This document shows, piece after piece, positions 1 through 64,000 of a stretch of DNA of 64,000 bases; the stretch's first letter is position 1; every line of letters starts with the position of its first letter. Below the pieces are notes generated by a model. The model was not told where the DNA came from. It ran no database searches and worked only from the letters and a program-made list of their open reading frames with translations. The stretch lies in the IMG/VR virus record IMGVR_UViG_3300028591_000003, positions 32,001-96,000 of that record; one strand, written 5' to 3'. The DNA is from a virus. Lineage: Duplodnaviria > Caudoviricetes. A program made the position numbers and the translations under genes.

Positions 1-653
1 CGAACTGTTTTAAGATAATTAGAAGCTAAATCTATTTCTTCTTTAATGGAATGTCCATTAGCTTGATAAAGTAGAGATACATGATCTATGCCTATAACAT
101 AAATCATTTCTGGATCATTCCATATAAAAACTTTTCTATTTTCAGATTCTTCAAAATGTCCATATTTTTCTAAATCTTCTAATATTCTTTTATAAAGACC
201 TCCAGCACTTACGTTCTTATCATAAATAGTCCAAACTTTTTCTACTTTTTCATACCAATTTAAAGCTTCTTGAACATATTCATAATTTTTTCCAGAAAGA
301 ATATATCCCTTTTTACTAGAGAATATTTCATCAGAAGAGAGTTGTATATGATAAGTATCGAATATATACATTGATAACATTCTTCCTACAACTTGTTCAG
401 CTGACATATCCATAGAAAAGAAATATCCTCTATATCTTCCATCTTCTAAATGATTTTTTAAAGGAGAATAGACATAAGAGTATAAATATAGAGCAGTTTT
501 ACCTCCTCCTGGATTAGATGTCAAAACAAGATATCTACTGTGAACAATACCGCCAGTAACTAAATCTAATTTGTCTAATCCAGTAGTAAAACCTTGATTT
601 TTTCCTTCGATTCCTAACTGAATTTGATTTTTTACAGATTCAGTTATTGTCAT
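1..653 (-). CDS. dnaB: DnaB-like replicative helicase, N-terminal part (runs off window)
   Basis: Hand translation from ATG at 653: TTGLDKLDLVTGG, Walker A SNPGGGKT, FFSMDM, IGIDHVSLL; open to base 1. Confidence 0.85.
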   Translation of the reverse strand, partial: MTITESVKNQIQLGIEGKNQGFTTGLDKLDLVTGGIVHSRYLVLTSNPGGGKTALYLYSYVYSPLKNHLEDGRYRGYFFSMDMSAEQVVGRMLSMYIFDTYHIQLSSDEIFSSKKGYILSGKNYEYVQEALNWYEKVEKVWTIYDKNVSAGGLYKRILEDLEKYGHFEESENRKVFIWNDPEMIYVIGIDHVSLLYQANGHSIKEEIDLASNYLKTV

Positions 654-827
654 AATATAAATTAATAATTATCATTAACTTTTAATAAATATTCCCAGCC
701 CATTTCACAGTTATAATTTCCTAGGTCAAAAATAAACCCATTTCTAAAATAGTTATTTTCAGAATCTATTACTACTATGTAACCATCTCCACACTCTAAT
801 TTCCAGTCTGTTAATTTATTAATTAAT

Positions 828-1061
828 TCAGTTATCGTCATCTGGTTTTACTAATTCATATTCATATCCAGTTTCATTACACCAATCTTCTGCTGATTCA
901 TTAGTATCAAAGTACATAATAATGTCTCCTTGACATACTCTTTCAATTAAATCTTCAGTTAATAGATTATCATAAAATCCACTTTCTGACTTTTTATCCT
1001 CATATCCAGTTACATCATAGCCGTAAGCATGGTCACCTAATGTTAAATAAACTCTAATCAT
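828..1061 (-). CDS. hypothetical protein
   Basis: 77 aa ORF in a tightly packed minus-strand operon. Confidence 0.65.
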   Translation of the reverse strand: MIRVYLTLGDHAYGYDVTGYEDKKSESGFYDNLLTEDLIERVCQGDIIMYFDTNESAEDWCNETGYEYELVKPDDDN

Positions 1062-1204
1062 AATTCTTCAACTAAATCAATATGAGCTATATTCCAATGT
1101 TCATCTTGAATATTTTGAGCAGCTTCTTGTTCAGAATTAGCATAGCACCATTCTTTGTCATAATCACCACTTTTAGTAGTAAACCTTACTAAATACTTTT
1201 TCAT
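1058..1204 (-). CDS. small hypothetical protein (paralog of 1201-1347)
   Basis: 48 aa, begins MKKYLVRFTTKSG; below ORF-track cutoff; start/stop overlaps with neighbours. Confidence 0.7.
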   Translation of the reverse strand: MKKYLVRFTTKSGDYDKEWCYANSEQEAAQNIQDEHWNIAHIDLVEEL

Positions 1205-1347
1205 ATTTCTAATATTGAATTAATAGTATCCAAATTAAATCTTTGCTGATATGCTTTATATTCAGCTTCTTCTTTAGAAAAAGCATTTATTCGCATAGAA
1301 TCCCTACTTCCAGAATTGGTAGTGAATCTCACTAAATACTTTTTCAT
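1201..1347 (-). CDS. small hypothetical protein (paralog of 1058-1204)
   Basis: 48 aa, begins MKKYLVRFTTNSG; ATGA overlaps. Confidence 0.7.
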   Translation of the reverse strand: MKKYLVRFTTNSGSRDSMRINAFSKEEAEYKAYQQRFNLDTINSILEI

Positions 1348-1598
1348 GCAATAATAATTCCATTTAATTTTGATTCATCCAAAAGATAATCATTAAAAAA
1401 TCTACTCCCAGGATATACTTTTGCATATCCGCTAACATCGGGATCAACACAAAATAGGCATTCATTTTCTGGATAATTACCTATAGCATTAATAGTTTCG
1501 TAATAATCATCAGCAGTATTCTCTATGAATACTAAACGTTCTCCAAAACCTTTTTCTTTTATAGTTTGAAGGACTTTAATTAACTCATTAACTGTCAT
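1344..1598 (-). CDS. hypothetical protein
   Basis: 84 aa ORF with ATGA overlaps. Confidence 0.65.
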   Translation of the reverse strand: MTVNELIKVLQTIKEKGFGERLVFIENTADDYYETINAIGNYPENECLFCVDPDVSGYAKVYPGSRFFNDYLLDESKLNGIIIA

Positions 1599-1783
1599 AT
1601 TAATTTAAAATTGAAGGGGTGAATCTTACTATATATTTTTTCATAAAAATCTTTTTTATTAATAATTAGCCATCCAGTATTTACTTGAATAGTAAGATAA
1701 TTGCCATCAACTGATATTATAGGGGATTTATATTTTAAAGTTTTAAAGGCTTCCTCTATAGCTTTTAAACTAATAGTTTTCAT
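1595..1783 (-). CDS. hypothetical protein
   Basis: 62 aa ORF with ATGA overlaps. Confidence 0.6.
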   Translation of the reverse strand: MKTISLKAIEEAFKTLKYKSPIISVDGNYLTIQVNTGWLIINKKDFYEKIYSKIHPFNFKLI

Positions 1784-2370
1784 ATCATTTTAATAGCTTC
1801 AGTATTAACATTAATACCATTTCCTTCTTTCATTGCTTTAATTGCAATCCAACTATTATCAACTATAAAGGAATCTAGAGTTGTAAAATTATATCCATTA
1901 TCAATTCCCCATTTAATAAGTTCTATTACTTCCTGATGAACTTCTGGTGAATTGTGAATATATTTAGCATATTTAGCAAAAGCATCTTCTAAAGAATCGA
2001 ACTTACGAGACACTCTTTTTAAATTATAGATTTGTCCGTTTACTATGGTAGATTGTGGATAAGTGTTAAATAACTCTTCTCCCATTTCAAAAGAGGATCT
2101 GAAATATTGTTTCTGAAAATTCTGATTAAAAGGAATATTTTCAACTATCAGTTGTTGTCCTTCTTTTGGAAGTTTCCAAGACTTTAAAATTATTCCTTTC
2201 TCTTGAAGTTTGACGAGAATGTCTCTCAATTTTAATATTTGACTTAATCTTTGCAACCATTCGTATTCTCCGTCTTCTTTAGCCAACAGAATTAATTTTA
2301 CTGTAAATAACTCTGTTGGAGTTAAATTATATTTTTCTAATAAACTTAGTTCGTTTTCTAATGTAAACAC
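1780..2370 (-). CDS. hypothetical protein in replication module (possible HTH-like N-terminus)
   Basis: 196 aa ORF between the two helicases. Confidence 0.7.
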   Translation of the reverse strand: MFTLENELSLLEKYNLTPTELFTVKLILLAKEDGEYEWLQRLSQILKLRDILVKLQEKGIILKSWKLPKEGQQLIVENIPFNQNFQKQYFRSSFEMGEELFNTYPQSTIVNGQIYNLKRVSRKFDSLEDAFAKYAKYIHNSPEVHQEVIELIKWGIDNGYNFTTLDSFIVDNSWIAIKAMKEGNGINVNTEAIKMI

Positions 2371-2401
2371 AGCATAAATTATTCATTTAGCTGCTAAAAG
2401 G

Positions 2402-2590
2402 TTAATCCAGTTTCCCGGTTTTATCAAGTGCATATGGACTTAAAAACTCTTTTCCGAGTTCTAAATATCTATTATTTATTTTCTCCACATTATAATTTGT
2501 ACTAAGAAATTCATTATATTCTATATCATTATTATAAGAATAAAAAATTTCTTGTAACAATATTAATTCTAACATTTTTTCTGGAATCAT
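2402..2590 (-). CDS. hypothetical protein
   Basis: 62 aa ORF in operon. Confidence 0.55.
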   Translation of the reverse strand: MIPEKMLELILLQEIFYSYNNDIEYNEFLSTNYNVEKINNRYLELGKEFLSPYALDKTGKLD

Positions 2591-2594
2591 AATA

Positions 2595-5041
2595 TTAAAA
2601 TCTAAATAACAATTGTCCTAATTTAGGTTTATATAAATCTGGCAATTCACCTTTTAATACTTTATCCAATCCTTTTTCATCAATAGTAATATAATTCTTA
2701 TCTTTCTTATGATTATTAACGACCCATTTTTCTTCTACTGTATCTTTAATAATAATATAAAAAACTTCTGCAATCTTATCACCTTCTTTTCTGACTGTAC
2801 GACCTCTTCTTTGTCTAGCTTTAGTTTCAGAACTATCAGTACCAAGTATTATAGCTACAGAAAGACCTGGAATATCAATTCCTTCATCTGCTTTTTTTAC
2901 GGTATTTAAAACTCCAGAAGATTGTACAGAAAAATCTTCAAGCATTGTAGCACTTCTTTTTTTAGATACTCTTCCTGTATATACGTCTCCTATTCCTATA
3001 GCTTCTGCCATATTTACATTATTAGAAAAAGTGATAATTTTTTTATCGGATCGAGCATTTATTATTTTTTTAGCTATCTCTATTTTTTTCGGATGATTAT
3101 TTATAAAAGCTTTTCTAAGTTGCATTGTTTGCATAAATCTTATAGAATGATAATTTATTGATTTTAAAATATCTTTCTTTTTTTGTTCATCATCCCCTTT
3201 ATATAACATATCTCTATATGCTAATTTATTTTTCCATCCAACTGTTGGTTTAACCATAGACATAGCTAAATTAAAGTCAAATTGAAAAAATTCATAATGT
3301 TCTATCCATTCTTTATTTAATGCTTTATATTCTTTGATGTTATCAACATCAATTAATACAATATATTCTTTATAATCAGATACCCAACCATTTACTAAAC
3401 ATTCAGCAAACGGAATATTATCAACAATTGGACAATATTTTTGCATTATTATATGTTTTCCATCAAGTCTTTCGAATGTTGCGGTAAGTCCAAGTATTAA
3501 TTTATATTTAACACAAGTAAATATTTTACTAAAATCATCAGAATTAACTCTGTGAACTTCGTCTATTACTAAAAAATCACAAGTCCAGTCATATTTAATA
3601 ACTGTATTTATTACTTGTATTTCTACATTAAAAGAAAATCCTTCTAGGTCAATTATATTTTGCCATTGATTCTTAAGTGCTGTTGTAGGAACGACAACAA
3701 GAACTCTAAAATGTGGATATTTTTTTAGTAGCCCTCGTATAGACATTACTCCCATATTTGTCTTCAGTTTTGTTATCCTATAAGCTTTTTATCTTATAGT
3801 TCTATAATTTCTTATTCATTATAGCTCAGCGTACATTTTCATCTACAGCATTATCTGTTTAGATGCAGGGCACTCTTGGATTTATTATATTTATTCAAAA
3901 TCTACGCGTTACACTACTAATTAACCTTTCGCAATTTAATTAGTTAGCTCGGTATTGGCATCACAGCTTTCACCGATATTGTCCTGTAATAATTCTTGTG
4001 ATTTCTCAACAAGAACGGCTGTGTTTATTTTAATTGGAATATATTCATTAGAATAATAAAATTTATATCCAGTCTTCTTAACTATATATGGATTTTCCAA
4101 AGTAGCATCAGAATGTTTACTTAATGTACTCTGTGTTGATCCACAAATTTTAGCACAATCTGGAAGTGTTCTAAAATAAAACAATTCTCCCTTTGGAGAT
4201 TCAGAAATAATATATTTTCCTATTGTACTTGTAGCAGTTAAAACTTTTTCATTTATATGATTTACTAAATCATTTAAATATACAAATTTAGTTTCACTTA
4301 TACAATACCTTTTTTTATATAATTTATTTTCAGAATAACTTCCATTTTTATCACTTAAAAATTTTAAAGCTGCTTTATGATAAGGAAACTCTCCAACAAG
4401 TGTTTTTGTAATAACATCATAAATATATGTAGTCTTCCAATTATGTTGTTGTTTATAAGTTTCTATTTCTCCAGATTTATATTTTTCTTTTAAAGTATTA
4501 CTAATTTTATTTTTAGTTTCATCAGAAACATTATGTCCAAAATTAGCTACTACATTTAAAGTTAAATTATACTCTGGTTTTAAAGTATCTATATAATATT
4601 GTTCTCTTGAAAACCTATTTTCAGGATTACAATATTCCAAAATACAATAAATAAAAGCATCTTCTCCATATTTATTCCAAGAAGATTGAAAATGAGCATT
4701 ATGTGACTTATTATTTTTTAAGTTATGATAATGCTCATGTATTCTATTATAAATATCTACTGATGATCCTACATATCTTTTTCCAGATTCTATGTTAAAA
4801 AACATATAAACTCCAGATTTTCCCTTTAAATTAAATTCAATTTTATTCATATACTTATTAATTTTTTATTTTAATAAATATATCATTAAATTTAATTTAG
4901 GCAAAATTAAAAATATAACAGGATATTTATTCCAGTTAAAATTTATTAACAACCAAATCCTGTAGCAGCTTCTATACTTCCTCTACCTTTAGCCTTGATC
5001 CAGTTCCTTACAGCTTCTTGTTGTCGTTCTGTTCTAGTCAT
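2595..5041 (-). CDS. SF2 DExH-box helicase, spliced: exon 1 4952-5041, exon 2 2595-3764
   Basis: Exon 1 MTRTERQQEAVRNW...EAATGFG joins in frame to KTNMGVM..., restoring Walker A (ATGFG|KT); DEVH, LGLTAT, EGIDIP and QRRGR motifs. Confidence 0.92.
3936..4850 (-). CDS. intron-encoded GIY-YIG homing endonuclease
   Basis: GVY...YVGSS...R...E...N motifs; NUMOD3-like GHNVSDETKNKIS. Confidence 0.92.
   Translation of the reverse strand: MNKIEFNLKGKSGVYMFFNIESGKRYVGSSVDIYNRIHEHYHNLKNNKSHNAHFQSSWNKYGEDAFIYCILEYCNPENRFSREQYYIDTLKPEYNLTLNVVANFGHNVSDETKNKISNTLKEKYKSGEIETYKQQHNWKTTYIYDVITKTLVGEFPYHKAALKFLSDKNGSYSENKLYKKRYCISETKFVYLNDLVNHINEKVLTATSTIGKYIISESPKGELFYFRTLPDCAKICGSTQSTLSKHSDATLENPYIVKKTGYKFYYSNEYIPIKINTAVLVEKSQELLQDNIGESCDANTELTN
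4875..4905 (-). promoter_or_regulatory. Bacteroidota sigma-A-like promoter for GIY-YIG gene
   Basis: TTTG-N19-TATATTTA; same pattern upstream of the HNH gene. Confidence 0.5.
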
Positions 5042-5043
5042 AG

Positions 5044-5937
5044 TTAATCATTTAACTTAATGTTTTTGCTTTTTGCAACAAGTTCTATCTGTTTTTGGAG
5101 ACGTTTCCAACTAAAAATGTGTCCATCGATTTCTCTAGATAATCTTAAAAGAACTTTATTTCTAAGAGTAACAAGTTGTTCAGTAGTCATATCAGAATAT
5201 TTCTGTTTTTTGGCTAAAGTTAGCATAGCTCTCATTTCATGATAAGACAAACCTTTTTCACTTAATCTCAGTACAAGTTCAGCAGGAAGATGAAGTTTTT
5301 CTTTAGCAGCTTTAAGTTTTTCTACATTAGAATTAGCACTTCCAAATTCATTTTCTTCTGATTTAGTAAACCAAATTCCCATTTTTGTGATAAATGTCAT
5401 AGTTAGATGTTGTTTTGAGAAAACACCTAAATTATCAATACATCCATCAAGAACATCTGCGATATTAATACTTTGAAATTCAGCTGGAAATTCACCTCCA
5501 TTCAAATGGGAAACAGAAATTTTATTCCAATCTAGAGTAATGTTTTGTTCAGCAGCTTCCTTTTCACTATTAGAAATAAATTCTCTAATAGCAATCATCA
5601 TTTTAAATCTAGGAGTAGGAATATAATTCTCACGTCTCATATAACTATTCTCTAAATATCTCAAGAATAATTCAACATTACATTTATTAATTTGTGAAGT
5701 AACTTCCTCTAGAACATTATAACGACCAAGATGCTTTGGATCATTATTTCTAAGCATTTTTTCACAATGTTGCCAACATTCTTTCAGTCTTTCTGGACTC
5801 ATTTCAGAAATTTTTTCAGAATCTTGAACATATTTTTTTCCATTCTTTTTCTTTTCACCTTTCCAAATAAATGTGGAAAAATCATTTTTCCTAGTGTCTA
5901 GAGCTTTCTGTAAAGCATCTCCTAAAATATTATTCAT
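5044..5937 (-). CDS. hypothetical protein
   Basis: 297 aa ORF directly upstream of helicase exon 1. Confidence 0.8.
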   Translation of the reverse strand: MNNILGDALQKALDTRKNDFSTFIWKGEKKKNGKKYVQDSEKISEMSPERLKECWQHCEKMLRNNDPKHLGRYNVLEEVTSQINKCNVELFLRYLENSYMRRENYIPTPRFKMMIAIREFISNSEKEAAEQNITLDWNKISVSHLNGGEFPAEFQSINIADVLDGCIDNLGVFSKQHLTMTFITKMGIWFTKSEENEFGSANSNVEKLKAAKEKLHLPAELVLRLSEKGLSYHEMRAMLTLAKKQKYSDMTTEQLVTLRNKVLLRLSREIDGHIFSWKRLQKQIELVAKSKNIKLND

Positions 5938-5947
5938 TTACAACTTA

Positions 5948-6322
5948 TCATATTACAATATTTTTATTTGAATTATCTTGTTCCTTAACAAATCTTTTAA
6001 ATATTAAATTTGAAAAGTTATATTTTACAATAGAATCAGTTCTTCTATCGTAATAAGTATCTACACCAGCTTCTACAACATCATACATTAAAAATCCAGT
6101 TTCTCCTAATTCAGGAATTCTAGATTCCCAATTAGGAAAAACTGTAACCATTATATATGAATGTCCAAAAGGTGGACTATTTTCTAAATTTTTAAAAACT
6201 AGAATATGATAATCAAGTATATCATGTTCTATTGCTACAACTTTACATTTTACAATATTTGTTGTCAAAATTTCAATTGCTTTATCGAAATGGAATCTAC
6301 CTCTGTAGGAATAGCATACCAT
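5948..6322 (-). CDS. hypothetical protein (start uncertain)
   Basis: ORF track; real start may be downstream given overlap with 6265-6567. Confidence 0.6.
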   Translation of the reverse strand: MVCYSYRGRFHFDKAIEILTTNIVKCKVVAIEHDILDYHILVFKNLENSPPFGHSYIMVTVFPNWESRIPELGETGFLMYDVVEAGVDTYYDRRTDSIVKYNFSNLIFKRFVKEQDNSNKNIVI

Positions 6323-6567
6323 CTCATCATATCATTAATATGATCTTGATATAATGTTTCAACATCTACTCCTGTTATTTCGGATTCTTTTGAAATTTGA
6401 CTATAGGAAGGAATTCCATATTTACCTTCATATTTATAATAGTACGAAGCAGCAGAATTTTTAGCAAGTTCATCAGCTTCTTGATCAGATTTGCACCATT
6501 TAGTAAAATGATATTTACATCCTAAAGTTTTTCCAATAGTTCCAAAATAAATATTATATTGTGTCAT
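6265..6567 (-). CDS. hypothetical protein
   Basis: 100 aa ORF in operon. Confidence 0.7.
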   Translation of the reverse strand: MTQYNIYFGTIGKTLGCKYHFTKWCKSDQEADELAKNSAASYYYKYEGKYGIPSYSQISKESEITGVDVETLYQDHINDMMRWYAIPTEVDSISIKQLKF

Positions 6568-6926
6568 AATAATAAACCTAAAATAAATAAAAGAATTCCT
6601 CCTACAGAAGATCCTATTAAAGTCTTCTTTTTAGAGGATTTTAATTTTTTAATTGTTTTTTCATCATCAGTAACTTTTTTCTTATATAAAGAAATCTCTT
6701 CTCTTTGTATAGAATCAGATTTCATATAAAGATCATTTAATTCAGTTAATGATGAAATTTGTTGTTTCAATAGAGGATTTTCAATACTTAATTTCTCATG
6801 TTCAATAAAAATTAATGCTGTCTCTTTTGCTGCGATGCTGTCTAATGTAATCTGTGATAAAACTACTGTCGGCATCACTAGATTGATTAATAATAACATT
6901 AATCCTTTCTCGATAATGTTTTTCAT
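6564..6926 (-). CDS. membrane protein (signal-like N-terminus, coiled coil, C-terminal TM); possibly spanin-like
   Basis: Hydrophobic ends; overlaps 6802-7149 in another frame, as spanin pairs do. Confidence 0.5.
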   Translation of the reverse strand: MKNIIEKGLMLLLINLVMPTVVLSQITLDSIAAKETALIFIEHEKLSIENPLLKQQISSLTELNDLYMKSDSIQREEISLYKKKVTDDEKTIKKLKSSKKKTLIGSSVGGILLFILGLLL

Positions 6927-7149
6927 TAGTAATTATTTTAACATGAGTTGAATCAATTACAATTCTAAGACTATCTTTTATATTAGAAATAGAATCTATT
7001 TTAAATTCAAGTTGTTCTAATTTATCTAATATTATATCATCCTTAGTTTTAATATTTGGAGTATGAAATACAACCCATAAATATAAACTAATTATTCCTA
7101 TAATAGATAGAATAATAACAATGTAAGTTTTTTTATTCACCTGTATCAA
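6802..7149 (-). CDS. N-terminal TM coiled-coil protein; possibly i-spanin-like
   Basis: TM YIVIILSIIGIISLYLWVVF followed by helical region. Confidence 0.5.
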   Translation of the reverse strand: MIQVNKKTYIVIILSIIGIISLYLWVVFHTPNIKTKDDIILDKLEQLEFKIDSISNIKDSLRIVIDSTHVKIITNEKHYRERINVIINQSSDADSSFITDYIRQHRSKRDSINFY

Positions 7150-7441
7150 ATTTTTCAGGGAGAGATTCTCTACATAATCTAACTATTTCTTCATAACTTT
7201 TTTGTAAAGTTTTAAGATATGTCATTAATGAAATATTCTCTTCCTCATATTTTTTAGCAACCCTTTTTTTAGCAATTTTGGTTAAACAATGAGAAAGAGT
7301 AAGTCCATACAATGTATCTCCTGGTTCTATTTCATAATTACCAGTATCCCTTTTCTTAACTCTTTTCATGAAAGTCAAATCATAGAAATCACTACATGAG
7401 CCAGAGGGTTTTATTATAAAATCTTTCTCTATTATTTCCAT
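7133..7441 (-). CDS. hypothetical protein
   Basis: 102 aa ORF. Confidence 0.7.
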   Translation of the reverse strand: MEIIEKDFIIKPSGSCSDFYDLTFMKRVKKRDTGNYEIEPGDTLYGLTLSHCLTKIAKKRVAKKYEEENISLMTYLKTLQKSYEEIVRLCRESLPEKFDTGE

Positions 7442-7549
7442 TATTTCTTTTCACTTCCAGGTTTCATATGAAGGTGGCCAGACTCTTTATTTTTTCCACC
7501 TCTTGCCGTCCAATCTTTAATTCTGGCATCCAAATACATTAGTCTTTTT

Positions 7550-8017
7550 TTATACTTCATCGCTTACAATCCCTAATTTTTCTTCAAGATCATTCAAATA
7601 GTTTGGATTATAAATTCTTAGATTATTCAAATCCATTCTAATATTACTATCAATTTTATCAATGTCTACATCTAGTAAATCGAGTAATTTACTATACTCA
7701 TTCCAAATTCTCACCAAGAAATTATGCTTCTTAATATTAGCGTTTAACTTAGCTTTCATAAAAGCAATGTTATTACCAATTTCTTCATCGAAAGCATCTC
7801 CTAAGCAAGGCTGTGAAATACCTGTACCAATAATCAAAGAACCATGACATTTACCATAGTCTTTATCAATAGAATTAATAATATCAACAGAGTTATTATG
7901 GACTTTATCCATAGACTCAATTACTCTATTCATAATCTTGTAGACATCTTCTACACAAACCTTGGTAATCTTGTTACCTTCCCGAGTTGTTTCAATCGGA
8001 ATTCTTACATTAGTCAT
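7550..8017 (-). CDS. hypothetical phage protein
   Basis: 155 aa; GDAFDEEIGNNIAFMKA resembles a recurrent phage motif. Confidence 0.7.
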   Translation of the reverse strand: MTNVRIPIETTREGNKITKVCVEDVYKIMNRVIESMDKVHNNSVDIINSIDKDYGKCHGSLIIGTGISQPCLGDAFDEEIGNNIAFMKAKLNANIKKHNFLVRIWNEYSKLLDLLDVDIDKIDSNIRMDLNNLRIYNPNYLNDLEEKLGIVSDEV

Positions 8018-8300
8018 AATATAAAATTATTTTAAAATTATTATTTAAGCTGTTTGAGCTTAATTGTTCCTGCAAATAAAAAATATTATACTTTCTGCAA
8101 TAAAATTCAACAATTTTCGGCATTGCTTTTTGAATTAATTGCGGATTTTGTACTATTAAATATATTAATTTATCTGAATTTTCAAAGTTATTTTCTGTTA
8201 AATAATCAGAATATAATGGAAGTAATTGTTTTTCAAATGATATAGGAGTCCCTCTAATCATTGCATTAAAAATAGATATACATTCTTCCTTAGTTACCAT
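8010..8300 (-). CDS. hypothetical protein
   Basis: 96 aa ORF. Confidence 0.65.
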   Translation of the reverse strand: MVTKEECISIFNAMIRGTPISFEKQLLPLYSDYLTENNFENSDKLIYLIVQNPQLIQKAMPKIVEFYCRKYNIFYLQEQLSSNSLNNNFKIILYYD

Positions 8301-8454
8301 TTGTATATTTTCTTATCAGATTTAATAAGTTTAATAATATCATTTAGTTTAGAGTTTACTTCTTTCCAAATTTCGTTTCCAGGATAAGTAATTTCTACAA
8401 ATTCTGCTCTTTTCTTTAAAGACTCTAACTCCTTAAGAAGTTCATTACCTGTTA

Positions 8455-8838
8455 TCATAATAACTCTAATCTTTTTAAATAATCAATTTCACTTTCATCA
8501 GTTACGGTATATATTTGATACTGAAGTAATCTTTCTGCTACATTTTTCATATAATTATATTCTTCATAATAATGAGGCTGAGACATCCACCACTCTTTAG
8601 GAATCCAATCTAAAAATTGTTTAAATCGTACAGCAAATGTATAACTACTAACTAGACGATTATCTATAATCGGATTAGCTAATTTCCAATGATGCAATTG
8701 CTCATTTAAAATAATATCACGTTCTTTGTTGATATAAACACTTATACCATTTTTTGTTATTTGTCTAACGTAAGCAATTCTATCAGGATCGTGAATTGAT
8801 ACTAAAACATATCCAGATTTTATATCTTCTTTTTTCAT
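8455..8838 (-). CDS. hypothetical protein
   Basis: 127 aa ORF. Confidence 0.7.
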   Translation of the reverse strand: MKKEDIKSGYVLVSIHDPDRIAYVRQITKNGISVYINKERDIILNEQLHHWKLANPIIDNRLVSSYTFAVRFKQFLDWIPKEWWMSQPHYYEEYNYMKNVAERLLQYQIYTVTDESEIDYLKRLELL

Positions 8839-9269
8839 AATATCATTTTAGATTCATTACTACAAAGTTTATCTACATAATTATTCCATTTTACATCATC
8901 ATTATCACCTTTTTGGTGTCCATCTACATGACGATAAGTAATTGGATTTTTAACAAGAGATTGAGTAGTTACTAAAATATTTTTAATTTTAGCAATTAAT
9001 TCAGTATTCTTTTTAGGATTCCACTTTTCATTAAATATACATCCTAAGGCATATTCAGAATCAGATACTATTTCTAAAGAATCAATAGGTTTTTTAATAG
9101 ATTTCAAAGCATAACCAATAGCAGTTAACTCCATTATGTTATTAGTTACATTTTTAAATCCTTTAGAAAATTCAAATACTTTTTCTCCATTCTTTATCCA
9201 TACTATTCCGATTCCTCCATTACTATTGGCTCTACAAGAACCATCAGTATAAATTATCCAGTTATTCAT
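8835..9269 (-). CDS. rnhA: ribonuclease HI
   Basis: IYTDGS, TNNIMELTA, SDSEY, HVDGH, NNYVD catalytic motifs. Confidence 0.92.
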   Translation of the reverse strand: MNNWIIYTDGSCRANSNGGIGIVWIKNGEKVFEFSKGFKNVTNNIMELTAIGYALKSIKKPIDSLEIVSDSEYALGCIFNEKWNPKKNTELIAKIKNILVTTQSLVKNPITYRHVDGHQKGDNDDVKWNNYVDKLCSNESKMIL

Positions 9270-9438
9270 CCCATTGCATCATTTAAATCACCAATATCAC
9301 CACCTAACCCCATATTATCTGGTTCCCAATCTTCTGGGATTGCCCATTCGTTTTTCTCTGAATCAAATAAACAATCATCAGGATAACCTGGATTATTCAT
9401 ATAGTCCTGAATTTCAGGCCAACCTACTTTAATGTATC

Positions 9439-9834
9439 TCATAATAAATGTCTATAATAATACTCTCTCCAATTATCAATTCCATTTTTACTTACATAAT
9501 CAGCAAGTTTTTGAAATTTATATTTATAATTATTATACTTACTATGTCCTTTAATCCATTTTAAATTATATTCTCTATATCCTTTATTAATAGCTGTTCT
9601 ATTATCACAATAAACAATAATATTTTCAGTATTATAATGTCTTTTTACATATTTAATTGCCCATATAATAGCAGCTCTTTCATAATAATTTATAGACATT
9701 TGTATTTCTTTACATTGTCGTTCTTTATAAATAACATCTGTTATATGATAATTTACTACAATTACAGCAGCTCTAGTATGAAAATTTTTCAAAGGTAATA
9801 AAGAAACATCAGTATAAATATAAAAAGTTCTCAT
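9439..9834 (-). CDS. second, divergent RNase H-fold protein
   Basis: YIYTDVS...ERAAI...VYCDN...WIKGH...LADY. Confidence 0.75.
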   Translation of the reverse strand: MRTFYIYTDVSLLPLKNFHTRAAVIVVNYHITDVIYKERQCKEIQMSINYYERAAIIWAIKYVKRHYNTENIIVYCDNRTAINKGYREYNLKWIKGHSKYNNYKYKFQKLADYVSKNGIDNWREYYYRHLL

Positions 9835-10313
9835 TTTACTAAAAATTCATCTGACCATGTACTTTGTTTAGTTTTATAATTCTCCCAAGGCCAACTTTCT
9901 TTAGCTTTTTCTATATTGGGTTCATCACATCCATATGACGTATTGTTATAATAGTATAGATACCAAAGAACTTGTTCCCAATATTCATCTTCTCTATGTT
10001 CTTGATGTGGAAATAAAGTCCAATACCATATAAAATTCCATTTAAATAAATGAATCCATATATAAGGTGCTCTTTCAAATCTAGGACTATCATATTTGTC
10101 TTTCCATCCAACATCATTAAAGATTATATGAATTAAAGCTGGGTTAGAACACCATAGAACAGGGCTAGGAATTATATTTTTACTAAATTTAAATTTACAT
10201 TGTAATGGTTTAAAAACATTTTTGACTTTATTTAAAGTCTTTTTTGGATTTCTAATATCTATATAAAGATATTTTCTCCAATCTAAATAAAACCAATCTT
10301 TTCTTACATACAT
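9831..10313 (-). CDS. hypothetical Trp-rich protein
   Basis: ORF; ATG at 10313 preferred because the track start lies inside a terminator hairpin. Confidence 0.7.
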   Translation of the reverse strand: MYVRKDWFYLDWRKYLYIDIRNPKKTLNKVKNVFKPLQCKFKFSKNIIPSPVLWCSNPALIHIIFNDVGWKDKYDSPRFERAPYIWIHLFKWNFIWYWTLFPHQEHREDEYWEQVLWYLYYYNNTSYGCDEPNIEKAKESWPWENYKTKQSTWSDEFLVK

Positions 10314-10316
10314 ACG

Positions 10317-10344
10317 AAAAAAGGCGATCACTCTGGATCGCCTA
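10317..10344 (-). terminator. intrinsic terminator
   Basis: AGGCGATC-loop-GATCGCCT followed by T run. Confidence 0.65.
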
Positions 10345-10679
10345 TAATATTTATATATTCACGTTTCTTATCTTTTTTATAACTATTGTACCATAATATA
10401 ATATGATACTTATCTCTATAATCTTTATAAATATCCAAATAAGGACTATAAATTATAAATAATGCTAATAATATTAAAAGAAATATAATCATATTATATA
10501 ATATAAATCGTTTCGATTACTTATTCCATAATTTCCTTCTAGTTCAGATTGTGACATCACATAGTTATCTTTAACAAACTACAATTCGTTTAAGGCATAA
10601 TTCCATTTGAGATAACCATCCCATTTCGGAACAATCCCTACTTTACCTTTTCTACAAAGTTTTTTTATTTCGTTATATG

Positions 10680-11168
10680 TCATACTCTATTTTTAAGTTT
10701 TTGAATATACATAGGATCTTCTGCATATCCTATTTTTAATAAATATTCGTAATAATCTCCGCCTTTATATCGATTACTAAATAATTTTTTATAATCTGAT
10801 ATACATTCTTTCCACGTATTATATTCTTTATATTTATTACCTTTTCGTATTCCAAATAAATTGTTCTTATTACGACAAAGTTTACTTGTATAATTTCCAG
10901 TTTCAAGTTTACTTTGTGCAAGAACAATTTTAGAATGAGGAATGTTTTGCCTTTTTAATTCGGCTAAAACATTTCCTTCATTTAAAGGTACTATTGTTTG
11001 ATGAACATAAAGTGTATCTCTACTAACAATAGTATCCCTTTTAACATCAATACTAATTACTCGATCAGTTGGGAGAGAATCAGGAGTATATCTTTCTATT
11101 CCAACTCCAATAAAGATTCCAATAAAGAGTAAACAGAATTCTTTCCAATAATTTTTTCTCATAATCAT
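10680..11168 (-). CDS. membrane-anchored GH73 glucosaminidase-like peptidoglycan hydrolase
   Basis: N-terminal TM; AQSKLETG...NNLFGIR...GYAEDPMY. Confidence 0.85.
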   Translation of the reverse strand: MIMRKNYWKEFCLLFIGIFIGVGIERYTPDSLPTDRVISIDVKRDTIVSRDTLYVHQTIVPLNEGNVLAELKRQNIPHSKIVLAQSKLETGNYTSKLCRNKNNLFGIRKGNKYKEYNTWKECISDYKKLFSNRYKGGDYYEYLLKIGYAEDPMYIQKLKNRV

Positions 11169-11189
11169 CTAATTTTAATTAAAAAATCT

Positions 11190-11297
11190 TTAAATAAATG
11201 GGTTAATTCCATAATTAATTGCAGGGCCATACATACGATTAAATCCTTCAATGTAAGCATGACCAATTTTCTTAAATAAATTTTTTACTTTTTTCAT
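11190..11297 (-). CDS. small protein (35 aa)
   Basis: MKKVKNLFKKIGHAYIEGFNRMYGPAINYGINPFI; promoter-like TTTG-N18-TATATTAG upstream. Confidence 0.55.
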   Translation of the reverse strand: MKKVKNLFKKIGHAYIEGFNRMYGPAINYGINPFI

Positions 11298-11458
11298 AAT
11301 TTACTACAAATTTAAAGTTTATAATATTAATTATCTAAATATAATACTAATATACTCATTTTTAAAAAATATCAAATGACTTGACACTTGATCTTAATCA
11401 AGAAATGAATTTACAAACTTTTAAGATATGTAGTAATAATATTTTTAAGCTTTAGTTT

Positions 11459-11549
11459 TGGGGTGTACTGTGAAATTCGAATTCACGTGTCTATATTTCA
11501 AGAATCGGGGCCACAACCCGACGGGATCGACCACTACCCAAAGTACACC
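11459..11549 (-). tRNA. trnH: tRNA-His(GTG) with long variable region, encoded G-1 and CCA
   Basis: Cloverleaf; anticodon arm TCGGG-TTGTGGC-CCCGA; 18 nt variable region. Confidence 0.85.
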
Positions 11550-11561
11550 ATATAAATATTG

Positions 11562-11632
11562 CGGGGATAGGGGGAATCGAACCCTCTCCTAAAAGTTAAC
11601 AGCTTCTTGCTCGACCTTCGAGCTATATCCCC
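11562..11632 (-). tRNA. trnN: tRNA-Asn(GTT)
   Basis: AGAAG-CTGTTAA-CTTTT; TTCGATT T-loop. Confidence 0.9.
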
Positions 11633-11789
11633 ATATACCTTTTTATTCTTTCCGTATAAAAAGGCTTTTTCAATAAGTTTATTTTTACTAATGTAAGGTT
11701 AAAACACTTATAAACACCTGTCTTGTTACATTTGTAAGACTATCAGTTTGGCAATTTATTTATGTCTCAGCCATTTCGACAGGAAATAG

Positions 11790-11867
11790 AGCGGTATACG
11801 GGAATCAAACCCGTGCATGCCTTCGGAGTGGAGGTCCGATATGCGCCTTCAGCTACACCAATACCGC
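11790..11867 (-). tRNA. trnG: tRNA-Gly(TCC), atypical (C33, TTTG T-loop)
   Basis: TCGGA-CCTCCAC-TCCGA; GCGGTAT/ATACCGC acceptor. Confidence 0.8.
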
Positions 11868-11875
11868 ATAATAAG

Positions 11876-11959
11876 TAGGACAGGTAGGATTCGAACCTAC
11901 AACGTATCAATGTATATGCTCCTAAGGCATACGCGGTTCACCAATTTCGCCACTGTCCC
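11876..11959 (-). tRNA. trnL: tRNA-Leu(TAG)
   Basis: TATGC-CTTAGGA-GCATA; long variable arm. Confidence 0.9.
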
Positions 11960-12104
11960 ATGAATAATAGTCTAAATTTCCTTTCCTCACTTAAAACCCT
12001 TCTCGCGAGCATAAACGTCTTATTTTAAGAATATTGAAAGTTCTATACCATAATGGAACAAACCCCGAAGCTTCTTTATGCAAGTTTGTATTTAGACTAT
12101 TTTG

Positions 12105-12192
12105 CGGTGAGTGTAAGATTTGAACTTACGATACATTTTTGATGTACGGATTCTTAGCAGGAATCTGGTTTAAACCACTCACCCAACTCACC
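12105..12192 (-). tRNA. trnS: tRNA-Ser(GCT)
   Basis: GATTC-CTGCTAA-GAATC; long variable arm; G73. Confidence 0.92.
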
Positions 12193-12198
12193 AATATG

Positions 12199-12285
12199 AG
12201 GAAGCAAAGAGATTCGAACTCTTGAAACGTGTTACCGTTCTTTTGTTTTCAGGACAAACGCTTTCGACCACTCAGCCATACTTCC
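12199..12285 (-). tRNA. trnS: tRNA-Ser(TGA), C33
   Basis: TTTGT-CCTGAAA-ACAAA; long variable arm. Confidence 0.85.
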
Positions 12286-12401
12286 TTATTAAATTATAAT
12301 AACTTCCACCATTTTTATAACTCCCACTATACCAGCCTTTTTTCAGGTTTCCGAGTATCCATTATAGGATTTTGTATTTCTACAACCAGTTATTATAATA
12401 G

Positions 12402-12475
12402 TTCCAGTAGAAAAATTCGAATTTTCGATCTCAGCATTATGAGTGCTGCGCTTTAGACCGCTAAGCTATACTGGA
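12402..12475 (-). tRNA. tRNA(CAT): Met or Ile2
   Basis: CAGCA-CTCATAA-TGCTG. Confidence 0.88.
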
Positions 12476-12610
12476 ATTTAAAAACCTAATTCTTCACTAC
12501 ACCTTTCGGAAGTAGATAAACTAACTGACCCGTCTTACAGAATATATGCTTAAATTGCCGGCATACATATATTAAGAATCGTTGCTCTCAGTATTAGGTT
12601 TTATATTTAG

Positions 12611-12684
12611 TACTCCATGAGAGATTCTAACTCTCGACCCTATCGTTCGTAGCGATATGCTCTAATACACTAAGCTAATGGAGC
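12611..12684 (-). tRNA. trnR: tRNA-Arg(ACG)
   Basis: TATCG-CTACGAA-CGATA; atypical D and T loops. Confidence 0.85.
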
Positions 12685-12685
12685 A

Positions 12686-13003
12686 TTAGTAATTAAATAA
12701 TTGTTCTGGATCTTTAAAATCTTTAAATAGATATGGAGAAACATAATATTTTCCTATCTTATAATCAGCATATTTTACAGTTTTCTTTTGTAAATATACT
12801 TTAGTGTTTCTATCTGTTTCTGGATATAACCACCAGTAATATATATCTAAGTCGTCTGTTGGCTGATTATTAAATAAAGAATACAACTTTGGAATTATAT
12901 GATGTTCCTCAAATTCTACATAATCTCCTCTTCCACCATGAACTATTCTATTATATCCATTAGCAAAGAGTGTTCCATTTTTTAAATATATATTCTGTTT
13001 CAT
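12686..13003 (-). CDS. hypothetical protein within tRNA cluster
   Basis: Start moved to ATG at 13003 (MKQNIYL) because the track start overlaps tRNA-Trp. Confidence 0.75.
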   Translation of the reverse strand: MKQNIYLKNGTLFANGYNRIVHGGRGDYVEFEEHHIIPKLYSLFNNQPTDDLDIYYWWLYPETDRNTKVYLQKKTVKYADYKIGKYYVSPYLFKDFKDPEQLFNY

Positions 13004-13005
13004 AG

Positions 13006-13079
13006 CACTCCGGGTACGAATCGAACATACGCTTTCTTGATTTGGAGTCAAGCCACACTTCCAATTATGCTACCGAAGC
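13006..13079 (-). tRNA. trnW: tRNA-Trp(CCA)
   Basis: CTTGA-CTCCAAA-TCAAG. Confidence 0.85.
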
Positions 13080-13173
13080 TTTTATAGAATTATAAAAAGT
13101 CAAGCGCATTACATACATTCATGTGGCAACTATTAAAAAACTAATTCTATGTCCGTTAGGAAATTTTTGCATG

Positions 13174-13248
13174 TTGGGCAATCTAGAGTCGAACTAGAAT
13201 CTCTTGATTTTCAGTCAAGCGCGAACTGACCACCTGCGCTATTGCCCA
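13174..13248 (-). tRNA. trnF: tRNA-Phe(GAA)
   Basis: CTTGA-CTGAAAA-TCAAG. Confidence 0.9.
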
Positions 13249-13446
13249 AAATTACGTAGATGTATCCAGACCATCTACTTACCCTTTACCTTAGTTTTAC
13301 ATTATAGTTTCCAAAACTTAGCGACGGCGGTTTTCTTACCTACAAAAAGCTCATTACATTCAGTTGCGCAACCTATCACTTCTTGAGTCTAAGTGAGAAT
13401 TGACATAACAGCATTAATGTCTCGTTACCAGACAGATTTGGATTAG

Positions 13447-13528
13447 TGGGTCCTGAGAGACTCGAACTCCCCATGCACGATGCAGCTGATTTACAGTCAG
13501 CCCCGATGCCATCTCCGGTCACGAACCC
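13447..13528 (-). tRNA. trnY: tRNA-Tyr(GTA)
   Basis: GCTGA-CTGTAAA-TCAGC; long variable arm. Confidence 0.88.
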
Positions 13529-13912
13529 ATACTAGATTGTTAAGTACAATCTAGAAAACCAAAAATCTGCAGCCTCTTCACCTGCTGATTAGTAATCATA
13601 GAATAAGATTAACAGCGCTCCTATGGAGTTACCCAATGGTCTGTCACCTACTAACTTCACATCTTACTAACATTATAAAGGTACATTGTTAGAAGGTTCA
13701 GGGTTTCTGATTCTTATTCTTATACCTACTATAAACCCTTTTTCAGTAACACGACAAATCGTATTTCTTGGCTTCCTCGAACCTCTTAAAGTTAATACTG
13801 AACTACAGACAATCCTCTGTCGTACAGGATAGTGGACTTACGATTACCCTAGATGGACAAAGCATCTAGCCTTACGTCTTATATACATTTGCAACTATAT
13901 ATAAGCCAAATG

Positions 13913-13985
13913 ATCCTCCTGCCGGGTATGATCCGACGACATCCACATTACAAGGGTGGTGTTCTACCAACTGAACTAAGGAGGA
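13913..13985 (-). tRNA. trnT: tRNA-Thr(TGT)
   Basis: Anticodon loop CTTGTAA; T-loop ATCATAC. Confidence 0.88.
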
Positions 13986-14041
13986 ATAAAAGGAGCTAAC
14001 TCGTAGCTCCAATAATTAAATTTATATTTTATGATTTCGGA

Positions 14042-14641
14042 TTAAGGCCATTCACCGAGTGGCATTTTAAATCCTAAACTATCTGGAAAAGCGGGATTAG
14101 AATTCTTAGCTTCTCCAGTTACAGCATCGACCCAAATTTGTTCATGAATATTACCAAAAATCCATTGTGTATTAACTGCTATAGGTCCAATAGGATTTCT
14201 TAAAGTAACATGTCTTGAATGAGGTTTAGGGAAATTGACTGCCATCATTTTATCCCAAGCTTCTGCATATTTAAGCTTAATTACTTCATCATTTAGTGAA
14301 TAATTTTCAATCCAAAAACCTTGAATAGAATCATGTACAACTGTGCCATCTTTAAAGTGTTGAAATTTATGTACCCATACATCAGCACCATTGCCTTCCT
14401 CAACAACACTTTGTAAAATATTTATAACCATTTCTGGACTACTTGTTGCACTATCCGAATCCATAAATTCTGGAAGAAGAATTTCTGTTTCGTACCAACG
14501 ATAATTATCTTTATAGTTTGCATACATAGTTTGTCTGTCTAAGGCAATCGAATGTTCTACATCTATAATGCCTTCTTTCGTACAAGACACAAAAGACATT
14601 ACTAAACCAATTAAAAGTGTTAAAATAAAACTCTTTTTCAT
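14042..14641 (-). CDS. putative lipoprotein
   Basis: Signal peptide ending FVSC; PepSY-like IWVDAVTGE near C-terminus. Confidence 0.75.
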   Translation of the reverse strand: MKKSFILTLLIGLVMSFVSCTKEGIIDVEHSIALDRQTMYANYKDNYRWYETEILLPEFMDSDSATSSPEMVINILQSVVEEGNGADVWVHKFQHFKDGTVVHDSIQGFWIENYSLNDEVIKLKYAEAWDKMMAVNFPKPHSRHVTLRNPIGPIAVNTQWIFGNIHEQIWVDAVTGEAKNSNPAFPDSLGFKMPLGEWP

Positions 14642-14678
14642 TTTACATTAATTAAGTTAAAAGAACTATCTACTGATA

Positions 14679-15419
14679 TTATTTTAAATTTTTTATTTCT
14701 TCTTTTGTTGTAGGAAGTCCCTAAGCTTTACACCATTTTCGTATAGCATTATCAGTAACTCCATACATTCTTCCAATTTCACAAAAAGATCGAGTCTAGA
14801 TCAATCGTAGTAATTCTTCTCGTTCCGGTCTTTCAACTTTTTGTAAACTTTTATGGTAACATTCTAAACATCTAGCTCCTTTAGTTGGAATTTCCTTTCC
14901 GCAATCAGGACAATAATAATGTTTAGTTTCTTTTTTCTAAGATTCTATTTTTTCTTTATATTTTATATAAGAATCTTTAAGTTTTTGCGTGTGTTTAAAA
15001 ACATTTGTAATTAAATAATCTTCTGCTTTGCTATAGTTTTGTTGTCCATTTGCAGGAGGTTCTAATCTTAATGTTTTAGAAGTTTTACATTCTTCAACAG
15101 GAACCACATAAACCTTTCCTTTAAAATAAGTAGCAAAATAATCTATTTCTTTATTAGAATAAGTATATCTAATAGTTTCTTTAGTATTAGTAGTTTGACA
15201 AGTAGTACTAAAACTAAATGCATCTTCTTTTATTTTGCCGTGGTCATTAACATAATTAGAACATTTGCATTGGATTCTATAAAGATGTTCTCCATCATCT
15301 GCTATAAAATCATACTTTGCTCCATTTCCATATGGAATTGAACATTCAAAACCTAGCTAAATAAAAGATGTAATACACCGTAACTCATTTGAGTTACCCA
15401 ACATTTGTGTATAATCCAT
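14679..15419 (-). CDS. free-standing PD-(D/E)XK homing-type endonuclease with Zn ribbon and HTH; TAG=Gln
   Basis: 246 aa through 4 in-frame TAG (15357, 14937, 14796, 14721): G...E...KYDFIAD...RIQCK, CPDC..CLEC, EIGRMYGVTDNAIRKW. Absent from ORF track. Confidence 0.85.
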
Positions 15420-15460
15420 AAATTAAATAAATTAAATAATTATTATAACTATCTACTAAG

Positions 15461-15533
15461 TCGGGAAGCCAGAATTCGAATCCAGTCCGCAATCTCCCAA
15501 AGATTTCATGCTACCATTAAACACCACATCCCG
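15461..15533 (-). tRNA. trnP: tRNA-Pro(TGG)
   Basis: C1-G72 acceptor; loop TTTGGGA. Confidence 0.82.
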
Positions 15534-15581
15534 ATAAGTAAACTATTTTCACAAACAATTTACTTTGGATTATACATAATT

Positions 15582-15709
15582 TTAAGAATCAAATAGGGAA
15601 TCGAACCCTATACTAAATATAACTTATAATCTTAAAGTAGCTACCCAATAAGAAGTTATATTCTACAGATTTTTCCTCCTGCTTTACCCTTTTCGCCATT
15701 GATTCTTAA
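15582..15709 (-). ncRNA. tRNA-like RNA without anticodon
   Basis: 11 bp terminal stem, ATAGGG-TTCGATT-CCCTAT T-arm, D-like loop, 10 bp inner stem AATATAACTT/AAGTTATATT. Confidence 0.65.
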
Positions 15710-15824
15710 TAAATAATCCTCTCAACGTATTCCACGAGCAGTTTAATGGTCTATAGATGCCATAGTTGAGCACTCTTTATAGTGTATTCTCTACACAACT
15801 GCTAAGTGTTTAGGATTATTATAG

Positions 15825-15897
15825 ACTCGGAGGTAGGAATCAAACCTACACAAACTGTTTTTGCAGAACAGTGACTTAATCATTCATCCACTCCGAG
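15825..15897 (-). tRNA. trnC: tRNA-Cys(GCA)
   Basis: CTGTT-CTGCAAA-AACAG; U73. Confidence 0.88.
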
Positions 15898-16135
15898 TAA
15901 TAAAAATAAATAATTCCTTCCATCGTGTATAGCTTTCCTATACCTTACTTGGGCATTGAAACTGTTTAGCCGGCTTTCCCCGTTGACCAGAATTATTTAT
16001 TTATTTTTATAAATCACAACAAGTACGTACTTACATTTATCTACCCTCAGGGAGAATTTACCTCTTGCGTTGTCCAGCAACTGCCTTCAAGCACCCAGAA
16101 AACTATACTCTTGATAATGTTTGTTGTGATTTTAG

Positions 16136-16208
16136 TGGGCCCACCGGGGTATGATCCCAGAATACCTGATTATGAGTCAGGCGTTTTAACCACTTGAACT
16201 ACAGGCCC
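16136..16208 (-). tRNA. tRNA(CAT): Ile2 or Met
   Basis: CCTGA-CTCATAA-TCAGG. Confidence 0.88.
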
Positions 16209-16308
16209 TGTTGAGGCATTATTCTTTTTATCTATAATATGTATTTATATTATGTACACTATACAAATAAATATTAATAGGAAGTGTGTAGCCTCCAAAA
16301 CACTTCTG

Positions 16309-16382
16309 TTCTGACACCTGGACTTGAACCAGGGATCTCTTGATTATCAGTCAAGTGCACTAACCTACTATGCTATGTCAGA
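16309..16382 (-). tRNA. trnI: tRNA-Ile(GAT)
   Basis: CTTGA-CTGATAA-TCAAG. Confidence 0.92.
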
Positions 16383-16580
16383 ATTTGCTAGGACTTCCTC
16401 TACCTAGCTTTGCAGATTTTCCTATGAAGGAAGGTTTACTCATACTAAAGTAATGAGGACTTCTCAATATATTTTGAGACATTATATATTGAACTCGTAG
16501 GCTCTGCTTAACCTTACCCGAAAGGATTATTAAGTTATTATATAATAAATTATATTCAAAATAAAAAATGCTAAAATTTG

Positions 16581-17252
16581 TTAATTACAAAATTTTAATA
16601 AAAGGTCTAAACATCCTCCTTGTTTTTCGTAAACAACAATCTTAGTTCCTCGACCTTGTCTAGGAGCAATTTTATGAAATTTTTCTATAGCTCTATTATC
16701 TACTCTAAAACAACCGTGAGATATATTCATTCCATTAAATAAAGGATTTCCTGTACCATGTAATCCTACTCCAGATCTTCCTCCATTATGATTAGTTCTA
16801 TAGAAATAAGTTCCAAATGACATAGTACCTCCATCTTTGGATTCTCCGTTTTCTGGAGCACCTAATCTAAAAGAACCATTAGGACTTTTATTATCTCCAG
16901 TTTTTGATTTATCACCTTTAATCAATCCTGTTCCTACTGGGGATGATATTTGTAATTCACCATTATTATCGTAATACCTAGCTAAATGATTTCTTTTATC
17001 TATAGTCCAAGTATTCCTTGGATTATTAACTTTTTCTCTTGTGAACCAAGGAAATACTCCTGTTACCATAGCATTAGCTCTATTTTTCAGAGCAACAGGT
17101 AATTTAACAACACCAGTAGCTGCAGCAGAAATATTTCTTAATGCTTCAGATCCAGTATTTACTGCTGCCTAATTAATTATATCAGTAGTAGGTTCAATTG
17201 GTTCATTAATAAATTCAAGAGCTTTCTGTAAAAAACTTTTTTCTTTATCCAT
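16581..17252 (-). CDS. L,D-transpeptidase (YkuD-type) protein; TAG=Gln
   Basis: VGLHGT...SHGCFRV; extends upstream through one TAG to ATG at 17252, overlapping the previous stop. Confidence 0.85.
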
Positions 17253-17787
17253 AGGCGTAAATATATATATTTCCTTTTTTATAAAAATATTTTAATACTC
17301 CAATTGTAGTAAGACTGACAGTAAAACATCCTCTACTTTCAGAAGTTATAGGAATTAACACCCCGTTTGGAGTAAGTGATACTCCAAATCCAGGGTGTAT
17401 TAAAATTCCTCTAGTTTCAGCATTTGAATTTGTATTATTTAAACCTCGTAATCTAAAACAGTCTACCATTTTATTACTACGCATTTTATCTAAAGTAGTA
17501 ATTTTATATAGTCCTAAACTAGAACAATTACTTCCTATTTTATTACTAAATTCAGGTTTAAATATTGTACTTTTCCCTCCGTTTCCGTGCTGAACTTGAG
17601 CTGAATAAACAATCATTTTCTTATGTACATCATATATGAATAGTCTATTCATACAAGATAATCTTCTAAAATCTACAAAACATATATAATTTGCATCTTT
17701 AGGAATATTAATCTTCGGAATACCAAAGGGATAATAAATGATTAATGATACTATAAATATAAATAATATTATTAATATCTTCTTCAT
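17245..17787 (-). CDS. L,D-transpeptidase-like protein (YkuD_2 type) with N-terminal TM
   Basis: VDF..RLF..HGNGG..FSN..SSLG..LRGL..NSNA..RGILIH..SRGCF. Confidence 0.85.
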   Translation of the reverse strand: MKKILIILFIFIVSLIIYYPFGIPKINIPKDANYICFVDFRRLSCMNRLFIYDVHKKMIVYSAQVQHGNGGKSTIFKPEFSNKIGSNCSSLGLYKITTLDKMRSNKMVDCFRLRGLNNTNSNAETRGILIHPGFGVSLTPNGVLIPITSESRGCFTVSLTTIGVLKYFYKKGNIYIYAYG

Positions 17788-18128
17788 AATTTAGTTATAG
17801 TACATTTCTTAGTATTAATTTTAAATTTACCTAAAGAAGAATCAACAACATATACATTTCCTTTTTTAGAAATAATTTTTGCTGTTATTCCTAGACATTC
17901 GAAACTTCCATCAGTATTCTTTTTTATGTTGTATTCACCAAGAGGAGTATTTACAACATATTTTTCTGGAGTACTTTTTATAATTCCATAAATAGTTCCT
18001 ACAGGAGCTTCTTTTACTTTGTTGATAACTTCATTTTTAATAGTTTCAAAAACACTTGTTTCGGATTGTGCAAACCCGTTAATGCTCATACCTAGTACAA
18101 ACATTAATAAAATTAACATTCTTTTCAT
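17784..18128 (-). CDS. secreted hypothetical protein
   Basis: Signal peptide ending GFA-Q; internal repeat YVVNTPLG/YVVDSSLG. Confidence 0.7.
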   Translation of the reverse strand: MKRMLILLMFVLGMSINGFAQSETSVFETIKNEVINKVKEAPVGTIYGIIKSTPEKYVVNTPLGEYNIKKNTDGSFECLGITAKIISKKGNVYVVDSSLGKFKINTKKCTITKL

Positions 18129-18129
18129 A

Positions 18130-19656
18130 TTAATTAATTAAATTAGATAAAAAATTCTAATCTAAATTATTTTCACTAATTAAATTCTATAATAAATTCT
18201 CAGACTATTCAGTCATATGTCTTGTATTATGTCCTGTTCCATATTTTGTTCTAACTGGAGTTTTATCAGCTTCTGTTAATCTATCTCCGGTATAGAATCT
18301 TTTACCATAAGGATTATTTACAGTATAATCCCACCAATCTCCATATCTAAGATTTGTTCCATTTTCATCATCAGCAACAAGAGATTGATTTCCCATATAT
18401 CCCATGTTTGGTAATATATAAGCAGTATGATCATCATTCCAATAACCTTCTTTACTATGACTTAAGAAATAATTAGCCATTTCTGAATTAATCCTCTCTC
18501 TTTGTTTAGAATCCTTAATTCTATATGTACTAGCACCTCTAGCTTTTGCAGTAGGAGATTCGTAATCAGGATTAATTTCATAAGTGTCCCACTACTAAGG
18601 TCTACCAGCATACATATTCATTTGATCAAGTCTTGCTCTTATTTCAAATTGATTATTTAAAGGATCACCAATAATTCTAACAGTTCCATTTGGTGCGTTT
18701 CTTGATAAATTACGCCATTCAGCCATACCTTCTGGAGTAGATAAATCAAGTGCTGCCATTCTTTCGACATATTCTCTTCTAGGATCTTTTCCTTTAACTC
18801 CATTAATAAATTTAGAAATTAAAGAACTAGCTTGCAAAGTAGCGGGATCATCAGCAGTTGTTTGTCTTACGTGTCCTTTAGAATCATCACCTGTATAAGG
18901 TTTTAATCCATCTTTTGTCTATATTACATCGCCATAACTATATGGATAAGCATTATCAAAAGATCTTTGAACAACCTTACCAGCAATCCAACCAAGAGGA
19001 GAAGCTTTAACAGCTGTAGTAAATAAATCTTTTCCTCCTTCTTTTATATTTCCACCAAGAAGTTTATCTAAAGACTAATTAAATTCCTCTCCTACTATCG
19101 TACTTCCTTTTCTTTCATCTTCTTTTTTCTAAATAGGCTAATTACTAATTTTCTTCTATCTTCTTCCACTATGATTTTTTATAGCCTATTCAGTCAAAGA
19201 ACCTCTAACTCCATCAACAGCCTATTCGTAAGTTATTTCTCTTCCTTTTTTATCTTTTAATCCTTTATATGCTCCGTTTTTCCATAAATAATCTTGAAGT
19301 ATTGTAATACTATTTGACTTTGGTTTATTATTCAACCTCTAATAAAATATTCTTTGATTATTTAAATTAGATTCTCCTCTATTTAGAGCCTATGTAAAGT
19401 TTTGTTTTCTAGTTGATTTTTTATTTCCGGAAATCCTAATATTTTGTCCAATTTCAATTTTATTAGGATCTTTAATATCAGAATTTAATTTTAATAATTC
19501 CTATAAAGACATTCCGTTAGTCTTTGCTATTTTACCTAAACTGTCTCCTTTTTTTATTGTAACAAATCCTCCACTCTAAAAGAATTTTATGAAATTTTTA
19601 TTTTTAAATCTTTCAATAGGATTTTTATTAACTATTACATTCATATTATTTTTCAT
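18130..19656 (-). CDS. LysM plus peptidoglycan-binding domain protein; TAG=Gln
   Basis: One frame through many TAG joins track fragments 18205-18480 and 18595-18837; LysM TIKKGDSLGKIA...LLKLN..IEIGQNI; PG-binding-like LQDYL...VDGVRGSLT. Confidence 0.82.
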
Positions 19657-19991
19657 TTTAGTATTAAAAATTAAAATTATCTATTTAACAATTAATTTTA
19701 TTACTAAAATATAAAAAATCAAAATTAAATTCCGGTAACTAATTCATCAAGATATTCTCTCCAATATTCATCTTCTATTTCATATTGTTCAGCCAAAAAC
19801 TGTTCGTATTTGTCAAAATCTATTTCTATTTTCATATTATTAAGTTAAAATAAACTAGAGGTTGTCTCTAGTTTAAATACCCTTACCTTTTGCCAGAGAA
19901 GGCAGTACTCTGCGTTTGAATTCTTGTTGACAAACAGCTAACTGTCACCGATCGATTTACAGATTAATCTGAAGGTTGGTCGGACACAACC

Positions 19992-20384
19992 TTATTCATT
20001 ATAATTCATTTCTTTTAAGAAAATTTTGAGAGCTTCTATAGCATCTTTTTCTCTTAAGAAATAAGGAATACCTGTATACATGACAGAAGAATGTTTAATA
20101 ACAGTCCAACCGTCATATGTACTTTTACCTATGAAATATTTATCACAATTTGGTTTTATAACGTCTGATGGTCTTTTATAAAATTCAGCTAAAACTTTTA
20201 ATACTTGTTCTTCTTTAGAAATTGTAAATGGCTTAACCATCAAAAATATTTGCTGATAAGTTGGAATTTCTAATTCCTTTTTAGTAAAAGCTTGTAAAGC
20301 TAATTCTTTAAGAATGGGATCATCACTAAAATACCATTCTTTGGCTTTATTATAACTTACTTTAATAGTTCTTGTCTCTTCCAT
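19992..20384 (-). CDS. hypothetical protein
   Basis: 130 aa ORF. Confidence 0.7.
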   Translation of the reverse strand: MEETRTIKVSYNKAKEWYFSDDPILKELALQAFTKKELEIPTYQQIFLMVKPFTISKEEQVLKVLAEFYKRPSDVIKPNCDKYFIGKSTYDGWTVIKHSSVMYTGIPYFLREKDAIEALKIFLKEMNYNE

Positions 20385-20385
20385 A

Positions 20386-20637
20386 CTATAATGTAATTAC
20401 ATTTATTATTTTATTAGCTCCTTCAACATATCCAGTAAACAATCTTGGATTATTAGCTACATCAGTATTTACAAAATTATTATTCCAAATAACTTCTCCA
20501 TAAATTACGCCAAAATGTTTAATAGCATTTTCAATTTCATGACCTTCTTTAACAGGCTCTTCAATCATACCTGTTTGTGAAATTCCAGTTAAAGTATCAA
20601 CTATTTGTACATAAACCTTTTTCATCTTTGTATTCAT
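20386..20637 (-). CDS. hypothetical protein (ends at TAG)
   Basis: 83 aa ORF whose TAG abuts the next ATG. Confidence 0.65.
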   Translation of the reverse strand: MNTKMKKVYVQIVDTLTGISQTGMIEEPVKEGHEIENAIKHFGVIYGEVIWNNNFVNTDVANNPRLFTGYVEGANKIINVITL

Positions 20638-21029
20638 TTTTTAATCTACAAAATATTCTTCTATCATCAATTTGAAGATCAGGCTTCCAATCTGAATCCC
20701 AAGGAAACCAATCTGTTAATATTTTACCTTTATTAGACCAATATTCATATCGTTTGTATGTCATATTGTTAAAAACCTTCAATAAGTCATTTAATTATCC
20801 TCTTTTGAGTTCAGTGAAGATAATATCTATTATTTCATATTGTTCAAGTGTAATGTTTTATAACTCTTTTAATTTAATTAACCATTCGATTTCTTTATTA
20901 AAAGAAAGCATTTTTTCTTTCTCAAGAGTATTTAGAGCAAATATAATTTCTTCCACAATACCTCGGTCTGCTGCTGACATTTGAATAAATGCACCTTTAC
21001 CTAATACTTTCATAAGTCAATCAATAAAT

Positions 21030-21224
21030 TTACCACCAAATAATTTCTATATTTTTTAATAGAGCATTATATTGCTCATCAGATAGTTTATGACCATAAT
21101 CATCTCCAGCAGCATTAGTCCAAATATAATGAGAGGACTTTTTACCAGCTATTAAACATATATTATGTATAGGAATTATAGTCCCATTTTCCGATATAAC
21201 ACATCTAATTTTATCCATAATCAC
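21030..21224 (-). CDS. hypothetical protein
   Basis: 64 aa ORF. Confidence 0.6.
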   Translation of the reverse strand: MIMDKIRCVISENGTIIPIHNICLIAGKKSSHYIWTNAAGDDYGHKLSDEQYNALLKNIEIIWW

Positions 21225-21249
21225 AACATTTTAAGTTCTTTCATAATTA

Positions 21250-21477
21250 TCATAATTTATATCCATATTCATCTTCTTCATCTTTGATAAAATATGTATG
21301 AGATACATCTTCTTGTTCATCAAGAACCAAATCTTTTAATTCACATTCAGTTATTTTAACTTCTTCAGTATATTCATGAGAACTATAATATCCACCATGA
21401 CAAGTTCTTATTATTATTTGTTTACCTTGCTGCTCTGCTTGGTAAAGTTCCATCAGTCTTCCTAAAGTCATAACCAC
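21250..21477 (-). CDS. hypothetical protein
   Basis: 75 aa ORF. Confidence 0.6.
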   Translation of the reverse strand: MVMTLGRLMELYQAEQQGKQIIIRTCHGGYYSSHEYTEEVKITECELKDLVLDEQEDVSHTYFIKDEEDEYGYKL

Positions 21478-21823
21478 AACAAACTAAGTTAAATATCGTT
21501 TCAACACAAGTATCAACATGGCTATTTGATGGTTCACCTAATATACAAGATGTTCCTTCTTTATTATAAGAATCACATCGCCAACCACTAAATGTTTTAT
21601 GTAATGAAGGAAATGGTAAAACATCAAGCAACGCTGCAAGACTCCAACAAGGAAACATTTTATAATATTCAGCTTGTTTAATTAACATATCCTTTTCCAT
21701 TCTTCGAAGAACACCGATTGTATAATTATTACAAGATGTTTCCATATAATACATATCCGCACTTTCAATTGGTAGTATCTTAGCAAGTGCCTTAGACTGT
21801 TCTAAATCTGTATATGATTTCAT
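21422..21823 (-). CDS. paralog family A (KSYTDLEQS...CWSLAALL)
   Basis: Motifs shared with 21820, 28322 and 31316. Confidence 0.8.
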   Translation of the reverse strand: MKSYTDLEQSKALAKILPIESADMYYMETSCNNYTIGVLRRMEKDMLIKQAEYYKMFPCWSLAALLDVLPFPSLHKTFSGWRCDSYNKEGTSCILGEPSNSHVDTCVETIFNLVCCGYDFRKTDGTLPSRAAR

Positions 21824-22233
21824 AATTTTTTACTTTCTTTTAACCAACAAATCATATCAAATGCAACATCAATTAAATTTTCTTTTTCTGCTGTATTTAT
21901 CATATCTTTCCAAGAAATACTTCCATCTTCATAAAGTTTATAATTACCATAGGCAATTTGATATAAATCAACATTATCTGTAAATTTATATTTACGAATT
22001 TCGATTTTGTATTTATACTTGCCAAATTTGTTTTCTGTCGTAAACTCACTCGGCAATAATTTCAATAATGCAGCAAGACTCCAACATGGATGTATAACAT
22101 AAGACACACCATCAACATCTTCATCGGAATTACTCTCTATGGTTTTATTTTGAAAGTCTGCAGTTTCAATTGGTAGAAACTCTGCTAATTTTTTACTTTG
22201 CTCTAAATCTGTATAACTTTTAATTGTTGTCAT
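21820..22233 (-). CDS. paralog family A
   Basis: KSYTDLEQSKKLA, PCWSLAALL. Confidence 0.8.
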   Translation of the reverse strand: MTTIKSYTDLEQSKKLAEFLPIETADFQNKTIESNSDEDVDGVSYVIHPCWSLAALLKLLPSEFTTENKFGKYKYKIEIRKYKFTDNVDLYQIAYGNYKLYEDGSISWKDMINTAEKENLIDVAFDMICWLKESKKL

Positions 22234-22252
22234 AGTTATTTAAATTATATTT

Positions 22253-22789
22253 TCAAGACAATATTTTATTGTCGATTTTTGCTTTAAGCCCAAGTTCAAA
22301 GAAGTGCTTGGCAATCCATTCAATATCATGCTTATTAAGTTCTACTCCACTAAATTCTCTTATCCTATAATTACAACAAGTAGATATAATCTCTTTCTCC
22401 AAGTCCACCTCTTTTATTTCAAAGTTTTCTTTATAACGTGGGTCTCTTGCAAGTTCAACACCATCATAACCACCACTAATACAAGCTTGTTCAATTTCCT
22501 TTCGCCACAGCTTCTGTTGTTCTTTTGTCAGTTGATTAAACAACTTACTTTCTACGTTGAAAGAATAATCTTCAGCATGCGCTTCTATACCACTTTTAAT
22601 GCTTTCATATTGAATACGCTGTTCATAAGGGTCTTTCACTTCGAGGGTGTCAAGAACACAAATAACATCATCAAATGCAGTAGTTCTTCCTTCCCAAAAA
22701 CCTTCATCATATTCATTGAAAATATTTCCAATGTCCATCTTTAATTTTTTTATCTCTACCACTACAGCGGCTTTGTCTATCAATTCCAT
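22253..22789 (-). CDS. paralog family D (LIDKA.VV.EI...KEVDLEKE...AKHF.ELGL)
   Basis: Shared with 25032-25352. Confidence 0.8.
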   Translation of the reverse strand: MELIDKAAVVVEIKKLKMDIGNIFNEYDEGFWEGRTTAFDDVICVLDTLEVKDPYEQRIQYESIKSGIEAHAEDYSFNVESKLFNQLTKEQQKLWRKEIEQACISGGYDGVELARDPRYKENFEIKEVDLEKEIISTCCNYRIREFSGVELNKHDIEWIAKHFFELGLKAKIDNKILS

Positions 22790-22794
22790 AACAC

Positions 22795-23019
22795 TTATTT
22801 AATTAGTTTAAAATGACCTCTTGTTGTGCCTTCTGGAAAACTAATTCCGCATCCATTACAACCACCGCAGAAACCTTTTACCCGTTCCATTCCTTCTGAA
22901 TAAAGGTCGCACCCTTCTCCTGAATTTGGAACAATGGCTTTAAAATGGTATTTCTTTCCATTAACTTTTACTATATCGCCTACAGCAAAATTCTTTCGTC
23001 CATATTCGTCGAGTTTCAT
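22795..23019 (-). CDS. small Cys-containing hypothetical protein
   Basis: 74 aa with C...CGGCNGC. Confidence 0.6.
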   Translation of the reverse strand: MKLDEYGRKNFAVGDIVKVNGKKYHFKAIVPNSGEGCDLYSEGMERVKGFCGGCNGCGISFPEGTTRGHFKLIK

Positions 23020-23240
23020 ATTTTGTTCTCCATATACTTTTTAAATTGTTCAATAAACCAATCTTTATGCCCTTCAAGACACACACGATAAGCATCCCAT
23101 TCTTTTAGGAATCCCACTGCTTTCTCAATAAAGGCATCCTTGCGGACATATTCAATGCCATTTTTTGTTATATTATGCCTATTTGCCATTAATCCATAAT
23201 ATTGGCTTTCATGAATATAAATTTTCTCTGGTATTTCCAT
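23016..23240 (-). CDS. paralog family C (PEKIYI...EY.RKDAF)
   Basis: Shared with 25515-25805. Confidence 0.75.
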   Translation of the reverse strand: MEIPEKIYIHESQYYGLMANRHNITKNGIEYVRKDAFIEKAVGFLKEWDAYRVCLEGHKDWFIEQFKKYMENKI

Positions 23241-23242
23241 AA

Positions 23243-23671
23243 TTAAATCAAGTTTTCCAAACAATATCTTATTGCTGCTTCAGCAGCTTCTTCATATTTT
23301 TCTGAAGGAAAATCTTTATCTGAAGATAAATCTTGACCAGTATTTGAATTAAATATAGCACAGGAGTAAATACCTTTACCAATCTTCCAAGGAAATATAT
23401 CAATATCATGTACTTCTCTCAGCCACTTCATTGCCATTTGAAGAGTTGGACAATAACATTTAGGCTCAGGAACTCCAACAGGGTATGAAGATAATGTTCC
23501 GGCTTTTACAATTCTGGTTTTTACAATCATTCTTTGGACTTCATATTCATCTTCATAATCTTCTTCGTTATATACCATAGAATGATATCTGTCATATTCT
23601 TGAGTAAACCCCTTCTTTTTCAATAGTTTCGCAACTTCAAATGAAACGTAATCTTCTGTAATTGTTGCCAT
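23243..23671 (-). CDS. paralog family B (YVSFE..KLLK.KGF...PTLQMAM.WLREVH)
   Basis: Shared with 25802-26185. Confidence 0.8.
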   Translation of the reverse strand: MATITEDYVSFEVAKLLKKKGFTQEYDRYHSMVYNEEDYEDEYEVQRMIVKTRIVKAGTLSSYPVGVPEPKCYCPTLQMAMKWLREVHDIDIFPWKIGKGIYSCAIFNSNTGQDLSSDKDFPSEKYEEAAEAAIRYCLENLI

Positions 23672-23673
23672 AG

Positions 23674-24066
23674 TTATTTCTCTTTTATATTATACATTCC
23701 TTTAGGTGCTTCAAGAGCAAGTCCCTTTTCAATCAATTCACGATAGTCAAAATGATGCTTGTTAAACCAATCACATAAATCATAATATTTGTATTTGCTT
23801 CCAATATTATTTATGCCATACGAAATATTGTAATATTCCTCATATTCTTCCTTAGTCATACTTGACATTGAACGAAGATATGGTTTAATTATCCAATATG
23901 CTGTTTCTGACTTTATATCTTTAATCATATCTGGTGAAAGAAAACAGTCAAAATTTGTTTTCTCATCATCTTCTTCAGTACAATTAATTATAACATTATA
24001 AGGCAATCTTGCTGAAAGGTCTTTTAACAGTATTTCTTTATCTTCTTTATTCATGTTCTTCGACAT
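23674..24066 (-). CDS. hypothetical phage protein
   Basis: LKDLSARLPY...KPYLR...HHFDYRELIEKGLA. Confidence 0.75.
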   Translation of the reverse strand: MSKNMNKEDKEILLKDLSARLPYNVIINCTEEDDEKTNFDCFLSPDMIKDIKSETAYWIIKPYLRSMSSMTKEEYEEYYNISYGINNIGSKYKYYDLCDWFNKHHFDYRELIEKGLALEAPKGMYNIKEK

Positions 24067-24206
24067 AATTTAAAAGTCTATTTGTAAAATCATCAACACT
24101 ATCATAGTGGTCTTGGGTTTCTACATATGTACCTGTCCAATCTGTATAAGTATCAAGGTTATCTTCACAAAATTTCCTTATAAGTTCTTTATCTTCTTGT
24201 GTCATA

Positions 24207-24473
24207 CTATTCTCCTTTCTGTTTGTTGAATCGGTTTAATACTTCTTGATAGTACTTATTGGTTGTCACATCAAAGCCATCTTTAAATACGTCAGTAAAT
24301 ATCTGGTCTATTGCCTCAATATCTTCCCAAGTAAGTTCCAAATCTTTCTCCGCTTGCTCGTACCCTTGTTGATATATGATTCTTTTAACTACATTTAAAT
24401 CATAAGAACCACGACTATCCCCATTAATGTTTAGAGGAAACGCTTCTAATGCTCTATCTTCTGCCTTACTCAC
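24207..24473 (-). CDS. hypothetical protein (ends at TAG)
   Basis: 88 aa ORF whose TAG abuts the next ATG. Confidence 0.7.
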   Translation of the reverse strand: MSKAEDRALEAFPLNINGDSRGSYDLNVVKRIIYQQGYEQAEKDLELTWEDIEAIDQIFTDVFKDGFDVTTNKYYQEVLNRFNKQKGE

Positions 24474-25030
24474 AATTCTATTTCTTTTGGAAGTTCAATA
24501 TCAAGCCAATATTTGATATTAGGAATATTCCATCCACCTTTGTCATAGGTCTTAGGATAATTTCTTGTAACCTTACCTGTAACAATATCCTTACCATCCC
24601 AATACTCTGGAGGTCTATGCCCAAATGCTACACTACCATTATCAAGCAACACAATAACTTCTCTATCAATCTCTGGCAAATCCTCTCCATCGGCAGGCTT
24701 CCAAAGATGTTCTTTTTGCCACTTAGCAACCCTCACAGCAATCCTTGATAACTTGGCAAATGACACCTCTGGGAACTGCTTGGATAGTTCATTGATATAA
24801 TCACCTAAGTCCTCGCTTACAGGCTCTTCTTTCTTGCGATATTTCAAAGGACACCTACCAAGTTCTGATTGTTGAAGAGAATTAATGAGAACAAGAATGC
24901 TTTCATAAACTCCATTTTGAAGAGCACAATCTCGTTTCATATTTATTTGTTCTGTATTTGATAGAACAATGAGCCTTCTTTGTTGCCTTTCTATTTCGGA
25001 TATTATCTTTTCTGCATCAACGTATTTCAT
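24470..25030 (-). CDS. hypothetical modular protein
   Basis: Likely start MKYVDAEK; W..A...LP...EVIV...YWLD C-terminal module. Confidence 0.75.
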   Translation of the reverse strand: MKYVDAEKIISEIERQQRRLIVLSNTEQINMKRDCALQNGVYESILVLINSLQQSELGRCPLKYRKKEEPVSEDLGDYINELSKQFPEVSFAKLSRIAVRVAKWQKEHLWKPADGEDLPEIDREVIVLLDNGSVAFGHRPPEYWDGKDIVTGKVTRNYPKTYDKGGWNIPNIKYWLDIELPKEIEL

Positions 25031-25031
25031 A

Positions 25032-25352
25032 TTATCCTCCTTTCTGTGCATTAAGTCCAAGTTCATAGAAATGTTTGGCAATCTCTTTTAATTGTTCAAC
25101 TACCAAATAGTTTGATGCTCCTTTAATTGCAATACCATTTAATTCAAAATAGATATTATCAAGAGTATTCAATTCCTTCTCCAAATCCACCTCTTTCACT
25201 TCAAGATTGTTTATGGATGACATTATACTCTTAACATACCATAAAGCAGTCTGTTCTTCGCTACTTAAAGAATCAAATGGCAGACCTGCATATATTTCAT
25301 CTATAAGTTTCTCTATCTCCGCTACTACAACGGCTTTGTCTATCAGTTTCAT
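25032..25352 (-). CDS. paralog family D
   Basis: See 22253-22789. Confidence 0.8.
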   Translation of the reverse strand: MKLIDKAVVVAEIEKLIDEIYAGLPFDSLSSEEQTALWYVKSIMSSINNLEVKEVDLEKELNTLDNIYFELNGIAIKGASNYLVVEQLKEIAKHFYELGLNAQKGG

Positions 25353-25514
25353 AATTGCCCTAATCCTTTAAAGAATAAATACATTTGCTTAACTTCCGAA
25401 TATCCATACTTTTCTAATAATGCAGCCGCAATCATATCACAATCTTTCTTTGTTAAGATTACATCGTATTGCTTACTTTGTAAATCATGGACTATTGCCA
25501 ATTTTGCCTTTGCT

Positions 25515-25805
25515 CTACTCATATTCCATATACTTTTTAAAATCTTCAATAAGCATCCCCAATGTAACACAGCCATTACGAACTAACACACTATTGACGT
25601 TTGGATTGTTTGTTATATTTTCCTTTAGCCAATCACAGGCCTTCTTAACAAAGGCATCCTTGCGAATATATTCAATATTTTCTTGACCTAACTCAGGTTC
25701 TTCTGTCCAAACATCATCAAAGTAAAGTTTCCTTGCAAATTTTGCATCTTTTTCACTGACATTAAAAGATTGAATATATATCTTCTCTGGTGCTTCCATA
25801 ATCAA
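25515..25805 (-). CDS. paralog family C
   Basis: See 23016-23240. Confidence 0.75.
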   Translation of the reverse strand: MIMEAPEKIYIQSFNVSEKDAKFARKLYFDDVWTEEPELGQENIEYIRKDAFVKKACDWLKENITNNPNVNSVLVRNGCVTLGMLIEDFKKYMEYE

Positions 25806-26185
25806 ATCAAATTTTTAAGACAATACTTTATTGCAGATTCACATGCTTGCTCATAAGTTTGGTGATCTTTCGATTTAATATTGTCGTAATAATTATCTCC
25901 TTGCCATAATGATGCTATATAACTTGAATATTTTTTATTAATATAATTATAGGCACGTGGCTCAATAATAATACAAATATTATGCACTTCTCTCAACCAG
26001 CGCATAGCCATTTGAAGAGTTGGCATAGAATACCACATATCATGTACATTCCAATTTCTGAAATCTCCTATATTATAGGTTATATCATCATCTATCTTTT
26101 GATAGTAATAGCGCACACTTACATCAAATCCTTTCTCTTTCAACAGTTTTGAAGTTTCAAAACTTACGTATGCTTCTTCTATCAT
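25802..26185 (-). CDS. paralog family B
   Basis: See 23243-23671. Confidence 0.8.
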   Translation of the reverse strand: MIEEAYVSFETSKLLKEKGFDVSVRYYYQKIDDDITYNIGDFRNWNVHDMWYSMPTLQMAMRWLREVHNICIIIEPRAYNYINKKYSSYIASLWQGDNYYDNIKSKDHQTYEQACESAIKYCLKNLI

Positions 26186-26241
26186 ACTACTATTTGTTTA
26201 AATTGTACATTTCTTCTGGTGCTTCATTTGCTTTCATAACT

Positions 26242-28317
26242 TTAATCTTTTAGTTTCTTTAATTGTTCATAGAGCGACACTAATGTGGCTTTATACCCTC
26301 CATAATCAAAGTTAGTAACATAACGTAAAGCATTCATTTGTTCTTCACTCGGCTTCCACATTGTTGTGCAATTTGTTTTACAACCAATTCTGTCTTTTAG
26401 GGACTTAAGCCAATAGTAAGCATATTCATTACCGCACTGTTCACATGATTTAATTACCATCTTTAGCATATTTTCATCCTCTTCGGTCCACTCAACTTTA
26501 GGCTGTACTCTGTCCTTTAGGGATTTGAGCCAAGTAATTGTGTCCTGCAATGTTAAATACCCATAATACTGAGTTCCATATTCTTCTAAGAAATGACATA
26601 AATTATTTATTCTGTTATTATCCTCTTCATCCATAATATTCTTCAACTCTTTCTTATCGGCATCCCACTCACAACCCGCTTCTTTCATTTTAGCAAAGAG
26701 AGTATCACGCTGTTTTTTGGCAGCAGGACATATCTTATTTCTTGTAGTTAATAATGTATCGTCCACTTCTTTACTGTGGAAATTATTTGTTTGCCCGTTA
26801 TACCAACAGTATAAAGAGATGCGACCTTGCACTGAATATGATTTAAATAGTAAAATTTCTTCGTTGCAAGCAAGTACATCGCCATCCTTTGCATCTTGGA
26901 TAGTCCAAAGATGATAAGAACACATATGACCTTGCCCATTATCAAACTGATAAGGTATTTTTACTTCCTCATTGCTTGGAGTAACTGCTATATAACAATT
27001 TAATTCATCATTTAATGAAATTATTTTAAATACATTATTTGCCCCAACAATCCAATCACCTTCATGAAACTTTGATTCAACCTTATCAACAGGTTTTCCA
27101 ATAAGTTCCCATCTAGCAGAATTTTCAAAACTACAAATAAACAAATCATCTGACCAATAACCAAAACAATCAATTCTAGTGATAGTCAGTGATCCTTCAT
27201 TGGCAGTCTTTATTTCATCACCAATTTGGAATTTTAATTTTCTTAGTACCTTCTTTTCAAAATCAAAGGTATATCCCGCATCTATCATCGCATTTTTAAA
27301 AGTATTGTACTGTTCTTTGGTGGCTGGATGTGGGTTTATTGTATCAAGGGCATAATAGTTTCCGATTTTAAACTTATTACCCTCCAACAAACAAGACACA
27401 TCAATTTTTCCTGTACTTTTATTAACATAACTCACAATACCAACTACAAGCCTTCCGTGGTCACCAAATTCAAGTACATCTCCAGCCTTTGCATCGACAA
27501 TATTCCATTCGTGTGCATCGTTCAATGAACTTGCATCAAACACATGCTCGTTACCATTAGTATCAATAAGTGTAACATTAAACCCATCTATTTTGGATAT
27601 AAGATATACACATTTCCCTGTTGCTACAATCCACTGCCCGACTTTAAAATGAAAGTTTGGTTCAACCTTATCAACAGGCTTGTGCTCAACAATCTCATTT
27701 TGGAATACAGAATTACCATCCTTATCCTCATACATTGGGTTATCTGTTCCGTCTTCAACAATATTGGCAATGGTAAAACTTACTAATCTTCCGAATGAAT
27801 CGTAATATATAGTATCGCCAACTTTATATCTTGCAAACGACTTCTGCTCATCTTGCTTTTCAGAACTAATATAAGGATTTTTATCTGACCATTCGGCACC
27901 TTTAATAAACCATTCCTCTTGCTCTATGATACCTGTAGCGGACATTGCTGCCTTTTCTATCTCTAATTTTCTCGATTGATTAGTAGGTTTTTCCATAAAT
28001 TTATCATTATATATTTTACCATCAACTTTACTTACATACCAATCCTTTGCTTTGAAATCAACGACAGCAGGCTTCTGCTCACTTTGCTTTTCAAGCCAAG
28101 CAAGAATCTTTTTAGGTTCGAGACCTGCAAATGTCTGTAGATGAAAATTATTAAAATAATCAATAAGGCCTTCTTTTATCTTTTCATCATCACTCTCTTT
28201 GAGTTCGGGGAAGATTCTTTCTAAAGTTGCTTTAAGATGCCTATCCTCATCTTTATATGCAACAACTGCTATTTTAATAGCCTCATCATAGGCTTTTACT
28301 TTTTCTTCTTGTGTCAT
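26242..28317 (-). CDS. large mosaic repeat protein (family E)
   Basis: 691 aa; repeated KF..G.W, W.I.DAK.GDVL, PA.K.Q..L and WLKSLKDR modules. Confidence 0.85.
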   Translation of the reverse strand: MTQEEKVKAYDEAIKIAVVAYKDEDRHLKATLERIFPELKESDDEKIKEGLIDYFNNFHLQTFAGLEPKKILAWLEKQSEQKPAVVDFKAKDWYVSKVDGKIYNDKFMEKPTNQSRKLEIEKAAMSATGIIEQEEWFIKGAEWSDKNPYISSEKQDEQKSFARYKVGDTIYYDSFGRLVSFTIANIVEDGTDNPMYEDKDGNSVFQNEIVEHKPVDKVEPNFHFKVGQWIVATGKCVYLISKIDGFNVTLIDTNGNEHVFDASSLNDAHEWNIVDAKAGDVLEFGDHGRLVVGIVSYVNKSTGKIDVSCLLEGNKFKIGNYYALDTINPHPATKEQYNTFKNAMIDAGYTFDFEKKVLRKLKFQIGDEIKTANEGSLTITRIDCFGYWSDDLFICSFENSARWELIGKPVDKVESKFHEGDWIVGANNVFKIISLNDELNCYIAVTPSNEEVKIPYQFDNGQGHMCSYHLWTIQDAKDGDVLACNEEILLFKSYSVQGRISLYCWYNGQTNNFHSKEVDDTLLTTRNKICPAAKKQRDTLFAKMKEAGCEWDADKKELKNIMDEEDNNRINNLCHFLEEYGTQYYGYLTLQDTITWLKSLKDRVQPKVEWTEEDENMLKMVIKSCEQCGNEYAYYWLKSLKDRIGCKTNCTTMWKPSEEQMNALRYVTNFDYGGYKATLVSLYEQLKKLKD

Positions 28318-28321
28318 AATC

Positions 28322-28705
28322 TTACTTGTTTACTTTAATATGTCCATGTTCTATTAGCCAGCATATCATTTCAAAGACTGCGTCAATATAGGTTTTATCT
28401 TCTACACGTTTGTTGCCTGTTACTATTCCGTTATGAACAAAAGTTATATCAATTCTAACATAGTTATATTTTTTGTAAGTTTGAATATGATCAGGCATCA
28501 ACTCTAAAAGGACTGTGAGAGACCATGCCGGCACATATCCTTTGGGGATTTCTCCCCTCATATCCAGAAATGGTCTTATCTGAGGAACGCATTGATTCTC
28601 TCCGTTGTAGAAATAACCCCACATCATATCAGCTGTACTTGGGTCAAGTCCAAGACTAAGCAGTTTCTCTGACTGTTCTATTGAGGTACATATTTTATTG
28701 TTCAT
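28322..28705 (-). CDS. paralog family A (divergent)
   Basis: CTSIEQSEKL..TADM..PAWSLTVLL. Confidence 0.75.
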   Translation of the reverse strand: MNNKICTSIEQSEKLLSLGLDPSTADMMWGYFYNGENQCVPQIRPFLDMRGEIPKGYVPAWSLTVLLELMPDHIQTYKKYNYVRIDITFVHNGIVTGNKRVEDKTYIDAVFEMICWLIEHGHIKVNK

Positions 28706-28851
28706 AATTCTATAACATTTACAACAGTACAATTTTCATACTTTCTTTCAAAATCGCTTATAGCTTTAGTTTTAGAAGTACTATTAACATAGTGATGTAT
28801 AAACTTCCGTGTAGATTCATCAAATGCAACTACAAAAAAATGTTCCATAAT

Positions 28852-29412
28852 TTAAAGTTGTTTAAGTTGTTCATACAAAGTTTCAAGGGCGTTTGGATAA
28901 CTTGTAAAATGTCCTTGATCTATTACTTCTTTGACTGATTTTAATTGTTCCTCAGTTGGTTTCCACCTTTGCTTTGGCTGTGGCTGCACTCTATCTTTGA
29001 GAGATTTGAGCCAAGACTTTAACTTTTCCGCGTATTCTTTTCTAAAAACATTTATTTTGGTAAGTGTTTTGAGTTCGCCAGATAGGGCATAAAAGTTATC
29101 TATGACCTCAATACAAGCTGCTAAATATTCTTTATCCTCTTCACTCCAATTAGGCTTCTGTGCATTTTCATACTTATTGTCTTTATGTATAACAAATACT
29201 TCCTTGATGCAACCTTTCGGAATAGTCGTAATATTAGAATACTGTTCTGGATCATTACCATAATTTTGTGCTATAGCAAGAAACTCATCAGTATCCTTGA
29301 CAACTACACCAAAAGAATTAATATATATCGGTTCTACCTCAATGTCCTCTGCAACAGTCCAATTCATATTTGAATTACAACTGTCTATCCATAAAACCTT
29401 TACTATCTTCAT
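28852..29412 (-). CDS. hypothetical protein with family E C-terminal module
   Basis: WSEED..WLKSLKDRVQP..WKPTEEQ..LYEQLK shared with 26242-28317. Confidence 0.8.
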   Translation of the reverse strand: MKIVKVLWIDSCNSNMNWTVAEDIEVEPIYINSFGVVVKDTDEFLAIAQNYGNDPEQYSNITTIPKGCIKEVFVIHKDNKYENAQKPNWSEEDKEYLAACIEVIDNFYALSGELKTLTKINVFRKEYAEKLKSWLKSLKDRVQPQPKQRWKPTEEQLKSVKEVIDQGHFTSYPNALETLYEQLKQL

Positions 29413-29425
29413 ATCTTTCTATTTT

Positions 29426-29611
29426 TTAATTGGTCATTGAAAAATCCTCTACTTTTCGCATTACATCTCTTAGTTTGACATTGTACAGTCTTTGAGACTC
29501 TTCAATGCGTTTATCTATTTCTTCAACCTGCTCTCTGCTAAATACAGAATTAAAATCTTTTTCTTCAGGAAATAGTTTTTCTGTTAATTTGTAATATTTT
29601 CGTTTTTTCAT
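29426..29611 (-). CDS. hypothetical protein
   Basis: 61 aa ORF. Confidence 0.55.
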   Translation of the reverse strand: MKKRKYYKLTEKLFPEEKDFNSVFSREQVEEIDKRIEESQRLYNVKLRDVMRKVEDFSMTN

Positions 29612-29616
29612 AATTG

Positions 29617-29717
29617 TGGAGCGTGTCAGAGTCGAACTGACTTGGAATCACCCATTACCAACACTTGTACTCGGTTCCCGATTTAAACAATCGTTACTGA
29701 TTGTATACTTACGCCCC
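29617..29717 (-). ncRNA. Ala-acceptor tRNA-like RNA (resembles tmRNA tRNA-like domain)
   Basis: GGGGCGT/ACGCTCC-A with G3.U70; GTCAG-TTCGACT-CTGAC T-arm; no canonical D or anticodon arm. Confidence 0.72.
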
Positions 29718-30052
29718 GTTTGTACCTGTCGATAGAAATACACATACGTGCAATATGTAAATCATATTCTGCAGGTACTTTGCACGATTTAAATCACTGA
29801 CCTTTTATTTCACACTCTCTCGCATGAATCTTTGTGATCACTCTATACCTTTTGAGTATAGTTTCGGGAACAAAGTTTGTTGGTTGTCAACACCACATCT
29901 TCCGACTTGGTTACATAACAATAACCTTTCAAACGTCTCTTTGGTACTTTTGCAAGGTATATTCTAAAACACAAGCACCTTTTCCCAAAGTCTATTACAC
30001 AACTATTAACAAAGTTGTATGTAAATCCGTATAGTCTTGTCATGCTTTATTG

Positions 30053-30349
30053 TTATTTCTTTTTAAGTTCGTTATATTTATTAAGTAAGGCTTCCTTACA
30101 TTTACTCAACCAATATTCTCTTTCTTCTTCTGTATCAAAAGAACCTTTATATTCGTCGTCTACTCTTTCGTTGAAAACTTTGTCACAAACTCGTATGTCA
30201 TTATCTGTAAGTTTTCCTTTTGGAAGATAATCGCAAGTCAAATGTCCCCAACGAAGCCTAATATATCCTATAATGTGAGAACCCTTATACGCCCAATATT
30301 GTTCTGGGCAACATCCGCACGTTTGTTCTAATATAATAGTATTTGCCAT
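30053..30349 (-). CDS. hypothetical phage protein
   Basis: TCGCCPEQY...GYIRLRWG. Confidence 0.75.
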   Translation of the reverse strand: MANTIILEQTCGCCPEQYWAYKGSHIIGYIRLRWGHLTCDYLPKGKLTDNDIRVCDKVFNERVDDEYKGSFDTEEEREYWLSKCKEALLNKYNELKKK

Positions 30350-30351
30350 AG

Positions 30352-30990
30352 TTATTTCTTTAAATTAGTGCATCCATTTTCGCAAGCAAGCACATCACCC
30401 TCTTTTGCGTCTTTAATAGACCAAAGATGATGTAGTCTATCGTATTCTTCTAAATTAACAGATTCTCCATCAACCACATAATAACTATTATATTCATCAA
30501 AATGAACTTCAGAAATTCGTCTTGCCTTTTTGTCTAAATTAGATACAGCCCAGTCTCCTTCATGAAACTTCGGTTCAACCTCATTAGCAGGTTTAGTTCT
30601 TCTCGGCTTAGCAACTCTCTCTAGTTGTGAAAGATTAACAAGTATTCCAGCCTCATTGCGAGTTACTTTATCGCCAACTTGAATTTTGGAAAGGAAATTG
30701 GCATGCTCACCTTGTTTTTCAAGCCAAGCAATCCATTTTTGCATTTTACCTACAAGAACCTTTGCATCATGAGATATTATTTCTTCACTTCTAATATTCT
30801 CTATAGTTTCCTTAAAATGACTTATTAGTTCTTTCCTTATCTTATCGTCCTCGGACTCTTTGAGCTCGGGAAAGACACTTTCTAAATCATCAGCATATAA
30901 CTGATTATCTCTTTGTTTATAACCTTTATAAAAATCCTTTGCTCTTTCAATAGCCTCGTCATATCTTTTAGCTTTTTGCTCTGTTGTCAT
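30352..30990 (-). CDS. family E protein, apparently 3'-truncated
   Basis: YDEAI..FPELKES..AWLEKQ..KFHEGDW..HLWSIKDAKEGDVLAC, then stop. Confidence 0.78.
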   Translation of the reverse strand: MTTEQKAKRYDEAIERAKDFYKGYKQRDNQLYADDLESVFPELKESEDDKIRKELISHFKETIENIRSEEIISHDAKVLVGKMQKWIAWLEKQGEHANFLSKIQVGDKVTRNEAGILVNLSQLERVAKPRRTKPANEVEPKFHEGDWAVSNLDKKARRISEVHFDEYNSYYVVDGESVNLEEYDRLHHLWSIKDAKEGDVLACENGCTNLKK

Positions 30991-30992
30991 AA

Positions 30993-31319
30993 TTATTCAA
31001 AATTAATTAAATCCTTCTCATATGCCCATCTAAATTCTCTATTAACATTAAACCCCAGATGTGCAGACCATTGTTCAGGTGTATAGGTATGTGCTTCCCC
31101 TTCTATATGTCCGTAAGCAGAACTAACAATAAAATCAGTAATACCATTTAGATTGTACTTAGGAACGACATTTTCACTATTCCAAACAGTGTTAGGGTTT
31201 AACTTCCTTTTAGCAGCAGCAATAGTAACCCAATCAGATGCAGACATATAAGGAAAATCTATTGCTCTGCTCTCAATACTTTCAAGACCTTGTATTATTT
31301 CTTTTTGTGTCATAATCAC
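30993..31319 (-). CDS. hypothetical protein
   Basis: 108 aa ORF. Confidence 0.7.
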   Translation of the reverse strand: MIMTQKEIIQGLESIESRAIDFPYMSASDWVTIAAAKRKLNPNTVWNSENVVPKYNLNGITDFIVSSAYGHIEGEAHTYTPEQWSAHLGFNVNREFRWAYEKDLINFE

Positions 31320-31702
31320 AACAAATTTAATTCATGTAACTTTAATATCATTTCGTAGCAAGCATCAACGGGATTTTTGGAATAAGGAATTAATACAATA
31401 TCTTTATATTCGATGTAATAATAATATCCATTATATCCATCCTCCGCTTTAATTTTTTCAACCTTAAGAGGAATACCATTTATTTCTGGTAAAAAATCAA
31501 GTAATGCTGCAAGTGACCAACAAGGAATAAAAATGTAACAACATTCAGGTTCTTCAAATCCATCCTTAACAAATGGAAAATTACTAACTTTGCTACCATC
31601 TTTTTTTAAGAACATATATTCCATATCAGCACTCTCAATTGGCAATATCTCTGCCAACTTCTTTGACTGCTCTAAGTCTGTATAAGATTTAATTGTTGAC
31701 AT
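31316..31702 (-). CDS. paralog family A
   Basis: KSYTDLEQSKKLAEILPIESADM, PCWSLAALL. Confidence 0.8.
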   Translation of the reverse strand: MSTIKSYTDLEQSKKLAEILPIESADMEYMFLKKDGSKVSNFPFVKDGFEEPECCYIFIPCWSLAALLDFLPEINGIPLKVEKIKAEDGYNGYYYYIEYKDIVLIPYSKNPVDACYEMILKLHELNLL

Positions 31703-32212
31703 AATTACTTATTTTAATTACTAATTCAATATCATAATTATCACTGACTAACATTTCGGCATTACGTTCAAGACATCGACATTGTATTTTAAATATTTCT
31801 ATTTTTTCTTCTCTTGTTAAATTAATTATTGCCATAGTCAATCGTATTTTTTATCTGAACAATATTTGCCTCTACATCTATCTTGACAAAAATGCCAATG
31901 CTTACAGAACTCTGAACATATATGGTCCATACCTGCATCACTTGAACATAATATATTGATATTATTAATACTTACAATAGTTATGCAGGGTCTTATATAT
32001 TTTTTAATTGTCGTCATAATTATTTCTCTTTTAAATCCATTGTTCTTCTATAAAGTTCTTTGCCTTAACAAGTTCATCCTTTATAAGTGAGACATTAGAG
32101 CCTGTTGATATATTAACATGAGTAAGAAGTAGCACTAACTCATTAAGTTCTTCTTTACTTAGTGTAAGTGTTGTTTCTTCTGTTCCTAGGTTTACTACTG
32201 CTTTTGCCATAG

Positions 32213-32467
32213 TTATTTCTCCTTATCTTTATAAACCACTACACTATCAACTGGAACTCCATCTTTGTAGGTAATTTCAAGAGTAGTTTTATCTTGATAT
32301 ACGTCCATTGCTGTAGGTTCGCAACTTTCTTGACACATCATTACACCACTTGATAAAAGATATGCACCCGTTATACCCAAAAGGAAGGACTGAATATCTC
32401 TATTCGTGACTAGACAAACTAAGCCTATCATTATCATAATTGAACCGATTATAATAAATATTTCCAT
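32213..32467 (-). CDS. membrane protein
   Basis: Two hydrophobic segments. Confidence 0.7.
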   Translation of the reverse strand: MEIFIIIGSIMIMIGLVCLVTNRDIQSFLLGITGAYLLSSGVMMCQESCEPTAMDVYQDKTTLEITYKDGVPVDSVVVYKDKEK

Positions 32468-32480
32468 AACTATTTCTCCT

Positions 32481-32744
32481 TTAATTTCTGCTTTCTATAA
32501 ATACAACCTTACCTTCCCATACTCCATACATGGAACTCTCCTGAAAGACCTTTATCTTTGGTTTATAGTTAGAATCCATTGGTTCTGTGAGATACCATAG
32601 GTTTGATTCTTTCCATGTTGCCTCAATAAGTTTTTGTCCTGGTTCAAGTTTGATGTTTGTAGTTCCACCAATATTACGTGCTACATACTGATCACATCCC
32701 ACCATCAACAATGCTATAAATACTAACAATATCAGTTTCTTCAT
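32481..32744 (-). CDS. putative lipoprotein
   Basis: Lipobox MVGC. Confidence 0.75.
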   Translation of the reverse strand: MKKLILLVFIALLMVGCDQYVARNIGGTTNIKLEPGQKLIEATWKESNLWYLTEPMDSNYKPKIKVFQESSMYGVWEGKVVFIESRN

Positions 32745-32756
32745 TTTATTTTTCTT

Positions 32757-33008
32757 TTAATTACCAATTCTTTTAACAGTTATCACTAAGGTATCTCCAA
32801 TATTAAAATCTGTAGTATCACGGTAAGAATAATCATACCAATTACTACCACCTACTTTAATAAGATTATAGGTGAACTTTTCAGGCCTTTTACTTTTTGA
32901 TATTACTACATATTTTGCTCCGTTAATAATATCCAAACCTTCCATTGTCATATTATCACCACACCCAAACATCAAGACGGCAAGTACTAATAGAATAATC
33001 TTTTTCAT
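32757..33008 (-). CDS. putative lipoprotein
   Basis: Lipobox MFGC. Confidence 0.7.
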   Translation of the reverse strand: MKKIILLVLAVLMFGCGDNMTMEGLDIINGAKYVVISKSKRPEKFTYNLIKVGGSNWYDYSYRDTTDFNIGDTLVITVKRIGN

Positions 33009-33012
33009 AGTC

Positions 33013-33225
33013 TTATTTTTTTAGTTGTTCAATAGTATCTTTGATTATCCATAAAAGAGCCTTACCGTAGTCATTGAGAAGTTTGTCTTCTTTTGGAAGA
33101 ACCTCCTCTATTTCATCAAGCACATAGTTTGCACCTGTCTTATATGCCAAAAATGCAGCATTGTTAGTTACTGGATTTGTTATGTCAGAAGTATATTCTT
33201 CTGCCTTTTCTTTTATACTTTTCAT
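33013..33225 (-). CDS. hypothetical protein
   Basis: 70 aa ORF. Confidence 0.65.
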   Translation of the reverse strand: MKSIKEKAEEYTSDITNPVTNNAAFLAYKTGANYVLDEIEEVLPKEDKLLNDYGKALLWIIKDTIEQLKK

Positions 33226-33266
33226 ACGCTTTATTTCTTTAGTAGTTCAAATTTTCACTTAATTTA

Positions 33267-33312
33267 TAAAAAAAGAAAGGGAGTCCAATGGAAAACTCCA
33301 CCGAACTCCCTT
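33267..33312 (-). terminator. intrinsic terminator at end of RNA array
   Basis: AAGGGAGT...ACTCCCTT followed by TCTTTTTTT. Confidence 0.55.
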
Positions 33313-33323
33313 AAAAATCTATG

Positions 33324-33397
33324 TACATAGGGTAGGATTCGAACCTACGAAAGCTAGTTTGTAATACTAGATGCTTAAACCACTTGCATACCTATGC
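33324..33397 (-). tRNA. trnV: tRNA-Val(TAC)
   Basis: CTAGT-ATTACAA-ACTAG. Confidence 0.88.
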
Positions 33398-33403
33398 GTT
33401 AAG

Positions 33404-33516
33404 AGAGATACTTTATAATAATCAATGCAGGATTTGAACCTGCTACTTCAATTTTAACAAAATTGCGCTCTATCCATATGAGCTAATCGATCAAAATCAG
33501 TGTTGTAAGTATCTCT
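33404..33516 (-). ncRNA. ACUUACAA-module RNA: tRNA(GTT) cloverleaf enclosed by module stem
   Basis: AGAGATACTT-ACAACA...cloverleaf...AAGTATCTCT. Confidence 0.8.
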
Positions 33517-33735
33517 ATTCTCTAAAACAAATAGCTTCAAATAAAAAAGATGATGTTTACCAGACATCATCTGTTATTTACCAAAAATCTAGAATTTAGT
33601 AAACCTATTAGTTTTCGTCACGCAACCACTAACAAAACTCGTCTCTTCATATGGTCAAGAAATAACCCCGATTTCGCTCTTACATTGCTAAATCTAGTCA
33701 CAAATTCTGTTTTACATCTAGAATTAAGATGGGTG

Positions 33736-33807
33736 CGGTCTATGACGGTTACGATCCGTCCTCACTACTGTGACAGAGTAGTATCCTAACCAATGAACGA
33801 ATAGACC
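33736..33807 (-). tRNA. trnD: tRNA-Asp(GTC)
   Basis: CTACT-CTGTCAC-AGTAG; G73. Confidence 0.9.
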
Positions 33808-33813
33808 ATTATC

Positions 33814-34401
33814 TTATAGATTTATTAAACCTTTTTCTAACATTGCATGATGATTAGGGCATAGCCAAACTAAATTATTTTCATTATTTATTTCTTTAAT
33901 TAAAGTGTCTTCTGAAAATTCTAAAATTCCTTTTATATGATGTACTTCAAGTATTTCATCAAATTCATGATTTTTACAATAAGCACAAACTTTTTCTTTA
34001 TCAGATTTTTCTAATATTTTTCTTGCGTTTTTCCTAATTTCTCCACATTTAGTTGTGAGATATTTTTGTCCTGAAATATAATATCCTAAAGTTTTTTCTC
34101 CTATTGTTCCCCTTTTCTTGTTATAACATTCCAAACATATTTCAGAATGTACATCTTTAGGCTTTCCACATATAGGACAAATCTTATTAGGATTTTTTTC
34201 ATGTATATCTGTTCTGCCTTTGTTAAAGGTTTCAGATTCATTAATTATTCTTCTTCGAGGTAATTCAATTCCTAATTTTCTAGCAACTTTTTTAATATTA
34301 CTTCCAGAACAACCATATCTTCTACCTATTTCTTCATAACTGACTTTTTCTATATTTATAAGTCTTTCTAATTCTTCTTTTTCAGAATCCCATTTTGACA
34401 T
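33814..34401 (-). CDS. free-standing HNH endonuclease (HTH + Zn ribbon + HNH)
   Basis: EEIGRRYGCS HTH; CPIC..CLEC; CAYC..EVHH..NLVWLCPNHH. Confidence 0.9.
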   Translation of the reverse strand: MSKWDSEKEELERLINIEKVSYEEIGRRYGCSGSNIKKVARKLGIELPRRRIINESETFNKGRTDIHEKNPNKICPICGKPKDVHSEICLECYNKKRGTIGEKTLGYYISGQKYLTTKCGEIRKNARKILEKSDKEKVCAYCKNHEFDEILEVHHIKGILEFSEDTLIKEINNENNLVWLCPNHHAMLEKGLINL

Positions 34402-34435
34402 ATTTACAAACGAAGGGTTTTTAATCTTCGTACTA

Positions 34436-34466
34436 TAAATATACATTTTGAGTTCGAAAAATCAAA
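34436..34466 (-). promoter_or_regulatory. sigma-A-like promoter for HNH gene
   Basis: TTTG-N19-TATATTTA. Confidence 0.5.
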
Positions 34467-34519
34467 CTTAAACTTATAAATTTAAGAAATTTTAACAATT
34501 ATAAAATAATACAATTTAG

Positions 34520-35094
34520 TACACCAGGTAGGATTCGAACCTACGACCTACTGCTTCATACTACTCTATGTTGCCATAGCCAAACAATGTCCTATTCTTA
34601 GACGATTAGATTTCCATCCTGCTAGGCATTTCACCACGCATTTTGTTTGTTGTAGTCTGGAATACATTATTACCATATTGAAATCCTTGCAAGTAACTAA
34701 GTCCGTTCATTCCCTTCTCATTTCCATCATTTCTGATTTCTCGGGTGTCTTCTTAGTAATTTCAATTTAGGTATCTCCTCTATACTCTCTACACGTTTAT
34801 AAGAAATAAGTGTCCACTCCTACAACACCTTTCGCTATATAAGCTAATGCTTCCATCATACAATACAATGGTATTTCTTAATTTAGCACGGTATTATCCT
34901 TACACATTATTGATTAGTGTTGTTAATCCTGTACTGATTTAACAGCTTAATGAGCGAATTGTTAACATCATTGCTCACACTCTTAGAAAAAGGACTTCCA
35001 CCGTTTTAGGGAGATTCTACATAGGACTTTCGTGCCCATGCATCCAATTTATTTATAGAAGGCAGTTGCTCTAATCCAGCTGAGCTACTGGTGC
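34520..35094 (-). tRNA. trnR: tRNA-Arg(TCT), exons 35057-35094 and 34520-34556
   Basis: Joined halves give ACTGC-CTTCT|AA-GCAGT. Confidence 0.9.
34557..35056 (-). mobile_element. ORF-less group I intron (500 nt) in tRNA-Arg
   Basis: U|...G| ends; P3 AUCUCC/GGAGAU; P4 ACGGU/ACCGU; homologous to the tRNA-Leu intron. Confidence 0.9.
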
Positions 35095-35098
35095 TTAA

Positions 35099-35163
35099 AA
35101 AGATACTTATTTTTATAACCATCCTATATTTATGTTTTATTAAAAATAGTTGTAAGTATCTTT
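35099..35163 (-). ncRNA. ACUUACAA-module RNA, short form
   Basis: AAAGATACTT-ACAAC...AAGTATCTTT. Confidence 0.7.
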
Positions 35164-35229
35164 ATTAACTCTGGATTATCCAAAAACTCCTCTGTTAGGG
35201 AGAGGTGAGTTAATTACTCCAGTTAATAG

Positions 35230-35305
35230 TGGACCTGGAGGGGCATGATCCCTCAACCTTCTGGTTGCAAACCAGACGTTCTAGCCAAATTAGAACTACA
35301 AGCCC
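35230..35305 (-). tRNA. trnA: tRNA-Ala(TGC)
   Basis: TCTGG-TTTGCAA-CCAGA; G3.U70. Confidence 0.9.
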
Positions 35306-35312
35306 TTAAAAG

Positions 35313-35386
35313 TGCGATCACTGGGACTCGAACCCAGGCCACACGGATTAAAAATCCGTTGCTCTAGCCTACTGAGCTATGGTCGC
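35313..35386 (-). tRNA. trnK: tRNA-Lys(TTT)
   Basis: ACGGA-TTTTTAA-TCCGT. Confidence 0.9.
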
Positions 35387-35589
35387 AACTACCCAAGTAA
35401 ATAAAATTTAAATAGTCATCCATTTTGTTTGCTTTGGGTACTACTAGTTTATACTAGGAATTTAATTGATTACTCTAGTTACTATGTGGTAATCTGGGTT
35501 ATTTTCCCTCTAACACGGATAGCTTTTAAGGTATTAACTATCAGAACTCCTTTTATTCTTTAACGAGTTCAAAGGCTTACTCGGACTAG

Positions 35590-35661
35590 TCATCGGTAAG
35601 GGAATTGAACCCTTCTTGGCAGGTTGAAAACCTGTAGTCCTAACCACTAGACGAACCGACG
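35590..35661 (-). tRNA. trnE: tRNA-Glu(TTC)
   Basis: CAGG-TTTTCAA-CCTG. Confidence 0.9.
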
Positions 35662-35665
35662 ATAC

Positions 35666-35733
35666 AAGATACTTTCAACAACTAACCTAAACAATTTACA
35701 AACTATGAAAGTAATAAAAATTGTAAGTATCTT
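35666..35733 (-). ncRNA. ACUUACAA-module RNA, short form
   Basis: AAGATACTT-ACAAT...AAGTATCTT. Confidence 0.7.
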
Positions 35734-35759
35734 ATATTATAATTATGCCAAAAAAGGAG

Positions 35760-35830
35760 TTGCGGTCGTGTGATTCGAACACCGTTTCAAGGTTATGAGC
35801 CTTGCGAGCTACCATTGCTCCACCACCGCG
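35760..35830 (-). tRNA. trnfM: initiator-type tRNA-fMet(CAT)
   Basis: C1:A72 mismatch; CAAGG-CTCATAA-CCTTG. Confidence 0.8.
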
Positions 35831-36022
35831 ATATTAAAAAAGAATATTTGACATTACATAACGCTCTATGTATTCAATTGTTATGTTCTAAGAGTAATTT
35901 CACTTGTGCACAACTTTATAGTTACTCTCACCGGGTATTATGAGGCTTGATTCGCGAAAAACCCATAACTCTAACGGCAGTCTTTACCTTAGTTAGAGGG
36001 TCTTAAATATTCTTTTATGAGA

Positions 36023-36146
36023 AAGTTACTTAATAAATATTTGCATTAAACCACTATGCTAATCCGCAAACATGGAGCAGATAATGGATTCGAACCACTG
36101 ATACTTTTTTAAGTATAATATTTTTAACTAATATTGTAAGTAACTT
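36023..36146 (-). ncRNA. ACUUACAA-module RNA, circularly permuted tRNA (YrlA-like topology)
   Basis: Module stem, T-arm GGTTCGAATCC, acceptor ATCTGC/GCGGAT closed by a loop, D-arm GCATAGTGGTTTAATGC, closing strand. Confidence 0.82.
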
Positions 36147-36150
36147 ATAG

Positions 36151-36221
36151 TTGGAGATAGAGGAGTCGGACCTCTCTAATCAGGACCAAAATCTGAGGCA
36201 TTACCGCTATGCTAATCTCCA
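36151..36221 (-). tRNA. trnQ: tRNA-Gln(TTG)
   Basis: U1-A72; loop TTTTGGT. Confidence 0.88.
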
Positions 36222-36303
36222 ATTTACTACTACTTTTCATCTCGTGAGTAGCCAACGAGTGTTAAAACAGTTTAAATAGTTTATTAATGTCATCACGACA
36301 TCG

Positions 36304-36884
36304 TACGACAGGCGGGGATCGAACCCGCAAGATCTCTACAGACCTGAGGGATTTTCTTACCACTCTATGTTACCATAGCCAAACAAACACATTTTGTCGT
36401 TTAAAGCCGAGCAAGTTCTTAACTTCCATCTGATTTCACCCTTCAAAGAAGTTAATGCAGGCTTTTGTTTGTTGTGGTCTGGACTGTCTCTTTACCATAT
36501 TGAAATTCTTGCAAGTTCGTGACTTATCTCTATATATTGAGGGTTATCAAAAACCATTTTCTTTTGTCCTTATAAATTTCAACTTAGGTATCTCCCGTTC
36601 AGTCTCTACACGATTATAAGAAAAATATTCCTAAGAATATGGGTTGGGAATCGAACCCAACTTTACGCACCCGTAGGTGCACAGGATACCATTACCTGCC
36701 TACACTTCTTATTTTCGCTCGGTATAGTCCTACACATTATTTGTTAGTGTACAGTATTGGATTAAATTATGCACTGCTTTCACCTCAAGGATTTCCACCG
36801 AATTTAGGAGATTCTACTATGGGATTTCTCGCCATAGCACTCAATTTTCTAAGTCCCTTGTGTACACCATTCCACCACTGTCGC
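36304..36884 (-). tRNA. trnL: tRNA-Leu(TAA), exons 36851-36884 and 36304-36355
   Basis: Joined halves give AGGGA-CTT|AAAA-TCCCT with long variable arm. Confidence 0.9.
36356..36850 (-). mobile_element. ORF-less group I intron (495 nt) in tRNA-Leu anticodon
   Basis: U|...G|; P1 ACUU|A / UGAGU; R element AGAGACUG; S element AAGAGACAGUCC. Confidence 0.92.
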
Positions 36885-36886
36885 AT

Positions 36887-36968
36887 TTGAGATACTTAAA
36901 TTTATCTTTTACCAACACGTTGTTCCTATATTTATGTTTAATTAAATAAATATTTATAAGTATCTCAA
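36887..36968 (-). ncRNA. ACUUA(C/U)AA-module RNA, short form
   Basis: TTGAGATACTT-ATAAAT...AAGTATCTCAA. Confidence 0.7.
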
Positions 36969-37022
36969 GATGAACGTAAATAAATTTATTACTTAATTTT
37001 TAAAATCTATAGTTAAAAGATG

Positions 37023-37247
37023 TTAAATCAGTTTAGATAGATTCTGTTTTATGCTAGCGATTTCAGTCTTTAATCGTTCACATTCTTCATTATAACTACG
37101 TCCTTTATGATAGATAGTTCTACCATTTCGTGTTGAAGTCCAAGGTTTCTTGTCTTCACCAGCAGCTTTAAATTTTTCGTAAACTACTTCCAACCTTTGT
37201 AGTGCCATTCTTCTACGGACTACAATATTTCCTTTTCCTTTTGACAT
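37023..37247 (-). CDS. basic hypothetical protein
   Basis: 74 aa ORF. Confidence 0.65.
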   Translation of the reverse strand: MSKGKGNIVVRRRMALQRLEVVYEKFKAAGEDKKPWTSTRNGRTIYHKGRSYNEECERLKTEIASIKQNLSKLI

Positions 37248-37250
37248 ATT

Positions 37251-37550
37251 TTAAAAATGTTTTGTTATTAATTTATAAGAATAGTTATCAAATTTTCTCA
37301 TACATTTAGATTCAAATTTAAAAACTTTCTTAATTTCTTCTTCACTCATTCTAACAGACATATGTACTCTGTAAAATTTATCCCAAGAAAAAAGTCTATG
37401 TTTTATGACTTTAAATTTAATATTGTATCCATTCTCTTTAAAAATATCTGGAATAGAGAAAAGCATTCTGTCTTTAATAGAGTAATTCGGATTAGTCCCG
37501 ATATAATCGTAATAATCCTGAACTGTAAAAGCAATTCTATATTTTTCCAT
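37251..37550 (-). CDS. hypothetical protein
   Basis: 99 aa ORF. Confidence 0.65.
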   Translation of the reverse strand: MEKYRIAFTVQDYYDYIGTNPNYSIKDRMLFSIPDIFKENGYNIKFKVIKHRLFSWDKFYRVHMSVRMSEEEIKKVFKFESKCMRKFDNYSYKLITKHF

Positions 37551-37798
37551 TAAATATATTCTATGATCGTTGTTACTTTTTTAATTTCTATAGTATATTC
37601 TATAATAGTATGAAAATAATCATTATCTGGATAAGTATCATATTTATACTTATGAGTTTTAATGATTTCTTCAATATCATCTTCTTTAGGATTTAGTTTT
37701 TCCCATAAAGGAGCAAATTGTTGTTTAAAATAACGATGTCTCCATAATTGGAAATTATCATCATTAATACATTTAACAAAATATTCAACTTTTTCCAT
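37550..37798 (-). CDS. hypothetical protein
   Basis: 82 aa ORF; AACAATATG start context. Confidence 0.7.
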   Translation of the reverse strand: MEKVEYFVKCINDDNFQLWRHRYFKQQFAPLWEKLNPKEDDIEEIIKTHKYKYDTYPDNDYFHTIIEYTIEIKKVTTIIEYI

Positions 37799-38076
37799 AT
37801 TGTTTGTTGTTTGTTTAAAAATAAGAAGTGCGTTTCACAACGGACTTCTTTCTTGTAGATGAAAAGCCACTGCTTCTCCATAAATTTTAAAAATTTGAAT
37901 TAGTTCTATTATGATTTTCAATTACATTTTCAAAAAATTTTTCACTATCCTCACTTCCTTTAGAATCTAATCGCAGAACTTTCGACCTTAGAAGATATAC
38001 CAACGTACCCACCCAGGTTGAATAGGAAAACCACACTATTTTTAACGCGTATATTATTAGTGTGTAAAATAAATAG

Positions 38077-38209
38077 TCGGGGGACCAGGAATCGAACCTG
38101 GGACTTAGATTTATGAAATCCTTATTTTATTATGCTTTAAGATGTTGTAGGTATCAAAATGATACTAATGCTTTTATTTTCTTACATGTTACCACTACAC
38201 CATCCCCCA
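38077..38209 (-). ncRNA. tRNA scaffold with module in anticodon-arm position
   Basis: GGGGGA/TCCCCC acceptor, D-arm, TAAGA[..GTATC-ATTTT-GATAC-CTACAACA]TCTTA, T-arm CCAGG-TTCGATT-CCTGG. Confidence 0.78.
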
Positions 38210-38218
38210 TATAATAAA

Positions 38219-38350
38219 TCGGAAGGAGAGTTGGACTCGAACCAACAACACTTTGTTTAATAGACAAATACTCTAACCTCTTGAATTTATTAAATTATAA
38301 GTAACTCACGAAATTACTAGAATCAATTTTTATGTTGAGTTATCCGGCCA
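38219..38350 (-). ncRNA. tRNA(ATT)-like scaffold with module in D-loop
   Basis: ACTC..[AGTAATT-TCGTG-AGTTACT-TATAAT]..GGTTAGAGT; TTTGT-CTATTAA-ACAAA; T-arm; degenerate acceptor. Confidence 0.75.
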
Positions 38351-38496
38351 ATTTAATCCAAACTCTGTACAGAAACAGTTTCTTTCTTCATTATAGGTGC
38401 GTGTTATCCTAATTTTTACAGATTCAATGAAACTACCTACGTTTAGTTACATTATATCTGACCGCCAATTTCAATATCGCTGTTAGTTTGGATTAG

Positions 38497-38613
38497 TGGA
38501 GGGAGCAGGAATCGAACCTACATTATAGTCATTTTACGCATGATTAGAAATTTACTATGATTGAATGGTAAGTATCATATGATACTCGTCGTTACCAATA
38601 TTTCAATCCCTCC
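38497..38613 (-). ncRNA. tRNA scaffold with module in D-loop
   Basis: GGAGGGA/TCCCTCC-A; GAAAT[..GG..AGTATC-ATAT-GATACT-TACCAT..]ATTTC; T-arm. Confidence 0.75.
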
Positions 38614-38688
38614 AAATTAAAATTAGTAATCTATCTTCACAGACCAATTACTACTGTCAAACCTTAAAAAACATAACAAATTATGCAG

Positions 38689-38806
38689 CGGGGAGTACAA
38701 GAGTCGAACTTGCACTTCTGGAAAATCCCAGAAATTATGAAAGATGTTTTTGTAAGTAATAATTTACTACTCAACATAATCGGGCTTAACCATGCCCAAA
38801 CTCCCC
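38689..38806 (-). ncRNA. class-II tRNA scaffold with module replacing the anticodon loop
   Basis: GGGGAGT/ACTCCCC; ATTATG[..AGTAGTA-AAT-TATTACT-TACAAA..]CATAAT; long variable arm; T-arm. Confidence 0.8.
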
Positions 38807-38810
38807 TAAT

Positions 38811-38916
38811 TAAGATACTAGAAAATACATCTTGGAATCGAACCAAGTACACTCGGCGTTACGGCTGATGCTCTAACCAAATGAGCTAATGTGGTTATAT
38901 TATTGTAAGTATCTTA
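38811..38916 (-). ncRNA. ACUUACAA-module RNA enclosing a degenerate cloverleaf
   Basis: TAAGATACT-TACAATA..D-arm GCTCATTTGGTTAGAGC..T-arm CTTGG-TTCGATT-CCAAG..AGTATCTTA. Confidence 0.8.
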
Positions 38917-38974
38917 TTCGTCTCAAATAAAGAAATTATGATGCAGTTTTTCTTTTATCTGATGCACATCTAAA

Positions 38975-39367
38975 TCATTTTATACTATCATTTTTATTAA
39001 TAGACCAACTATCTACCCATTTGTCTAAAGCTTTTATACATTTATCTGGAAGTTGTTTTGCAGTTGGATTTGATTTAACATAATCAATAGTTCCACCAAC
39101 TCCATAAATAAGAAGTGCTTGATTTGTTGTAGGAATAAATATTTCTCCTAGACAGCAAACAAAGAAAATAGGTATTGTAAACCTAAGAATTTTAATTGAC
39201 AATTTTTGATACATTTTGTATTCAGTACGTTGGTCCTCAACTTCATTGCAATAGTTTACTAAATATACTATAAAAAATGCTATAGAAAGAATAATACTAG
39301 TAACAAGGAATATTGTTAAAACAGTACTGATTGAATCAAATCTTGTAATCCAATAAATTTCATTCAT
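38975..39367 (-). CDS. two-TM membrane protein
   Basis: YWITRFD, two hydrophobic helices, FIPTT. Confidence 0.78.
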   Translation of the reverse strand: MNEIYWITRFDSISTVLTIFLVTSIILSIAFFIVYLVNYCNEVEDQRTEYKMYQKLSIKILRFTIPIFFVCCLGEIFIPTTNQALLIYGVGGTIDYVKSNPTAKQLPDKCIKALDKWVDSWSINKNDSIK

Positions 39368-39386
39368 ATTATTAAATTTGTTTAAA

Positions 39387-39452
39387 AGGATACTAAAAAT
39401 GTCCCAATTAAAAGTTAGGTGCTTACTAGCAATTTAGTATTATAAGTATCCT
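39387..39452 (-). ncRNA. ACUUA(C/U)AA-module RNA, short form
   Basis: AGGATACT-TATAATA...AGTATCCT. Confidence 0.65.
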
Positions 39453-39483
39453 ATTTATTATGAAAGTAATTATTATAAAGTAA

Positions 39484-39604
39484 AAGTTACTTAGTAAAAA
39501 ACGTTGCTCTAAACCAAGCTGAGCTATCCCGAAACCCTCAGGAGTTGGATTTGAACCAACGACACACGGCTTACAAAGCTGATTCTTGATATTGTAAGTA
39601 ACTT
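39484..39604 (-). ncRNA. ACUUACAA-module RNA, circularly permuted tRNA (YrlA-like topology)
   Basis: AAGTTACTT-ACAATA..T-arm GTTGG-TTCAAAT-CCAAC, TCCTGA-loop-TCGGGA, D-arm GCTCAGCTTGGTTTAGAGC..AAGTAACTT. Confidence 0.82.
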
Positions 39605-39611
39605 AATTAGA

Positions 39612-39642
39612 AACTAGAGGAGGAATCGAACCTCCTCTAGTC
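39612..39642 (-). other. tRNA minihelix-like hairpin
   Basis: ACTAGAGGAGG-TTCGATT-CCTCCTCTAGT. Confidence 0.6.
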
Positions 39643-39661
39643 GTGATGCTTATTAAAAAAA

Positions 39662-41521
39662 TCAAAGGGTATTTGCTCTCACGAGTTCATACCTATTGCT
39701 TCTATAGAGACTCAACAGTGGAGTATAGACATCAAAGACATCCATATCCTTGAAGTTAGTCAGGAATTGCTCAATCATTGCTGGATTCGAAGGTATGTAC
39801 ATCATGTTGTCAATTCCACTAAATCGGTCTGCTCCAGCACTAGCACGAGAGCCAACAGCACCAGTAACATCCATAAGGATTACGTAAGGACGGAATCCAA
39901 AGAACCCCTCACACTGACGGAAGAAATCGTTCATACTCGCCTCTGGTGAATACATATTATTGAACATACCATCAGACATGATTGTCCATACAGGATAGTT
40001 ACGAAGAGCATCCTTAATCTCAGGATTTGCCTGACAAGCCTGGTTCAATCCCTTAGGAATACATGAAATATCAGTATTCCATCCCTGGAACTTACTTTGA
40101 AGGAAAGCAGAAATCCTCTTGTAATTATCCAGGAAACTAAGTTTAGGATCAACGAATGGTTGTGCCTTAGTCTTAGCTACCTTACTTCTTAAGATTGAGT
40201 TCTGAGATGTAGCCTGAGAATCAATGTAAGAATAGAAACGAGATGTTCCATCAAACATACCAACGAGATTACGAGCATCATCATCGGGATTCTTAACCAT
40301 ACATACTGCAGTAATAAAGGCAGCAAATCTGAATGGTGTACCACTCATAGAACCAGAACTGTCAATAATGGTCAGTGAATTATAAGGAAGATTAACCTTA
40401 TTCATAAAGGACTCAATCTTCAACTTATCAATTGTGCCACTAAGAATCTGGTTGTAGAGTTCAGTAAAGTTAGTAGCACCAATTGTTACCTTGGCCTCTT
40501 TCTTCACTTTCTCCAATTTAACCTTATCCTCCTCACTAGCCTGACCTTGACGAACCTTCTCTTCCAGAATACGTTGTTCTTGTTGCTTCTGCTCCTTATA
40601 AGTTTCCCATTCCTTGATCCAAGGCTGGAACTTAGCCCACTTAGATACTTCTGCAATAGCTACATTAGACTTTCCATCCAATCCAGCTGTCTCACAGTCT
40701 GCACCTACTACCTTGGAATAGAGGATTCTGTTCTTAACCCTGAACCTAGCCTGAGATGGGAGCTTGTCAAACCAGTCGATGAATTGCTGCTTGTCAAACT
40801 CATTTATCTTGCCAGTAGAGAAAAGTACAGATTCAAGAGAGCCATTGTACTGCTTTCGCCACTCACGATAACCCTTAAAATATTCCAGTTCCCATCCCAT
40901 CATCTTAGAGAGTTCAGTTAAGAAGTTCTTTTTCTCATTCATTACCTGAATAGTCTCAGGAAGAACTCTCTTATGACCTTGACGCTTACTGGTTCTTGGG
41001 ATAGTCAAGAACTTGGCAATCAATGTCTTATTGAACGGATTAGAACCGTTAATCACAGCATATGTATAGTCAAGAAGAGCCTTCACATACTCTTTATCTT
41101 GAAATGCATGATATATTTTCAGTACCTTCGAACCCTTAGTTTGAACTCGATTACGGAACAAAACATCAAAGCATGTATACTCATTAAAGAGTTGTGCATT
41201 TAAAAACTTGATGAATTGTTTCTTATCTTTTTTCCAAAGCCAGGTTGTGATAGTATAGAAAGCCTCACGATTGGCATTACCACCACTGTCAACCTTCTTC
41301 TTTTTAAAGATGTTGTGCTGACGATTAGTAATGTCTCCAATAGAGAACAGGATTGAGAAGAAAAGTTCTCTCTTTTCTTTAGAGTTCTTTACTTCAAGCC
41401 ATGCATCATTCAGAAGAACCTCTGAAATAACTGCATCAGTTGATGCCTGCTGAAGTTGCAGACATCTGCGAAGTCCGTAAAACGGATTGTTACTTTTTTT
41501 ATTAAGTTCTACTTGTACCAT
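39662..41521 (-). CDS. DUF2828/TROVE(Ro60)-like helical domain plus vWA domain protein
   Basis: MIDAS IIDSSGSM...NTD...MSDGMF; N-terminal pattern AW...LF...DI...GG...RE.F, AKF...PR, KLPSQA recognised by eye as DUF2828-like. Confidence 0.75.
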   Translation of the reverse strand: MVQVELNKKSNNPFYGLRRCLQLQQASTDAVISEVLLNDAWLEVKNSKEKRELFFSILFSIGDITNRQHNIFKKKKVDSGGNANREAFYTITTWLWKKDKKQFIKFLNAQLFNEYTCFDVLFRNRVQTKGSKVLKIYHAFQDKEYVKALLDYTYAVINGSNPFNKTLIAKFLTIPRTSKRQGHKRVLPETIQVMNEKKNFLTELSKMMGWELEYFKGYREWRKQYNGSLESVLFSTGKINEFDKQQFIDWFDKLPSQARFRVKNRILYSKVVGADCETAGLDGKSNVAIAEVSKWAKFQPWIKEWETYKEQKQQEQRILEEKVRQGQASEEDKVKLEKVKKEAKVTIGATNFTELYNQILSGTIDKLKIESFMNKVNLPYNSLTIIDSSGSMSGTPFRFAAFITAVCMVKNPDDDARNLVGMFDGTSRFYSYIDSQATSQNSILRSKVAKTKAQPFVDPKLSFLDNYKRISAFLQSKFQGWNTDISCIPKGLNQACQANPEIKDALRNYPVWTIMSDGMFNNMYSPEASMNDFFRQCEGFFGFRPYVILMDVTGAVGSRASAGADRFSGIDNMMYIPSNPAMIEQFLTNFKDMDVFDVYTPLLSLYRSNRYELVRANTL

Positions 41522-41992
41522 TGTTTTAAATTTATTATTTGTAAGTAACTAATTAAATAAATTTCCTACATCTGTTTTATAGCAATTAACTCGTTCAATC
41601 TACTAAAGAGATTCTACTAAAGTGCAGATTCTCACTGCTTTTCTATTTTACAGTCTCCATCACGTTGCTTTACGTATCACAATGACCTCAATCACATGTT
41701 TGCCACTACAAGGTCTTTCAACTGTCAATTCAGTATGCCCATTGAAGGTTCAATATTGGAATTCCCTTCAGCCCTCGGAAATTTATTATAAATTAAAATA
41801 CTATCTAACGCTATAAACGCAGGAGTTGGCAACACCCTTTTCTCCCTAGCATAAGTTAATATGCCTCCAATTCGACCAATAGATAGTATTTTATCTGAAA
41901 AAGAGTGGCTTCGAGCGGTTTTATCTCTACTTCACCCGCGCTATAGTTTCCGCACACGTGGTTCCGGTATCAAGCTTCACTCTTATTCTTGT

Positions 41993-42430
41993 TTAGTTGA
42001 ACTCTTCCGTAGAATCCATAGCAGCAAGCTCTGCCTCCATCTCCTTAATACGATCCTCAGGAGTTTTGGTGGACTCTTTAAGTTCAGCGAGCTTCTCAGT
42101 AAGCTCTGCCTTCTTACGGCGACTCTCTGCGAGTTCAAGATGGTAGCGCTTGAAACCTACAATGAGATTTACAAGTTCCTTCATCTCCTTGAGAGAATCG
42201 AGTTCAGTAGTGTTAACTTCTACCCATTCATCCTTGTTCTCAAGATTCTGAATCTTAGTTGAAAGACCAGCCTTGATATTGTTCAGGGTGTTAATACTTG
42301 TTGTGTGAATCAACTCTACAATGTTAAGTGGAGCACCCATTTTAGTAGAGATTGTACTGTTTGTCATGAGCATCTTAAGAGCAAGCTCACACATCTTGCT
42401 GTAATGCTCTTTTGTGAAATTTATTTTCAT
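41993..42430 (-). CDS. coiled-coil hypothetical protein
   Basis: 145 aa; GC-richer codon usage like the vWA gene. Confidence 0.8.
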   Translation of the reverse strand: MKINFTKEHYSKMCELALKMLMTNSTISTKMGAPLNIVELIHTTSINTLNNIKAGLSTKIQNLENKDEWVEVNTTELDSLKEMKELVNLIVGFKRYHLELAESRRKKAELTEKLAELKESTKTPEDRIKEMEAELAAMDSTEEFN

Positions 42431-42523
42431 ATTGTTAAAACTTTTTTAATTATTTTAATTATAGTTAGATTATCTGTATTACATTTACGAGCAATATCTG
42501 TAATTGCTCGTAAAATATAACCT

Positions 42524-42883
42524 TCAATTTCCTCCTCCATAGCTTCCAATTTTTTGATAAATCGTACCACCATTCTCCTTTTTAAAAGAGAATGCCTCAT
42601 ACAATCTCTCAAAAGGAATTACTTTATAATTTGATGTTATTACTCTATACATTTCTTCAGATTCTTTAATCAATTCCTCTAGCTCTGGTATGATGCAAAA
42701 TTCGACAATTACATCTAATTCTGCTACTAATGAATCATCATCATCTTCAATATATCCTTTGAATAGACGATTTTGAGCATAAGCAATAACCTCTTTTCCT
42801 GTTGGAAAAAGAGATTTCTCAGATAAAATCACACAAGACAATTCCAAATCATTGTGTGTCAAGAGAGTTGAAATTCTTTTCAT
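42524..42883 (-). CDS. hypothetical protein
   Basis: 119 aa; AACAATATG start. Confidence 0.65.
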   Translation of the reverse strand: MKRISTLLTHNDLELSCVILSEKSLFPTGKEVIAYAQNRLFKGYIEDDDDSLVAELDVIVEFCIIPELEELIKESEEMYRVITSNYKVIPFERLYEAFSFKKENGGTIYQKIGSYGGGN

Positions 42884-43065
42884 ATTGTTTGTTGTTTATT
42901 ATAGATTTGTGACATTACATTCAAAGAATGCTCTATCAATTCGTTGTCAATACCTTGGTAATGTTCTACAAGGTAGTCTTCTGCTTCTGGAATTGTTCCA
43001 GTAAAAACAGCATTTGCAACAAGTGAGATTAACTCACAAGCGAATTTTCTTTCTGTTGGTTTCAT
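42880..43065 (-). CDS. hypothetical protein
   Basis: 61 aa ORF. Confidence 0.6.
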   Translation of the reverse strand: MKPTERKFACELISLVANAVFTGTIPEAEDYLVEHYQGIDNELIEHSLNVMSQIYNKQQTI

Positions 43066-43100
43066 TCGTTTACAATAATTAAGTTCTACTTTTGATTTTA

Positions 43101-43502
43101 TTAAAATAATTTTGCTTTGTCTAATTCCTTTAAGACAAGGTGATTACAACTACCAATTTTCTTCCATTGCCAATCAAAATCAGCATTATTGGGAAACAAA
43201 GATTTCCAATATTCAGGGATGTGACCACCACACCATAAATTAGTAGTAGTAACTTTTCTACCATCCTTAAAACGGATTTCAAACTTATCACCGCCAAATC
43301 CTCTAAAAGGATCTTTAGAGTCTTCGTCATCAATGGTATAAAATATACCATCAATGATAGCTACATCAGGTCTTCCTACTAAAGAAAGACGCTCACGCCA
43401 GAAAGAACATTCAAAACATTCTCCACGCTCTTTTATAGAGCGTCCATCAGAACCAATGAAACTATCAGTTCCTAGTTCTTTACCGCAAGTTGGACATTTC
43501 AT
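43101..43502 (-). CDS. Zn-ribbon hypothetical protein
   Basis: CPTC..CFEC..GFGG..TTNLW. Confidence 0.78.
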   Translation of the reverse strand: MKCPTCGKELGTDSFIGSDGRSIKERGECFECSFWRERLSLVGRPDVAIIDGIFYTIDDEDSKDPFRGFGGDKFEIRFKDGRKVTTTNLWCGGHIPEYWKSLFPNNADFDWQWKKIGSCNHLVLKELDKAKLF

Positions 43503-43686
43503 ATTGCTGTTTGTTTTAAGTTATTAAAAATAAATATAGGAGTTTCTCAGTGAAGAGGTCTTCTCATTACTCTATTGTGAATTCATTATTCGAGAATTCG
43601 GTATAAAGGCGAGTAACATCTACAAAGCTACCAAACATGCTATCCGGACATACCGGTCCTATATTATAGAGTGTAGATTCTCTTAG

Positions 43687-43761
43687 TAGCCAGAGTTGGA
43701 TTTACACCAACGACCTTTCACCCTCCCGGGAACGCTCTTATATTATCTGAGCTATCTGGCT
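43687..43761 (-). ncRNA. tRNA mimic with GNRA-capped anticodon arm
   Basis: AGCCAGA/TCTGGCT-A; D stem GCTC/GAGC; CC-GGGA-GG; GTTGG-TGTAAAT-CCAAC. Confidence 0.72.
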
Positions 43762-44110
43762 AAATTGTACGGCCTTACCATACTTTATCCGTACTTTTAT
43801 TTAATTTTCGGAGTCTCCTTCATGTATGGCTTCCAGTGCATGTCCTATCTGATTAGGTTTGAATTATGTAAATATAATTTTTACTCAAATACCTGCAGAG
43901 TCAAAAGTCTGATACACATTTCGTGGTCACCTAAGCTCAAGCTTCGCATTTTTTATCTTCTTATTATGATTCCGTATCAGTTGAATCACATACTGAGGAG
44001 TTTGTAACTTAATTTAACAACATCTGAATTACCAAACTTTTCCGAAAATAATCAGATGGGGCCCAAATTTCTTCTTAAATGAAGTCCAAAAGAAATTATT
44101 GAAACAGACT

Positions 44111-44566
44111 TCAAGACTTTAGAGTATCTGCAATCGCATTTATATTTGATCTTAAATGTTGCCTATACTGCTGCATAATAAGATCATAGACTTTTTTATT
44201 GGGATCAATTCCGAAACCATTTCCAGCCATAGTTTCATCCTTGTGTTCCTCCCAGAACTTACCAGTATTAGTCCATAAACCCCAAATATCTCCAAGATAG
44301 AGATTATCTAGAGTTAATGCTGAAATACTGTCACAACGAAACATTCCCCAAGAACATGGTGAAAGATTTGAATTTCTATATCCAATATCCCAAGCATGTT
44401 TATGGACATTAATAAGATCTTGAAGAGTTTTAGCTCTCCTAAGATCTTCATTTAACTGCTTATTCCATCCTATAATAGAATCCGCAGTTTCTTTCCACTC
44501 TTGATATTCTTTAAGAGCTTTTGAATGGAATAATCTATTCCATAAAGTATCTTTAATCTTTTTCAT
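44111..44566 (-). CDS. hypothetical protein
   Basis: 151 aa; AACAATATG start. Confidence 0.78.
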   Translation of the reverse strand: MKKIKDTLWNRLFHSKALKEYQEWKETADSIIGWNKQLNEDLRRAKTLQDLINVHKHAWDIGYRNSNLSPCSWGMFRCDSISALTLDNLYLGDIWGLWTNTGKFWEEHKDETMAGNGFGIDPNKKVYDLIMQQYRQHLRSNINAIADTLKS

Positions 44567-45419
44567 ATTGTTGTTTTGTTTATTTAGCTATTTTTGTTAT
44601 CTTTCTTCAAATGTTTTTATTTCTTTTGATGAAACATGAAATTCCATATCATATAATGTTTCACTTATGTTTTCCTTTAACTTATCCATTTCTTGATATG
44701 TTAAAGGTGTATCTACCTCAAATTGTAATATTATTGTTCTTTTCATATTATTTTATTTGTTTATTTAGCTATTAATAAAATCTCAAATCCTTTCGGATTA
44801 TAAGATGTCCAGTAAAAGCAGCACGCCGAAAACCTGGACTCTCTATTGACTAGAGTAGCTAATTCTAGTTAGAGATTTTTAAACCCTTGCATTTTTTAGT
44901 TCCTGCAATGATTTAATAGGAACACTCTAGAGCTCGGATTGGTTACCGAAAACTAGATACTTTGGACAAGCAGTCTAATATCAATTTAGGTTTTACTTTC
45001 AGGTTTACATCAGATTAATTATCCAAATGTCTATCTGCCTAAAATCTAATATTGAGCCTCTTATGTCTGCTGTAATATATTGTACCAGCAAGTTAAAGAT
45101 ATTTTTCTTTGGCAATCTAGTTTATATCCTATTCTTGAACAGATTGATTACCGAAAATCATTTACTGAACATTCATCAATATTCATCATCCATGCGTCTG
45201 GTGAATTTAGGGTAGGAACACTTTTAAAAGGTATTCTTTGATGAATTCTCTTCTTGAGTTCTTCTGTAATTTCTTCTTTTTTCATAATGTATCCTTGATT
45301 ATCGGTTTTTATAATATCAATACATACTATAAATATATCCCATTCCTCTAATGTTTACTCGGAAGATAATCTTGAGTTGAGTTCCTAACGGATCTCATAC
45401 TCAAGATTATACTTCTTTG

Positions 45420-45863
45420 CTATACTTCTTCGTAAATTAAATATTTACTCCAAAGCTGAGGATAATCCTTTTTAAAGGATTCCTCATCAAAACCTACACA
45501 TTTTTTGAGCTGGTATCCTTGCTGCTTTAAGTAAGTAGCACACTCAGACTCGAAGTCTGCGTCTTTTTCTGAAACTTTGGACTTCTCTGAATGTGGAGGA
45601 TAAATCCAATTCTCAAACCAAGTTTTATGGATTGGATTATATGGAAACATATATCCAATATGATTTCCTCTACCCATTCCCTCTCTTTTAAATTTTTGAA
45701 GAAGAGTAGGATTAGCAACAATTTTTGATGCCATAACTCCACTTAATCCAGCTTCTTTTAAAAGCTTAATTACCTGTTCATTTGAGAATTTTTTCCCTTT
45801 GTTCTTATCTCGAACTAAGTTATACCTCGCTGAGACTTCTTCTGTGTTAATTTTATTTTTCAT
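45420..45863 (-). CDS. hypothetical protein
   Basis: Start at AACAATATG (MKNKIN); ends at TAG. Confidence 0.75.
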   Translation of the reverse strand: MKNKINTEEVSARYNLVRDKNKGKKFSNEQVIKLLKEAGLSGVMASKIVANPTLLQKFKREGMGRGNHIGYMFPYNPIHKTWFENWIYPPHSEKSKVSEKDADFESECATYLKQQGYQLKKCVGFDEESFKKDYPQLWSKYLIYEEV

Positions 45864-47073
45864 ATTGTTTGTTGTTTGTTTATTTGGATACCACATGGTA
45901 TCCAAGATTAGATACTATTCCGTTATTTGTTTTTCTTGTGACCCTAATTAACGGACCCTCAGGATCAATTCCAATTAAATCTTCTTCTGAAAATTCAACC
46001 GGAACATCATTGAATCTTAATAATTTCATTGCGTTATATAGACAATTACTGTTGACAATGCTAATATTACAAGTACATAAATCGTACTTAAAACTAATTC
46101 TAATTCTTTTTTCATAATTGTTTGTTTTTAAAGTTTCATATTATTAATTTGTTAAAAATGTCTCCATACCCGTATTGATATGGAGACCAAACAAACTTAA
46201 CAATTTCGGCCGATTATTTATACTCGGGAGACGGCCTACCTACATGTTATCCTGAACATCGTGGCAAATCTGCCCATTAATTGGCAGTAATCATCAGTGA
46301 AATTCCGAGTTTTTCAAATTGTTAATTTCTCAGATTGTTAATTTTTAAAAATGAAAGTCTAGGCTATCAACTTTCTGGAGGACTACGAAACCCATGATCT
46401 CCTCTTTGACATAACTAGGTATGCATGTTTACCCTTGTGTTTACCTTCCCACAACTGGTGTATCCATTTTCAAGATACTGGTTCGAACTAAAATTTTGCC
46501 GTCTATTCCGAGCTGCCAACTTATTACTAAGTATAATAACGCAAGGGAAATCAACACTTACTATCCTTCTTGCTACTTTTCGTATAAGCCATGTGTGCAA
46601 CTTCCAACTGCCTCCTCCTCAGCCATATGAACTCCACCATTCAGTTGGTAACAAATGAAGTTCGGCTACACCTTTTAAATTTAAAACTAAAAATCCATAT
46701 TATTAAAAATTAATCCTCTCACGTACATTTGAGGGTTAATGCCTAATATTACGACAGAGCCTATAATTTCAAGGATGTAAATAGGTCATTAAATATTATC
46801 TCCTCACTTCCTTGGAGATCGAGCTTAACATTCAGAGACTCTTATTGAGTAGTTAAGTCTACTTACGTCAATTCCATGTGCCAGCATGGACAGATACGGA
46901 ACACAATATACTGGCATATATTGTGAACATTCGCTAAGTATTTTCATGTGCATTTTATCACATGCTGCTCTGTCCGCCCTTAGCTTCTGAGGCCATTTTA
47001 CACATTTATAGTACGCAGTCCTATAATGCGCCAAGCTTTTTATTTTACTTCCCTTCTTGGTTATAGGAAGTTT

Positions 47074-47301
47074 TTATTTTAATAACCTTAACAACTCTTT
47101 ATCATCAGGTTCTGTTGCACCTGCTTCTATAAGACCTTCATATGTTCTTAAATCCTTAGATAAATCTATTGCTCTCCATCTTGAAAGAGAAATGTAAAGA
47201 TTCTCTGGAATAGGTCCACCTACTGGTCTAGTTTCAAATTCATCTTTTTTAAGATGCTGAAAGAGCCAGTTACCAATACTTAAATAATCAGGATATTTCA
47301 T
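47074..47301 (-). CDS. hypothetical protein
   Basis: 75 aa; AACAATATG start. Confidence 0.7.
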   Translation of the reverse strand: MKYPDYLSIGNWLFQHLKKDEFETRPVGGPIPENLYISLSRWRAIDLSKDLRTYEGLIEAGATEPDDKELLRLLK

Positions 47302-47385
47302 ATTGTTAATTATTTGTTTTGAAAAATTATTTGAGAGTAACTATCTTCACAGACTGTTACTCTCTAAACTATGAAAAACACACTC

Positions 47386-47898
47386 TTATTTTATACATTC
47401 TGGAGGAAAAGCTTGAAGTTCACAAAGAACACTTACAAGCTGTGAATAACGAAATCCACCCATATCAGAATGATCCTGTTCTGTATCATTGAGAAGAGCT
47501 TTAAGAGTTTGATCAATCCAAGATCTTCTAGTACAGAATATCTTAAAATCAGAATTCTCTAAAGCTTTTATACATTTCTGCATGGCCTCAAATGATGGAA
47601 TATTGAAATCACCGCCAGTTCCATCCTTACGACGCCAACAAATATGTTTTCCATCATTATACTCAATGTCATTGATATGAGCAATGAGTAATGACTGACA
47701 TGCTTGCATGCGTCTCTCTAATGAAGCAATGATACGTGGTGAAAATGCTCCTATGATATCTATCATAAGATTAATACCCCTCTGCTGTGCTTTATCCAAA
47801 TCAAAGTCAGAACCAGCAGGTTTACACTTTTTCGGAATAAGCAGATCAAAAGACATCAACACACCTTTTTCAGTCTCTGAAAATGTTGTATTCTTCAT
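47386..47898 (-). CDS. hypothetical protein
   Basis: 170 aa; AACAATATG start. Confidence 0.78.
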   Translation of the reverse strand: MKNTTFSETEKGVLMSFDLLIPKKCKPAGSDFDLDKAQQRGINLMIDIIGAFSPRIIASLERRMQACQSLLIAHINDIEYNDGKHICWRRKDGTGGDFNIPSFEAMQKCIKALENSDFKIFCTRRSWIDQTLKALLNDTEQDHSDMGGFRYSQLVSVLCELQAFPPECIK

Positions 47899-48411
47899 AT
47901 TGTTAAGTTACTACAGAATAGAGCTGTAGGACCTCAGATGGCTAATTATACCGCTAACCTAACGTACCCTCATATTGATGGCGAGTCACAACCCCTCCGA
48001 CTGTGGACTAGGGAAACCTTACTATACTTCTGGTTTTACGAATTGTGTTTTACACCTAAAACTTGTTCAATATCCACGGTAGAATATTATTCTCCTTATT
48101 GTCTTGATGGAGCTGAAAGAACAAGAAACTGGCGTCCTCAACATCTTGGAAATCCTAACTGTTTTACGCCACATGACCATATAGTATCTATATGTTAAGC
48201 CAGGACAACTCCACGTTAGAATATTTTATATTGAGTTTTTTACAGGCTTAACGTACCTGTTATGCTCATTACGGAAGGTTCTATGTTGTACTGAAACCTA
48301 CAAGCCTACATCGTAACTTTTACCACGCTCTACGATGTTCGCGTGAAACCTAGGGACGATAGGAAATACTGCCCTTATATGGTTAGCATGCCCTCATGGC
48401 ACAAGTCATAA

Positions 48412-48750
48412 TTAATCCATTTTATGAGTTTTCCAATATCCGAAAGGAATTTTCTCGTTAAAGGGATATTCTCCCATAGAAGAATTGTCTAAATCTTCCA
48501 TTGTTACACCCAAAAAAGAATATGCATCAGCAAGAGTTTTAAATGCTTCTACACCATATCTACTATTTTCTAATGTGTCAGCAGTATAGCATTGATGTGC
48601 TATATACATTGTACTTCCACCTAAAACAGCTGTCCAATCACATTCAACTACTCGAATAAATCCAAGTAATTCACCAGAATTAGATTCTACTTTGGTTACA
48701 AAGGTCCCACCTGCAGGACCTGTTGTTACAGGAATTTGTTTTGCTTTCAT
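48412..48750 (-). CDS. hypothetical protein
   Basis: 112 aa; AACAATATG start. Confidence 0.75.
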   Translation of the reverse strand: MKAKQIPVTTGPAGGTFVTKVESNSGELLGFIRVVECDWTAVLGGSTMYIAHQCYTADTLENSRYGVEAFKTLADAYSFLGVTMEDLDNSSMGEYPFNEKIPFGYWKTHKMD

Positions 48751-48768
48751 ATTGTTAATTGTTTGTTT

Positions 48769-48840
48769 GTTTGTACGAATATATTTTTTCGTTTCGTTCT
48801 GGCCTCATCAGCAAACCTTTTTAATGTCTTCCAGAATGAC
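48769..48840 (-). ncRNA. type I hammerhead ribozyme
   Basis: GUUUG-CUGAUGA-G-GCCAGAA-C-GAAA-CGAA-loop-UUCG-UA|CAAAC; loop II CCAGAA complementary to upstream UUCUGG. Confidence 0.85.
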
Positions 48841-49392
48841 GGAGTCTTAAGTTTGGAACAAACTTGAGACCTTGGTATTTTTACAGGATTTTAAAAATTC
48901 TGTTAGTTTATACTCAACTAATTTTTTAAAAATTTTCTAACACTTCAGAAATAAATAATTTTCAAACATAAATTTTCTATCTTATGAAAATATGTATAAG
49001 ATAGCCAATTTTCGAAATCGAATTGTTTGAAAATTGTTAATTGAGTTGGCGATGTTGACAGTCCTTTTGAGTATATCTCTTACATACAAATTTTGCATAA
49101 AACATACTCTCAACACTGTGGAACATATACTTAACTTGAGTTATTGTGAAACTATATCTTAGTATTAAATAAAATTAGTTCCCTATTCATCTCGAACTGG
49201 GAACTAATTACACTAAAACATTATTCACTCATAAAATTCAAAAATTTCCAGTAGAAACCCCTCTTCTCGAGGAGAAAGTAACCGGACTTCCCAACAATCC
49301 AGTCAGGAAGCCCGATTACTGAGAGCACATAATTATCGGTAATGATGTGGCTACTATCCTTCACCACACCAAATACTGTAATCATATGACGA

Positions 49393-49932
49393 TTACTTAC
49401 CGAAAGTGAATACCGGCAGCTTACGGTCGCGAGTGCCGGTAATCTGGCCGTCACGGTTGTAACGTGCGGCCTTCACCGGAACAAGGTCAGCAACAACCAG
49501 AGTCTTACCCTTGATTGCATTCCAGACCTCCTGGTCATTGGCGCAGGCGGCGACGGCGTCATACACATCGTGATGCTCCTTAGTTGAAGCAGGTACAATA
49601 CGACCCGAAGGAGTCAGATCTGCCTTGTACTCAGGAACGTTACGATCGAGCGCACTGAAGAACAGGTTCTTACTGGTAGCTACACCAGCTGACTCAGCGG
49701 GACAAATTACACCATAACTCTCGCCTCCCCGGAATACACTCTTGAACAGAGTATCACCATTTGCAGGAACATACAGGATGTCACCCTTCTGATACTGAGC
49801 ACCGGCAGGATCGCTCTTGGTACGCTCTACCAAATCACTCTCGAGACTAGCGCCAACATTGTTAACGCCCATACGCTTAGCAGCAAGCTCAACTGCAGCC
49901 TTGCTACTCTTAATAACATCTTCTTTCTTCAT
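49393..49932 (-). CDS. hypothetical protein, GC-rich codon usage (probably early, highly expressed)
   Basis: 179 aa ORF. Confidence 0.85.
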   Translation of the reverse strand: MKKEDVIKSSKAAVELAAKRMGVNNVGASLESDLVERTKSDPAGAQYQKGDILYVPANGDTLFKSVFRGGESYGVICPAESAGVATSKNLFFSALDRNVPEYKADLTPSGRIVPASTKEHHDVYDAVAACANDQEVWNAIKGKTLVVADLVPVKAARYNRDGQITGTRDRKLPVFTFGK

Positions 49933-50306
49933 TTTTTTGAAAGTTTTAATTGTTAATAAATGTTGTTAATTACTACTATTAACGTAAGCATAAACGGTCC
50001 GCTGTTCAAAGCACAACGGACGAAGCTCTATTTCTTTTTGGTAAATTTTCTTAGATAAGATGGACTAGTGTTATCACCATCATGTGTCTCACTGCACTTA
50101 CAGAGACTTGTGGAACGTTTCAATTCAATTACGGAGTCTAGAAACTTCAAAAACTTCTTACGTACTCCAACCTCAATCGCACTCTTCTCGTGAGGATGTA
50201 GTCTTTAAACTACTACAGAAAAACAACATATATATGCTGCTCTGCTAAAGATATTAATATGCTATACATATGGCTACGTTTTACCTATTGCCTTGGGGTC
50301 GGTGGA

Positions 50307-50338
50307 AAAAAATGGGGCGGTCGTATGCACCGCCCCAA
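50307..50338 (-). terminator. intrinsic terminator
   Basis: TGGGGCGGT-loop-ACCGCCCCA followed by T run, just after the stop at 50343. Confidence 0.8.
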
Positions 50339-50342
50339 ATGT

Positions 50343-50798
50343 TTAGATGAATGTAACAAGCGCCTTGTTCATAGCACGGCGACCACCAACACGACGCAAT
50401 TTCTTCACATCGAAATTAAACTTCTTGGTGGTAGCGTTGAGTGCTTCCCAACGTGAGGCATCATCGTCTTTCTCAGACGTGAAACCTTGCGACACCACGA
50501 AGTTGTTACGGTCATCGACATAGGTAGTTTGTTCTAAGTTAGCCACGGGAATTAAATCCCCTGTTTCCTTCAGACAAACAGCCATAAAAGAATGTGGCTG
50601 TCCATCAGTACCAACGTACTCGGGATAGTAAATGTTGACTTTATTTTTGTCAGCCCCTGAACCACCCTTGAGTTCAAGAGTGTAAGTCCCCTTGGGAACG
50701 AGAGTTAAAGCCTGCTGATAACGAATTTGTTCGGCAGACTTGGTATTAATTTCATCAACGGTTGCAGGGCGAATGCCTGCGATTTCAGATTTCTTCAT
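50343..50798 (-). CDS. hypothetical protein, first gene of minus-strand arm
   Basis: Likely start MKKSEIAG at 50798. Confidence 0.8.
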   Translation of the reverse strand: MKKSEIAGIRPATVDEINTKSAEQIRYQQALTLVPKGTYTLELKGGSGADKNKVNIYYPEYVGTDGQPHSFMAVCLKETGDLIPVANLEQTTYVDDRNNFVVSQGFTSEKDDDASRWEALNATTKKFNFDVKKLRRVGGRRAMNKALVTFI

Positions 50799-51035
50799 AA
50801 AGCGATTAAATTTAAATGAATAATGTTGTGTCGGCAGAGCGGCATACGCGTTCATACCTGTAGGTATGTACACACTTTACACATTGACTACGTTTTCCCA
50901 TAGCGGGGCCCAGGGGGCTACCCGCTAGGGTGTCGTCTTAGTCATATAACACAAAAAATTTTTAAAAAAATTAAAAAATTTTCAAAAAAAAATTAAAAAT
51001 TTTGAAATTCAAAAATTAAATATAAAATATGAGTT

Positions 51036-52232
51036 ATGAAAAAAATATTAATTTTATTAACGGCTTTTATGTTTGTAGGATGTAACAAACATGAGATACT
51101 TTATAATTCACAAGCAGAAGATAATTATAATAAAGCATTTATAACTTCTTTTGGTTAGCCTGCTTTAGATCAAGATTGGGGATTTGGAAATACTTCTACT
51201 ACTCGTGGATATGATACTAACGCAAATAACTGGGCATAGAATGGATGGACAGTTCCTTTAAAAATAACAGATGAAGAAAGAGAAAAAGTTAAAACCTATT
51301 TTTCACAAGAACGTAAAATAGATATTTCAGAACAAGTTAATTGGTCAGATTTCTTTGTACAACAAGTTTATAAAGGAGAATCAACTTATACAGCCAAGAA
51401 TAATGGAAGTGTAGGAAAAGGTTCAGATCATATGGATTATTTAACATGTGGTAATGATGAACATATTTACAATTTTAATAATGGCAAAGGTAGTAATACA
51501 TATGTTAATTATTCATATGTTGAGATTCCAAATGTAGATAAAAATAATTGGAAAAAATATTGGAATGATGAAATTTCATTAATGACTAATTCTTCTACTT
51601 CTCGTTTTGGTTATCATAATTCAACAGACAATAAACAGCATTATGAATATTTAATAGCATTTATTGATGGTGCATACTATGTAGGATTTGATTTTTGTGC
51701 AAATGGTACTAATACCAATCAACAAGTAGACAGAGATTATATTTATAATGATTGGATTATAAAAATTAGTCCAGGAAAGGATTTGCCAAAACCAGCAGTT
51801 CGTATTATATGTGAAGATTTAAGTGTTGGTACTGATTTTGATTTTAATGATATTGTATTTGATGCAACATATGAAACAGATGGTAAGACAAAAATTACAG
51901 TTTTAGCAGCAGGTGGAACTTTACCTTTATATATAGAAGGAAAAGAAGTACATGAATTATTTGGAGTTCCACGTTCAGTAATGGTGAATACAGGAATATG
52001 TTCTAGAAAACCAGTATCTTTTATACTTGATAGAATTATTGCTCCTTGGAATATCGAAATAACAGTAATGAAAGAACATCAATTAATTCCATTAAAAGCT
52101 GAAGTAGGTAATCCAGCATCAAAAATTGCAGTATCTCCATCATTTAATTGGTGTAAAGAAAGAGAAGATATTAGAAGTAAATATCCAGATTTTTCAAAAT
52201 ATGTACAAAACACATCAGTTAATTGGTATTAA
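51036..52232 (+). CDS. lipoprotein with DUF4842/LruC-like C-terminal domain; TAG=Gln
   Basis: MKKILILLTAFMFVGC signal in frame with the track ORF through 2 TAG; EDL..DFDFNDIVF..LAAGG..WCKER. Confidence 0.78.
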
Positions 52233-52279
52233 CATTTTTTAAATTTGAGTTTTATAAATTGATAATAATTTAATATCAT

Positions 52280-52636
52280 ATGAAACAAGAAGAAATGATT
52301 AAAACTCTTGTGAAAGAGTTGATGGAATTGGATGAACTACATCAAGAATATCAAGATAAAGATACTCACTTTGTAGTAGATTCTTAGAAAGAAGGTAATA
52401 CTTTAACAATTAAAGTACAACTTTTAGAAAATAAAGATAAGGAACAGTTTGAAAAATGGTTAGAAAGTATAGATGATGATATATTATCTGAAGTTTTAGA
52501 AGAAGTTAATAGTGATGGAGATTTAAATGAACTTTATAATTCTGAAAATTATAAACAAGCTATTAATAAAGTAAAATCTAAAACTAAAGAAATTATAGAT
52601 GAAAAGATTAAATATCTTAAAGCAATTAAATTTTAA
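52280..52636 (+). CDS. acidic hypothetical protein; TAG=Gln
   Basis: 118 aa through one TAG. Confidence 0.7.
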
Positions 52637-52700
52637 TATTGGCCAGTGATGATAAATATTAAAATTTTATACTCTTAGAAAGGCATCTAAGAGATTTTAT

Positions 52701-52776
52701 TGGGGCGTAGTCGAGCGGCTTCAGACTGGAGACTCTAAATCTCTGCATTACGCGGGTTCGAATCCTGCCACCCCAA
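52701..52776 (+). tRNA. amber suppressor tRNA(CTA), probably Gln-accepting
   Basis: GGAGA-CTCTAAA-TCTCT; U1-A72, G2-C71, G3-C70 as in tRNA-Gln. Confidence 0.92.
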
Positions 52777-52793
52777 CTAGACGTAAATGAATT

Positions 52794-53108
52794 ATGTTAA
52801 TATATAAACCATTAAACTTAATGAAATTCATATATAATGGAAGGATATATAATCCTTCAAATTTAGAGAAAAAACTTAAAAAAATGGGAATAACAATCAA
52901 TGATATTGAAATTATTCCCGAGAAAAAGAAAAATGATTCTGGAATAGAAGATTATATGCTAGACAAAGAACAAGTTATTATACGTTCTACAAAAGATGAT
53001 ATTAGAAGAATATGTTATGTTAAAAAAGGAGAAAGACCTCCAATTAAAGATATTTTAAACAATTTATATTTTGAAGAAGAATTAATGACAATGTATTATG
53101 AGAACTGA
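52794..53108 (+). CDS. hypothetical protein
   Basis: ORF track; start may be 52821. Confidence 0.65.
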   Translation: MLIYKPLNLMKFIYNGRIYNPSNLEKKLKKMGITINDIEIIPEKKKNDSGIEDYMLDKEQVIIRSTKDDIRRICYVKKGERPPIKDILNNLYFEEELMTMYYEN

Positions 53109-53256
53109 ATTATTTCGTTAGCTTTATGAAGCTAATATTGATGAAATTAAAGCTATAGAACAATTATCTATAGATCACAATATGCTTGATAATGGATATT
53201 ACCTTCATTGGAAAGACATGTTAAATAAATATAGTGAAGATGTTGATAGACAATAA
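53098..53256 (+). CDS. small hypothetical protein; TAG=Gln
   Basis: 52 aa through one TAG. Confidence 0.55.
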
Positions 53257-53295
53257 AAATAGGCAGCCTCCTTTTTAGGAAGTTGCCTATTTTTT
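53255..53295. terminator. bidirectional terminator between convergent genes
   Basis: AAAAATAGGCAGC...GTTGCCTATTTTT. Confidence 0.7.
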
Positions 53296-54504
53296 ATTTG
53301 ATAATAAAGTTCCAACTGTTCCAAGTCCTTGAGCAATAATATCTCCAAAAGGTGGAGTCTGTTGTAATAACTACTATTGAATATACTAATCTGCTTCTTG
53401 AGAAGCTTTTTGTCTAGCAGCTATTAAAGCATTAGAAGCTAATCGATTTCGGTTATATGCTGTAACAATAGGACTAGAATTATAATCTGGATTTTCCTAT
53501 TTAAGTCTTTCTTCTTCCTATTTTATCTACTAAGAAAAATCTTCAGGTTGAATAGAATTAATATAAGATTGTTTCCATCTCTATAATTTTTTATTTAATT
53601 CCTATTGTTCAATACTAGATGAAATTCCATTATATAATTGAGATCCTAAACTAATAATAGATTTTCCAGTATCGCTATTTAAAAAGTTTCCAATTTTCTA
53701 TCCTTCCTAAGCTTTAATAATGCCTCCAAACTTATGTTTTCTTCCTTTAACAGTTACTTCAGGTAAATATGTGGAATGTGTTGGGGTTTTAACTCCATAA
53801 TAATCATCTAAATATATTCTATCATAAAAAGAAACTGGAGTACCTATTCCTCTAGAATCATCTCTTTCTCCTGCGGATCCTCCAAACGGAGATAAATCCC
53901 ATTTATCATAATAAGAAACATATTCTCCTTTATCATCATATCCCCTACTTATAGTATGGTTTCCTAAATCCTAAGATAAAGAGGTATCAACTCTAGATTC
54001 TCCTATATTAAGAGGTTTATCATATCTTCTTGAATTATACATAGAAGATATTAAATGTGATATACTTCCCTAATGGTATCCTTTTTCTCTCCAAGCAGTA
54101 ACAGTAGGAGAAGCATAATATTTACTTCCTGATTTTCCTATAGTCGGCTAATATTTGGATTCTACTAATTTATACTCACTCTCATGTCTGTCCTTTTCTG
54201 GAATATTTAAATACTCTGCAAAAATGGGATCTCTTTGTTCATTTAAATAAGCATGTTTATTGTCACCCCTTTTTATTCTTCTATCTTTTTCGTTATTAAC
54301 TACAGCATTTCTAAATCTACCTATTACATCATTATAACCGTGTGGATATAAATTATTATATAATCTTTGTCTAACAATAGAAATAGGAAGTCCTCCGGTC
54401 ATATATCTATATCCTATATTTTCAATAGTTTCTTGATTAAACTATGGAAAATATCCAGAACCTCCAGTAGTAATTGGTTTACCCTATTGATATTTTCTAA
54501 CCAT
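53275..54504 (-). CDS. hypothetical protein (possible virion cargo); TAG=Gln
   Basis: Single frame from ATG at 54504 through many TAG; contains track fragment 54148-54402. Confidence 0.72.
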
Positions 54505-54593
54505 ATTAAAAATATTTAATTATTCAGTAAACTTGAACTTTTCCATCGGTAAAATTGGATTTTACTGATGGTAAAACTAATTCACTAAATGTG

Positions 54594-55892
54594 TTAGTTA
54601 ATTAATAAATTTCCTAAGTTACTATAAATCTATCTCTTTAATTTGAATTCATCTACAATACTTCCTCCGTTCCTATGTTTGAAGTGCCTTGCGTTCTAAG
54701 CAAAAGTAGCTCTTTTTCTAATAGCAGGATTAGAAGAATTTTTACCCTTCTAAATACATTCTTGAGTTACTTTTCCTCCACAATATTCTGTAAACTTTCC
54801 TCTATTCTCTTTCTTTATATGAATTCTTCCACCTTTCTTAAATTCATGAGGTCTCCACCCTATAATAGGATGTTTCTTATAATATTTAAATCCAGAATTT
54901 ATAGGTTGTGAATTTACAGAACCATTATTATATGGAAAAGCTTCTACTCCAAGAGAAGCATTTGAATCTAATACTTGAATTGGATTATACCCTTCACCAT
55001 ACATTTCCTTCATCTATCTAGGAGTAGCATCTCTTAGATTATATTGATAATCAACATATTTTCCACCATTAATCCAAGTAGTTGCATCAGGTTTTCCTTC
55101 AATTACATATTTTTCTGCAAACGGAACCTCTCCTTTTCCAAAATAAGGACCAAAATGTAAATCTGGATTATTAGTTCTAATTATTCCAGTATTTTTAGCA
55201 TCTTGAATCGCATCTTTTCCTACTGTTCTATAAAAGTTATTAGGATTAAATGGCATATGTCTTTGAATAATTTTTCCTTCATTCCATAGAAATTTAGCAG
55301 GTTTAGATGCTAATTTAGATATTTTAGAAACACCACCTACTTTAACCGTTGCTGCATTTAAAGCATCCATTGCTCCAGAACCTGCTCCTTCTAAAATTTT
55401 ACCTTCGTTTAAAGTATTAATAGTTTTTCTAAGTCCATTAGATCCAGCAAGTTCTAAACCTGCTTCTAAACCAAACCAAGCAGGAGTATATCCTATAGGA
55501 GTTTTTGATATTAAATGATATAACCCGTTTTCACTATTTGTTCCTCCTATATTTTTTATATAATCAATAGTATTATCTATTACATCGTTAGTTTTCTATG
55601 TTATTTCACCTTGATTATACTAGTTACCTGTAATATTTCTACCTCTAACATTATTTAATTGAGTCGCATCATCTAAAGGTATTCCTAATCGATTTGCTGT
55701 GTCATAATCTTCTACAATACGGTTTGTCCATTCATCTGCCTTTTGCTAAGCTCTTTTTTCCATTTGTATATCCGAATTAGTATATTCTCCGGCCTTATTT
55801 GTAGCAAATTGATAAAGACCAGGAACAATTCTTTTTACCTTTATTAATGACTATTTAGCATTTTTTTGCCAGTTTTTATCAAATATTCCCAT
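54594..55892 (-). CDS. hypothetical protein (possible virion cargo); TAG=Gln
   Basis: Single frame joins track fragments 55014-55370 and 54750-55013; C-terminal IHIKKENRGKFT...RKRATFA.NA module. Confidence 0.78.
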
Positions 55893-55928
55893 AATTTTAT
55901 TTATTTTTTGTTTAATTTTATTAATTAT

Positions 55929-55959
55929 TTTGACATTAATAATAATATCAATAATTTAG
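55929..55959 (+). promoter_or_regulatory. sigma-A-like promoter for lysis/packaging operon
   Basis: TTTG-N19-TAATTTAG. Confidence 0.45.
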
Positions 55960-55993
55960 GATAAATACAAATATTTTTTATTTAATTAGATAA

Positions 55994-56677
55994 ATGTTAG
56001 AAAAACTAAAAATTTTAAAAAATGTATGGGAATACATTAATAAAATAAATCCAGAAACTAGAAGTTTAATAATTATTTTACTTTTTGGATATATTTTGTA
56101 TTCTTAGATAACTGACTTTACTGAAAAAATGATTAATGAAAAATCCAATCAAGAAGTAATCTGTAATAAAAAAGCAGAACAATATTCTATGGAAAAATCA
56201 ATTGAATTAAATGAATAGGTATAGTTAATAGCAGAAAAAGATTAGGATGCTTTTGATGTATTACTTTTAAATTATCATAATAATACTCAAAGTTTACAGG
56301 GCTATAAATATTTGTATTTATCTTGTCTCACTGAAGCTCCAAGAGATTTAGATACTCCATTAATGAAATAGTAGTGGAATAGAATAGATTATATCTATTA
56401 TGCAGATGAGTTAGCTAAAATACACAGTCAAAGCTTTGTTAAATTTGAAGATATTGAAAGAATGTAGTATTAGTTACCAAAACTATATAGATTAGTTAAA
56501 TCTAGTGATGCTAAAGCTATTACATTTTTCACAATAGAAGGGCATAATTCTCCAATAGGATTAATTGTAATTTTATACAAAACTAATAAAAAATATGATT
56601 AGGCTTATGCTAAAAGAATATTACCGTGTATTTAGAAATTAGCTATATTATTAGATTATGATACAATAAAAGAATGA
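55994..56677 (+). CDS. putative holin (single N-terminal TM plus soluble domain); TAG=Gln
   Basis: 227 aa through about 10 TAG; ATGA overlap with amidase; function inferred from topology and position. Confidence 0.6.
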
Positions 56678-57279
56678 AAACTATAATTTTAGGAACAGCT
56701 CATTTAAAAAGTACTCCTGGAAAGTGTTCTCCAGATAAAAGTTTTTATGAATATCAATACTCTAGAGAAGTATGTAAAGCTATAAAAGCAATTTTACAAA
56801 ATATGGATTATCAAGTTTTTATTGATATTGAAGATGATGACTTAGATGTTAATCAAAATAGAGAATTAAATTTAAGATGTAAAATTGTTAACGACTTACA
56901 AAAAACATATAAAAATTGTATTTATGTTTCTATTCATGTTAATGCTGCTGGAAATGGAACTAACTGGATGAACGCTACGGGATGGTCTGCGTATACATCG
57001 ACTGGAGTTACTAGTGCTGATAAACTAGCCAATTGTTTATATGATGCTGCTAAAAAGAATTTAAAAGGAAAGAAAATAAGAACTGAAATGACAGATGGAG
57101 ATCCTGATATAGAATCAAATTTTTATGTTCTCAAACATACAAATTGTCCAGCTGTTCTTACAGAAAATTTCTTTCAAGATAATAAAGAAGATGTTGAATA
57201 TTTAAAAAGTAACATCGGATTTCATTAGATAGTAAGACTTCATGTAGAAGGAATACTAAAATATATTCAAGATAATTAA
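56674..57279 (+). CDS. N-acetylmuramoyl-L-alanine amidase (Amidase_3) endolysin; TAG=Gln
   Basis: AH..YEY..SIHVNA..AVLTENFF; final helix requires read-through of TAG at 57226. Confidence 0.9.
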
Positions 57280-57304
57280 AAAGAATTAAAAATGATTATG
57301 TATT

Positions 57305-58210
57305 ATGAATTATGATAAGATAAATAAAGATGTATGGTTTAGAGAATCTGATCATGTCTATGGAAATATTAACGATTCTTCAATAAAATATACTAGTGTT
57401 ACTACTTTAATTGGAAAGTATGAAAATGAATTCGATAAAGAATTTATAAGTAAATATAAAGCACTTGAAAAACTTCTTCCTTCAGATATTTGGAAAAAAG
57501 AAAAAGGAGCTATTTGGAAAAACCATAAAATTCCTAATGATTTTTTAGAAGTATATGAAATATCTGAAAAAGAATTAAATAAAGTGCAACAAGATATTCT
57601 TGATGAATGGGCACAAGTAAATAGAGAATCTTGTGAAAGAGGAACTAAAATTCATGCTCAATTAGAAAATAGTTTTTACAAAGCAGGTTCTAATGTTACA
57701 TTAAATAAATTCGGAATAGGTGGAAAATTTGTTTGTAAAAAGAATTATTCCGAACTTGACTTAGAATATGGAGTATATCCAGAATATCTTATTTACTATG
57801 ATAATCCTAAAATAAATTTACATATAGCAGGACAAATTGATCTTTTAATAAAAGATGGTAATGATATAATTATAGGAGACTGGAAAACTAATGCTAAAAT
57901 AGATCAGAAAGGATTCTACAATACTTCTACAAGAAGTACAAAGAAAATGAAATATCCTTTAACTAATATAGAAGATTGTAATCTTTGGCATTATTATTTA
58001 CAACTATCTACTTATGCTTGGATGATTCAAAAAATCAATCCTAACTTTAATATTAAAAGATTATTTATATATCATTTTGATCACGAAGGAAATGAAACTT
58101 TATACGAAGTTCCATATTTAAAAGATGATGTAGAGAAAATGTTAAAACATTTTGCTAGACAGCAAAAACTTGAAAATCAGAAAAAGAAATATGCAAGAAT
58201 TGAATATTGA
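57305..58210 (+). CDS. PD-(D/E)XK (RecB/Cas4-like) nuclease
   Basis: SVTT..RGTKIH..AGQIDL..GDWKT..QLSTY. Confidence 0.85.
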   Translation: MNYDKINKDVWFRESDHVYGNINDSSIKYTSVTTLIGKYENEFDKEFISKYKALEKLLPSDIWKKEKGAIWKNHKIPNDFLEVYEISEKELNKVQQDILDEWAQVNRESCERGTKIHAQLENSFYKAGSNVTLNKFGIGGKFVCKKNYSELDLEYGVYPEYLIYYDNPKINLHIAGQIDLLIKDGNDIIIGDWKTNAKIDQKGFYNTSTRSTKKMKYPLTNIEDCNLWHYYLQLSTYAWMIQKINPNFNIKRLFIYHFDHEGNETLYEVPYLKDDVEKMLKHFARQQKLENQKKKYARIEY

Positions 58211-58400
58211 TGAAAGATTAGCTATATGTAAAAAATGTCCGATATTTAATAATGGAAGATGTAACTCTAATTTATGGATTAATCCTGATACAAATGAGGT
58301 AAGTACTTATGCTAGAATAGGATTTATTAGAGGATGTAATTGTATTATTTCAATAAAAGCGAAAAATCGTTATAATCATTGTATAGCAGGAAAATGGTAA
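58191..58400 (+). CDS. Cys-rich small protein
   Basis: RLAICKKC..GCNC..CIAGKW. Confidence 0.7.
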   Translation: MQELNIDERLAICKKCPIFNNGRCNSNLWINPDTNEVSTYARIGFIRGCNCIISIKAKNRYNHCIAGKW

Positions 58401-58615
58401 GAAATCTCTTTCTTAAAATACGAAATATAATAATTGGTAACTGGAGAAATTTAACCGGTTATACTTCAGATGAAATAAAACGTAGAAGATAGATATGTAA
58501 ATCTTGTGAACACAATATTAAATTTAGTGGGACAAGAATCTGTGACCAGTGCGGATGTATAATAAATAGTAAAACAGCAGTGGAATCAGAAAAATGTTTA
58601 ATGAATAAATGGTAA
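58394..58615 (+). CDS. Cys-rich small protein, paralog of 58191-58400; TAG=Gln
   Basis: RR*ICKSC..CDQCGC..CLMNKW. Confidence 0.7.
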
Positions 58616-58616
58616 T

Positions 58617-59192
58617 ATGAAAGAAAAATTAGCAATGGATTTAGCAGGAGAAAGCACAACAAGAATCGTAGCTTTAGATGGAACAACAGCAGAAGATGTC
58701 ATTAATAAAAGAAATACTGAGAAACTTAATGATATGATAGATCAATATTCAGAAAAATTCGAACAAAGATCTACTAACATTAAAGAATTTGCTAATAAAA
58801 TAAATGAAAATGTCCAGAATATAGAGATAATGCCTCTTGGTAATTATGTTCTTGTAAAACAATTTGATGAAAATCCTTTTCAAAGAATTGTTAGAGATTC
58901 GAAATCTGGACTTATTATTGATACAGGCGGACTTGCTCCAGAATATAAAAATACAGATAATGGAGAAATTGAAGAAGAAAAACCGTTTATATTAGTAGGC
59001 GTTGTTCAAGAAGTTGGACCTGAATGTAAATATCTACAACCTGGAGATGCAGTATTTTACACTGTTCCATCTGCTGTACCTGTTCCATTCTATAAACAAA
59101 AACTTATACAAGTTAATGAAACTAGAGTTCTTGCTGTAGTAAATGAGTTTCTTACTGAAAGATTTAATAAGATAAAAGAAAATGGAAAATAA
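58617..59192 (+). CDS. groES: GroES-like co-chaperonin
   Basis: PLGNYVLVK..SGLII..GVVQEVGP..PGDAVFY. Confidence 0.72.
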   Translation: MKEKLAMDLAGESTTRIVALDGTTAEDVINKRNTEKLNDMIDQYSEKFEQRSTNIKEFANKINENVQNIEIMPLGNYVLVKQFDENPFQRIVRDSKSGLIIDTGGLAPEYKNTDNGEIEEEKPFILVGVVQEVGPECKYLQPGDAVFYTVPSAVPVPFYKQKLIQVNETRVLAVVNEFLTERFNKIKENGK

Positions 59193-59418
59193 TTATGTTA
59201 ATTCTCCAGATGAAAAAACATTTTTTCAGCCTGGAGATATATGTCAAATAAAATAGGATATTCCTAATAAACCTAAGATGATGGTAATAAAAATAGAGAG
59301 ATCATTATTAAAAAAAGACGAACAAAGCTATTTAAGAGGAGTTAAGTGTCGTTGGTTTACTATAAGTGGATAGTTACAAGAAGCTATCTTCTCAACAAAA
59401 GATTTAATTAAATTATGA
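59182..59418 (+). CDS. small YodC/DUF2158-like protein; TAG=Gln
   Basis: FQPGDIC..PKMMV..VKCRWF..F...DL through 2 TAG. Confidence 0.68.
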
Positions 59419-60044
59419 TAAACAAATTTCAACAAGGTGGAATTTTAGCGCAACTTCAACAGTTACCTTAGGAACAACAGTAGTAGATTATGTAGGCTTT
59501 TGCACAATGGGCACAATAGAAAGGTGTAGATATTAATTAGTTACAAAATAACCCTCAAGCTTTAGAGCAAGCATTAGGTCAATTTATGTAGGAAATGCAA
59601 TAGCAAACTCAATCAGCTCGTCATGGTGCTAAACTTCAATATATCAAATCTTTAAAACATCAATGTGCAGAAGATGAAGAAGTTGTTTATTTCAAAAGAG
59701 GTGGTTCTGTAGATTGCGGTTGTAAAAAGAAAATGGAAGAAGGTGGTCCTGTTGAAAAAAAGGATAATCCTATAAATAGATTTAAAAACAGAAATCTTGA
59801 TAAAAAAGAACAAGGTGAAAAACCAAAAAGAGAAGAACCAAAAGAACCTAAAATTAAAAGACCTAAATTATCTGATAAAAAAGATACTAACAAAGGAACA
59901 GTAAAAATTGATCACATGTGTGGTGGTTCTAAAATGAAACTTCAAAAGAAAGGCGGAGAAGTATGTCCTAAATGTGGAAAAGTTCATTCTGCGGGAATAG
60001 GATGTGCTATTGCTAAATTTAAAATGAGAGGTGGAATCCTTTAA
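59415..60044 (+). CDS. Gln-rich hypothetical protein; TAG=Gln
   Basis: LQQLP*EQQ**IM*AFAQWAQ*KG, in frame with track ORF 59733-60044. Confidence 0.8.
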
Positions 60045-60070
60045 TTAATTAAATAAATGTTAATGTAAAT

Positions 60071-60622
60071 ATGAATTTAAATGTTTTTGATTATGATTAG
60101 AGAACTGGAAAAGTAATTCTCAATTCAGCGGATCTTGCTCTTATTGATGAATTTAAAACAATCATTAAAAGAGATAAAGATCGTGCTGATAGAGAATTTA
60201 CTTATATATATTTAGCAATTGATTGGAAATCTCCTTATAATGGATATTCAGAACAAGAGAGACATGAAGCAGCATTACAAGATGCTCATATTACTGAAGA
60301 AGAATGGAATGATCCTTCTTTTAGAGCAGCTTGTAGAAAATACAGAGCATTACAAGAGTCTAATCGTTACGTAAGACTTCTTAAATCTGCTGAATTGGTA
60401 ACTGATAAAATTATCGATTATTTTAATAATGTAGATTTAGAAGAACGTGATGAACAAACTGGTAAATATGTTAATAAAGTAGCTGATATACAAAAAGCTA
60501 TGGAAAACGCTTCTAAACAAATAGAAACATTAAAAATGATAGAATCTCTTGTTAAGAAAGAAATTGCTGAACAAAGTCAGATTCGTGCTGGAGCTACAGA
60601 AGGATTTGTTCCTGATTTTTAA
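60071..60622 (+). CDS. protein upstream of terminase (possible small subunit); TAG=Gln
   Basis: 183 aa through one TAG; stop overlaps the terL start. Confidence 0.7.
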
Positions 60623-62964
60623 TGGAAGAACAAATTAAAAAGAAAAGAGGTAGACCTCGTAAAAATCCTATTCTCCCTGAAGAAATTTAGTCTTTAGTAA
60701 ATGAAGTTCAAGAAAAAAGTTAGTAGCTCCAAAAAGAAACAATAGTTAAAGAAGAAATTCGTTCTAAAGAAGGCGAATGGGATGTTAAAATAAATGATTC
60801 TATTGAATATTTTGATAAAAGATTATCTTATGAAATAACAGGCTATAGACCTATTACAGAAACACAAGGATTAGATTTTGATCCAAGTTGGTTTACTGAA
60901 GCTAGAGATAATAAAATAAAAACTGGACATTATACATCTTATTATTTTGGTTCAAAAGCATATAGAGATTTTTGGAATCAAGAATATAAAAGATGTAGAG
61001 AAGGAATGACAGTTAACGGATATACAATTCCTGGAACATATTATTATTTTCTTAATTATTATCAATTGCCTCAGACTGAAGTTAAAAAACTTGGTACTAG
61101 TCGTTCTGATATATTTCCAGAGTTCTATACTGCTCAATATGAGTTTTTTCATTATTTTGAATTATGTAAAATACTTAAAAAAGATGTTTGTATGTTTAAA
61201 TCTAGAGGTATAGGTTTTAGTGAGATAAATGCTGCTATTTGTGATTAGATTTATAACTGTTATCCTAATTCAGTATGTATGATTTCAGCATTTGCTTAGA
61301 ATTATGTTGATAAATCTCTTGATAAAGTATGGGGAGGTCTTACATTTGCAAATGATAATACAGATGGAGGATTCTTTAAACTTCGACAAGTACTTGACAA
61401 ACAAATGATTAAGAAAGCTTCTTATTATAAAATAGTAAATGGACAAAAAATTGAAGATGGATGGATGTCTATGATTGAAGCAATTGTTGCTGATAATGAT
61501 AGAAAAATTCGTGGTGATCGTGTAGATTTATTAGTATATGAAGAAGCTGGATCTAATCCTGTTTTAAGAAAATCTTATATTAAAGGTAATGCTCTAGTAG
61601 AAATTGGAGGTAACAGGTTTGGTATTAGAGTCGTTGGCGGTACTGGTGGTGATGTTGATGGGCTTGAAGGATTATCTGATATGTTTTATAATCCAGAATC
61701 TTACAACATTTTACCCTTTCTTAATAACTATACTGAAGATGGAGAATGGGTAAAAACTGCATTTTTTATTCCAGCTAATATTGCTTTCTATAGAGATGGT
61801 TATGTAGACAAAAGAGGAGTTTGCGATATAAAGAAAACTACAGAATTTTATATGAATGAAAGAGCTAAACTTGAAGCTACTCCAAAAGCTTTAGTAGACT
61901 ATAAAGCAGAATATTGTCTATATCCATCTGAAGCATTTGCTCTTGAAGGACAAAACAATTTTAATAAAGTAAAATTAGTAGAACAAATATCTGCAATTAA
62001 GTTTAAAAAAGCAATTGTTCCAAATATCGAAAGAGGATATATGGAATTTGTATATAGTGATCCAAATCACAAAAGAGATAGTATTAAAGGAGTCAGATTT
62101 AAGCCACATCCGAATGGACCTGTTTATATATTGCAACATCCTCTTTGGGAAATCCCAACAGGATAGGATATAGAACCTGGTGAAACAGATGAAGAATATT
62201 CTTACAGAAAATCATCAGAAGAACAAGTAGCTTATAGTAAAATGAATAATTTGTATGTAGCAGGAATAGACGGAATTGATTTAGGATAGGAAGATACTTC
62301 TGATTATACTAAAAATCCATCTAAATTTTGTACTGTTATTAAAAGAAGAGTTCATGGAATGAAAGAGCCTATGTATGTAGCATATTATTTAGATAGACCT
62401 TAGCGAATAGAAGAAGCTTATGAGTAGACTCTAGCATTAATGTATTATTATAATGCTAAAGGAAATATAGAAGCGTCTAAAGTCGGAGTTTTAACTTGGG
62501 CTAAAAAAGAAAAATGGATTAATTACTTTATGCGAAGACCAAGAGTATGTTCCGGTGATCCAGCTAAAAGACCTTCTGGTAATGCACCTTATGGAACAAC
62601 GACTGCTGTTGCTATGATATAGCATGGACTAGATTTAATAGCTTCATATATAGAAGAATATTTTCATAATATATGGTTTTTAGATATGCTAAATTAGTTT
62701 CTTAAATATTCTTACGAGAATAAAGGAAAGTTCGATATTGTAGCAGCTTGTTAGATGGCTGAAATTGCAGATGAAGAACTATCTGAATTAGTTCCAGTAT
62801 AGGTTAAAGAAGCTAAACGAAAATTTTAGGATATTGGATATTATAAAGATAAAAATGGATATACTCGTTTTGGAATAATTCCAAGATAGGAAGAATAGAA
62901 AATTCAAGTTAAATGGGATAATTCTGATGGAGGAAATAGAAATAGTAATCCTGAATATAGATGA
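60622..62964 (+). CDS. terL: terminase large subunit; TAG=Gln
   Basis: 780 aa through about 16 TAG; KSRGIGFS, LLVYEEAG, GGTGG, YVAGIDGID. Confidence 0.92.
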
Positions 62965-63227
62965 ATAATTTAGAAAAAGCTATCTTAGATATTATTGAAA
63001 ATCGTTATAAACGAAAATATACTGGAGGTATAATTGTAACTAGATTAATATCAGGATATAAATTAGTTTTGGATTTAGGTAATCCAGATAAAAGGATAAT
63101 ACAAATATCTGTTGATTGTAATTCAGAAGAAGATTTTTTAAAATATATCGAACAAGAACTCATATCTAGACAATTAGAAAGAGTACAATTTTTTAGAGGA
63201 GTTGTAAATTATCCAGAAGATGAATAG
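62961..63227 (+). CDS. hypothetical protein
   Basis: 88 aa between terL and portal. Confidence 0.75.
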   Translation: MNNLEKAILDIIENRYKRKYTGGIIVTRLISGYKLVLDLGNPDKRIIQISVDCNSEEDFLKYIEQELISRQLERVQFFRGVVNYPEDE

Positions 63228-64000
63228 AGAAGAATTGATTGCAAAAACTAATTTGGCTATAGGTGAACTTGTTTATGATAAAGAGAAATTAAGAAAATCT
63301 TATAACTATTATAATTGTAAACGAGATCAGGAATAGTTTAAATATTTGGAAGAAAATTATGGAATAGGACAACCTACTGCTGTAGAATTTATTCCTTTAA
63401 TAAGAAAACACGTTGATGCTCTTGTTGGAGAATATTTAGATATTCCAATTCTTCCTAAAGTTTCTTGTAAAGATGAAGAAACTATAAATAATATATTTAG
63501 AGAAAAGTAGTTAAAAATATCTACTGAATGTTTTCAACTGTTACAAAGAAATCTAAAAAATAATTTATTAAAGGTTCTTGGTAACAAAGATATGACAGAT
63601 TTAAATATAAAAGAACAATTAGATAATTTAATTGAGGATATAAATGAAAATTTTATTTCTCAATATGAAATAGCTGGACAAAATATAGTTGAATATATAA
63701 TTCAATCTAGAAATACAGATTTAGTTACTAAATTAAAATAGTTATTTATAGATGTTTTAGTAACTGGGTTTAATTTTTATAGAGTACTTCCCTCTCCTGC
63801 TGGATAGAACATTTAGATAGAATGTTTAAATCCATTAAATGTATTTCCTGATTTGAATTATGATTCTCCTTATATTAAAGATTCTTATAGAATAGTTGTA
63901 CGAAAATATCTTACTAGAAATGAAGTTCTTAATAAATACGGAAAAGATTTATCTAAAGAAGATATTTCGAAAATAAAAGAATTATGGGAAGACCATTTAG
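63220..64000 (+). CDS. portal protein, N-terminal part; TAG=Gln
   Basis: YNYYN..FIPLIRKHVDALVGEY..LNPLNVF; open to window end except TAG; follows terL. Confidence 0.8.

What the first reader, a model, noticed from the sequence alone, without database searches (positions are those of the whole stretch)
38077..38806. Four consecutive tRNA bodies with the module inserted inside-out in the D-loop or anticodon arm
Seen: in 38077-38209 and 38689-38806 the module occupies the anticodon arm; in 38219-38350 and 38497-38613 it expands the D-loop. Here the helix is capped by a 3-5 nt loop, so these are circular permutants of the open-ended forms. 38077 also has an extra GGAU-UUCAUAA-AUCU hairpin. The inserts are far too short for group I or II introns. 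tRNA finders would probably miss these or call them pseudogenes.
Basis: partly seen in the sequence, partly recalled or inferred. Interest (0 to 1): 0.85.

Follow-up and report, generated by a model that had tools for sequence, protein, structure and literature searches.

The report
tRNA-shaped phage RNAs carrying protein handle
Four neighbouring genes of a large crAss-like phage encode tRNA-shaped RNAs that cannot decode. Each carries the same small hairpin-plus-tail "handle" inside its D-loop or anticodon arm, most likely as a docking site for the Ro60-like protein encoded just upstream, which would make them a new layout of the known Ro60/Y-RNA particles.

Summary
On the minus strand, 38077-38209, 38219-38350, 38497-38613 and 38689-38806 are tRNA-shaped bodies with an acceptor stem, a GG D-loop and a T-arm. 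Each is 30-57 nt too long. The excess contains one shared module: a 6-8 bp helix (AGU...ACU) capped by a 3-4 nt loop, followed by unpaired UAYAA.

ARAGORN misses all four and Rfam scores only fragments. Related phages hold 73 distinct bodies of this kind. Their stems show compensatory changes, so they are not decaying pseudogenes. Their anticodon-like loops are absent or vary freely, so they are not decoders. Removing the insert does not restore a normal tRNA, and the phage encodes no splicing endonuclease or RNA ligase.

The same helix and tail also clamps the two ends of eight other small RNAs in this array. In the 176-kb genome the module occurs only in the 8 kb downstream of a 619-aa gene and in that gene's leader. 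This protein has a helical-repeat domain plus a vWA/MIDAS domain and resembles Ro60 by fold and by language-model features. It fails Pfam TROVE.

Best reading (0.55): insert-retaining, Y-RNA-like tRNA mimics, a new variant of a known kind. "Circular permutant" is only partly apt. There is no expression or binding evidence. This scan has noted similar Ro60-like/handle-RNA arrays, with other handle motifs, in other phages.

The parts
38077..38209 (-). E1: tRNA-shaped body, 133 nt. It has an acceptor stem (U1-G72), a D-arm GUGU/ACAU with GG and a T-arm CCAGG/CCUGG. The module lies inside a UAAGA/UCUUA stem directly after the D-arm. A further hairpin GGAU-UUCAUAA-AUCU follows.
   Evidence: Sequence. 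MFE z-score -2.25. One relative, L006, is 95% identical; 4 of its 7 substitutions are two compensatory pairs in the T-stem.
38145..38166 (-). E1 module: helix GUAUCA/UGAUAC, loop UUU, an A-C mismatch at the closing pair, tail UACAA.
   Evidence: Read directly. The motif variant ACCUACAA was listed.
38219..38350 (-). E2: tRNA-shaped body, 132 nt. D-stem ACUC/GAGU encloses about 70 nt including the module. The anticodon-like arm is UUUGU-CUAUUAA-ACAAA and the T-arm is GUUGG/CCAAC. The acceptor stem is impaired in this copy.
   Evidence: RNAalifold on 15 family members recovers the full cloverleaf, with 18 of 21 pairs showing compensatory changes. Rfam tRNA 34.2 bits over model positions 9-63. 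MFE z-score only -0.7.
38295..38318 (-). E2 module: helix AGUAAUUU/GAGUUACU, loop CGU, tail UAUAA.
38497..38613 (-). E3: tRNA-shaped body, 117 nt. The acceptor stem GGAGGGA/UCCCUCC is perfect. The module lies in the D region after UUGG. A small anticodon-like hairpin UCAU-GCGUAAA-AUGA and a T-arm follow.
   Evidence: z-score -3.0. Family alignment A5: acceptor stem, T-stem and module hairpin predicted, 8 of 17 pairs compensatory.
38566..38586 (-). E3 module: helix AGUAUC/GAUACU, loop AUAU, tail UACCA.
38689..38806 (-). E4: class-II-like tRNA body, 118 nt. It has a perfect acceptor stem, a D-arm, a 7-bp stem GAUUAUG/CAUAAUU enclosing 35 nt (module plus tail), a long variable arm UUCUGGG/CCAGAA and a T-arm. 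There is no anticodon loop.
   Evidence: z-score -5.6. Family alignment A3: 13 of 29 pairs compensatory. Stem and interior lengths. The acceptor and T arms resemble the phage's tRNA-Ser(GCU).
38750..38771 (-). E4 module: helix AGUAGUA/UAUUACU, loop AAU, tail UACAA.
38811..38916 (-). E5, the adjacent 'open-ended' form: 5' UAAGAUACU-UACAA..., then a tRNA-like body with only a 4-bp acceptor stem, then ...AGUAUCUUA 3'.
   Evidence: In 18 relatives 88.6% of cells are paired, against 33-40% when partners are slid. 19 of 29 pairs are compensatory and 0 of 500 shuffles reach the observed values.
39662..41521 (-). P0001, 619 aa: an N-terminal alpha-helical repeat domain plus a C-terminal vWA domain with a complete MIDAS motif (DSSGS...T...D). 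It is Ro60-like and is the candidate partner of the handle.
   Evidence: Negative for Pfam TROVE.
41539..41549 (-). Handle-like motif GUUACUUACAA in the leader of the P0001 gene.
   Evidence: The motif lies 17-30 nt upstream of the ATG in most homologous loci. No pairing partner was established.

Best explanation
E1-E4 are stable non-coding RNAs built on tRNA scaffolds. They are not decoding tRNAs and not intron-bearing tRNA genes.

They are transcribed as part of the long minus-strand array that runs from the Ro60-like gene to the strong terminator at 33277. Because they keep a 7-bp acceptor stem, a T-arm and the GG/T-loop elbow, host RNase P and the 3'-end processing enzymes can cut them out like tRNAs (inferred). 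E2 in this particular phage may be defective in this respect. The insert stays in the mature RNA (inferred).

The insert is a sequence-specific handle. It has a short helix whose second and third pairs counted from the tail (G-C, then U-A) are invariant, while the other pairs covary. An unpaired tail with consensus UAYAA-WA-YYA follows on the 3' side. The handle is the docking site for the alpha-solenoid + vWA protein encoded just upstream (inferred from synteny, genome-wide restriction of the motif to this locus, the motif in the protein's own leader, and the protein's Ro60-like fold).

As in Ro60/Y-RNA particles, the second part of the RNA, here an L-shaped tRNA mimic, would tether the protein to a tRNA-binding host factor or regulate the protein's access to other RNAs. 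The identity of that factor is unknown.

Sub-claims: conserved structured tRNA mimics that retain the insert, about 0.8. The handle is a protein-binding site, about 0.7. The partner is P0001 and the system works like Ro60/Y RNA, about 0.55.
For: 1. Structure under selection. Full cloverleaf with an expanded D-loop in the E2 family, 18 of 21 pairs compensatory. E4 family, 13 of 29 pairs compensatory. E3 family. In the E1 relative, 4 of 7 substitutions are compensatory T-stem changes.

2. A shared module. 73 distinct long bodies in 41 related loci all have a hairpin ending exactly before UAYAA. The second and third pairs from the tail are invariant (G-C, U-A), and pairs 1, 4, 5, 6 and 7 covary. 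An unbiased hairpin scan gives tail positions 1, 2 and 5 invariant and position 3 always a pyrimidine. Enrichment is 55% against 2-4%.

3. Not decoders. The E4 family has a 6-10 bp stem and no anticodon loop. The anticodon-like loops of the E2 and E5 families change freely between orthologues, including A34 and loops of 6 or 8 nt.

4. The same helix and tail clamps the ends of 8 other RNAs, with perfect 8-12 bp partners and covariation in relatives.

5. Locus restriction. In the whole 176-kb genome, strict modules occur only at window 33.4-39.6 kb on the minus strand plus the P0001 leader.

6. Synteny. The arrays start 60-200 nt after the P0001 homologue in the relatives. A pattern scan of IMG/VR, blind to the protein, gave 9 hits inside tRNA-like bodies. 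All 8 of these with usable flanks lie beside a P0001 homologue, against 0 of 110 chance hits.

7. The protein. The vWA/MIDAS domain is clear (Z about 10). The ten best whole-chain Foldseek hits are all Ro60/Rsr/TROVE entries at E about 1e-4. VIA gives Rsr Z 11.2 and the Ro60 of Thermus phage phiLo (phi-Ro60) Z 10.4 over 251 residues spanning residues 18-613. After leaving out DUF2828/DUF7788, all listed named ESM-Atlas clusters are TROVE, mostly with vWA_Ro60, at 0.93-0.94. The alignment shows 20 invariant or nearly invariant Lys/Arg/His in the N-terminal domain.

8. Precedent. YrlA tRNA mimics lie within 4 kb of Ro60 on the same strand in 254 bacteria and 22 phages, and M. smegmatis YrlA is cut by RNase P and receives CCA (PMC4201824). 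Phi-Ro60 binds two adjacent Yrl RNAs and host PNPase (PMC12135203). phi-crAss001 expresses a TROVE protein as an early gene (PMC8375218).
Against: There are no expression, end-mapping or binding data.

P0001 gives no Pfam TROVE hit even at E = 10. Its N-terminal domain alone matches only generic HEAT/ARM solenoids (Z about 6). TM-scores of the whole-chain matches are low (0.24-0.30).

The handle has no similarity to the published Ro60-binding motifs GNCGAAN0-1G or CGAA, and these are absent from E1-E5. No Rfam Y-RNA family matched.

The co-occurrence with P0001 comes from one phage clade, so it is not phylogenetically independent.

This phage's E2 copy has a damaged acceptor stem.

E1 rests on a single, 95% identical relative.
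Confidence: 0.55

Rival explanations
1. The helix plus UAYAA is a processing signal, not a stable protein handle. An endonuclease, host or phage, cuts at the base of the helix. In the open forms this releases the enclosed cargo from the polycistronic transcript. In E1-E4 it would nick or halve the tRNA-shaped bodies. P0001 could be unrelated or merely co-transcribed.
For: The array has no intrinsic terminator between P0001 and 33277, so every RNA must be released by processing. Open forms flank their cargo in the way leader-trailer stems flank rRNAs. The motif at the 5' side of the P0001 leader could mark an mRNA 5' end.
Against: An 8-12 bp helix is short for RNase III. Placing a cleavage site inside D-loops and anticodon arms of bodies that are otherwise kept tRNA-like by compensatory changes has no obvious use. 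Two invariant pairs plus a conserved 10-nt tail look more like a binding site. No candidate nuclease was identified.
Confidence: 0.15
2. The handle binds a different partner, either another phage protein or a host factor. In that case E1-E4 are tRNA-mimic decoys or sponges, for example for tRNA-targeting defence nucleases or tRNA-modifying enzymes, and are independent of P0001.
For: All evidence for a conserved handle applies equally. The freely varying anticodon-like loops in the E2 and E5 families would suit decoys facing diverse anticodon nucleases. P0001's TROVE identity is not proven.
Against: The tight synteny and the motif in the P0001 leader. The E4 and E1 classes have lost the anticodon loop that an anticodon-nuclease decoy would need.
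Confidence: 0.15
3. The inserts are a new kind of short tRNA intron that is excised to give ordinary tRNAs. For example, E4 would be tRNA-Ser(GCU) with a 28-nt intron between positions 34 and 35.
For: ARAGORN in intron mode calls E4 as Ser(gct) i(36,28) and E1 as Leu(aag) i(31,54). The acceptor and T arms and the long variable arm of E4 resemble the phage's tRNA-Ser(GCU). Six of 12 E4-family members could rebuild a G|CU anticodon. The host phylum has RtcB (control).
Against: The rebuilt loop is not conserved: the other members give UAU, UAA or AUU; G33 or U37 occur; and in L023 a 10-bp stem leaves no loop at all. In E2 and E3, removing the helix and tail still leaves D-loops of 20-29 nt. The anticodons of the E2 family are non-standard and variable. 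There is no BHB motif, and the phage has no splicing endonuclease, RtcB or Rnl2. The same module clamps the ends of non-tRNA cargo.
Confidence: 0.07
4. The four are decaying tRNA pseudogenes hit by a small hairpin-forming mobile repeat, or the motif is a DNA-level signal such as a phage promoter.
For: This phage's E2 has a broken acceptor stem. The motif recurs upstream of RNAs and of the P0001 gene. TTAC-type target sites and hairpins are typical of IS200/IS605-like elements (own knowledge).
Against: There are compensatory changes in every stem across relatives at 65-85% identity. The variable part of the helix covaries with a partner up to 108 nt away, which a promoter or a repeat consensus would not require. 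The motif is absent from the rest of the genome.
Confidence: 0.04

Closest known systems
Bacterial and phage YrlA / Y RNA-like RNAs bound by Rsr (Ro60), Chen et al. 2014 (PMC4201824)
   Same: These are non-coding RNAs encoded on the same strand within a few kb of a Ro60-type gene. They combine a protein-binding helix with a tRNA mimic that has D-arm, T-arm and acceptor stem. [quoted passage not shown]
   Different: YrlA carries its 5'/3' ends in the protein-binding stem, has a closed acceptor stem, and has the motif GNCGAAN0-1G. Here the ends are at the acceptor stem and the handle is capped by a loop. The handle sits in the anticodon position (E1, E4) or inside the D-loop (E2, E3). Its motif is AGU...ACU plus UAYAA, and up to 12 RNAs share it. 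The protein fails the TROVE profile.
Thermus phage phiLo Ro60 with Yrl1/Yrl2 (PMC12135203; PDB 9KOP, 9L5Y)
   Same: A phage-encoded helical-repeat + vWA protein with adjacent small RNAs bound through a stem and a short conserved unpaired motif. It is proposed to recruit host PNPase. 9L5Y is among the best structural matches of P0001 (Z 10.4, 251 residues).
   Different: The phiLo RNAs are simple stem-bulge-stem RNAs with CGAA and lie upstream of the gene. They have no tRNA scaffold, no grafting into tRNA loops and no array.
Intron-containing tRNA genes (group I in bacteria and phages; bulge-helix-bulge introns in archaea)
   Same: Extra sequence inside the anticodon or D region of a tRNA gene. 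In archaea one helix-based signal serves both tRNA introns and rRNA processing stems, which resembles the closed and open forms here.
   Different: At 21-24 nt per module and 30-57 nt of excess per body, there is no group I core and no BHB geometry. Removal does not restore a canonical tRNA. No endonuclease or ligase is encoded.
Stable small RNAs of the phage T4 tRNA operon (species 1 and 2) and tRNA-scaffolded RNAs
   Same: Non-tRNA RNAs embedded in a phage tRNA cluster and released by the tRNA-processing machinery. The tRNA body acts as a processing and stability scaffold.
   Different: No shared protein-binding module and no associated RNA-binding protein gene are known for the T4 RNAs (own knowledge).

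Membership tests
Ro60 / Y RNA (YrlA-type) ribonucleoprotein | A TROVE (HEAT-repeat ring) + vWA/MIDAS protein encoded nearby on the same strand | tested here: inconclusive
   P0001 lies 0.9-1.6 kb upstream on the same strand. The vWA/MIDAS domain is clear. The ten best whole-chain Foldseek hits are all Ro60/Rsr/TROVE (E about 1e-4). VIA gives Rsr Z 11.2 and phiLo Ro60 Z 10.4. ESM-Atlas named neighbours are all TROVE. Against this, there is no Pfam TROVE hit, and the N-domain alone matches only generic solenoids.
Ro60 / Y RNA (YrlA-type) ribonucleoprotein | RNA with the conserved Ro60-binding motif (GNCGAAN0-1G / CGAA) in a bulged stem formed by the 5' and 3' ends | tested here: not met
   There is no CGAA in E1-E5. 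The handle is an internal, loop-capped helix with a UAYAA tail. No Rfam Y-RNA family matched at E up to 10.
Ro60 / Y RNA (YrlA-type) ribonucleoprotein | A second RNA domain that mimics tRNA (D-arm, T-arm, acceptor stem, elbow) | tested here: met
   Acceptor stem, T-arm with UUCGAnU loop and GG D-loop are present in all four. They are supported by covariation.
Ro60 / Y RNA (YrlA-type) ribonucleoprotein | Physical binding of the RNA by the protein | not testable with these tools
   No RNA-protein prediction or pull-down data were available. The only evidence is synteny and locus restriction.
Functional (decoding) tRNA | Cloverleaf of 70-95 nt with a 5-bp anticodon stem, a 7-nt loop and an anticodon conserved among orthologues | tested here: not met
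   Lengths are 117-133 nt. The E4 family has no anticodon loop. E2-family loops vary (AUU, AUG, GCU, GUU, GGU and others, some of 6 or 8 nt). ARAGORN at default settings finds none.
Group I / group II intron in a tRNA gene | A catalytic core of at least about 200 nt (P3-P9, or domains I-VI) | tested here: not met
   The excess is only 30-57 nt per body, and there is no Rfam intron hit in 37800-39000.
Protein-spliced (BHB-type) tRNA intron | A bulge-helix-bulge at the exon-intron junctions, a splicing endonuclease and ligase available, and excision restoring a canonical tRNA | tested here: not met
   There is no 3-4-3 BHB geometry at the junctions (reading). The phage genome has no tRNA_int_endo, RtcB or RNA_ligase. 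The leftover loops are non-canonical and not conserved.

The most novel reading that the evidence does not exclude
E1-E4 are 'handled tRNAs'. They would be cut out by RNase P and RNase Z, receive CCA and perhaps even be charged. They would therefore enter tRNA-handling machinery (synthetases, EF-Tu, the ribosome, or anticodon-nuclease defence systems) while dragging along a Ro60-like protein bound to the internal handle. The different graft positions (D-loop before or after the GG, or the anticodon arm) would present the protein on different faces of the L-shape for different targets. This would be a programmable tRNA-guided RNP in the most abundant group of gut phages.
Probability: 0.12. Interest if true: 0.85.

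Novelty: new variant of a known kind. Interest (0 to 1): 0.62.

Why it matters
Ro60/Y-RNA particles are conserved from bacteria to humans, yet their mechanism is still poorly understood. Published bacterial and phage Y RNAs have one layout, with the handle at the RNA's ends.

Here a family of large crAss-like phages (41 related loci examined in rumen and gut viromes) keeps arrays of up to a dozen RNAs. In these arrays one handle is grafted at four different positions of tRNA scaffolds, including inside the D-loop, while authentic tRNA termini are kept.

This gives a natural series of topological variants for asking what the tRNA mimic is for and how the handle is read. It also explains a class of "missing or pseudo" tRNA genes in phage annotation. 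It adds a very divergent, Pfam-invisible branch to the Ro60-like proteins, with more than 1,200 metagenomic homologues and none in deposited phage genomes.

Tried and rejected
- **Generic scan for hairpin plus TAYAA.** This gave 93 hits, against 85-119 in shuffles. It is uninformative in this AT-rich DNA, so I replaced it with context-specific tests.
- **IMG/VR pattern scan for AGTATC-N3-8-GATACTTACAA.** 110 of the 119 matches, in 117 stretches, are chance or coding matches in unrelated phages. Only the 9 matches in tRNA-like bodies count.
- **Sequence searches for P0001.** Pfam, PHROGs and PDB sequence searches gave no family.
- **N-terminal domain alone.** Folding it and searching gave only generic HEAT/ARM/MIF4G matches (Z at most 6.4). 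The Ro60 entries did not appear in those lists.
- **tblastn of P0001 against GenBank phages.** Nothing at 1e-5. There was only a weak vWA match to Fusobacterium phage proteins of the DUF2828+DUF7788 type.
- **Autoregulatory hairpin.** I looked for a conserved hairpin between the leader motif and codons 3-6 of P0001. The AGUA partner is fixed by the Val codon and the remaining pairing is weak, so this is not established.
- **Tyr-codon specifier idea.** UAY in the tail matches the Tyr codons and could act like a T-box specifier. Position 3 is always a pyrimidine, but nothing else supports this, so I dropped it.
- **G.CGAA.?G matches.** The array has two matches (40860 inside the coding sequence, and 37986). 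This is chance level.
- **First structure string for A6.** It was mis-registered by one column and was corrected.
Full report
**Setting.** The window is bases 32001-96000 of a complete 176,443-bp virus record with direct terminal repeats. It is AT-rich (26-38% G+C) and carries 24 ordinary tRNA genes, 23 of them on the minus strand, including a CUA suppressor. Size, tRNA load and earlier notes fit a large crAss-like phage of the Zeta type (PMC7886860).

**The observation.** I read the four stretches on the minus strand. Each begins and ends with a tRNA acceptor stem. Each has a T-arm with a UUCGAnU loop and a D region with the GG that normally docks on the T-loop.
- E4 (38806..38689), E3 (38613..38497) and E1 (38209..38077) have 7-bp acceptor stems. 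E4 and E3 are perfect, and E1 has U1-G72.
- E2 (38350..38219) has two C-C mismatches and three G-U pairs in this phage, although its relatives have perfect stems.
- The bodies are 117-133 nt long.
- ARAGORN at default settings finds none of them. Rfam's tRNA model matches only positions 9-63 of E2 (34.2 bits) and weakly E1 (18.8 bits). No other Rfam family matches.
- Single-sequence folds give z-scores of -5.6 (E4), -3.0 (E3), -2.25 (E1) and -0.7 (E2).

**The module.** All four contain a helix that starts AGU and ends ACU (ACC in E1). It has 6-8 pairs, is capped by 3-4 nt and is followed directly by UACAA, UAUAA or UACCA. Coordinates are 38145-38166, 38295-38318, 38566-38586 and 38750-38771.

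**Relatives.** The 619-aa protein encoded just upstream (P0001, 41521..39662) has more than 1,200 metagenomic homologues. A profile of it retrieved 41 loci from IMG/VR.
- In those loci I looked for any acceptor-plus-T-arm body. Of 140 bodies longer than 98 nt, 118 carry the motif A[CU]NUA[CU][AC]A, against 10 of 249 normal-length ones.
- The 73 distinct sequences all have a hairpin ending exactly before the tail. Counting pairs from the tail, the second (G-C) and third (U-A) are invariant. Pairs 1, 4, 5, 6 and 7 covary, for example AGUAUC/GAUACU, AGUGAC/GUCACU, UGUGUC/GACACA and AGUAGC/GCUACU. Part of that invariance follows from the search pattern.
- An unbiased hairpin scan gives tail positions 1, 2 and 5 invariant (U, A, A), position 3 always a pyrimidine, and an extended consensus UAYAA-WA-YYA.
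- A local hairpin of at least 6 bp precedes 55% of motif occurrences inside long bodies. The figure is 4.3% elsewhere on the same strand and 2.0% on the opposite strand.

**Where the module sits.**
- RNAalifold on 15 E2-type sequences recovers a complete cloverleaf. Its 4-bp D-stem encloses about 70 nt, and 18 of 21 pairs show compensatory changes. In this class the module lies before the GG.
- In the E3 class the module lies after the GG. The acceptor stem, T-stem and module hairpin are predicted, with 8 of 17 pairs compensatory.
- In the E4 class the helix that follows the D-arm is 6-10 bp long. It encloses only a 2-4 nt linker, the module and its tail, 28-58 nt in all. A conserved long variable arm follows.
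- The acceptor and T arms of E4 resemble the phage's own tRNA-Ser(GCU), which is probably its ancestor.
- E1 has the module inside a UAAGA/UCUUA stem right after the D-arm, followed by the hairpin GGAU-UUCAUAA-AUCU. That hairpin can be read as a variable arm or as a relic Met-type anticodon arm. The only relative (95% identity) cannot decide between these. However, 4 of its 7 substitutions are two compensatory pairs in the T-stem.

**Not decoders, probably not spliced.**
- Anticodon-like loops in the E2 family read AUU, AUG, GCU, GUU, GGU, GAA and others, some with 6 or 8 nt. A GCU member has no long variable arm. The adjacent E5 family behaves the same way. The E4 family has no such loop.
- ARAGORN in intron mode forces E4 into Ser(gct) with a 28-nt intron that splits the anticodon, and E1 into Leu(aag) with a 54-nt intron.
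- Only 6 of 12 E4-family members could rebuild G|CU. Several of these would have G33 or U37, and one member has a 10-bp stem with nothing left over.
- Removing the helix and tail from E2 or E3 still leaves D-loops of 20-29 nt.
- The phage genome has no tRNA-splicing endonuclease, RtcB or Rnl2-type ligase.
- I put the intron model at about 7%.

**Open-ended forms.** Eight further sites in the window have the strand ...ACU-UAYAA followed 47-108 nt later by a perfect 8-12 bp complement beginning AGU. They lie at 33404-33516, 35099-35163, 35662-35737, 36023-36146, 36887-36968, 38811-38916, 39387-39452 and 39484-39604.
- The one next to E4 (E5) encloses a tRNA-like body.
- In 18 relatives the terminal helix covaries (GAUACU/AGUAUC, GACACU/AGUGUC, GUCACU/AGUGAC, GGUACC-type and others).
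- The whole structure is 88.6% paired, against 33-40% when partners are slid. 19 of 29 pairs are compensatory, and 0 of 500 shuffles reach the observed values.
- The acceptor stem of E5 is reduced to 4 bp. E1-E4 types keep 7 bp. A short acceptor stem is what spares Salmonella YrlA from RNase P, and a 7-bp stem is what makes M. smegmatis YrlA a substrate (PMC4201824).
- This suggests that closed forms get their ends from the tRNA machinery, while open forms keep the clamp helix as their ends.
- In both forms the AGU/ACU end and the tail face the body. 'Inside-out' or 'circular permutant' therefore describes the swap of termini and cap, but the attachment point also moves. E4 and E1 are exact topological permutants of the published YrlA layout.

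**Restriction to one locus.** Across the whole genome, strict open and closed modules occur only between window 33.4 and 39.6 kb on the minus strand. In addition, the motif GUUACUUACAA lies 17-30 nt upstream of the start codon of P0001, and it is kept in most homologous loci. The only strong intrinsic terminator on that strand is at 33312-33277, so the RNAs must be released by processing. A protein-blind IMG/VR pattern scan gave 119 matches in 117 stretches. Only 9 lie in tRNA-like bodies. All 8 with usable flanks sit beside a P0001 homologue, and none of the 110 chance matches does. These loci belong to one clade, so this is synteny rather than independent co-occurrence.

**The protein.**
- P0001 has a complete MIDAS signature (DSSGS...T...D), and its N-terminal helical domain carries 20 invariant or nearly invariant basic residues.
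- It has no Pfam, PDB-sequence or informative PHROG match, and the genome has no TROVE hit even at E = 10.
- The AlphaFold model (pLDDT 73) gives Ro60, Rsr or TROVE entries as the ten best Foldseek matches over the whole chain (E 1e-4 to 2e-3). TM-scores are low at 0.21-0.30.
- VIA-align ranks D. radiodurans Rsr first (Z 11.2). The Ro60 of Thermus phage phiLo comes third (Z 10.4, 251 residues spanning 18-613) among many vWA-only matches.
- The N-domain alone matches only generic HEAT/ARM solenoids.
- Language-model neighbours are viral clusters carrying DUF2828/DUF7788. When those are left out, all listed named clusters are TROVE, mostly with vWA_Ro60, at 0.93-0.94.
- The nearest GenBank phage proteins, from Fusobacterium phages and annotated 'RNA-binding protein', are DUF2828+DUF7788.
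- I conclude that P0001 is a very divergent protein with Ro60-type architecture (about 0.75). It is not a demonstrated TROVE member.

**Comparison with what is known.**
- Ro60-associated Y RNAs that mimic tRNA are known in 254 bacteria and 22 phages (PMC4201824).
- A phage Ro60 binding two adjacent RNAs and host PNPase has been characterised (PMC12135203).
- phi-crAss001 expresses a TROVE protein early in infection (PMC8375218).
- I found no paper describing tRNA-scaffolded RNAs with an internal handle, or any such RNA in crAss-like phages.
- This scan has noted Ro60-like proteins with arrays of 'handle' RNAs in other phages, with other handle motifs. I did not test those notes.

**Verdict.** The best reading is a new structural variant of the Ro60/Y-RNA theme. 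Membership in the YrlA family proper fails on the handle motif and on the position of the termini. The mechanism (retained insert, P0001 binding, tethering through the tRNA mimic) is inferred and has no experimental support.

Noticed in passing
window 33404-33516 (-): An open-form module helix (AGAGAUACU ... AGUAUCUCU) encloses a normal-looking tRNA-Asn(GUU) (33418-33493, Rfam 58.9 bits). So the same clamp can also flank an apparently functional tRNA.
   Followed up: partly
window 38356-38493 (-): The 146-nt spacer between E3 and E2 is closed by a 9-bp end-to-end helix (AUCCAAACU / AGUUUGGAU) and contains an ACCUAUAA motif. It may be another small clamped RNA of a different kind.
   Followed up: no
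window about 38630-38670 (-): Between E4 and E3 there is a hairpin AGUAAU...AUUACU with a 16-nt loop, followed by AAUUU instead of UACAA. It could be a degenerate or variant module.
   Followed up: no
window 39484-39645 (-): Directly after the P0001 stop codon lies a 10-bp minihelix capped by a T-loop (CUAGAGGAGG-UUCGAUU-CCUCCUCUAG). An open-form module follows, and its 105-nt cargo contains another T-arm (GUUGG-UUCAAAU-CCAAC).
   Followed up: partly
window 38219-38350 (-): The 5' and 3' acceptor strands of E2 do not match each other in this phage (GGCCGGA against UCUCCUU), although each resembles the strands of different relatives. This looks like a recombinant or decaying copy.
   Followed up: partly
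window 33277-33312 (-): A strong intrinsic terminator (16-bp stem and a U-run) lies just after tRNA-Val. It is the only convincing terminator on this strand between it and the P0001 gene, which implies one long polycistronic tRNA/sRNA/ORF transcript.
   Followed up: no
window 37978-37994 (-): GGUCGAAAG, a match to the published YrlA/Ro60 motif GNCGAAN0-1G, lies in the ORF-free stretch just downstream of E1. The number of such matches in the array is at chance level.
   Followed up: no
genome 150,68x-150,71x (+), outside the window: This is the only other strict hairpin-plus-tail match in the genome (AGUGGU...GCUACU UAUAAUACUA). It is on the other strand and far from the array.
   Followed up: no
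L003:10690-10831 and L005:10043-10180: In two relatives the E4-type module helix is extended by an apical stem-loop. That stem-loop contains GGACAAUC, which resembles the conserved loop of the E4 variable arm (GGGACACAAUCC).
   Followed up: no

What the first reader, a model, noticed from the sequence alone, without database searches (positions are those of the whole stretch)
41503..41555. The same module overlaps the start codon of the vWA gene: likely autoregulation
Seen: the mRNA leader reads AGUUACUUACAAA about 20-30 nt before the AUG. AGUUACUU can pair with AAGUA(GA)ACU in codons 3-6, enclosing the AUG. Inference: free protein binds its own mRNA once the array RNAs are saturated. This ties the motif to this particular protein independently of gene proximity.
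Basis: partly seen in the sequence, partly recalled or inferred. Interest (0 to 1): 0.85.

Follow-up and report, generated by a model that had tools for sequence, protein, structure and literature searches.

The report
Y-RNA-like tag clamps its own gene's start
The short RNA tag that marks about a dozen tRNA-like RNAs in this phage also sits in front of the neighbouring Ro60-like protein gene and pairs across its start codon, and this pairing is kept in distant relatives, so it is probably a feedback switch on that protein's synthesis, though binding has not been shown.

Summary
The motif is real: AGUUACUUACAAA lies at 41550-41538 (minus strand), 17 nt before the AUG of the 619-aa gene.

The bulged pairing with codons 3-6 scores +0.3 kcal/mol and has pair probability 0.03. 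The favoured and conserved partner is AAGUAAC in codons 9-11 (41495-41489), giving a 7-bp helix that encloses the AUG.

- **Homologue test:** it passes. 85 of 96 distinct homologue leaders carry UACUUAYAA.
- **Helix versus controls:** 91% of leaders have a helix scoring 7 or more, against 9.5% of control windows.
- **Synonymous constraint:** Ser-Asn at the partner site is AGU-AAC in 58 of 59 leaders, against 8% of Ser-Asn pairs elsewhere in the same genes.
- **Partner moves:** it lies in the leader, codons 3-5, codons 8-11 or codons 17-19 in different clades.
- **Compensatory changes:** homologues at 32-38% identity show them, for example UUUUCACUU:AAGUGAAAA.
- **Not a general promoter:** all 8 same-strand copies in the 176-kb genome lie in the RNA array or this leader.

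The protein has a vWA domain and looks Ro60-like only as a whole. Its N-terminal domain alone is a generic helical repeat.

Autoregulation is inferred. The helix is weak (-3.4 kcal/mol, z +0.87), and no binding or transcript data exist.

The scan noted the protein-plus-tagged-RNA system before, in this genome and one other. The notes shown to me for those do not mention the leader element.

The parts
41538..41550 (-). 5' tag AGUUACUUACAAA in the leader; it ends 17 nt before the AUG
   Evidence: Exact match. GTTACTTACA is invariant in 57 aligned class-C and weak leaders, while the flanking leader sequence is hypervariable.
41543..41549 (-). 5' strand GUUACUU of the conserved helix
   Evidence: The MFE and centroid structures pair it with 41495-41489.
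41489..41495 (-). 3' strand AAGUAAC: last base of codon 9, then Ser10 (AGU) and Asn11 (AAC)
   Evidence: AGT in 59 of 59 and AAC in 58 of 59 homologue leaders that have Ser-Asn here. In the rest of the same genes AGT is 27% of Ser codons and AAC 31% of Asn codons.
41519..41521 (-). Start codon, inside the 47-nt A-rich loop of the helix
41505..41514 (-). It is only a weak alternative in this genome. The same site is the real partner in clades whose 5' strand is UUUUUACUU.
   Evidence: +0.3 kcal/mol and P 0.03 here. Class B helices AAGUAGAA or AAGUAAAA in L001, L004, L006, L044, L045, L047, L048, L050, L095 and L239.
39662..41521 (-). 619-aa gene: helical-repeat N-terminal domain plus a vWA domain with a DxSxS MIDAS motif; Ro60-like as a whole
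   Evidence: the N-terminal domain alone is inconclusive
33404..39603 (-). Array of small RNAs closed by 9-11 bp helices NAGWUACUU(A):(U)AAGUAWCUN. It includes a YrlA-like permuted tRNA mimic at 39603-39485 and a caged tRNA-Asn at 33514-33404.
39388..39451 (-). A second module in front of an ORF: GGAUACU(UAUAA) pairs with AGUAUCC, ending 20 nt before the AUG (39367) of a conserved 130-aa membrane-like ORF

Best explanation
The leader and first codons of the Ro60-like gene form a translational operator that copies the closing helix and tag (UACUUACAA) of the phage's tRNA-like RNAs. The tag's 5' strand lies 17 nt upstream of the AUG. It pairs with AAGUAAC in codons 9-11, so the start codon and the A-rich ribosome landing region sit in the loop.

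The helix is too weak to hold by itself. The proposal is that the Ro60-like protein recognises the tag as it does on its RNA partners, clamps the helix, and blocks initiation on its own cistron. This would be negative feedback by molecular mimicry.

Shown: the tag, the helix, and their conservation, synonymous-site constraint and compensatory changes. Inferred: that this protein is the factor that binds, and that binding represses.
For: 1. Same tag as the array. TACTTACAA occurs 8 times on this strand of the 176-kb genome: 7 in the array and 1 in this leader. The array copies close 9-11 bp helices in which the W position covaries.

2. Conserved in homologues. 85 of 96 distinct leaders carry TACTTAYAA within 160 nt of the ATG. 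GTTACTTACA is invariant amid hypervariable leader sequence.

3. The helix is selected. A score of 7 or more is found in 91% of leaders against 9.5% of control windows taken from the same CDSs. A score of 7.5 or more is found in 74% against 4.9%.

4. Synonymous constraint. The Ser-Asn partner is AGT-AAC in 58 of 59 leaders, against 7.8% of Ser-Asn dipeptides elsewhere in the same genes. Neighbouring Asn codons switch freely between AAT and AAC.

5. Partner turnover with the helix kept. Four partner positions were seen, with at least 17 class changes on the protein tree. Most lineages that lost the codon 8-11 Ser-Asn partner have another helix scoring 7 or more.

6. Compensatory changes in distant homologues:
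- L240 UUUUCACUU:AAGUGAAAA
- L236 CUCACU:AGUGAG
- L242 UUUCACU:AGUGAAA
- L034 and L118 AGGACACUU:AAGUGUCCU
- L239 UUUUUACUU:AAGUAAAAA

7. The tag lies inside an mRNA. In many relatives the stop codon of the syntenic upstream gene is only 8-25 nt before the tag.

8. The protein is a plausible binder.
- The top 11 Foldseek PDB hits are all Ro60, Rsr or TROVE structures.
- VIA Z is 12.0 for 9kop and 11.5 for 2nvo.
- A YrlA-like RNA lies next to the gene.
- Ro60 contacts mainly the 5' strand of its site (PMC4201824).
Against: - The helix is only 7 bp and closes a 47-nt loop. Its MFE is -3.4 kcal/mol and its z-score is +0.87, so it folds less well than shuffled sequence. There is no thermodynamic support.
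- The partner was found by searching a window in each lineage, so some classification is post hoc.
- The N-terminal domain alone gives only generic HEAT/ARM-like matches, and no TROVE Pfam hit was found. RNA binding by this protein is therefore not established.
- A module also precedes another conserved ORF, so the tag does not single out this gene.
- The most distant homologues L030, L036, L108, L121, L237 and L245 have no leader tag.
The mRNA 5' end in this genome is unknown.
Confidence: 0.5

Rival explanations
1. The tag and helix are recognised by a different factor, such as a phage or host endoribonuclease or another RNA-binding protein. That factor would process or stabilise the tagged RNAs. 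The leader copy would then set the 5' end or half-life of this cistron, or inactivate it by cleavage, without feedback from the Ro60-like protein.
For: The tag flanks many unrelated bodies: real tRNAs, tRNA mimics and plain AU-rich hairpins. It also precedes a second ORF. It sits between cistrons, where processing would be useful. The link to the Ro60-like protein rests only on adjacency, co-conservation and a loose fold match.
Against: A helix of 7-11 bp is too short for RNase III (own knowledge). Cutting inside a helix whose 3' strand lies in codons 9-11 would destroy the mRNA, so this would still be regulation. The gene and the tagged RNAs travel together in all 121 loci examined.
Confidence: 0.2
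2. The helix acts by itself, with no protein, for example by damping translation initiation or shielding the 5' end. It shares sequence with the array tag only through common descent, from a tagged RNA unit that once lay upstream of the gene.
For: In some clades a complete tagged RNA, in L243 a caged tRNA, sits directly upstream with its 3' strand ending 2-18 nt before the AUG. This suggests how the arrangement arose.
Against: The helix is too weak to matter alone (-3.4 kcal/mol, z +0.87). The unpaired ACAA part of the tag, which is not needed for pairing, is kept as strictly as the paired part. That points to sequence-specific recognition.
Confidence: 0.15
3. The motif is a promoter or other transcription signal for the small RNA genes and for this gene, and the complementarity downstream is incidental.
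For: It has a fixed orientation and lies upstream of genes. It is 1-44 nt from the ATG in most leaders and 87-91 nt in four clade-A leaders.
Against: - All 8 same-strand copies in the 176-kb genome lie in the RNA array or this leader.
- In the array the motif is the paired 5' strand of helices that covary.
- In L028 and L117 it ends 1-2 nt before the ATG.
- The downstream complement is under synonymous constraint and shows compensatory changes.
- It often sits 8-25 nt after the stop codon of the upstream gene, or 4 nt after a tRNA 3' end.
Confidence: 0.05
4. The leader copy is a functionless remnant, and the pairing is a by-product of a conserved N-terminal peptide.
For: Q/E-V-E/K and K-S-N are conserved peptide motifs that happen to encode AAGUA and AGUAAC.
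Against: Codon choice at Ser-Asn departs sharply from the genes' own usage. When the peptide changes, to S-E or C-S-N-C, the 5' strand or the partner site changes to match. The control-window rate is 5-10%.
Confidence: 0.05

Closest known systems
Ro60/Rsr with Y RNAs, especially bacterial and phage YrlA (Chen et al. 2014, PMC4201824; Rfam RF02553)
   Same: - A two-domain protein (helical repeat plus vWA with MIDAS) encoded next to small RNAs whose ends form a protein-binding stem around a tRNA-like body.
- One RNA (39603-39485) matches the full YrlA model.
- Recognition is proposed to rest mainly on the 5' strand.
   Different: - No TROVE hit by sequence, and the N-terminal domain alone is not specifically Ro60-like.
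- The tag is AGWUACUUACAA, not GNCGAAN0-1G or GGUCCGA.
- There are about a dozen tagged RNAs, including real tRNAs.
- A copy of the site across the protein's own start codon was not found for Ro60 in my literature searches.
Autogenous translational operators that mimic the protein's RNA ligand: E. coli ThrRS and the thrS leader, ribosomal proteins such as L1, S8 and L20, T4 gp32 and RegA, and the MS2 coat protein hairpin that holds the replicase AUG (own knowledge, not tested here)
   Same: A cis element copies the protein's normal RNA target, overlaps the ribosome binding site or start codon, and would give negative feedback once the main targets are occupied.
   Different: Here the helix's 3' strand lies inside the coding sequence and has moved between four positions during evolution. 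The proposed binder is a Ro60-like protein. No binding or repression has been measured.

Membership tests
Ro60/Rsr-Y RNA ribonucleoprotein | TROVE domain detectable by sequence (Pfam PF05731) | tested here: not met
   No Pfam hit for P0001. None of 37 diverse family members hits TROVE, even at E up to 5.
Ro60/Rsr-Y RNA ribonucleoprotein | C-terminal vWA domain with a MIDAS motif | tested here: met
   D387-x-S389-x-S391 is invariant across the family. VWA_2 hits 14 of 37 members. The family profile hits the Ro60 vWA region at E 0.015-0.035. vWA structures align at Z about 10.
Ro60/Rsr-Y RNA ribonucleoprotein | Whole-protein fold like Ro60 (helical-repeat ring plus vWA) | tested here: inconclusive
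   For the full-length model the top 11 Foldseek hits are all Ro60, Rsr or TROVE structures, at E 5e-5 to 2e-3 but TM only about 0.3. VIA gives Z 12.0 for 9kop (388 residues aligned) and Z 11.5 for 2nvo. The N-terminal domain alone gives only generic HEAT/ARM-like matches: Foldseek E 0.08 or worse, VIA Z 6.7 or less.
Ro60/Rsr-Y RNA ribonucleoprotein | Adjacent Y RNA with a tRNA-like domain and a stem formed by its two ends | tested here: inconclusive
   The Rfam YrlA model matches 39472-39590 over its full length at 39 bits, E 8e-6, but below the gathering score of 69. The two ends form a 10-bp stem.
Ro60/Rsr-Y RNA ribonucleoprotein | Conserved Ro60-binding sequence (GGUCCGA in metazoa, GNCGAAN0-1G in YrlA) | tested here: not met
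   The conserved 5' strand here is AGWUACUUACAA. The reference motifs are taken from PMC4201824.
Autogenous translational operator by RNA mimicry | The cis element copies the sequence and structure of the protein's presumed RNA ligand | tested here: met
   The same UACUUACAA tag and the same kind of helix occur in the array RNAs.
Autogenous translational operator by RNA mimicry | The element overlaps the start codon or ribosome binding region | tested here: met
   The AUG lies in the loop here. In the other clades the helix encloses the AUG or ends 2-18 nt before it.
Autogenous translational operator by RNA mimicry | The structure is kept by selection (covariation) | tested here: met
   Comparison with control windows, synonymous-site constraint, partner switching on the tree and compensatory changes.
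Autogenous translational operator by RNA mimicry | The gene's own product binds the element and represses translation | not testable with these tools
   No protein-RNA prediction or assay is available.
Promoter element | Found upstream of many transcription units, with no requirement for a downstream complement | tested here: not met
   All 8 same-strand copies in 176 kb lie in the array or this leader. The complement is under selection.

The most novel reading that the evidence does not exclude
The tag is an address label for a small phage post-transcriptional regulon. A Ro60-family protein binds tagged tRNAs and tRNA mimics. When it is in excess it clamps the start regions of its own mRNA and of a conserved 130-aa membrane-protein mRNA, so the load of tagged RNAs sets their translation. 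This would be the first Ro60-type protein shown to act as a translational repressor through a Y-RNA mimic in an mRNA.
Probability: 0.3. Interest if true: 0.8.

Novelty: new variant of a known kind. Interest (0 to 1): 0.62.

Why it matters
If the feedback reading holds, the leader gives a second, independent view of what the Ro60-like protein recognises: a paired 5' strand followed by unpaired ACAA. The natural compensatory variants could serve as ready-made binding mutants.

It would add translational control to what Ro60-family proteins do, and link the load of tRNA-like RNAs to the supply of the protein. This would apply to a widespread group of uncultured gut and rumen phages. The protein family has more than 1,200 relatives in metagenomes and no match among 50,697 deposited phage genomes.

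Even if the binder is another factor, the element is a well-supported cis-regulatory RNA that overlaps coding sequence and constrains codon choice.

Tried and rejected
Rejected on energy and pair probability and on lack of conservation in the nearest relatives.
- **Thermodynamic support.** None. The z-score is +0.87.
- **Collection-wide scan for modules.** I scanned IMG/VR for TACTTACAA, a 40-70 nt gap, then TAAGTAWCT, to test coupling of the tag to the gene.
- **Named phages.** blastn and tblastn against GenBank phages gave no match, so no cultured relative or published transcriptome could be used.
- **N-terminal domain folded alone.** Ro60 is not among the top matches. I therefore do not call the protein a TROVE member.
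- **Protein atlas.** Neighbouring clusters carry DUF2828 or DUF7788. Only one family member hits DUF7788, at E 0.015, and the literature on DUF2828 is uninformative. This stays a lead only.
- **Flanking base pair.** Covariation at the pair next to GUUACUU is uninformative, because the partner base is always A or G.
- **Metagenome scan.** The first attempt, with the most diverse alignment, failed for lack of a conserved block. It was repeated with a closer set.

Full report
**Observation.** All features are on the minus strand.
- The 619-aa ORF runs 41521-39662.
- AGTTACTTACAAA is at 41550-41538, ending 17 nt before the ATG at 41521-41519.
- AAGTAGAACT is at 41514-41505, in codons 3-6.

The motif is far from random. 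AGWTACTTRYAA has 10 exact copies in the window, all on this strand and all between 33.5 and 41.6 kb. In the full 176,443-bp genome the core TACTTACAA occurs 8 times on this strand, all in that stretch, against about 2.5 expected. The other strand has 3 copies against 2.7 expected.

**What the motif is elsewhere.** In the array downstream of the gene, each copy is the 5' strand of a 9-11 bp helix. The 3' strand lies 60-120 nt further on, and the pairing reads NAGWUACUU(A):(U)AAGUAWCUN, with the W position covarying.
- The bodies enclosed by these helices differ. They include a real tRNA-Asn (33514-33404), tRNA-like RNAs and plain AU-rich hairpins.
- One body (39603-39485) is a permuted tRNA mimic. 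It matches the whole Rfam YrlA (Y RNA-like) model at 39 bits, E 8e-6, below the gathering score of 69.
- The same arrangement recurs in the homologous loci, always on the gene strand. The variable position before UACUU can be A, U, C or G, and its partner matches.

**The protein.**
- There is no Pfam, PHROG or PDB sequence hit for the protein itself.
- The DxSxS MIDAS motif is invariant across the family.
- VWA_2 hits 14 of 37 diverse members.
- A family profile touches the vWA region of Ro60 structures at E 0.015-0.035.
- An AlphaFold model (pLDDT 74) has Ro60, Rsr and TROVE structures as its top 11 Foldseek PDB hits over the full length, but at TM about 0.3.
- VIA-align gives Z 12.0 for 9kop and Z 11.5 for 2nvo.
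- The N-terminal 375 residues modelled alone match only generic HEAT/ARM-type repeats.

I therefore call the protein Ro60-like in architecture and context, not a demonstrated TROVE member.

I collected 121 loci from IMG/VR and metagenomes, which give 96 distinct leaders.
- 85 of the 96 have TACTTAYAA within 160 nt upstream of the ATG. In most it is 1-44 nt away.
- Four of the other 11 carry variants, CACUUACAA or GUUACUCACAA.
- In an alignment of 57 leaders, GTTACTTACA is invariant, while the sequence between it and the ATG varies freely in length and letters.

**The pairing partner.**
- The fold instead pairs GUUACUU (41549-41543) with AAGUAAC (41495-41489). This covers the last base of Lys9, then Ser10 (AGU) and Asn11 (AAC).
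- That helix scores -3.4 kcal/mol and has pair probability 0.83. The AUG sits in a 47-nt A-rich loop.

Four lines of evidence show that this helix is selected.

1. *Control windows.* The best helix between the tag and the stretch up to +60 scores 7 or more in 91% of leaders. In equal-length control windows from the same CDSs the figure is 9.5%. For a score of 7.5 or more the figures are 74% and 4.9%.

2. *Synonymous constraint.*
   - Every one of the 59 leaders with Ser-Asn in the N-terminal head uses AGT for Ser, and 58 use AAC for Asn.
   - In the rest of the same genes AGT is 27% of Ser codons and AAC 31% of Asn codons. AGT-AAC makes up 7.8% of Ser-Asn pairs there.
   - Neighbouring Asn codons switch freely between AAT and AAC in the same sequences.

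3. *Partner switching.* The partner site moves while a helix is kept.
   - It lies in the leader (starting 22 to 7 nt before the AUG), in codons 3-5, in codons 8-11, or in codons 17-19 (UAAGUAACUG, encoding C-S-N-C).
   - The protein tree requires at least 17 changes among these classes.
- Clades whose 5' strand became UUUUUACUU pair without a bulge with AAGUAGAA or AAGUAAAA at codons 3-5.

4. *Compensatory changes.* Distant homologues fetched one at a time show them (checked):
   - L240 (37% identity): UUUUCACUU:AAGUGAAAA at K-S-E-N
   - L236 (32%): CUCACU:AGUGAG
   - L242 (33%): UUUCACU:AGUGAAA
   - L239 (38%): UUUUUACUU:AAGUAAAAA
   - L034 and L118: AGGACACUU:AAGUGUCCU, in the leader
   - L243 (29%): a tagged helix that cages a tRNA and ends 17 nt before the AUG

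   The U:A to C:G change tracks whether Asn or Glu follows the Ser.

**Not a promoter.**
- All same-strand copies in the genome lie in the array or this leader.
- In the array the motif is a paired strand.
- In L028 and L117 it ends 1-2 nt before the ATG.
- In many relatives the stop codon of the syntenic upstream gene lies only 8-25 nt before it. That gene's product ends in ...EEF, as does P0272 here. In others a tRNA 3' end lies 4 nt before it.

So the tag is an intercistronic part of a longer transcript. The strict strand bias, the asymmetric ACAA extension and several G·U pairs favour an RNA element over a DNA inverted repeat.

**Mechanism and its limits.** The best reading is a translational operator. 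The tag is recognised as on the array RNAs, the helix is clamped, and the start region is closed to the ribosome.

The Ro60-like protein is the natural candidate for three reasons.
- It travels with the tagged RNAs in every locus examined.
- It resembles Ro60 and sits next to a YrlA-like RNA.
- Ro60 reads mainly the 5' strand of its site (PMC4201824).

The leader helix (7 bp) is shorter than the array helices (9-11 bp). That fits a lower-affinity site, but this is speculation.

Several points count against the reading.
- The helix has no thermodynamic support (z +0.87).
- The protein's RNA binding is untested.
- No transcript data could be obtained.
- A conserved 130-aa membrane-like ORF (39367-38975) also has a module ending 20 nt before its AUG, and this is kept in L063, L066 and L101. 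The tag therefore does not single out the Ro60-like gene. It may mark a small regulon, or a processing signal read by another factor.
- The most distant homologues lack the leader tag.

**Comparison and verdict.**
- The element works like the classical mimicry operators: ThrRS and the thrS leader, ribosomal proteins, and the MS2 coat protein hairpin over the replicase AUG (own knowledge).
- It belongs to a system that resembles Ro60/Y RNA, but not all membership criteria are met.
- Library searches found no report of a Ro60-type protein regulated through a Y-RNA-like site in its own mRNA, nor of this family in crAss-like or other phages. TROVE proteins are known from some jumbo phages (PMC7824862).
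- The scan had already noted the protein-plus-tagged-RNA system in this genome and in one other.

I rate a selected cis-acting RNA helix at the start codon at about 0.85. I rate autoregulation by this protein at about 0.5.

Noticed in passing
window 41551-41995 (minus strand): A 445-nt non-coding, GC-richer stretch lies between the syntenic upstream gene (P0272, ending at 41993) and the tag. It folds into three long-stem domains (MFE -109 kcal/mol, z -2.25) and has no Rfam match. Its two ends (gaagtagagataaaaccgctcgaagccactc... and ...gatgtaggaaatttattt) recur separately just upstream of the tag in different relatives. It may be one or two inserted structured RNAs.
   Followed up: partly
window 38975-39451 (minus strand): A 130-aa ORF with a hydrophobic N-terminal segment (MNEIYWITR...) is preceded by a tagged 7-bp helix (39451-39445 with 39394-39388) that ends 20 nt before its AUG. 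The ORF is about 50% identical in L063, L066 and L101, and the upstream module is kept in all three. It has no Pfam hit.
   Followed up: partly
window 39614-39640 (minus strand): A 10-bp hairpin with a T-loop-like UUCGAUU loop (a tRNA T-arm or minihelix look-alike) sits 22 nt after the gene's stop codon, just before the YrlA-like RNA.
   Followed up: no
window 52701-52777 (plus strand): ARAGORN calls a tRNA with a CUA anticodon (an amber suppressor, labelled Pyl). Together with 23 other tRNA genes this suggests that part of the phage may read TAG as a sense codon.
   Followed up: no
Contig holding homologue P0149 (the 32.9-kb place listed without DNA): An RNA ligase gene (PF09414) lies two genes downstream of the Ro60-like homologue. 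Cellular Ro60 also associates with RNA-repair genes.
   Followed up: no
P0001 family: The family has more than 1,200 relatives in metagenomes and 156 clusters at 50% identity. It has no tblastn match in 50,697 deposited phage genomes. Atlas neighbours carry DUF2828 or DUF7788, domains of unknown function (the Atlas rows were all viral clusters).
   Followed up: partly
L241:1370-1400 and L238:2135-2160: In distant relatives the tag occurs inside-out, as a helix capped by a 4-nt loop (for example GUAUG-auag-CAUACUUAUAA), within tRNA-like RNAs just upstream of the gene. It does not enclose the AUG there.
   Followed up: no

Follow-up and report, generated by a model that had tools for sequence, protein, structure and literature searches.

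The window analysed here, a stretch of 64,000 nucleotides, comprises bases 32001–96000 of an IMG/VR phage record that is complete, is 176,443 bp long and has terminal repeats. The genome has a G+C content of 29% and its two arms diverge within the window. The plus-strand arm (window 51000–64000; genome coordinates above ~83 kb) is open only under TAG read-through, which raises its coverage by ORFs of at least 100 amino acids from ~0.45 to ~0.97 and its longest ORF from 750 to 3845 amino acids. A tRNA with the anticodon CUA is encoded at the start of this arm (52701–52777, plus strand). The minus-strand arm follows the standard code and contains 23 tRNA genes, a helicase and homing-endonuclease-like genes. 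It is this arm, probably the early one, that harbors the element described below, ca. 2.5 kb from the point of divergence and among small ORFs of no assigned function. Shine-Dalgarno-like motifs precede only 8 of its 94 ORFs, and translation starts therefore probably depend on unstructured A-rich leaders. Such leaders serve translation starts in Bacteroidota.

Positions 48842–48769 of the minus strand read as a complete type I hammerhead ribozyme, directly followed by a short leader and an ORF (Table 1). The core consists of C3 U4 G5 A6 N7 G8 A9, G12 A13 A14, the pair A15.1:U16.1 and a residue H17 other than G, with Watson-Crick pairs, supported by covariation, adjoining it in stems I, II and III. 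Two further features place the element with the RAGATH-1 or pseudoknot hammerheads. Firstly, the loop of an additional hairpin, helix IV, and the loop standing in for helix II are joined in a pseudoknot (UUCUGG:CCAGAA). Secondly, stem II is a single pair closing a loop of the 6–7-nt class (G[GCCAGAA]C), accompanied by the linker AUUAAAAAG. Comparative genomics brought pseudoknot hammerheads to light (Weinberg et al., 2015, Nat Chem Biol 11:606, as cited in PMC11300833). In the corresponding family, RF03152, helix I bears an extra stem-loop, whose loop pairs with the one that takes the place of helix II (PMC11300833). When crystallised, this form showed a 6-bp helical pseudoknot and an A-rich linker, AUAAAA, that makes a triplex with helix IV in the minor groove (Zhan et al., 2024, PMC11300833). 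Cleavage by this form proceeds at 16 per min, faster than in extended hammerheads (PMC11300833). In hammerheads whose stem II is a single pair, activity is lost on disruption of the pseudoknot, and compensatory changes restore it (PMC3088659).

Table 1. Features of the ribozyme locus in window coordinates; all lie on the minus strand.
Feature	Position	Strand	Description
A/T-rich upstream module	48874..48950	-	conserved, single-copy; small hairpin, TTTTAAAAAA, GTTGAGTAT, AATCCTGTAAAAATACC
Inserted hairpin	48843..48871	-	13 bp with one mismatch; between upstream module and ribozyme
Helix IV hairpin GUC/GAC	48826..48840	-	3 bp, G48840-C48838 with G48828-C48826; 9-nt loop AUUCUGGAA
Pseudoknot 5' strand UUCUGG	48836-48831	-	supplied by the helix IV loop
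A-rich linker AUUAAAAAG	48817..48825	-	between helix IV and stem I
Stem I 5' strand GUUUG	48812..48816	-	5 bp with CAAAC 48773-48769
Catalytic core CUGAUGA (C3-A9)	48805..48811	-	from sequence and Rfam match
Stem II, one pair G48804:C48796	48796..48804	-	7-nt loop GCCAGAA
Pseudoknot 3' strand CCAGAA	48802-48797	-	in stem II loop; 6 Watson-Crick pairs with UUCUGG
GAAA (G12-A15.1)	48795-48792	-	A48792 pairs with U48775
GAAA and stem III hairpin	48775..48795	-	A-CGAA / UUCG-U, 5 bp, 8-nt loop
Predicted scissile bond	48774/48773	-	A48774 (H17), then C48773; triplet GUA
Stem I 3' strand CAAAC	48769..48773	-	first bases of the predicted released mRNA
Leader CAAACAAACAAACAAUUAACAAU	48751..48773	-	23 nt, A/C-rich, on the 3' cleavage product; ATG at 48750
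First ORF after the cut	48412..48750	-	112 aa

An Rfam scan at gathering thresholds reported tRNAs only. In the covariance-model search with hammerhead models that the initial annotation had proposed, a single family matched, below its cut-off: RF03152, over its full length (model positions 1–77) and with 38.3 bits (E of 5.4e-5 on 401 nt and of 0.0086 on the whole window against all families), which is 18 bits under the gathering cut-off of 56.3 bits. None of the other Rfam hammerhead models matched at E ≤ 10 in the 401-nt scan. Relatives of the element score 40.5–46.7 bits against the same model. The shortfall is due to the short stem III, the GUA triplet and differing loop sequences, with the pseudoknot left unscored by a covariance model, and the gathering cut-off is in any case a threshold chosen by curators rather than a structural feature. 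A pistol ribozyme was considered and rejected, as the pistol model of Rfam also gave nothing at E ≤ 10 over the 401 nt and the core, CUGAUGA...GAAA, is that of a hammerhead.

The core and stems are, by themselves, weak evidence which chance could yield: a minimal descriptor comprising these parts gives 0.33 hits per shuffled 176-kb genome, and finds one further match in the real genome, at genome positions 4901–4936, which is probably such a chance hit. For a given 7-mer, the probability that the 40 nt upstream contain a complement of at least 6 bp is ~0.03. Elsewhere in the window, a hammerhead-like candidate on the minus strand (46197–46325), with CUGAUGA and GAAA ca. 90 nt apart, had no Rfam match at E ≤ 10. 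A sub-threshold match to YrlA, a Y RNA-like family (39 bits versus a cut-off of 69), was seen downstream of a 619-aa ORF at 39472–39590 on the same strand.

Two related phages of 179 and 183 kb each contain one copy of a near-identical ribozyme. In their 19.5-kb syntenic stretches the flanking genes share 55–89% protein identity with those of the window phage, while the segment from 48842 to 48745, which spans ribozyme, leader and ATG, is the sole DNA shared within ca. 5 kb by the three syntenic phages (176–183 kb), at 93–95% identity. The ORFs that follow the ribozyme in these three phages (112, 114 and 129 aa) are unrelated. No second copy was found in G000, G001 or G002 with either the Rfam model or our own covariance model, giving one copy per genome, and a blastn search of phage GenBank records with window 48000–50000 had no match. 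In the gap after the 112-aa ORF (~48040–48240, minus strand) three blocks of 24–35 nt are identical to G002 (L131 ~11127–11300), with unrelated DNA between them and no Rfam hit; they may represent a conserved small RNA or regulatory site.

G005 and G006 are less closely related, with ~55% identity in the nuclease protein. They contain RAGATH-1 hammerheads scoring 45.6 and 46.7 bits, located on the same side and strand of the conserved nuclease gene as in the window phage. These differ in stem I, stem III and pseudoknot, and carry a large insert in stem III. The copy in G005 (L148, G005:C1:7590-7673, minus strand) has the core CCGAUGA, in which U4 is changed to C, a substitution that may weaken it; its sister in G006 keeps CUGAUGA. 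A 172-kb relative at 40% identity is without a RAGATH-1 hammerhead.

A metagenome scan for CTGATGAGNCCAGAACGAAA returned 28 stretches, 25 of them true copies, which together with the window copy make up a subfamily of 26. The catalytic core is intact in all 26. Stem I occurs in four complementary forms (GUUUG/CAAAC, UGUUCA/UGAACA, GACAU/AUGUC and GUACU/AGUAC), stem III in seven, and helix IV is flipped in one copy from GUC/GAC to GAC/GUC. Residue H17 is A in 21 copies, C in four and U in one, and never G. This count of distinct complementary helix versions is independent of any alignment.

Covariation was scored with a covariance model of our own, built from ten copies, whose 35 aligned matches gave 26 distinct rows, to which the pseudoknot was added. 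Across these rows 97.0% of cells pair, versus 76.3% in shuffles (0/500), with 95% for the pseudoknot and 100% for stem III; these percentages are somewhat flattering, as the alignment is fitted to the structure and favours pairing. Changes on both sides occur in 15 of 20 pairs, with a covariation score of 0.54 against 0.15 in shuffles (0/500), and when partners were slid by 1–3 columns at most 37% of cells paired. By helix, both-side changes were found in 3 of 4 pairs in helix IV, 5 of 5 in stem I, 3 of 4 counted in stem III and 4 of 6 in the pseudoknot. Helix IV and the pseudoknot covary likewise in a MAFFT alignment, which is not structure-fitted. MAFFT alignments of whole ribozymes misaligned stem III, and were replaced by core-anchored parsing and the covariance-model alignment.

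The same layout extends beyond this clade. Viral contigs were scanned with the pattern CTGATGAG-N7-CGAAAC, which recovered many true members, and 20 sequences, this clade included, were parsed with the core as anchor. All 20 share one common layout with a one-pair stem II and an A-rich linker of 5–11 nt, mostly 7–9 nt, and the nine different pseudoknot sequences found among them are complementary in every case. The 17 among them that are RAGATH-1-type hammerheads from unrelated viral contigs display the same architecture, with an 8–9-nt hairpin loop and the same pseudoknot register.

The RF03152 match, the covariation in all helices and an architecture equal to that of the crystallised form (PMC11300833) uphold the hammerhead that the initial annotation had recognised. 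Its core, 5-bp stem I, stem III and 1-bp stem II were all located where it had placed them, and the pairing it had drawn between the stem II loop and an upstream UUCUGG comprises six Watson-Crick pairs that covary. On these grounds the element is very probably a functional self-cleaving ribozyme.

Downstream of the ribozyme the sequence is constant in its spacing and variable in its genes. In 23 of the 26 copies an AUG lies 20–28 nt after the predicted cut, and the ORFs so positioned fall into nine families without detectable mutual similarity; the three others (L154, L155 and L157) lack an ORF up to 120 nt from the cut. Neither these nine families nor the neighbouring ORFs had Pfam or PHROG hits, the 112-aa ORF of the window included. 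This ORF has 39 homologues at 49–91% identity and, judged by sequence, belongs to a real protein family; a search of viral contigs for relatives with its protein, and then with a 22-sequence alignment, found none. Its AF2 model has a pLDDT of 69.7, and Foldseek against the PDB returned no significant fold for it (levivirus coat proteins at E 0.2, TM 0.38).

One contig, L179, carries tandem cassettes on the minus strand, in which a ribozyme (L179:1535-1603 and 1962-2029 for the pair) precedes a 101-aa ORF and a second ribozyme a 136-aa ORF. Both cuts lie 26 nt before the respective AUG. The two pseudoknots differ, CCAGAA and CCAAGA, the second with its partner changed to match (CCAAGA:UCUUGG). 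In the wider RAGATH-1 set about half of the members have an ORF 21–31 nt after the cut and the rest none nearby; the association of ribozyme and ORF is strong in this clade and is not a family-wide rule. Furthermore, the constant distance from cut to AUG could in part reflect common descent of ribozyme and leader as one block.

In the window the ATG at 48750 and the 23-nt leader agree with the cut at 48774|48773, ~23 nt before a gene, that the initial annotation had predicted. The link it had drawn to ORF 48412–48750 gains support from the recurrent spacing before nine unrelated families, and its term "early region" fits the location in the standard-code arm of a TAG-recoded genome. The leader itself contains no Shine-Dalgarno motif.

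On the upstream side, ca. 90 nt are kept in most copies and comprise a small covarying hairpin, TTTTAAAAAA, GGTTGAG(A/T)AT and AAATCC.TAAAAAT.CC; in the window this module includes the sigma-70-like hexamers TTGAGT-18-TAAAAT. The motifs were considered as a repeated early promoter and this was rejected, GTTGAGWAT and AATCC..TAAAAA being unique to the locus. As the module occurs once in the genome, it is a locus-specific element and not a general early promoter. The 3' arm of the small hairpin, UUAGAA (UCAGAA in several relatives), resembles the pseudoknot strand CCAGAA, and an alternative pairing of this arm with the ribozyme is conceivable. The 13-bp inserted hairpin is found only in the window phage and in the metagenome copies L158 and L160.

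No clear intrinsic terminator was found between the end of the upstream ORF (49221) and the ribozyme. Further upstream, a strong intrinsic-terminator-like hairpin (50313–50337, minus strand; 9 bp, seven of them G-C, then T7) stands directly after the first ORF of the minus-strand arm (50343–50873), and suggests that the stretch from the divergence point to the ribozyme comprises several transcription units. From the sequence alone, the ribozyme may either trim the short leader of its own promoter or sever read-through from the upstream ORFs.

The reading we prefer, at a probability of roughly 0.6, is that of an active pseudoknot hammerhead serving as a 5'-UTR processing and insulating module. 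Upon transcription of the minus-strand arm, the ribozyme would cut itself after A48774, leaving an upstream RNA that ends in a 2',3'-cyclic phosphate and a downstream message that starts with a 5'-OH on the 23-nt unstructured A/C-rich leader before the ORF; the nature of both ends is expected because hammerhead chemistry is established. The gene in the slot would thereby receive the same short leader whatever the upstream RNA, be it promoter leader or read-through, and whatever the gene. A fixed, unstructured leader would suit starts that do not use a Shine-Dalgarno sequence. Precedents for this reading are the hammerhead of the haloviruses HF1 and HF2 and the synthetic insulator RiboJ, both compared below. 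The sequence, architecture, conservation, covariation and spacing are observations, and in-vivo cleavage with any consequence for translation or stability is our inference. The specific role in insulation and in defining the leader is about evenly balanced between right and wrong. Against this reading stand stems I and III, which are short and A/U-rich, and the sub-threshold Rfam score. In addition, a 5'-OH end speeds decay in some bacteria rather than slowing it, as in Bacillus subtilis, where RNase J1 degrades the product of the glmS ribozyme.

The alternative that survives best, with perhaps a minor share of the probability, is that the ribozyme punctuates an operon, severing the upstream genes (49221–50873) from the downstream ones for differential decay or giving the upstream fragment a structured cyclic-phosphate 3' end, with the leader being incidental. 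The missing terminator after 49221 is in line with this, as are the L179 pair, which brackets one ORF, and the hammerheads flanking single genes in prophage operons, for which cutting of long transcripts into gene-length mRNAs was proposed (PMC3088659). However, there is no array, G000, G001 and G002 each having a single copy; the conserved promoter-like module directly upstream means that the ribozyme may head its own transcript; and simple severing does not need the tight 20–28 nt spacing to the AUG.

Down-regulation is improbable, in which the 5'-OH would expose the message to host RNases that depend on the 5' end and so limit or time expression of the slot gene. The fate of the glmS product provides a precedent, and the small accessory ORFs of the slot might do harm if over-expressed. 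Against it, the locus has no evident ligand-binding or switch element, the pseudoknot form is constitutively fast (PMC11300833), and RiboJ raises rather than lowers expression in E. coli (PMC6206723).

Rather less probable again is the view that the ~190-nt block of promoter-like module, ribozyme and leader is kept mainly as a homology patch for swapping genes, with ribozyme activity secondary. In T4-type phages, modular shuffling has been attributed to conserved promoter/stem-loop cassettes, and here an island of 93–95% identity lies inside ca. 5 kb of unrelated DNA, with nine ORF families found downstream of the block. Compensatory changes in all helices, together with an H17 that is never G, show selection on the RNA fold and not on DNA identity only; moreover, gene swapping is compatible with the processing and insulating module and does not exclude it. 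A chance hammerhead-like motif or inactive relic, to which the shuffled-genome hits, the Rfam score under the cut-off and the CCGAUGA core of G005 might point, is highly improbable because all helices and the pseudoknot covary and the island is conserved, with the core intact in 26 of 26 subfamily copies.

Building on the processing and insulating module, a bolder and distinctly tentative proposal is that promoter-like module, hammerhead and 20–28-nt leader together constitute a natural portable expression cassette. This would be the phage counterpart of RiboJ, standardising the 5' end and the translation of accessory genes swapped into a hypervariable early slot of TAG-recoded phages, with the block doubling as a homology patch for exchange. 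Functions in host takeover or anti-defence are conceivable for these slot genes.

That phage and prophage operons contain hammerheads has been known since 2011, but their function in these operons is so far unproven. The subfamily offers an unusually clean natural data set, in which a near-constant ribozyme and leader precede nine unrelated genes at a fixed distance from cut to AUG, in phages whose hosts seem to start translation without Shine-Dalgarno sites. The idea of a ribozyme as 5'-UTR insulator and source of a defined leader is directly testable with a simple reporter. In addition, an entire branch of pseudoknot hammerheads, that of large recoded phages, goes unreported at the Rfam cut-off.

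The type of ribozyme, its fold, its occurrence in phages and its position before early genes are already known; new are the sub-threshold branch of RF03152 in large TAG-recoded phages, the coupling of the ribozyme to a conserved upstream module, and its constant distance from the AUG that opens a hypervariable gene slot. With RAGATH-1 the element shares the type I topology, the CUGAUGA / GAAA / UH core, a one-pair helix II with a 7-nt loop, a 6-bp pseudoknot with the helix IV loop and the A-rich linker. It differs in that H17 is A, giving GUA rather than GUC, in the sequence of its pseudoknot of six Watson-Crick pairs (CCAGAA:UUCUGG), in a helix IV of 3 bp versus 4 bp in relatives, and in a stem III of 5 bp versus 9 bp in the model. 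The pistol ribozyme has a near-identical secondary structure, with a hairpin, a 6-bp pseudoknot and two further helices (PMC11300833), but the core sequence here is that of the hammerhead.

Among natural systems, the haloviruses HF1 and HF2 have a hammerhead positioned 13 nt ahead of their first early ORF, and mapping placed the 5' end of the transcript at the cut (Perreault et al., 2011, PMC3088659). As with the present element, the hammerhead stands a few nucleotides ahead of a start codon, in that case of the first ORF on an early polycistronic transcript of a lytic dsDNA virus. Unlike here, the virus is archaeal, the core is atypical with insertions and has neither helix IV nor pseudoknot, and the downstream gene is a conserved helicase rather than a variable slot. 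The clustered hammerheads of prophages (Perreault et al., 2011, PMC3088659) are likewise intergenic in phage operons with varying neighbouring genes and a proposed role in processing long transcripts, and the L179 relative has a tandem pair; the present element is distinguished from them by one copy per genome, a fixed distance from cut to AUG and a conserved promoter-like module upstream.

Type I hammerheads in the 5' UTRs of fungal and plant RNA viruses (Lopez-Galiano et al., 2026, PMC13725137) are also self-cleaving ribozymes in a viral 5' UTR, and their activity is reportedly needed for translation initiation (PMC13725137). Those systems are eukaryotic with cap-independent translation, whereas a DNA phage and a bacterial translation system are involved here. 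Finally, RiboJ, a synthetic ribozyme insulator which increases the amounts of both transcript and protein in E. coli (Clifton et al., 2018, PMC6206723), has the same proposed action, with self-cleavage stripping the upstream RNA context to leave a fixed leader before the coding sequence. It was engineered from a satellite-RNA hammerhead with a 3' hairpin, was tested in E. coli with Shine-Dalgarno sites, and has no common descent with the phage element.
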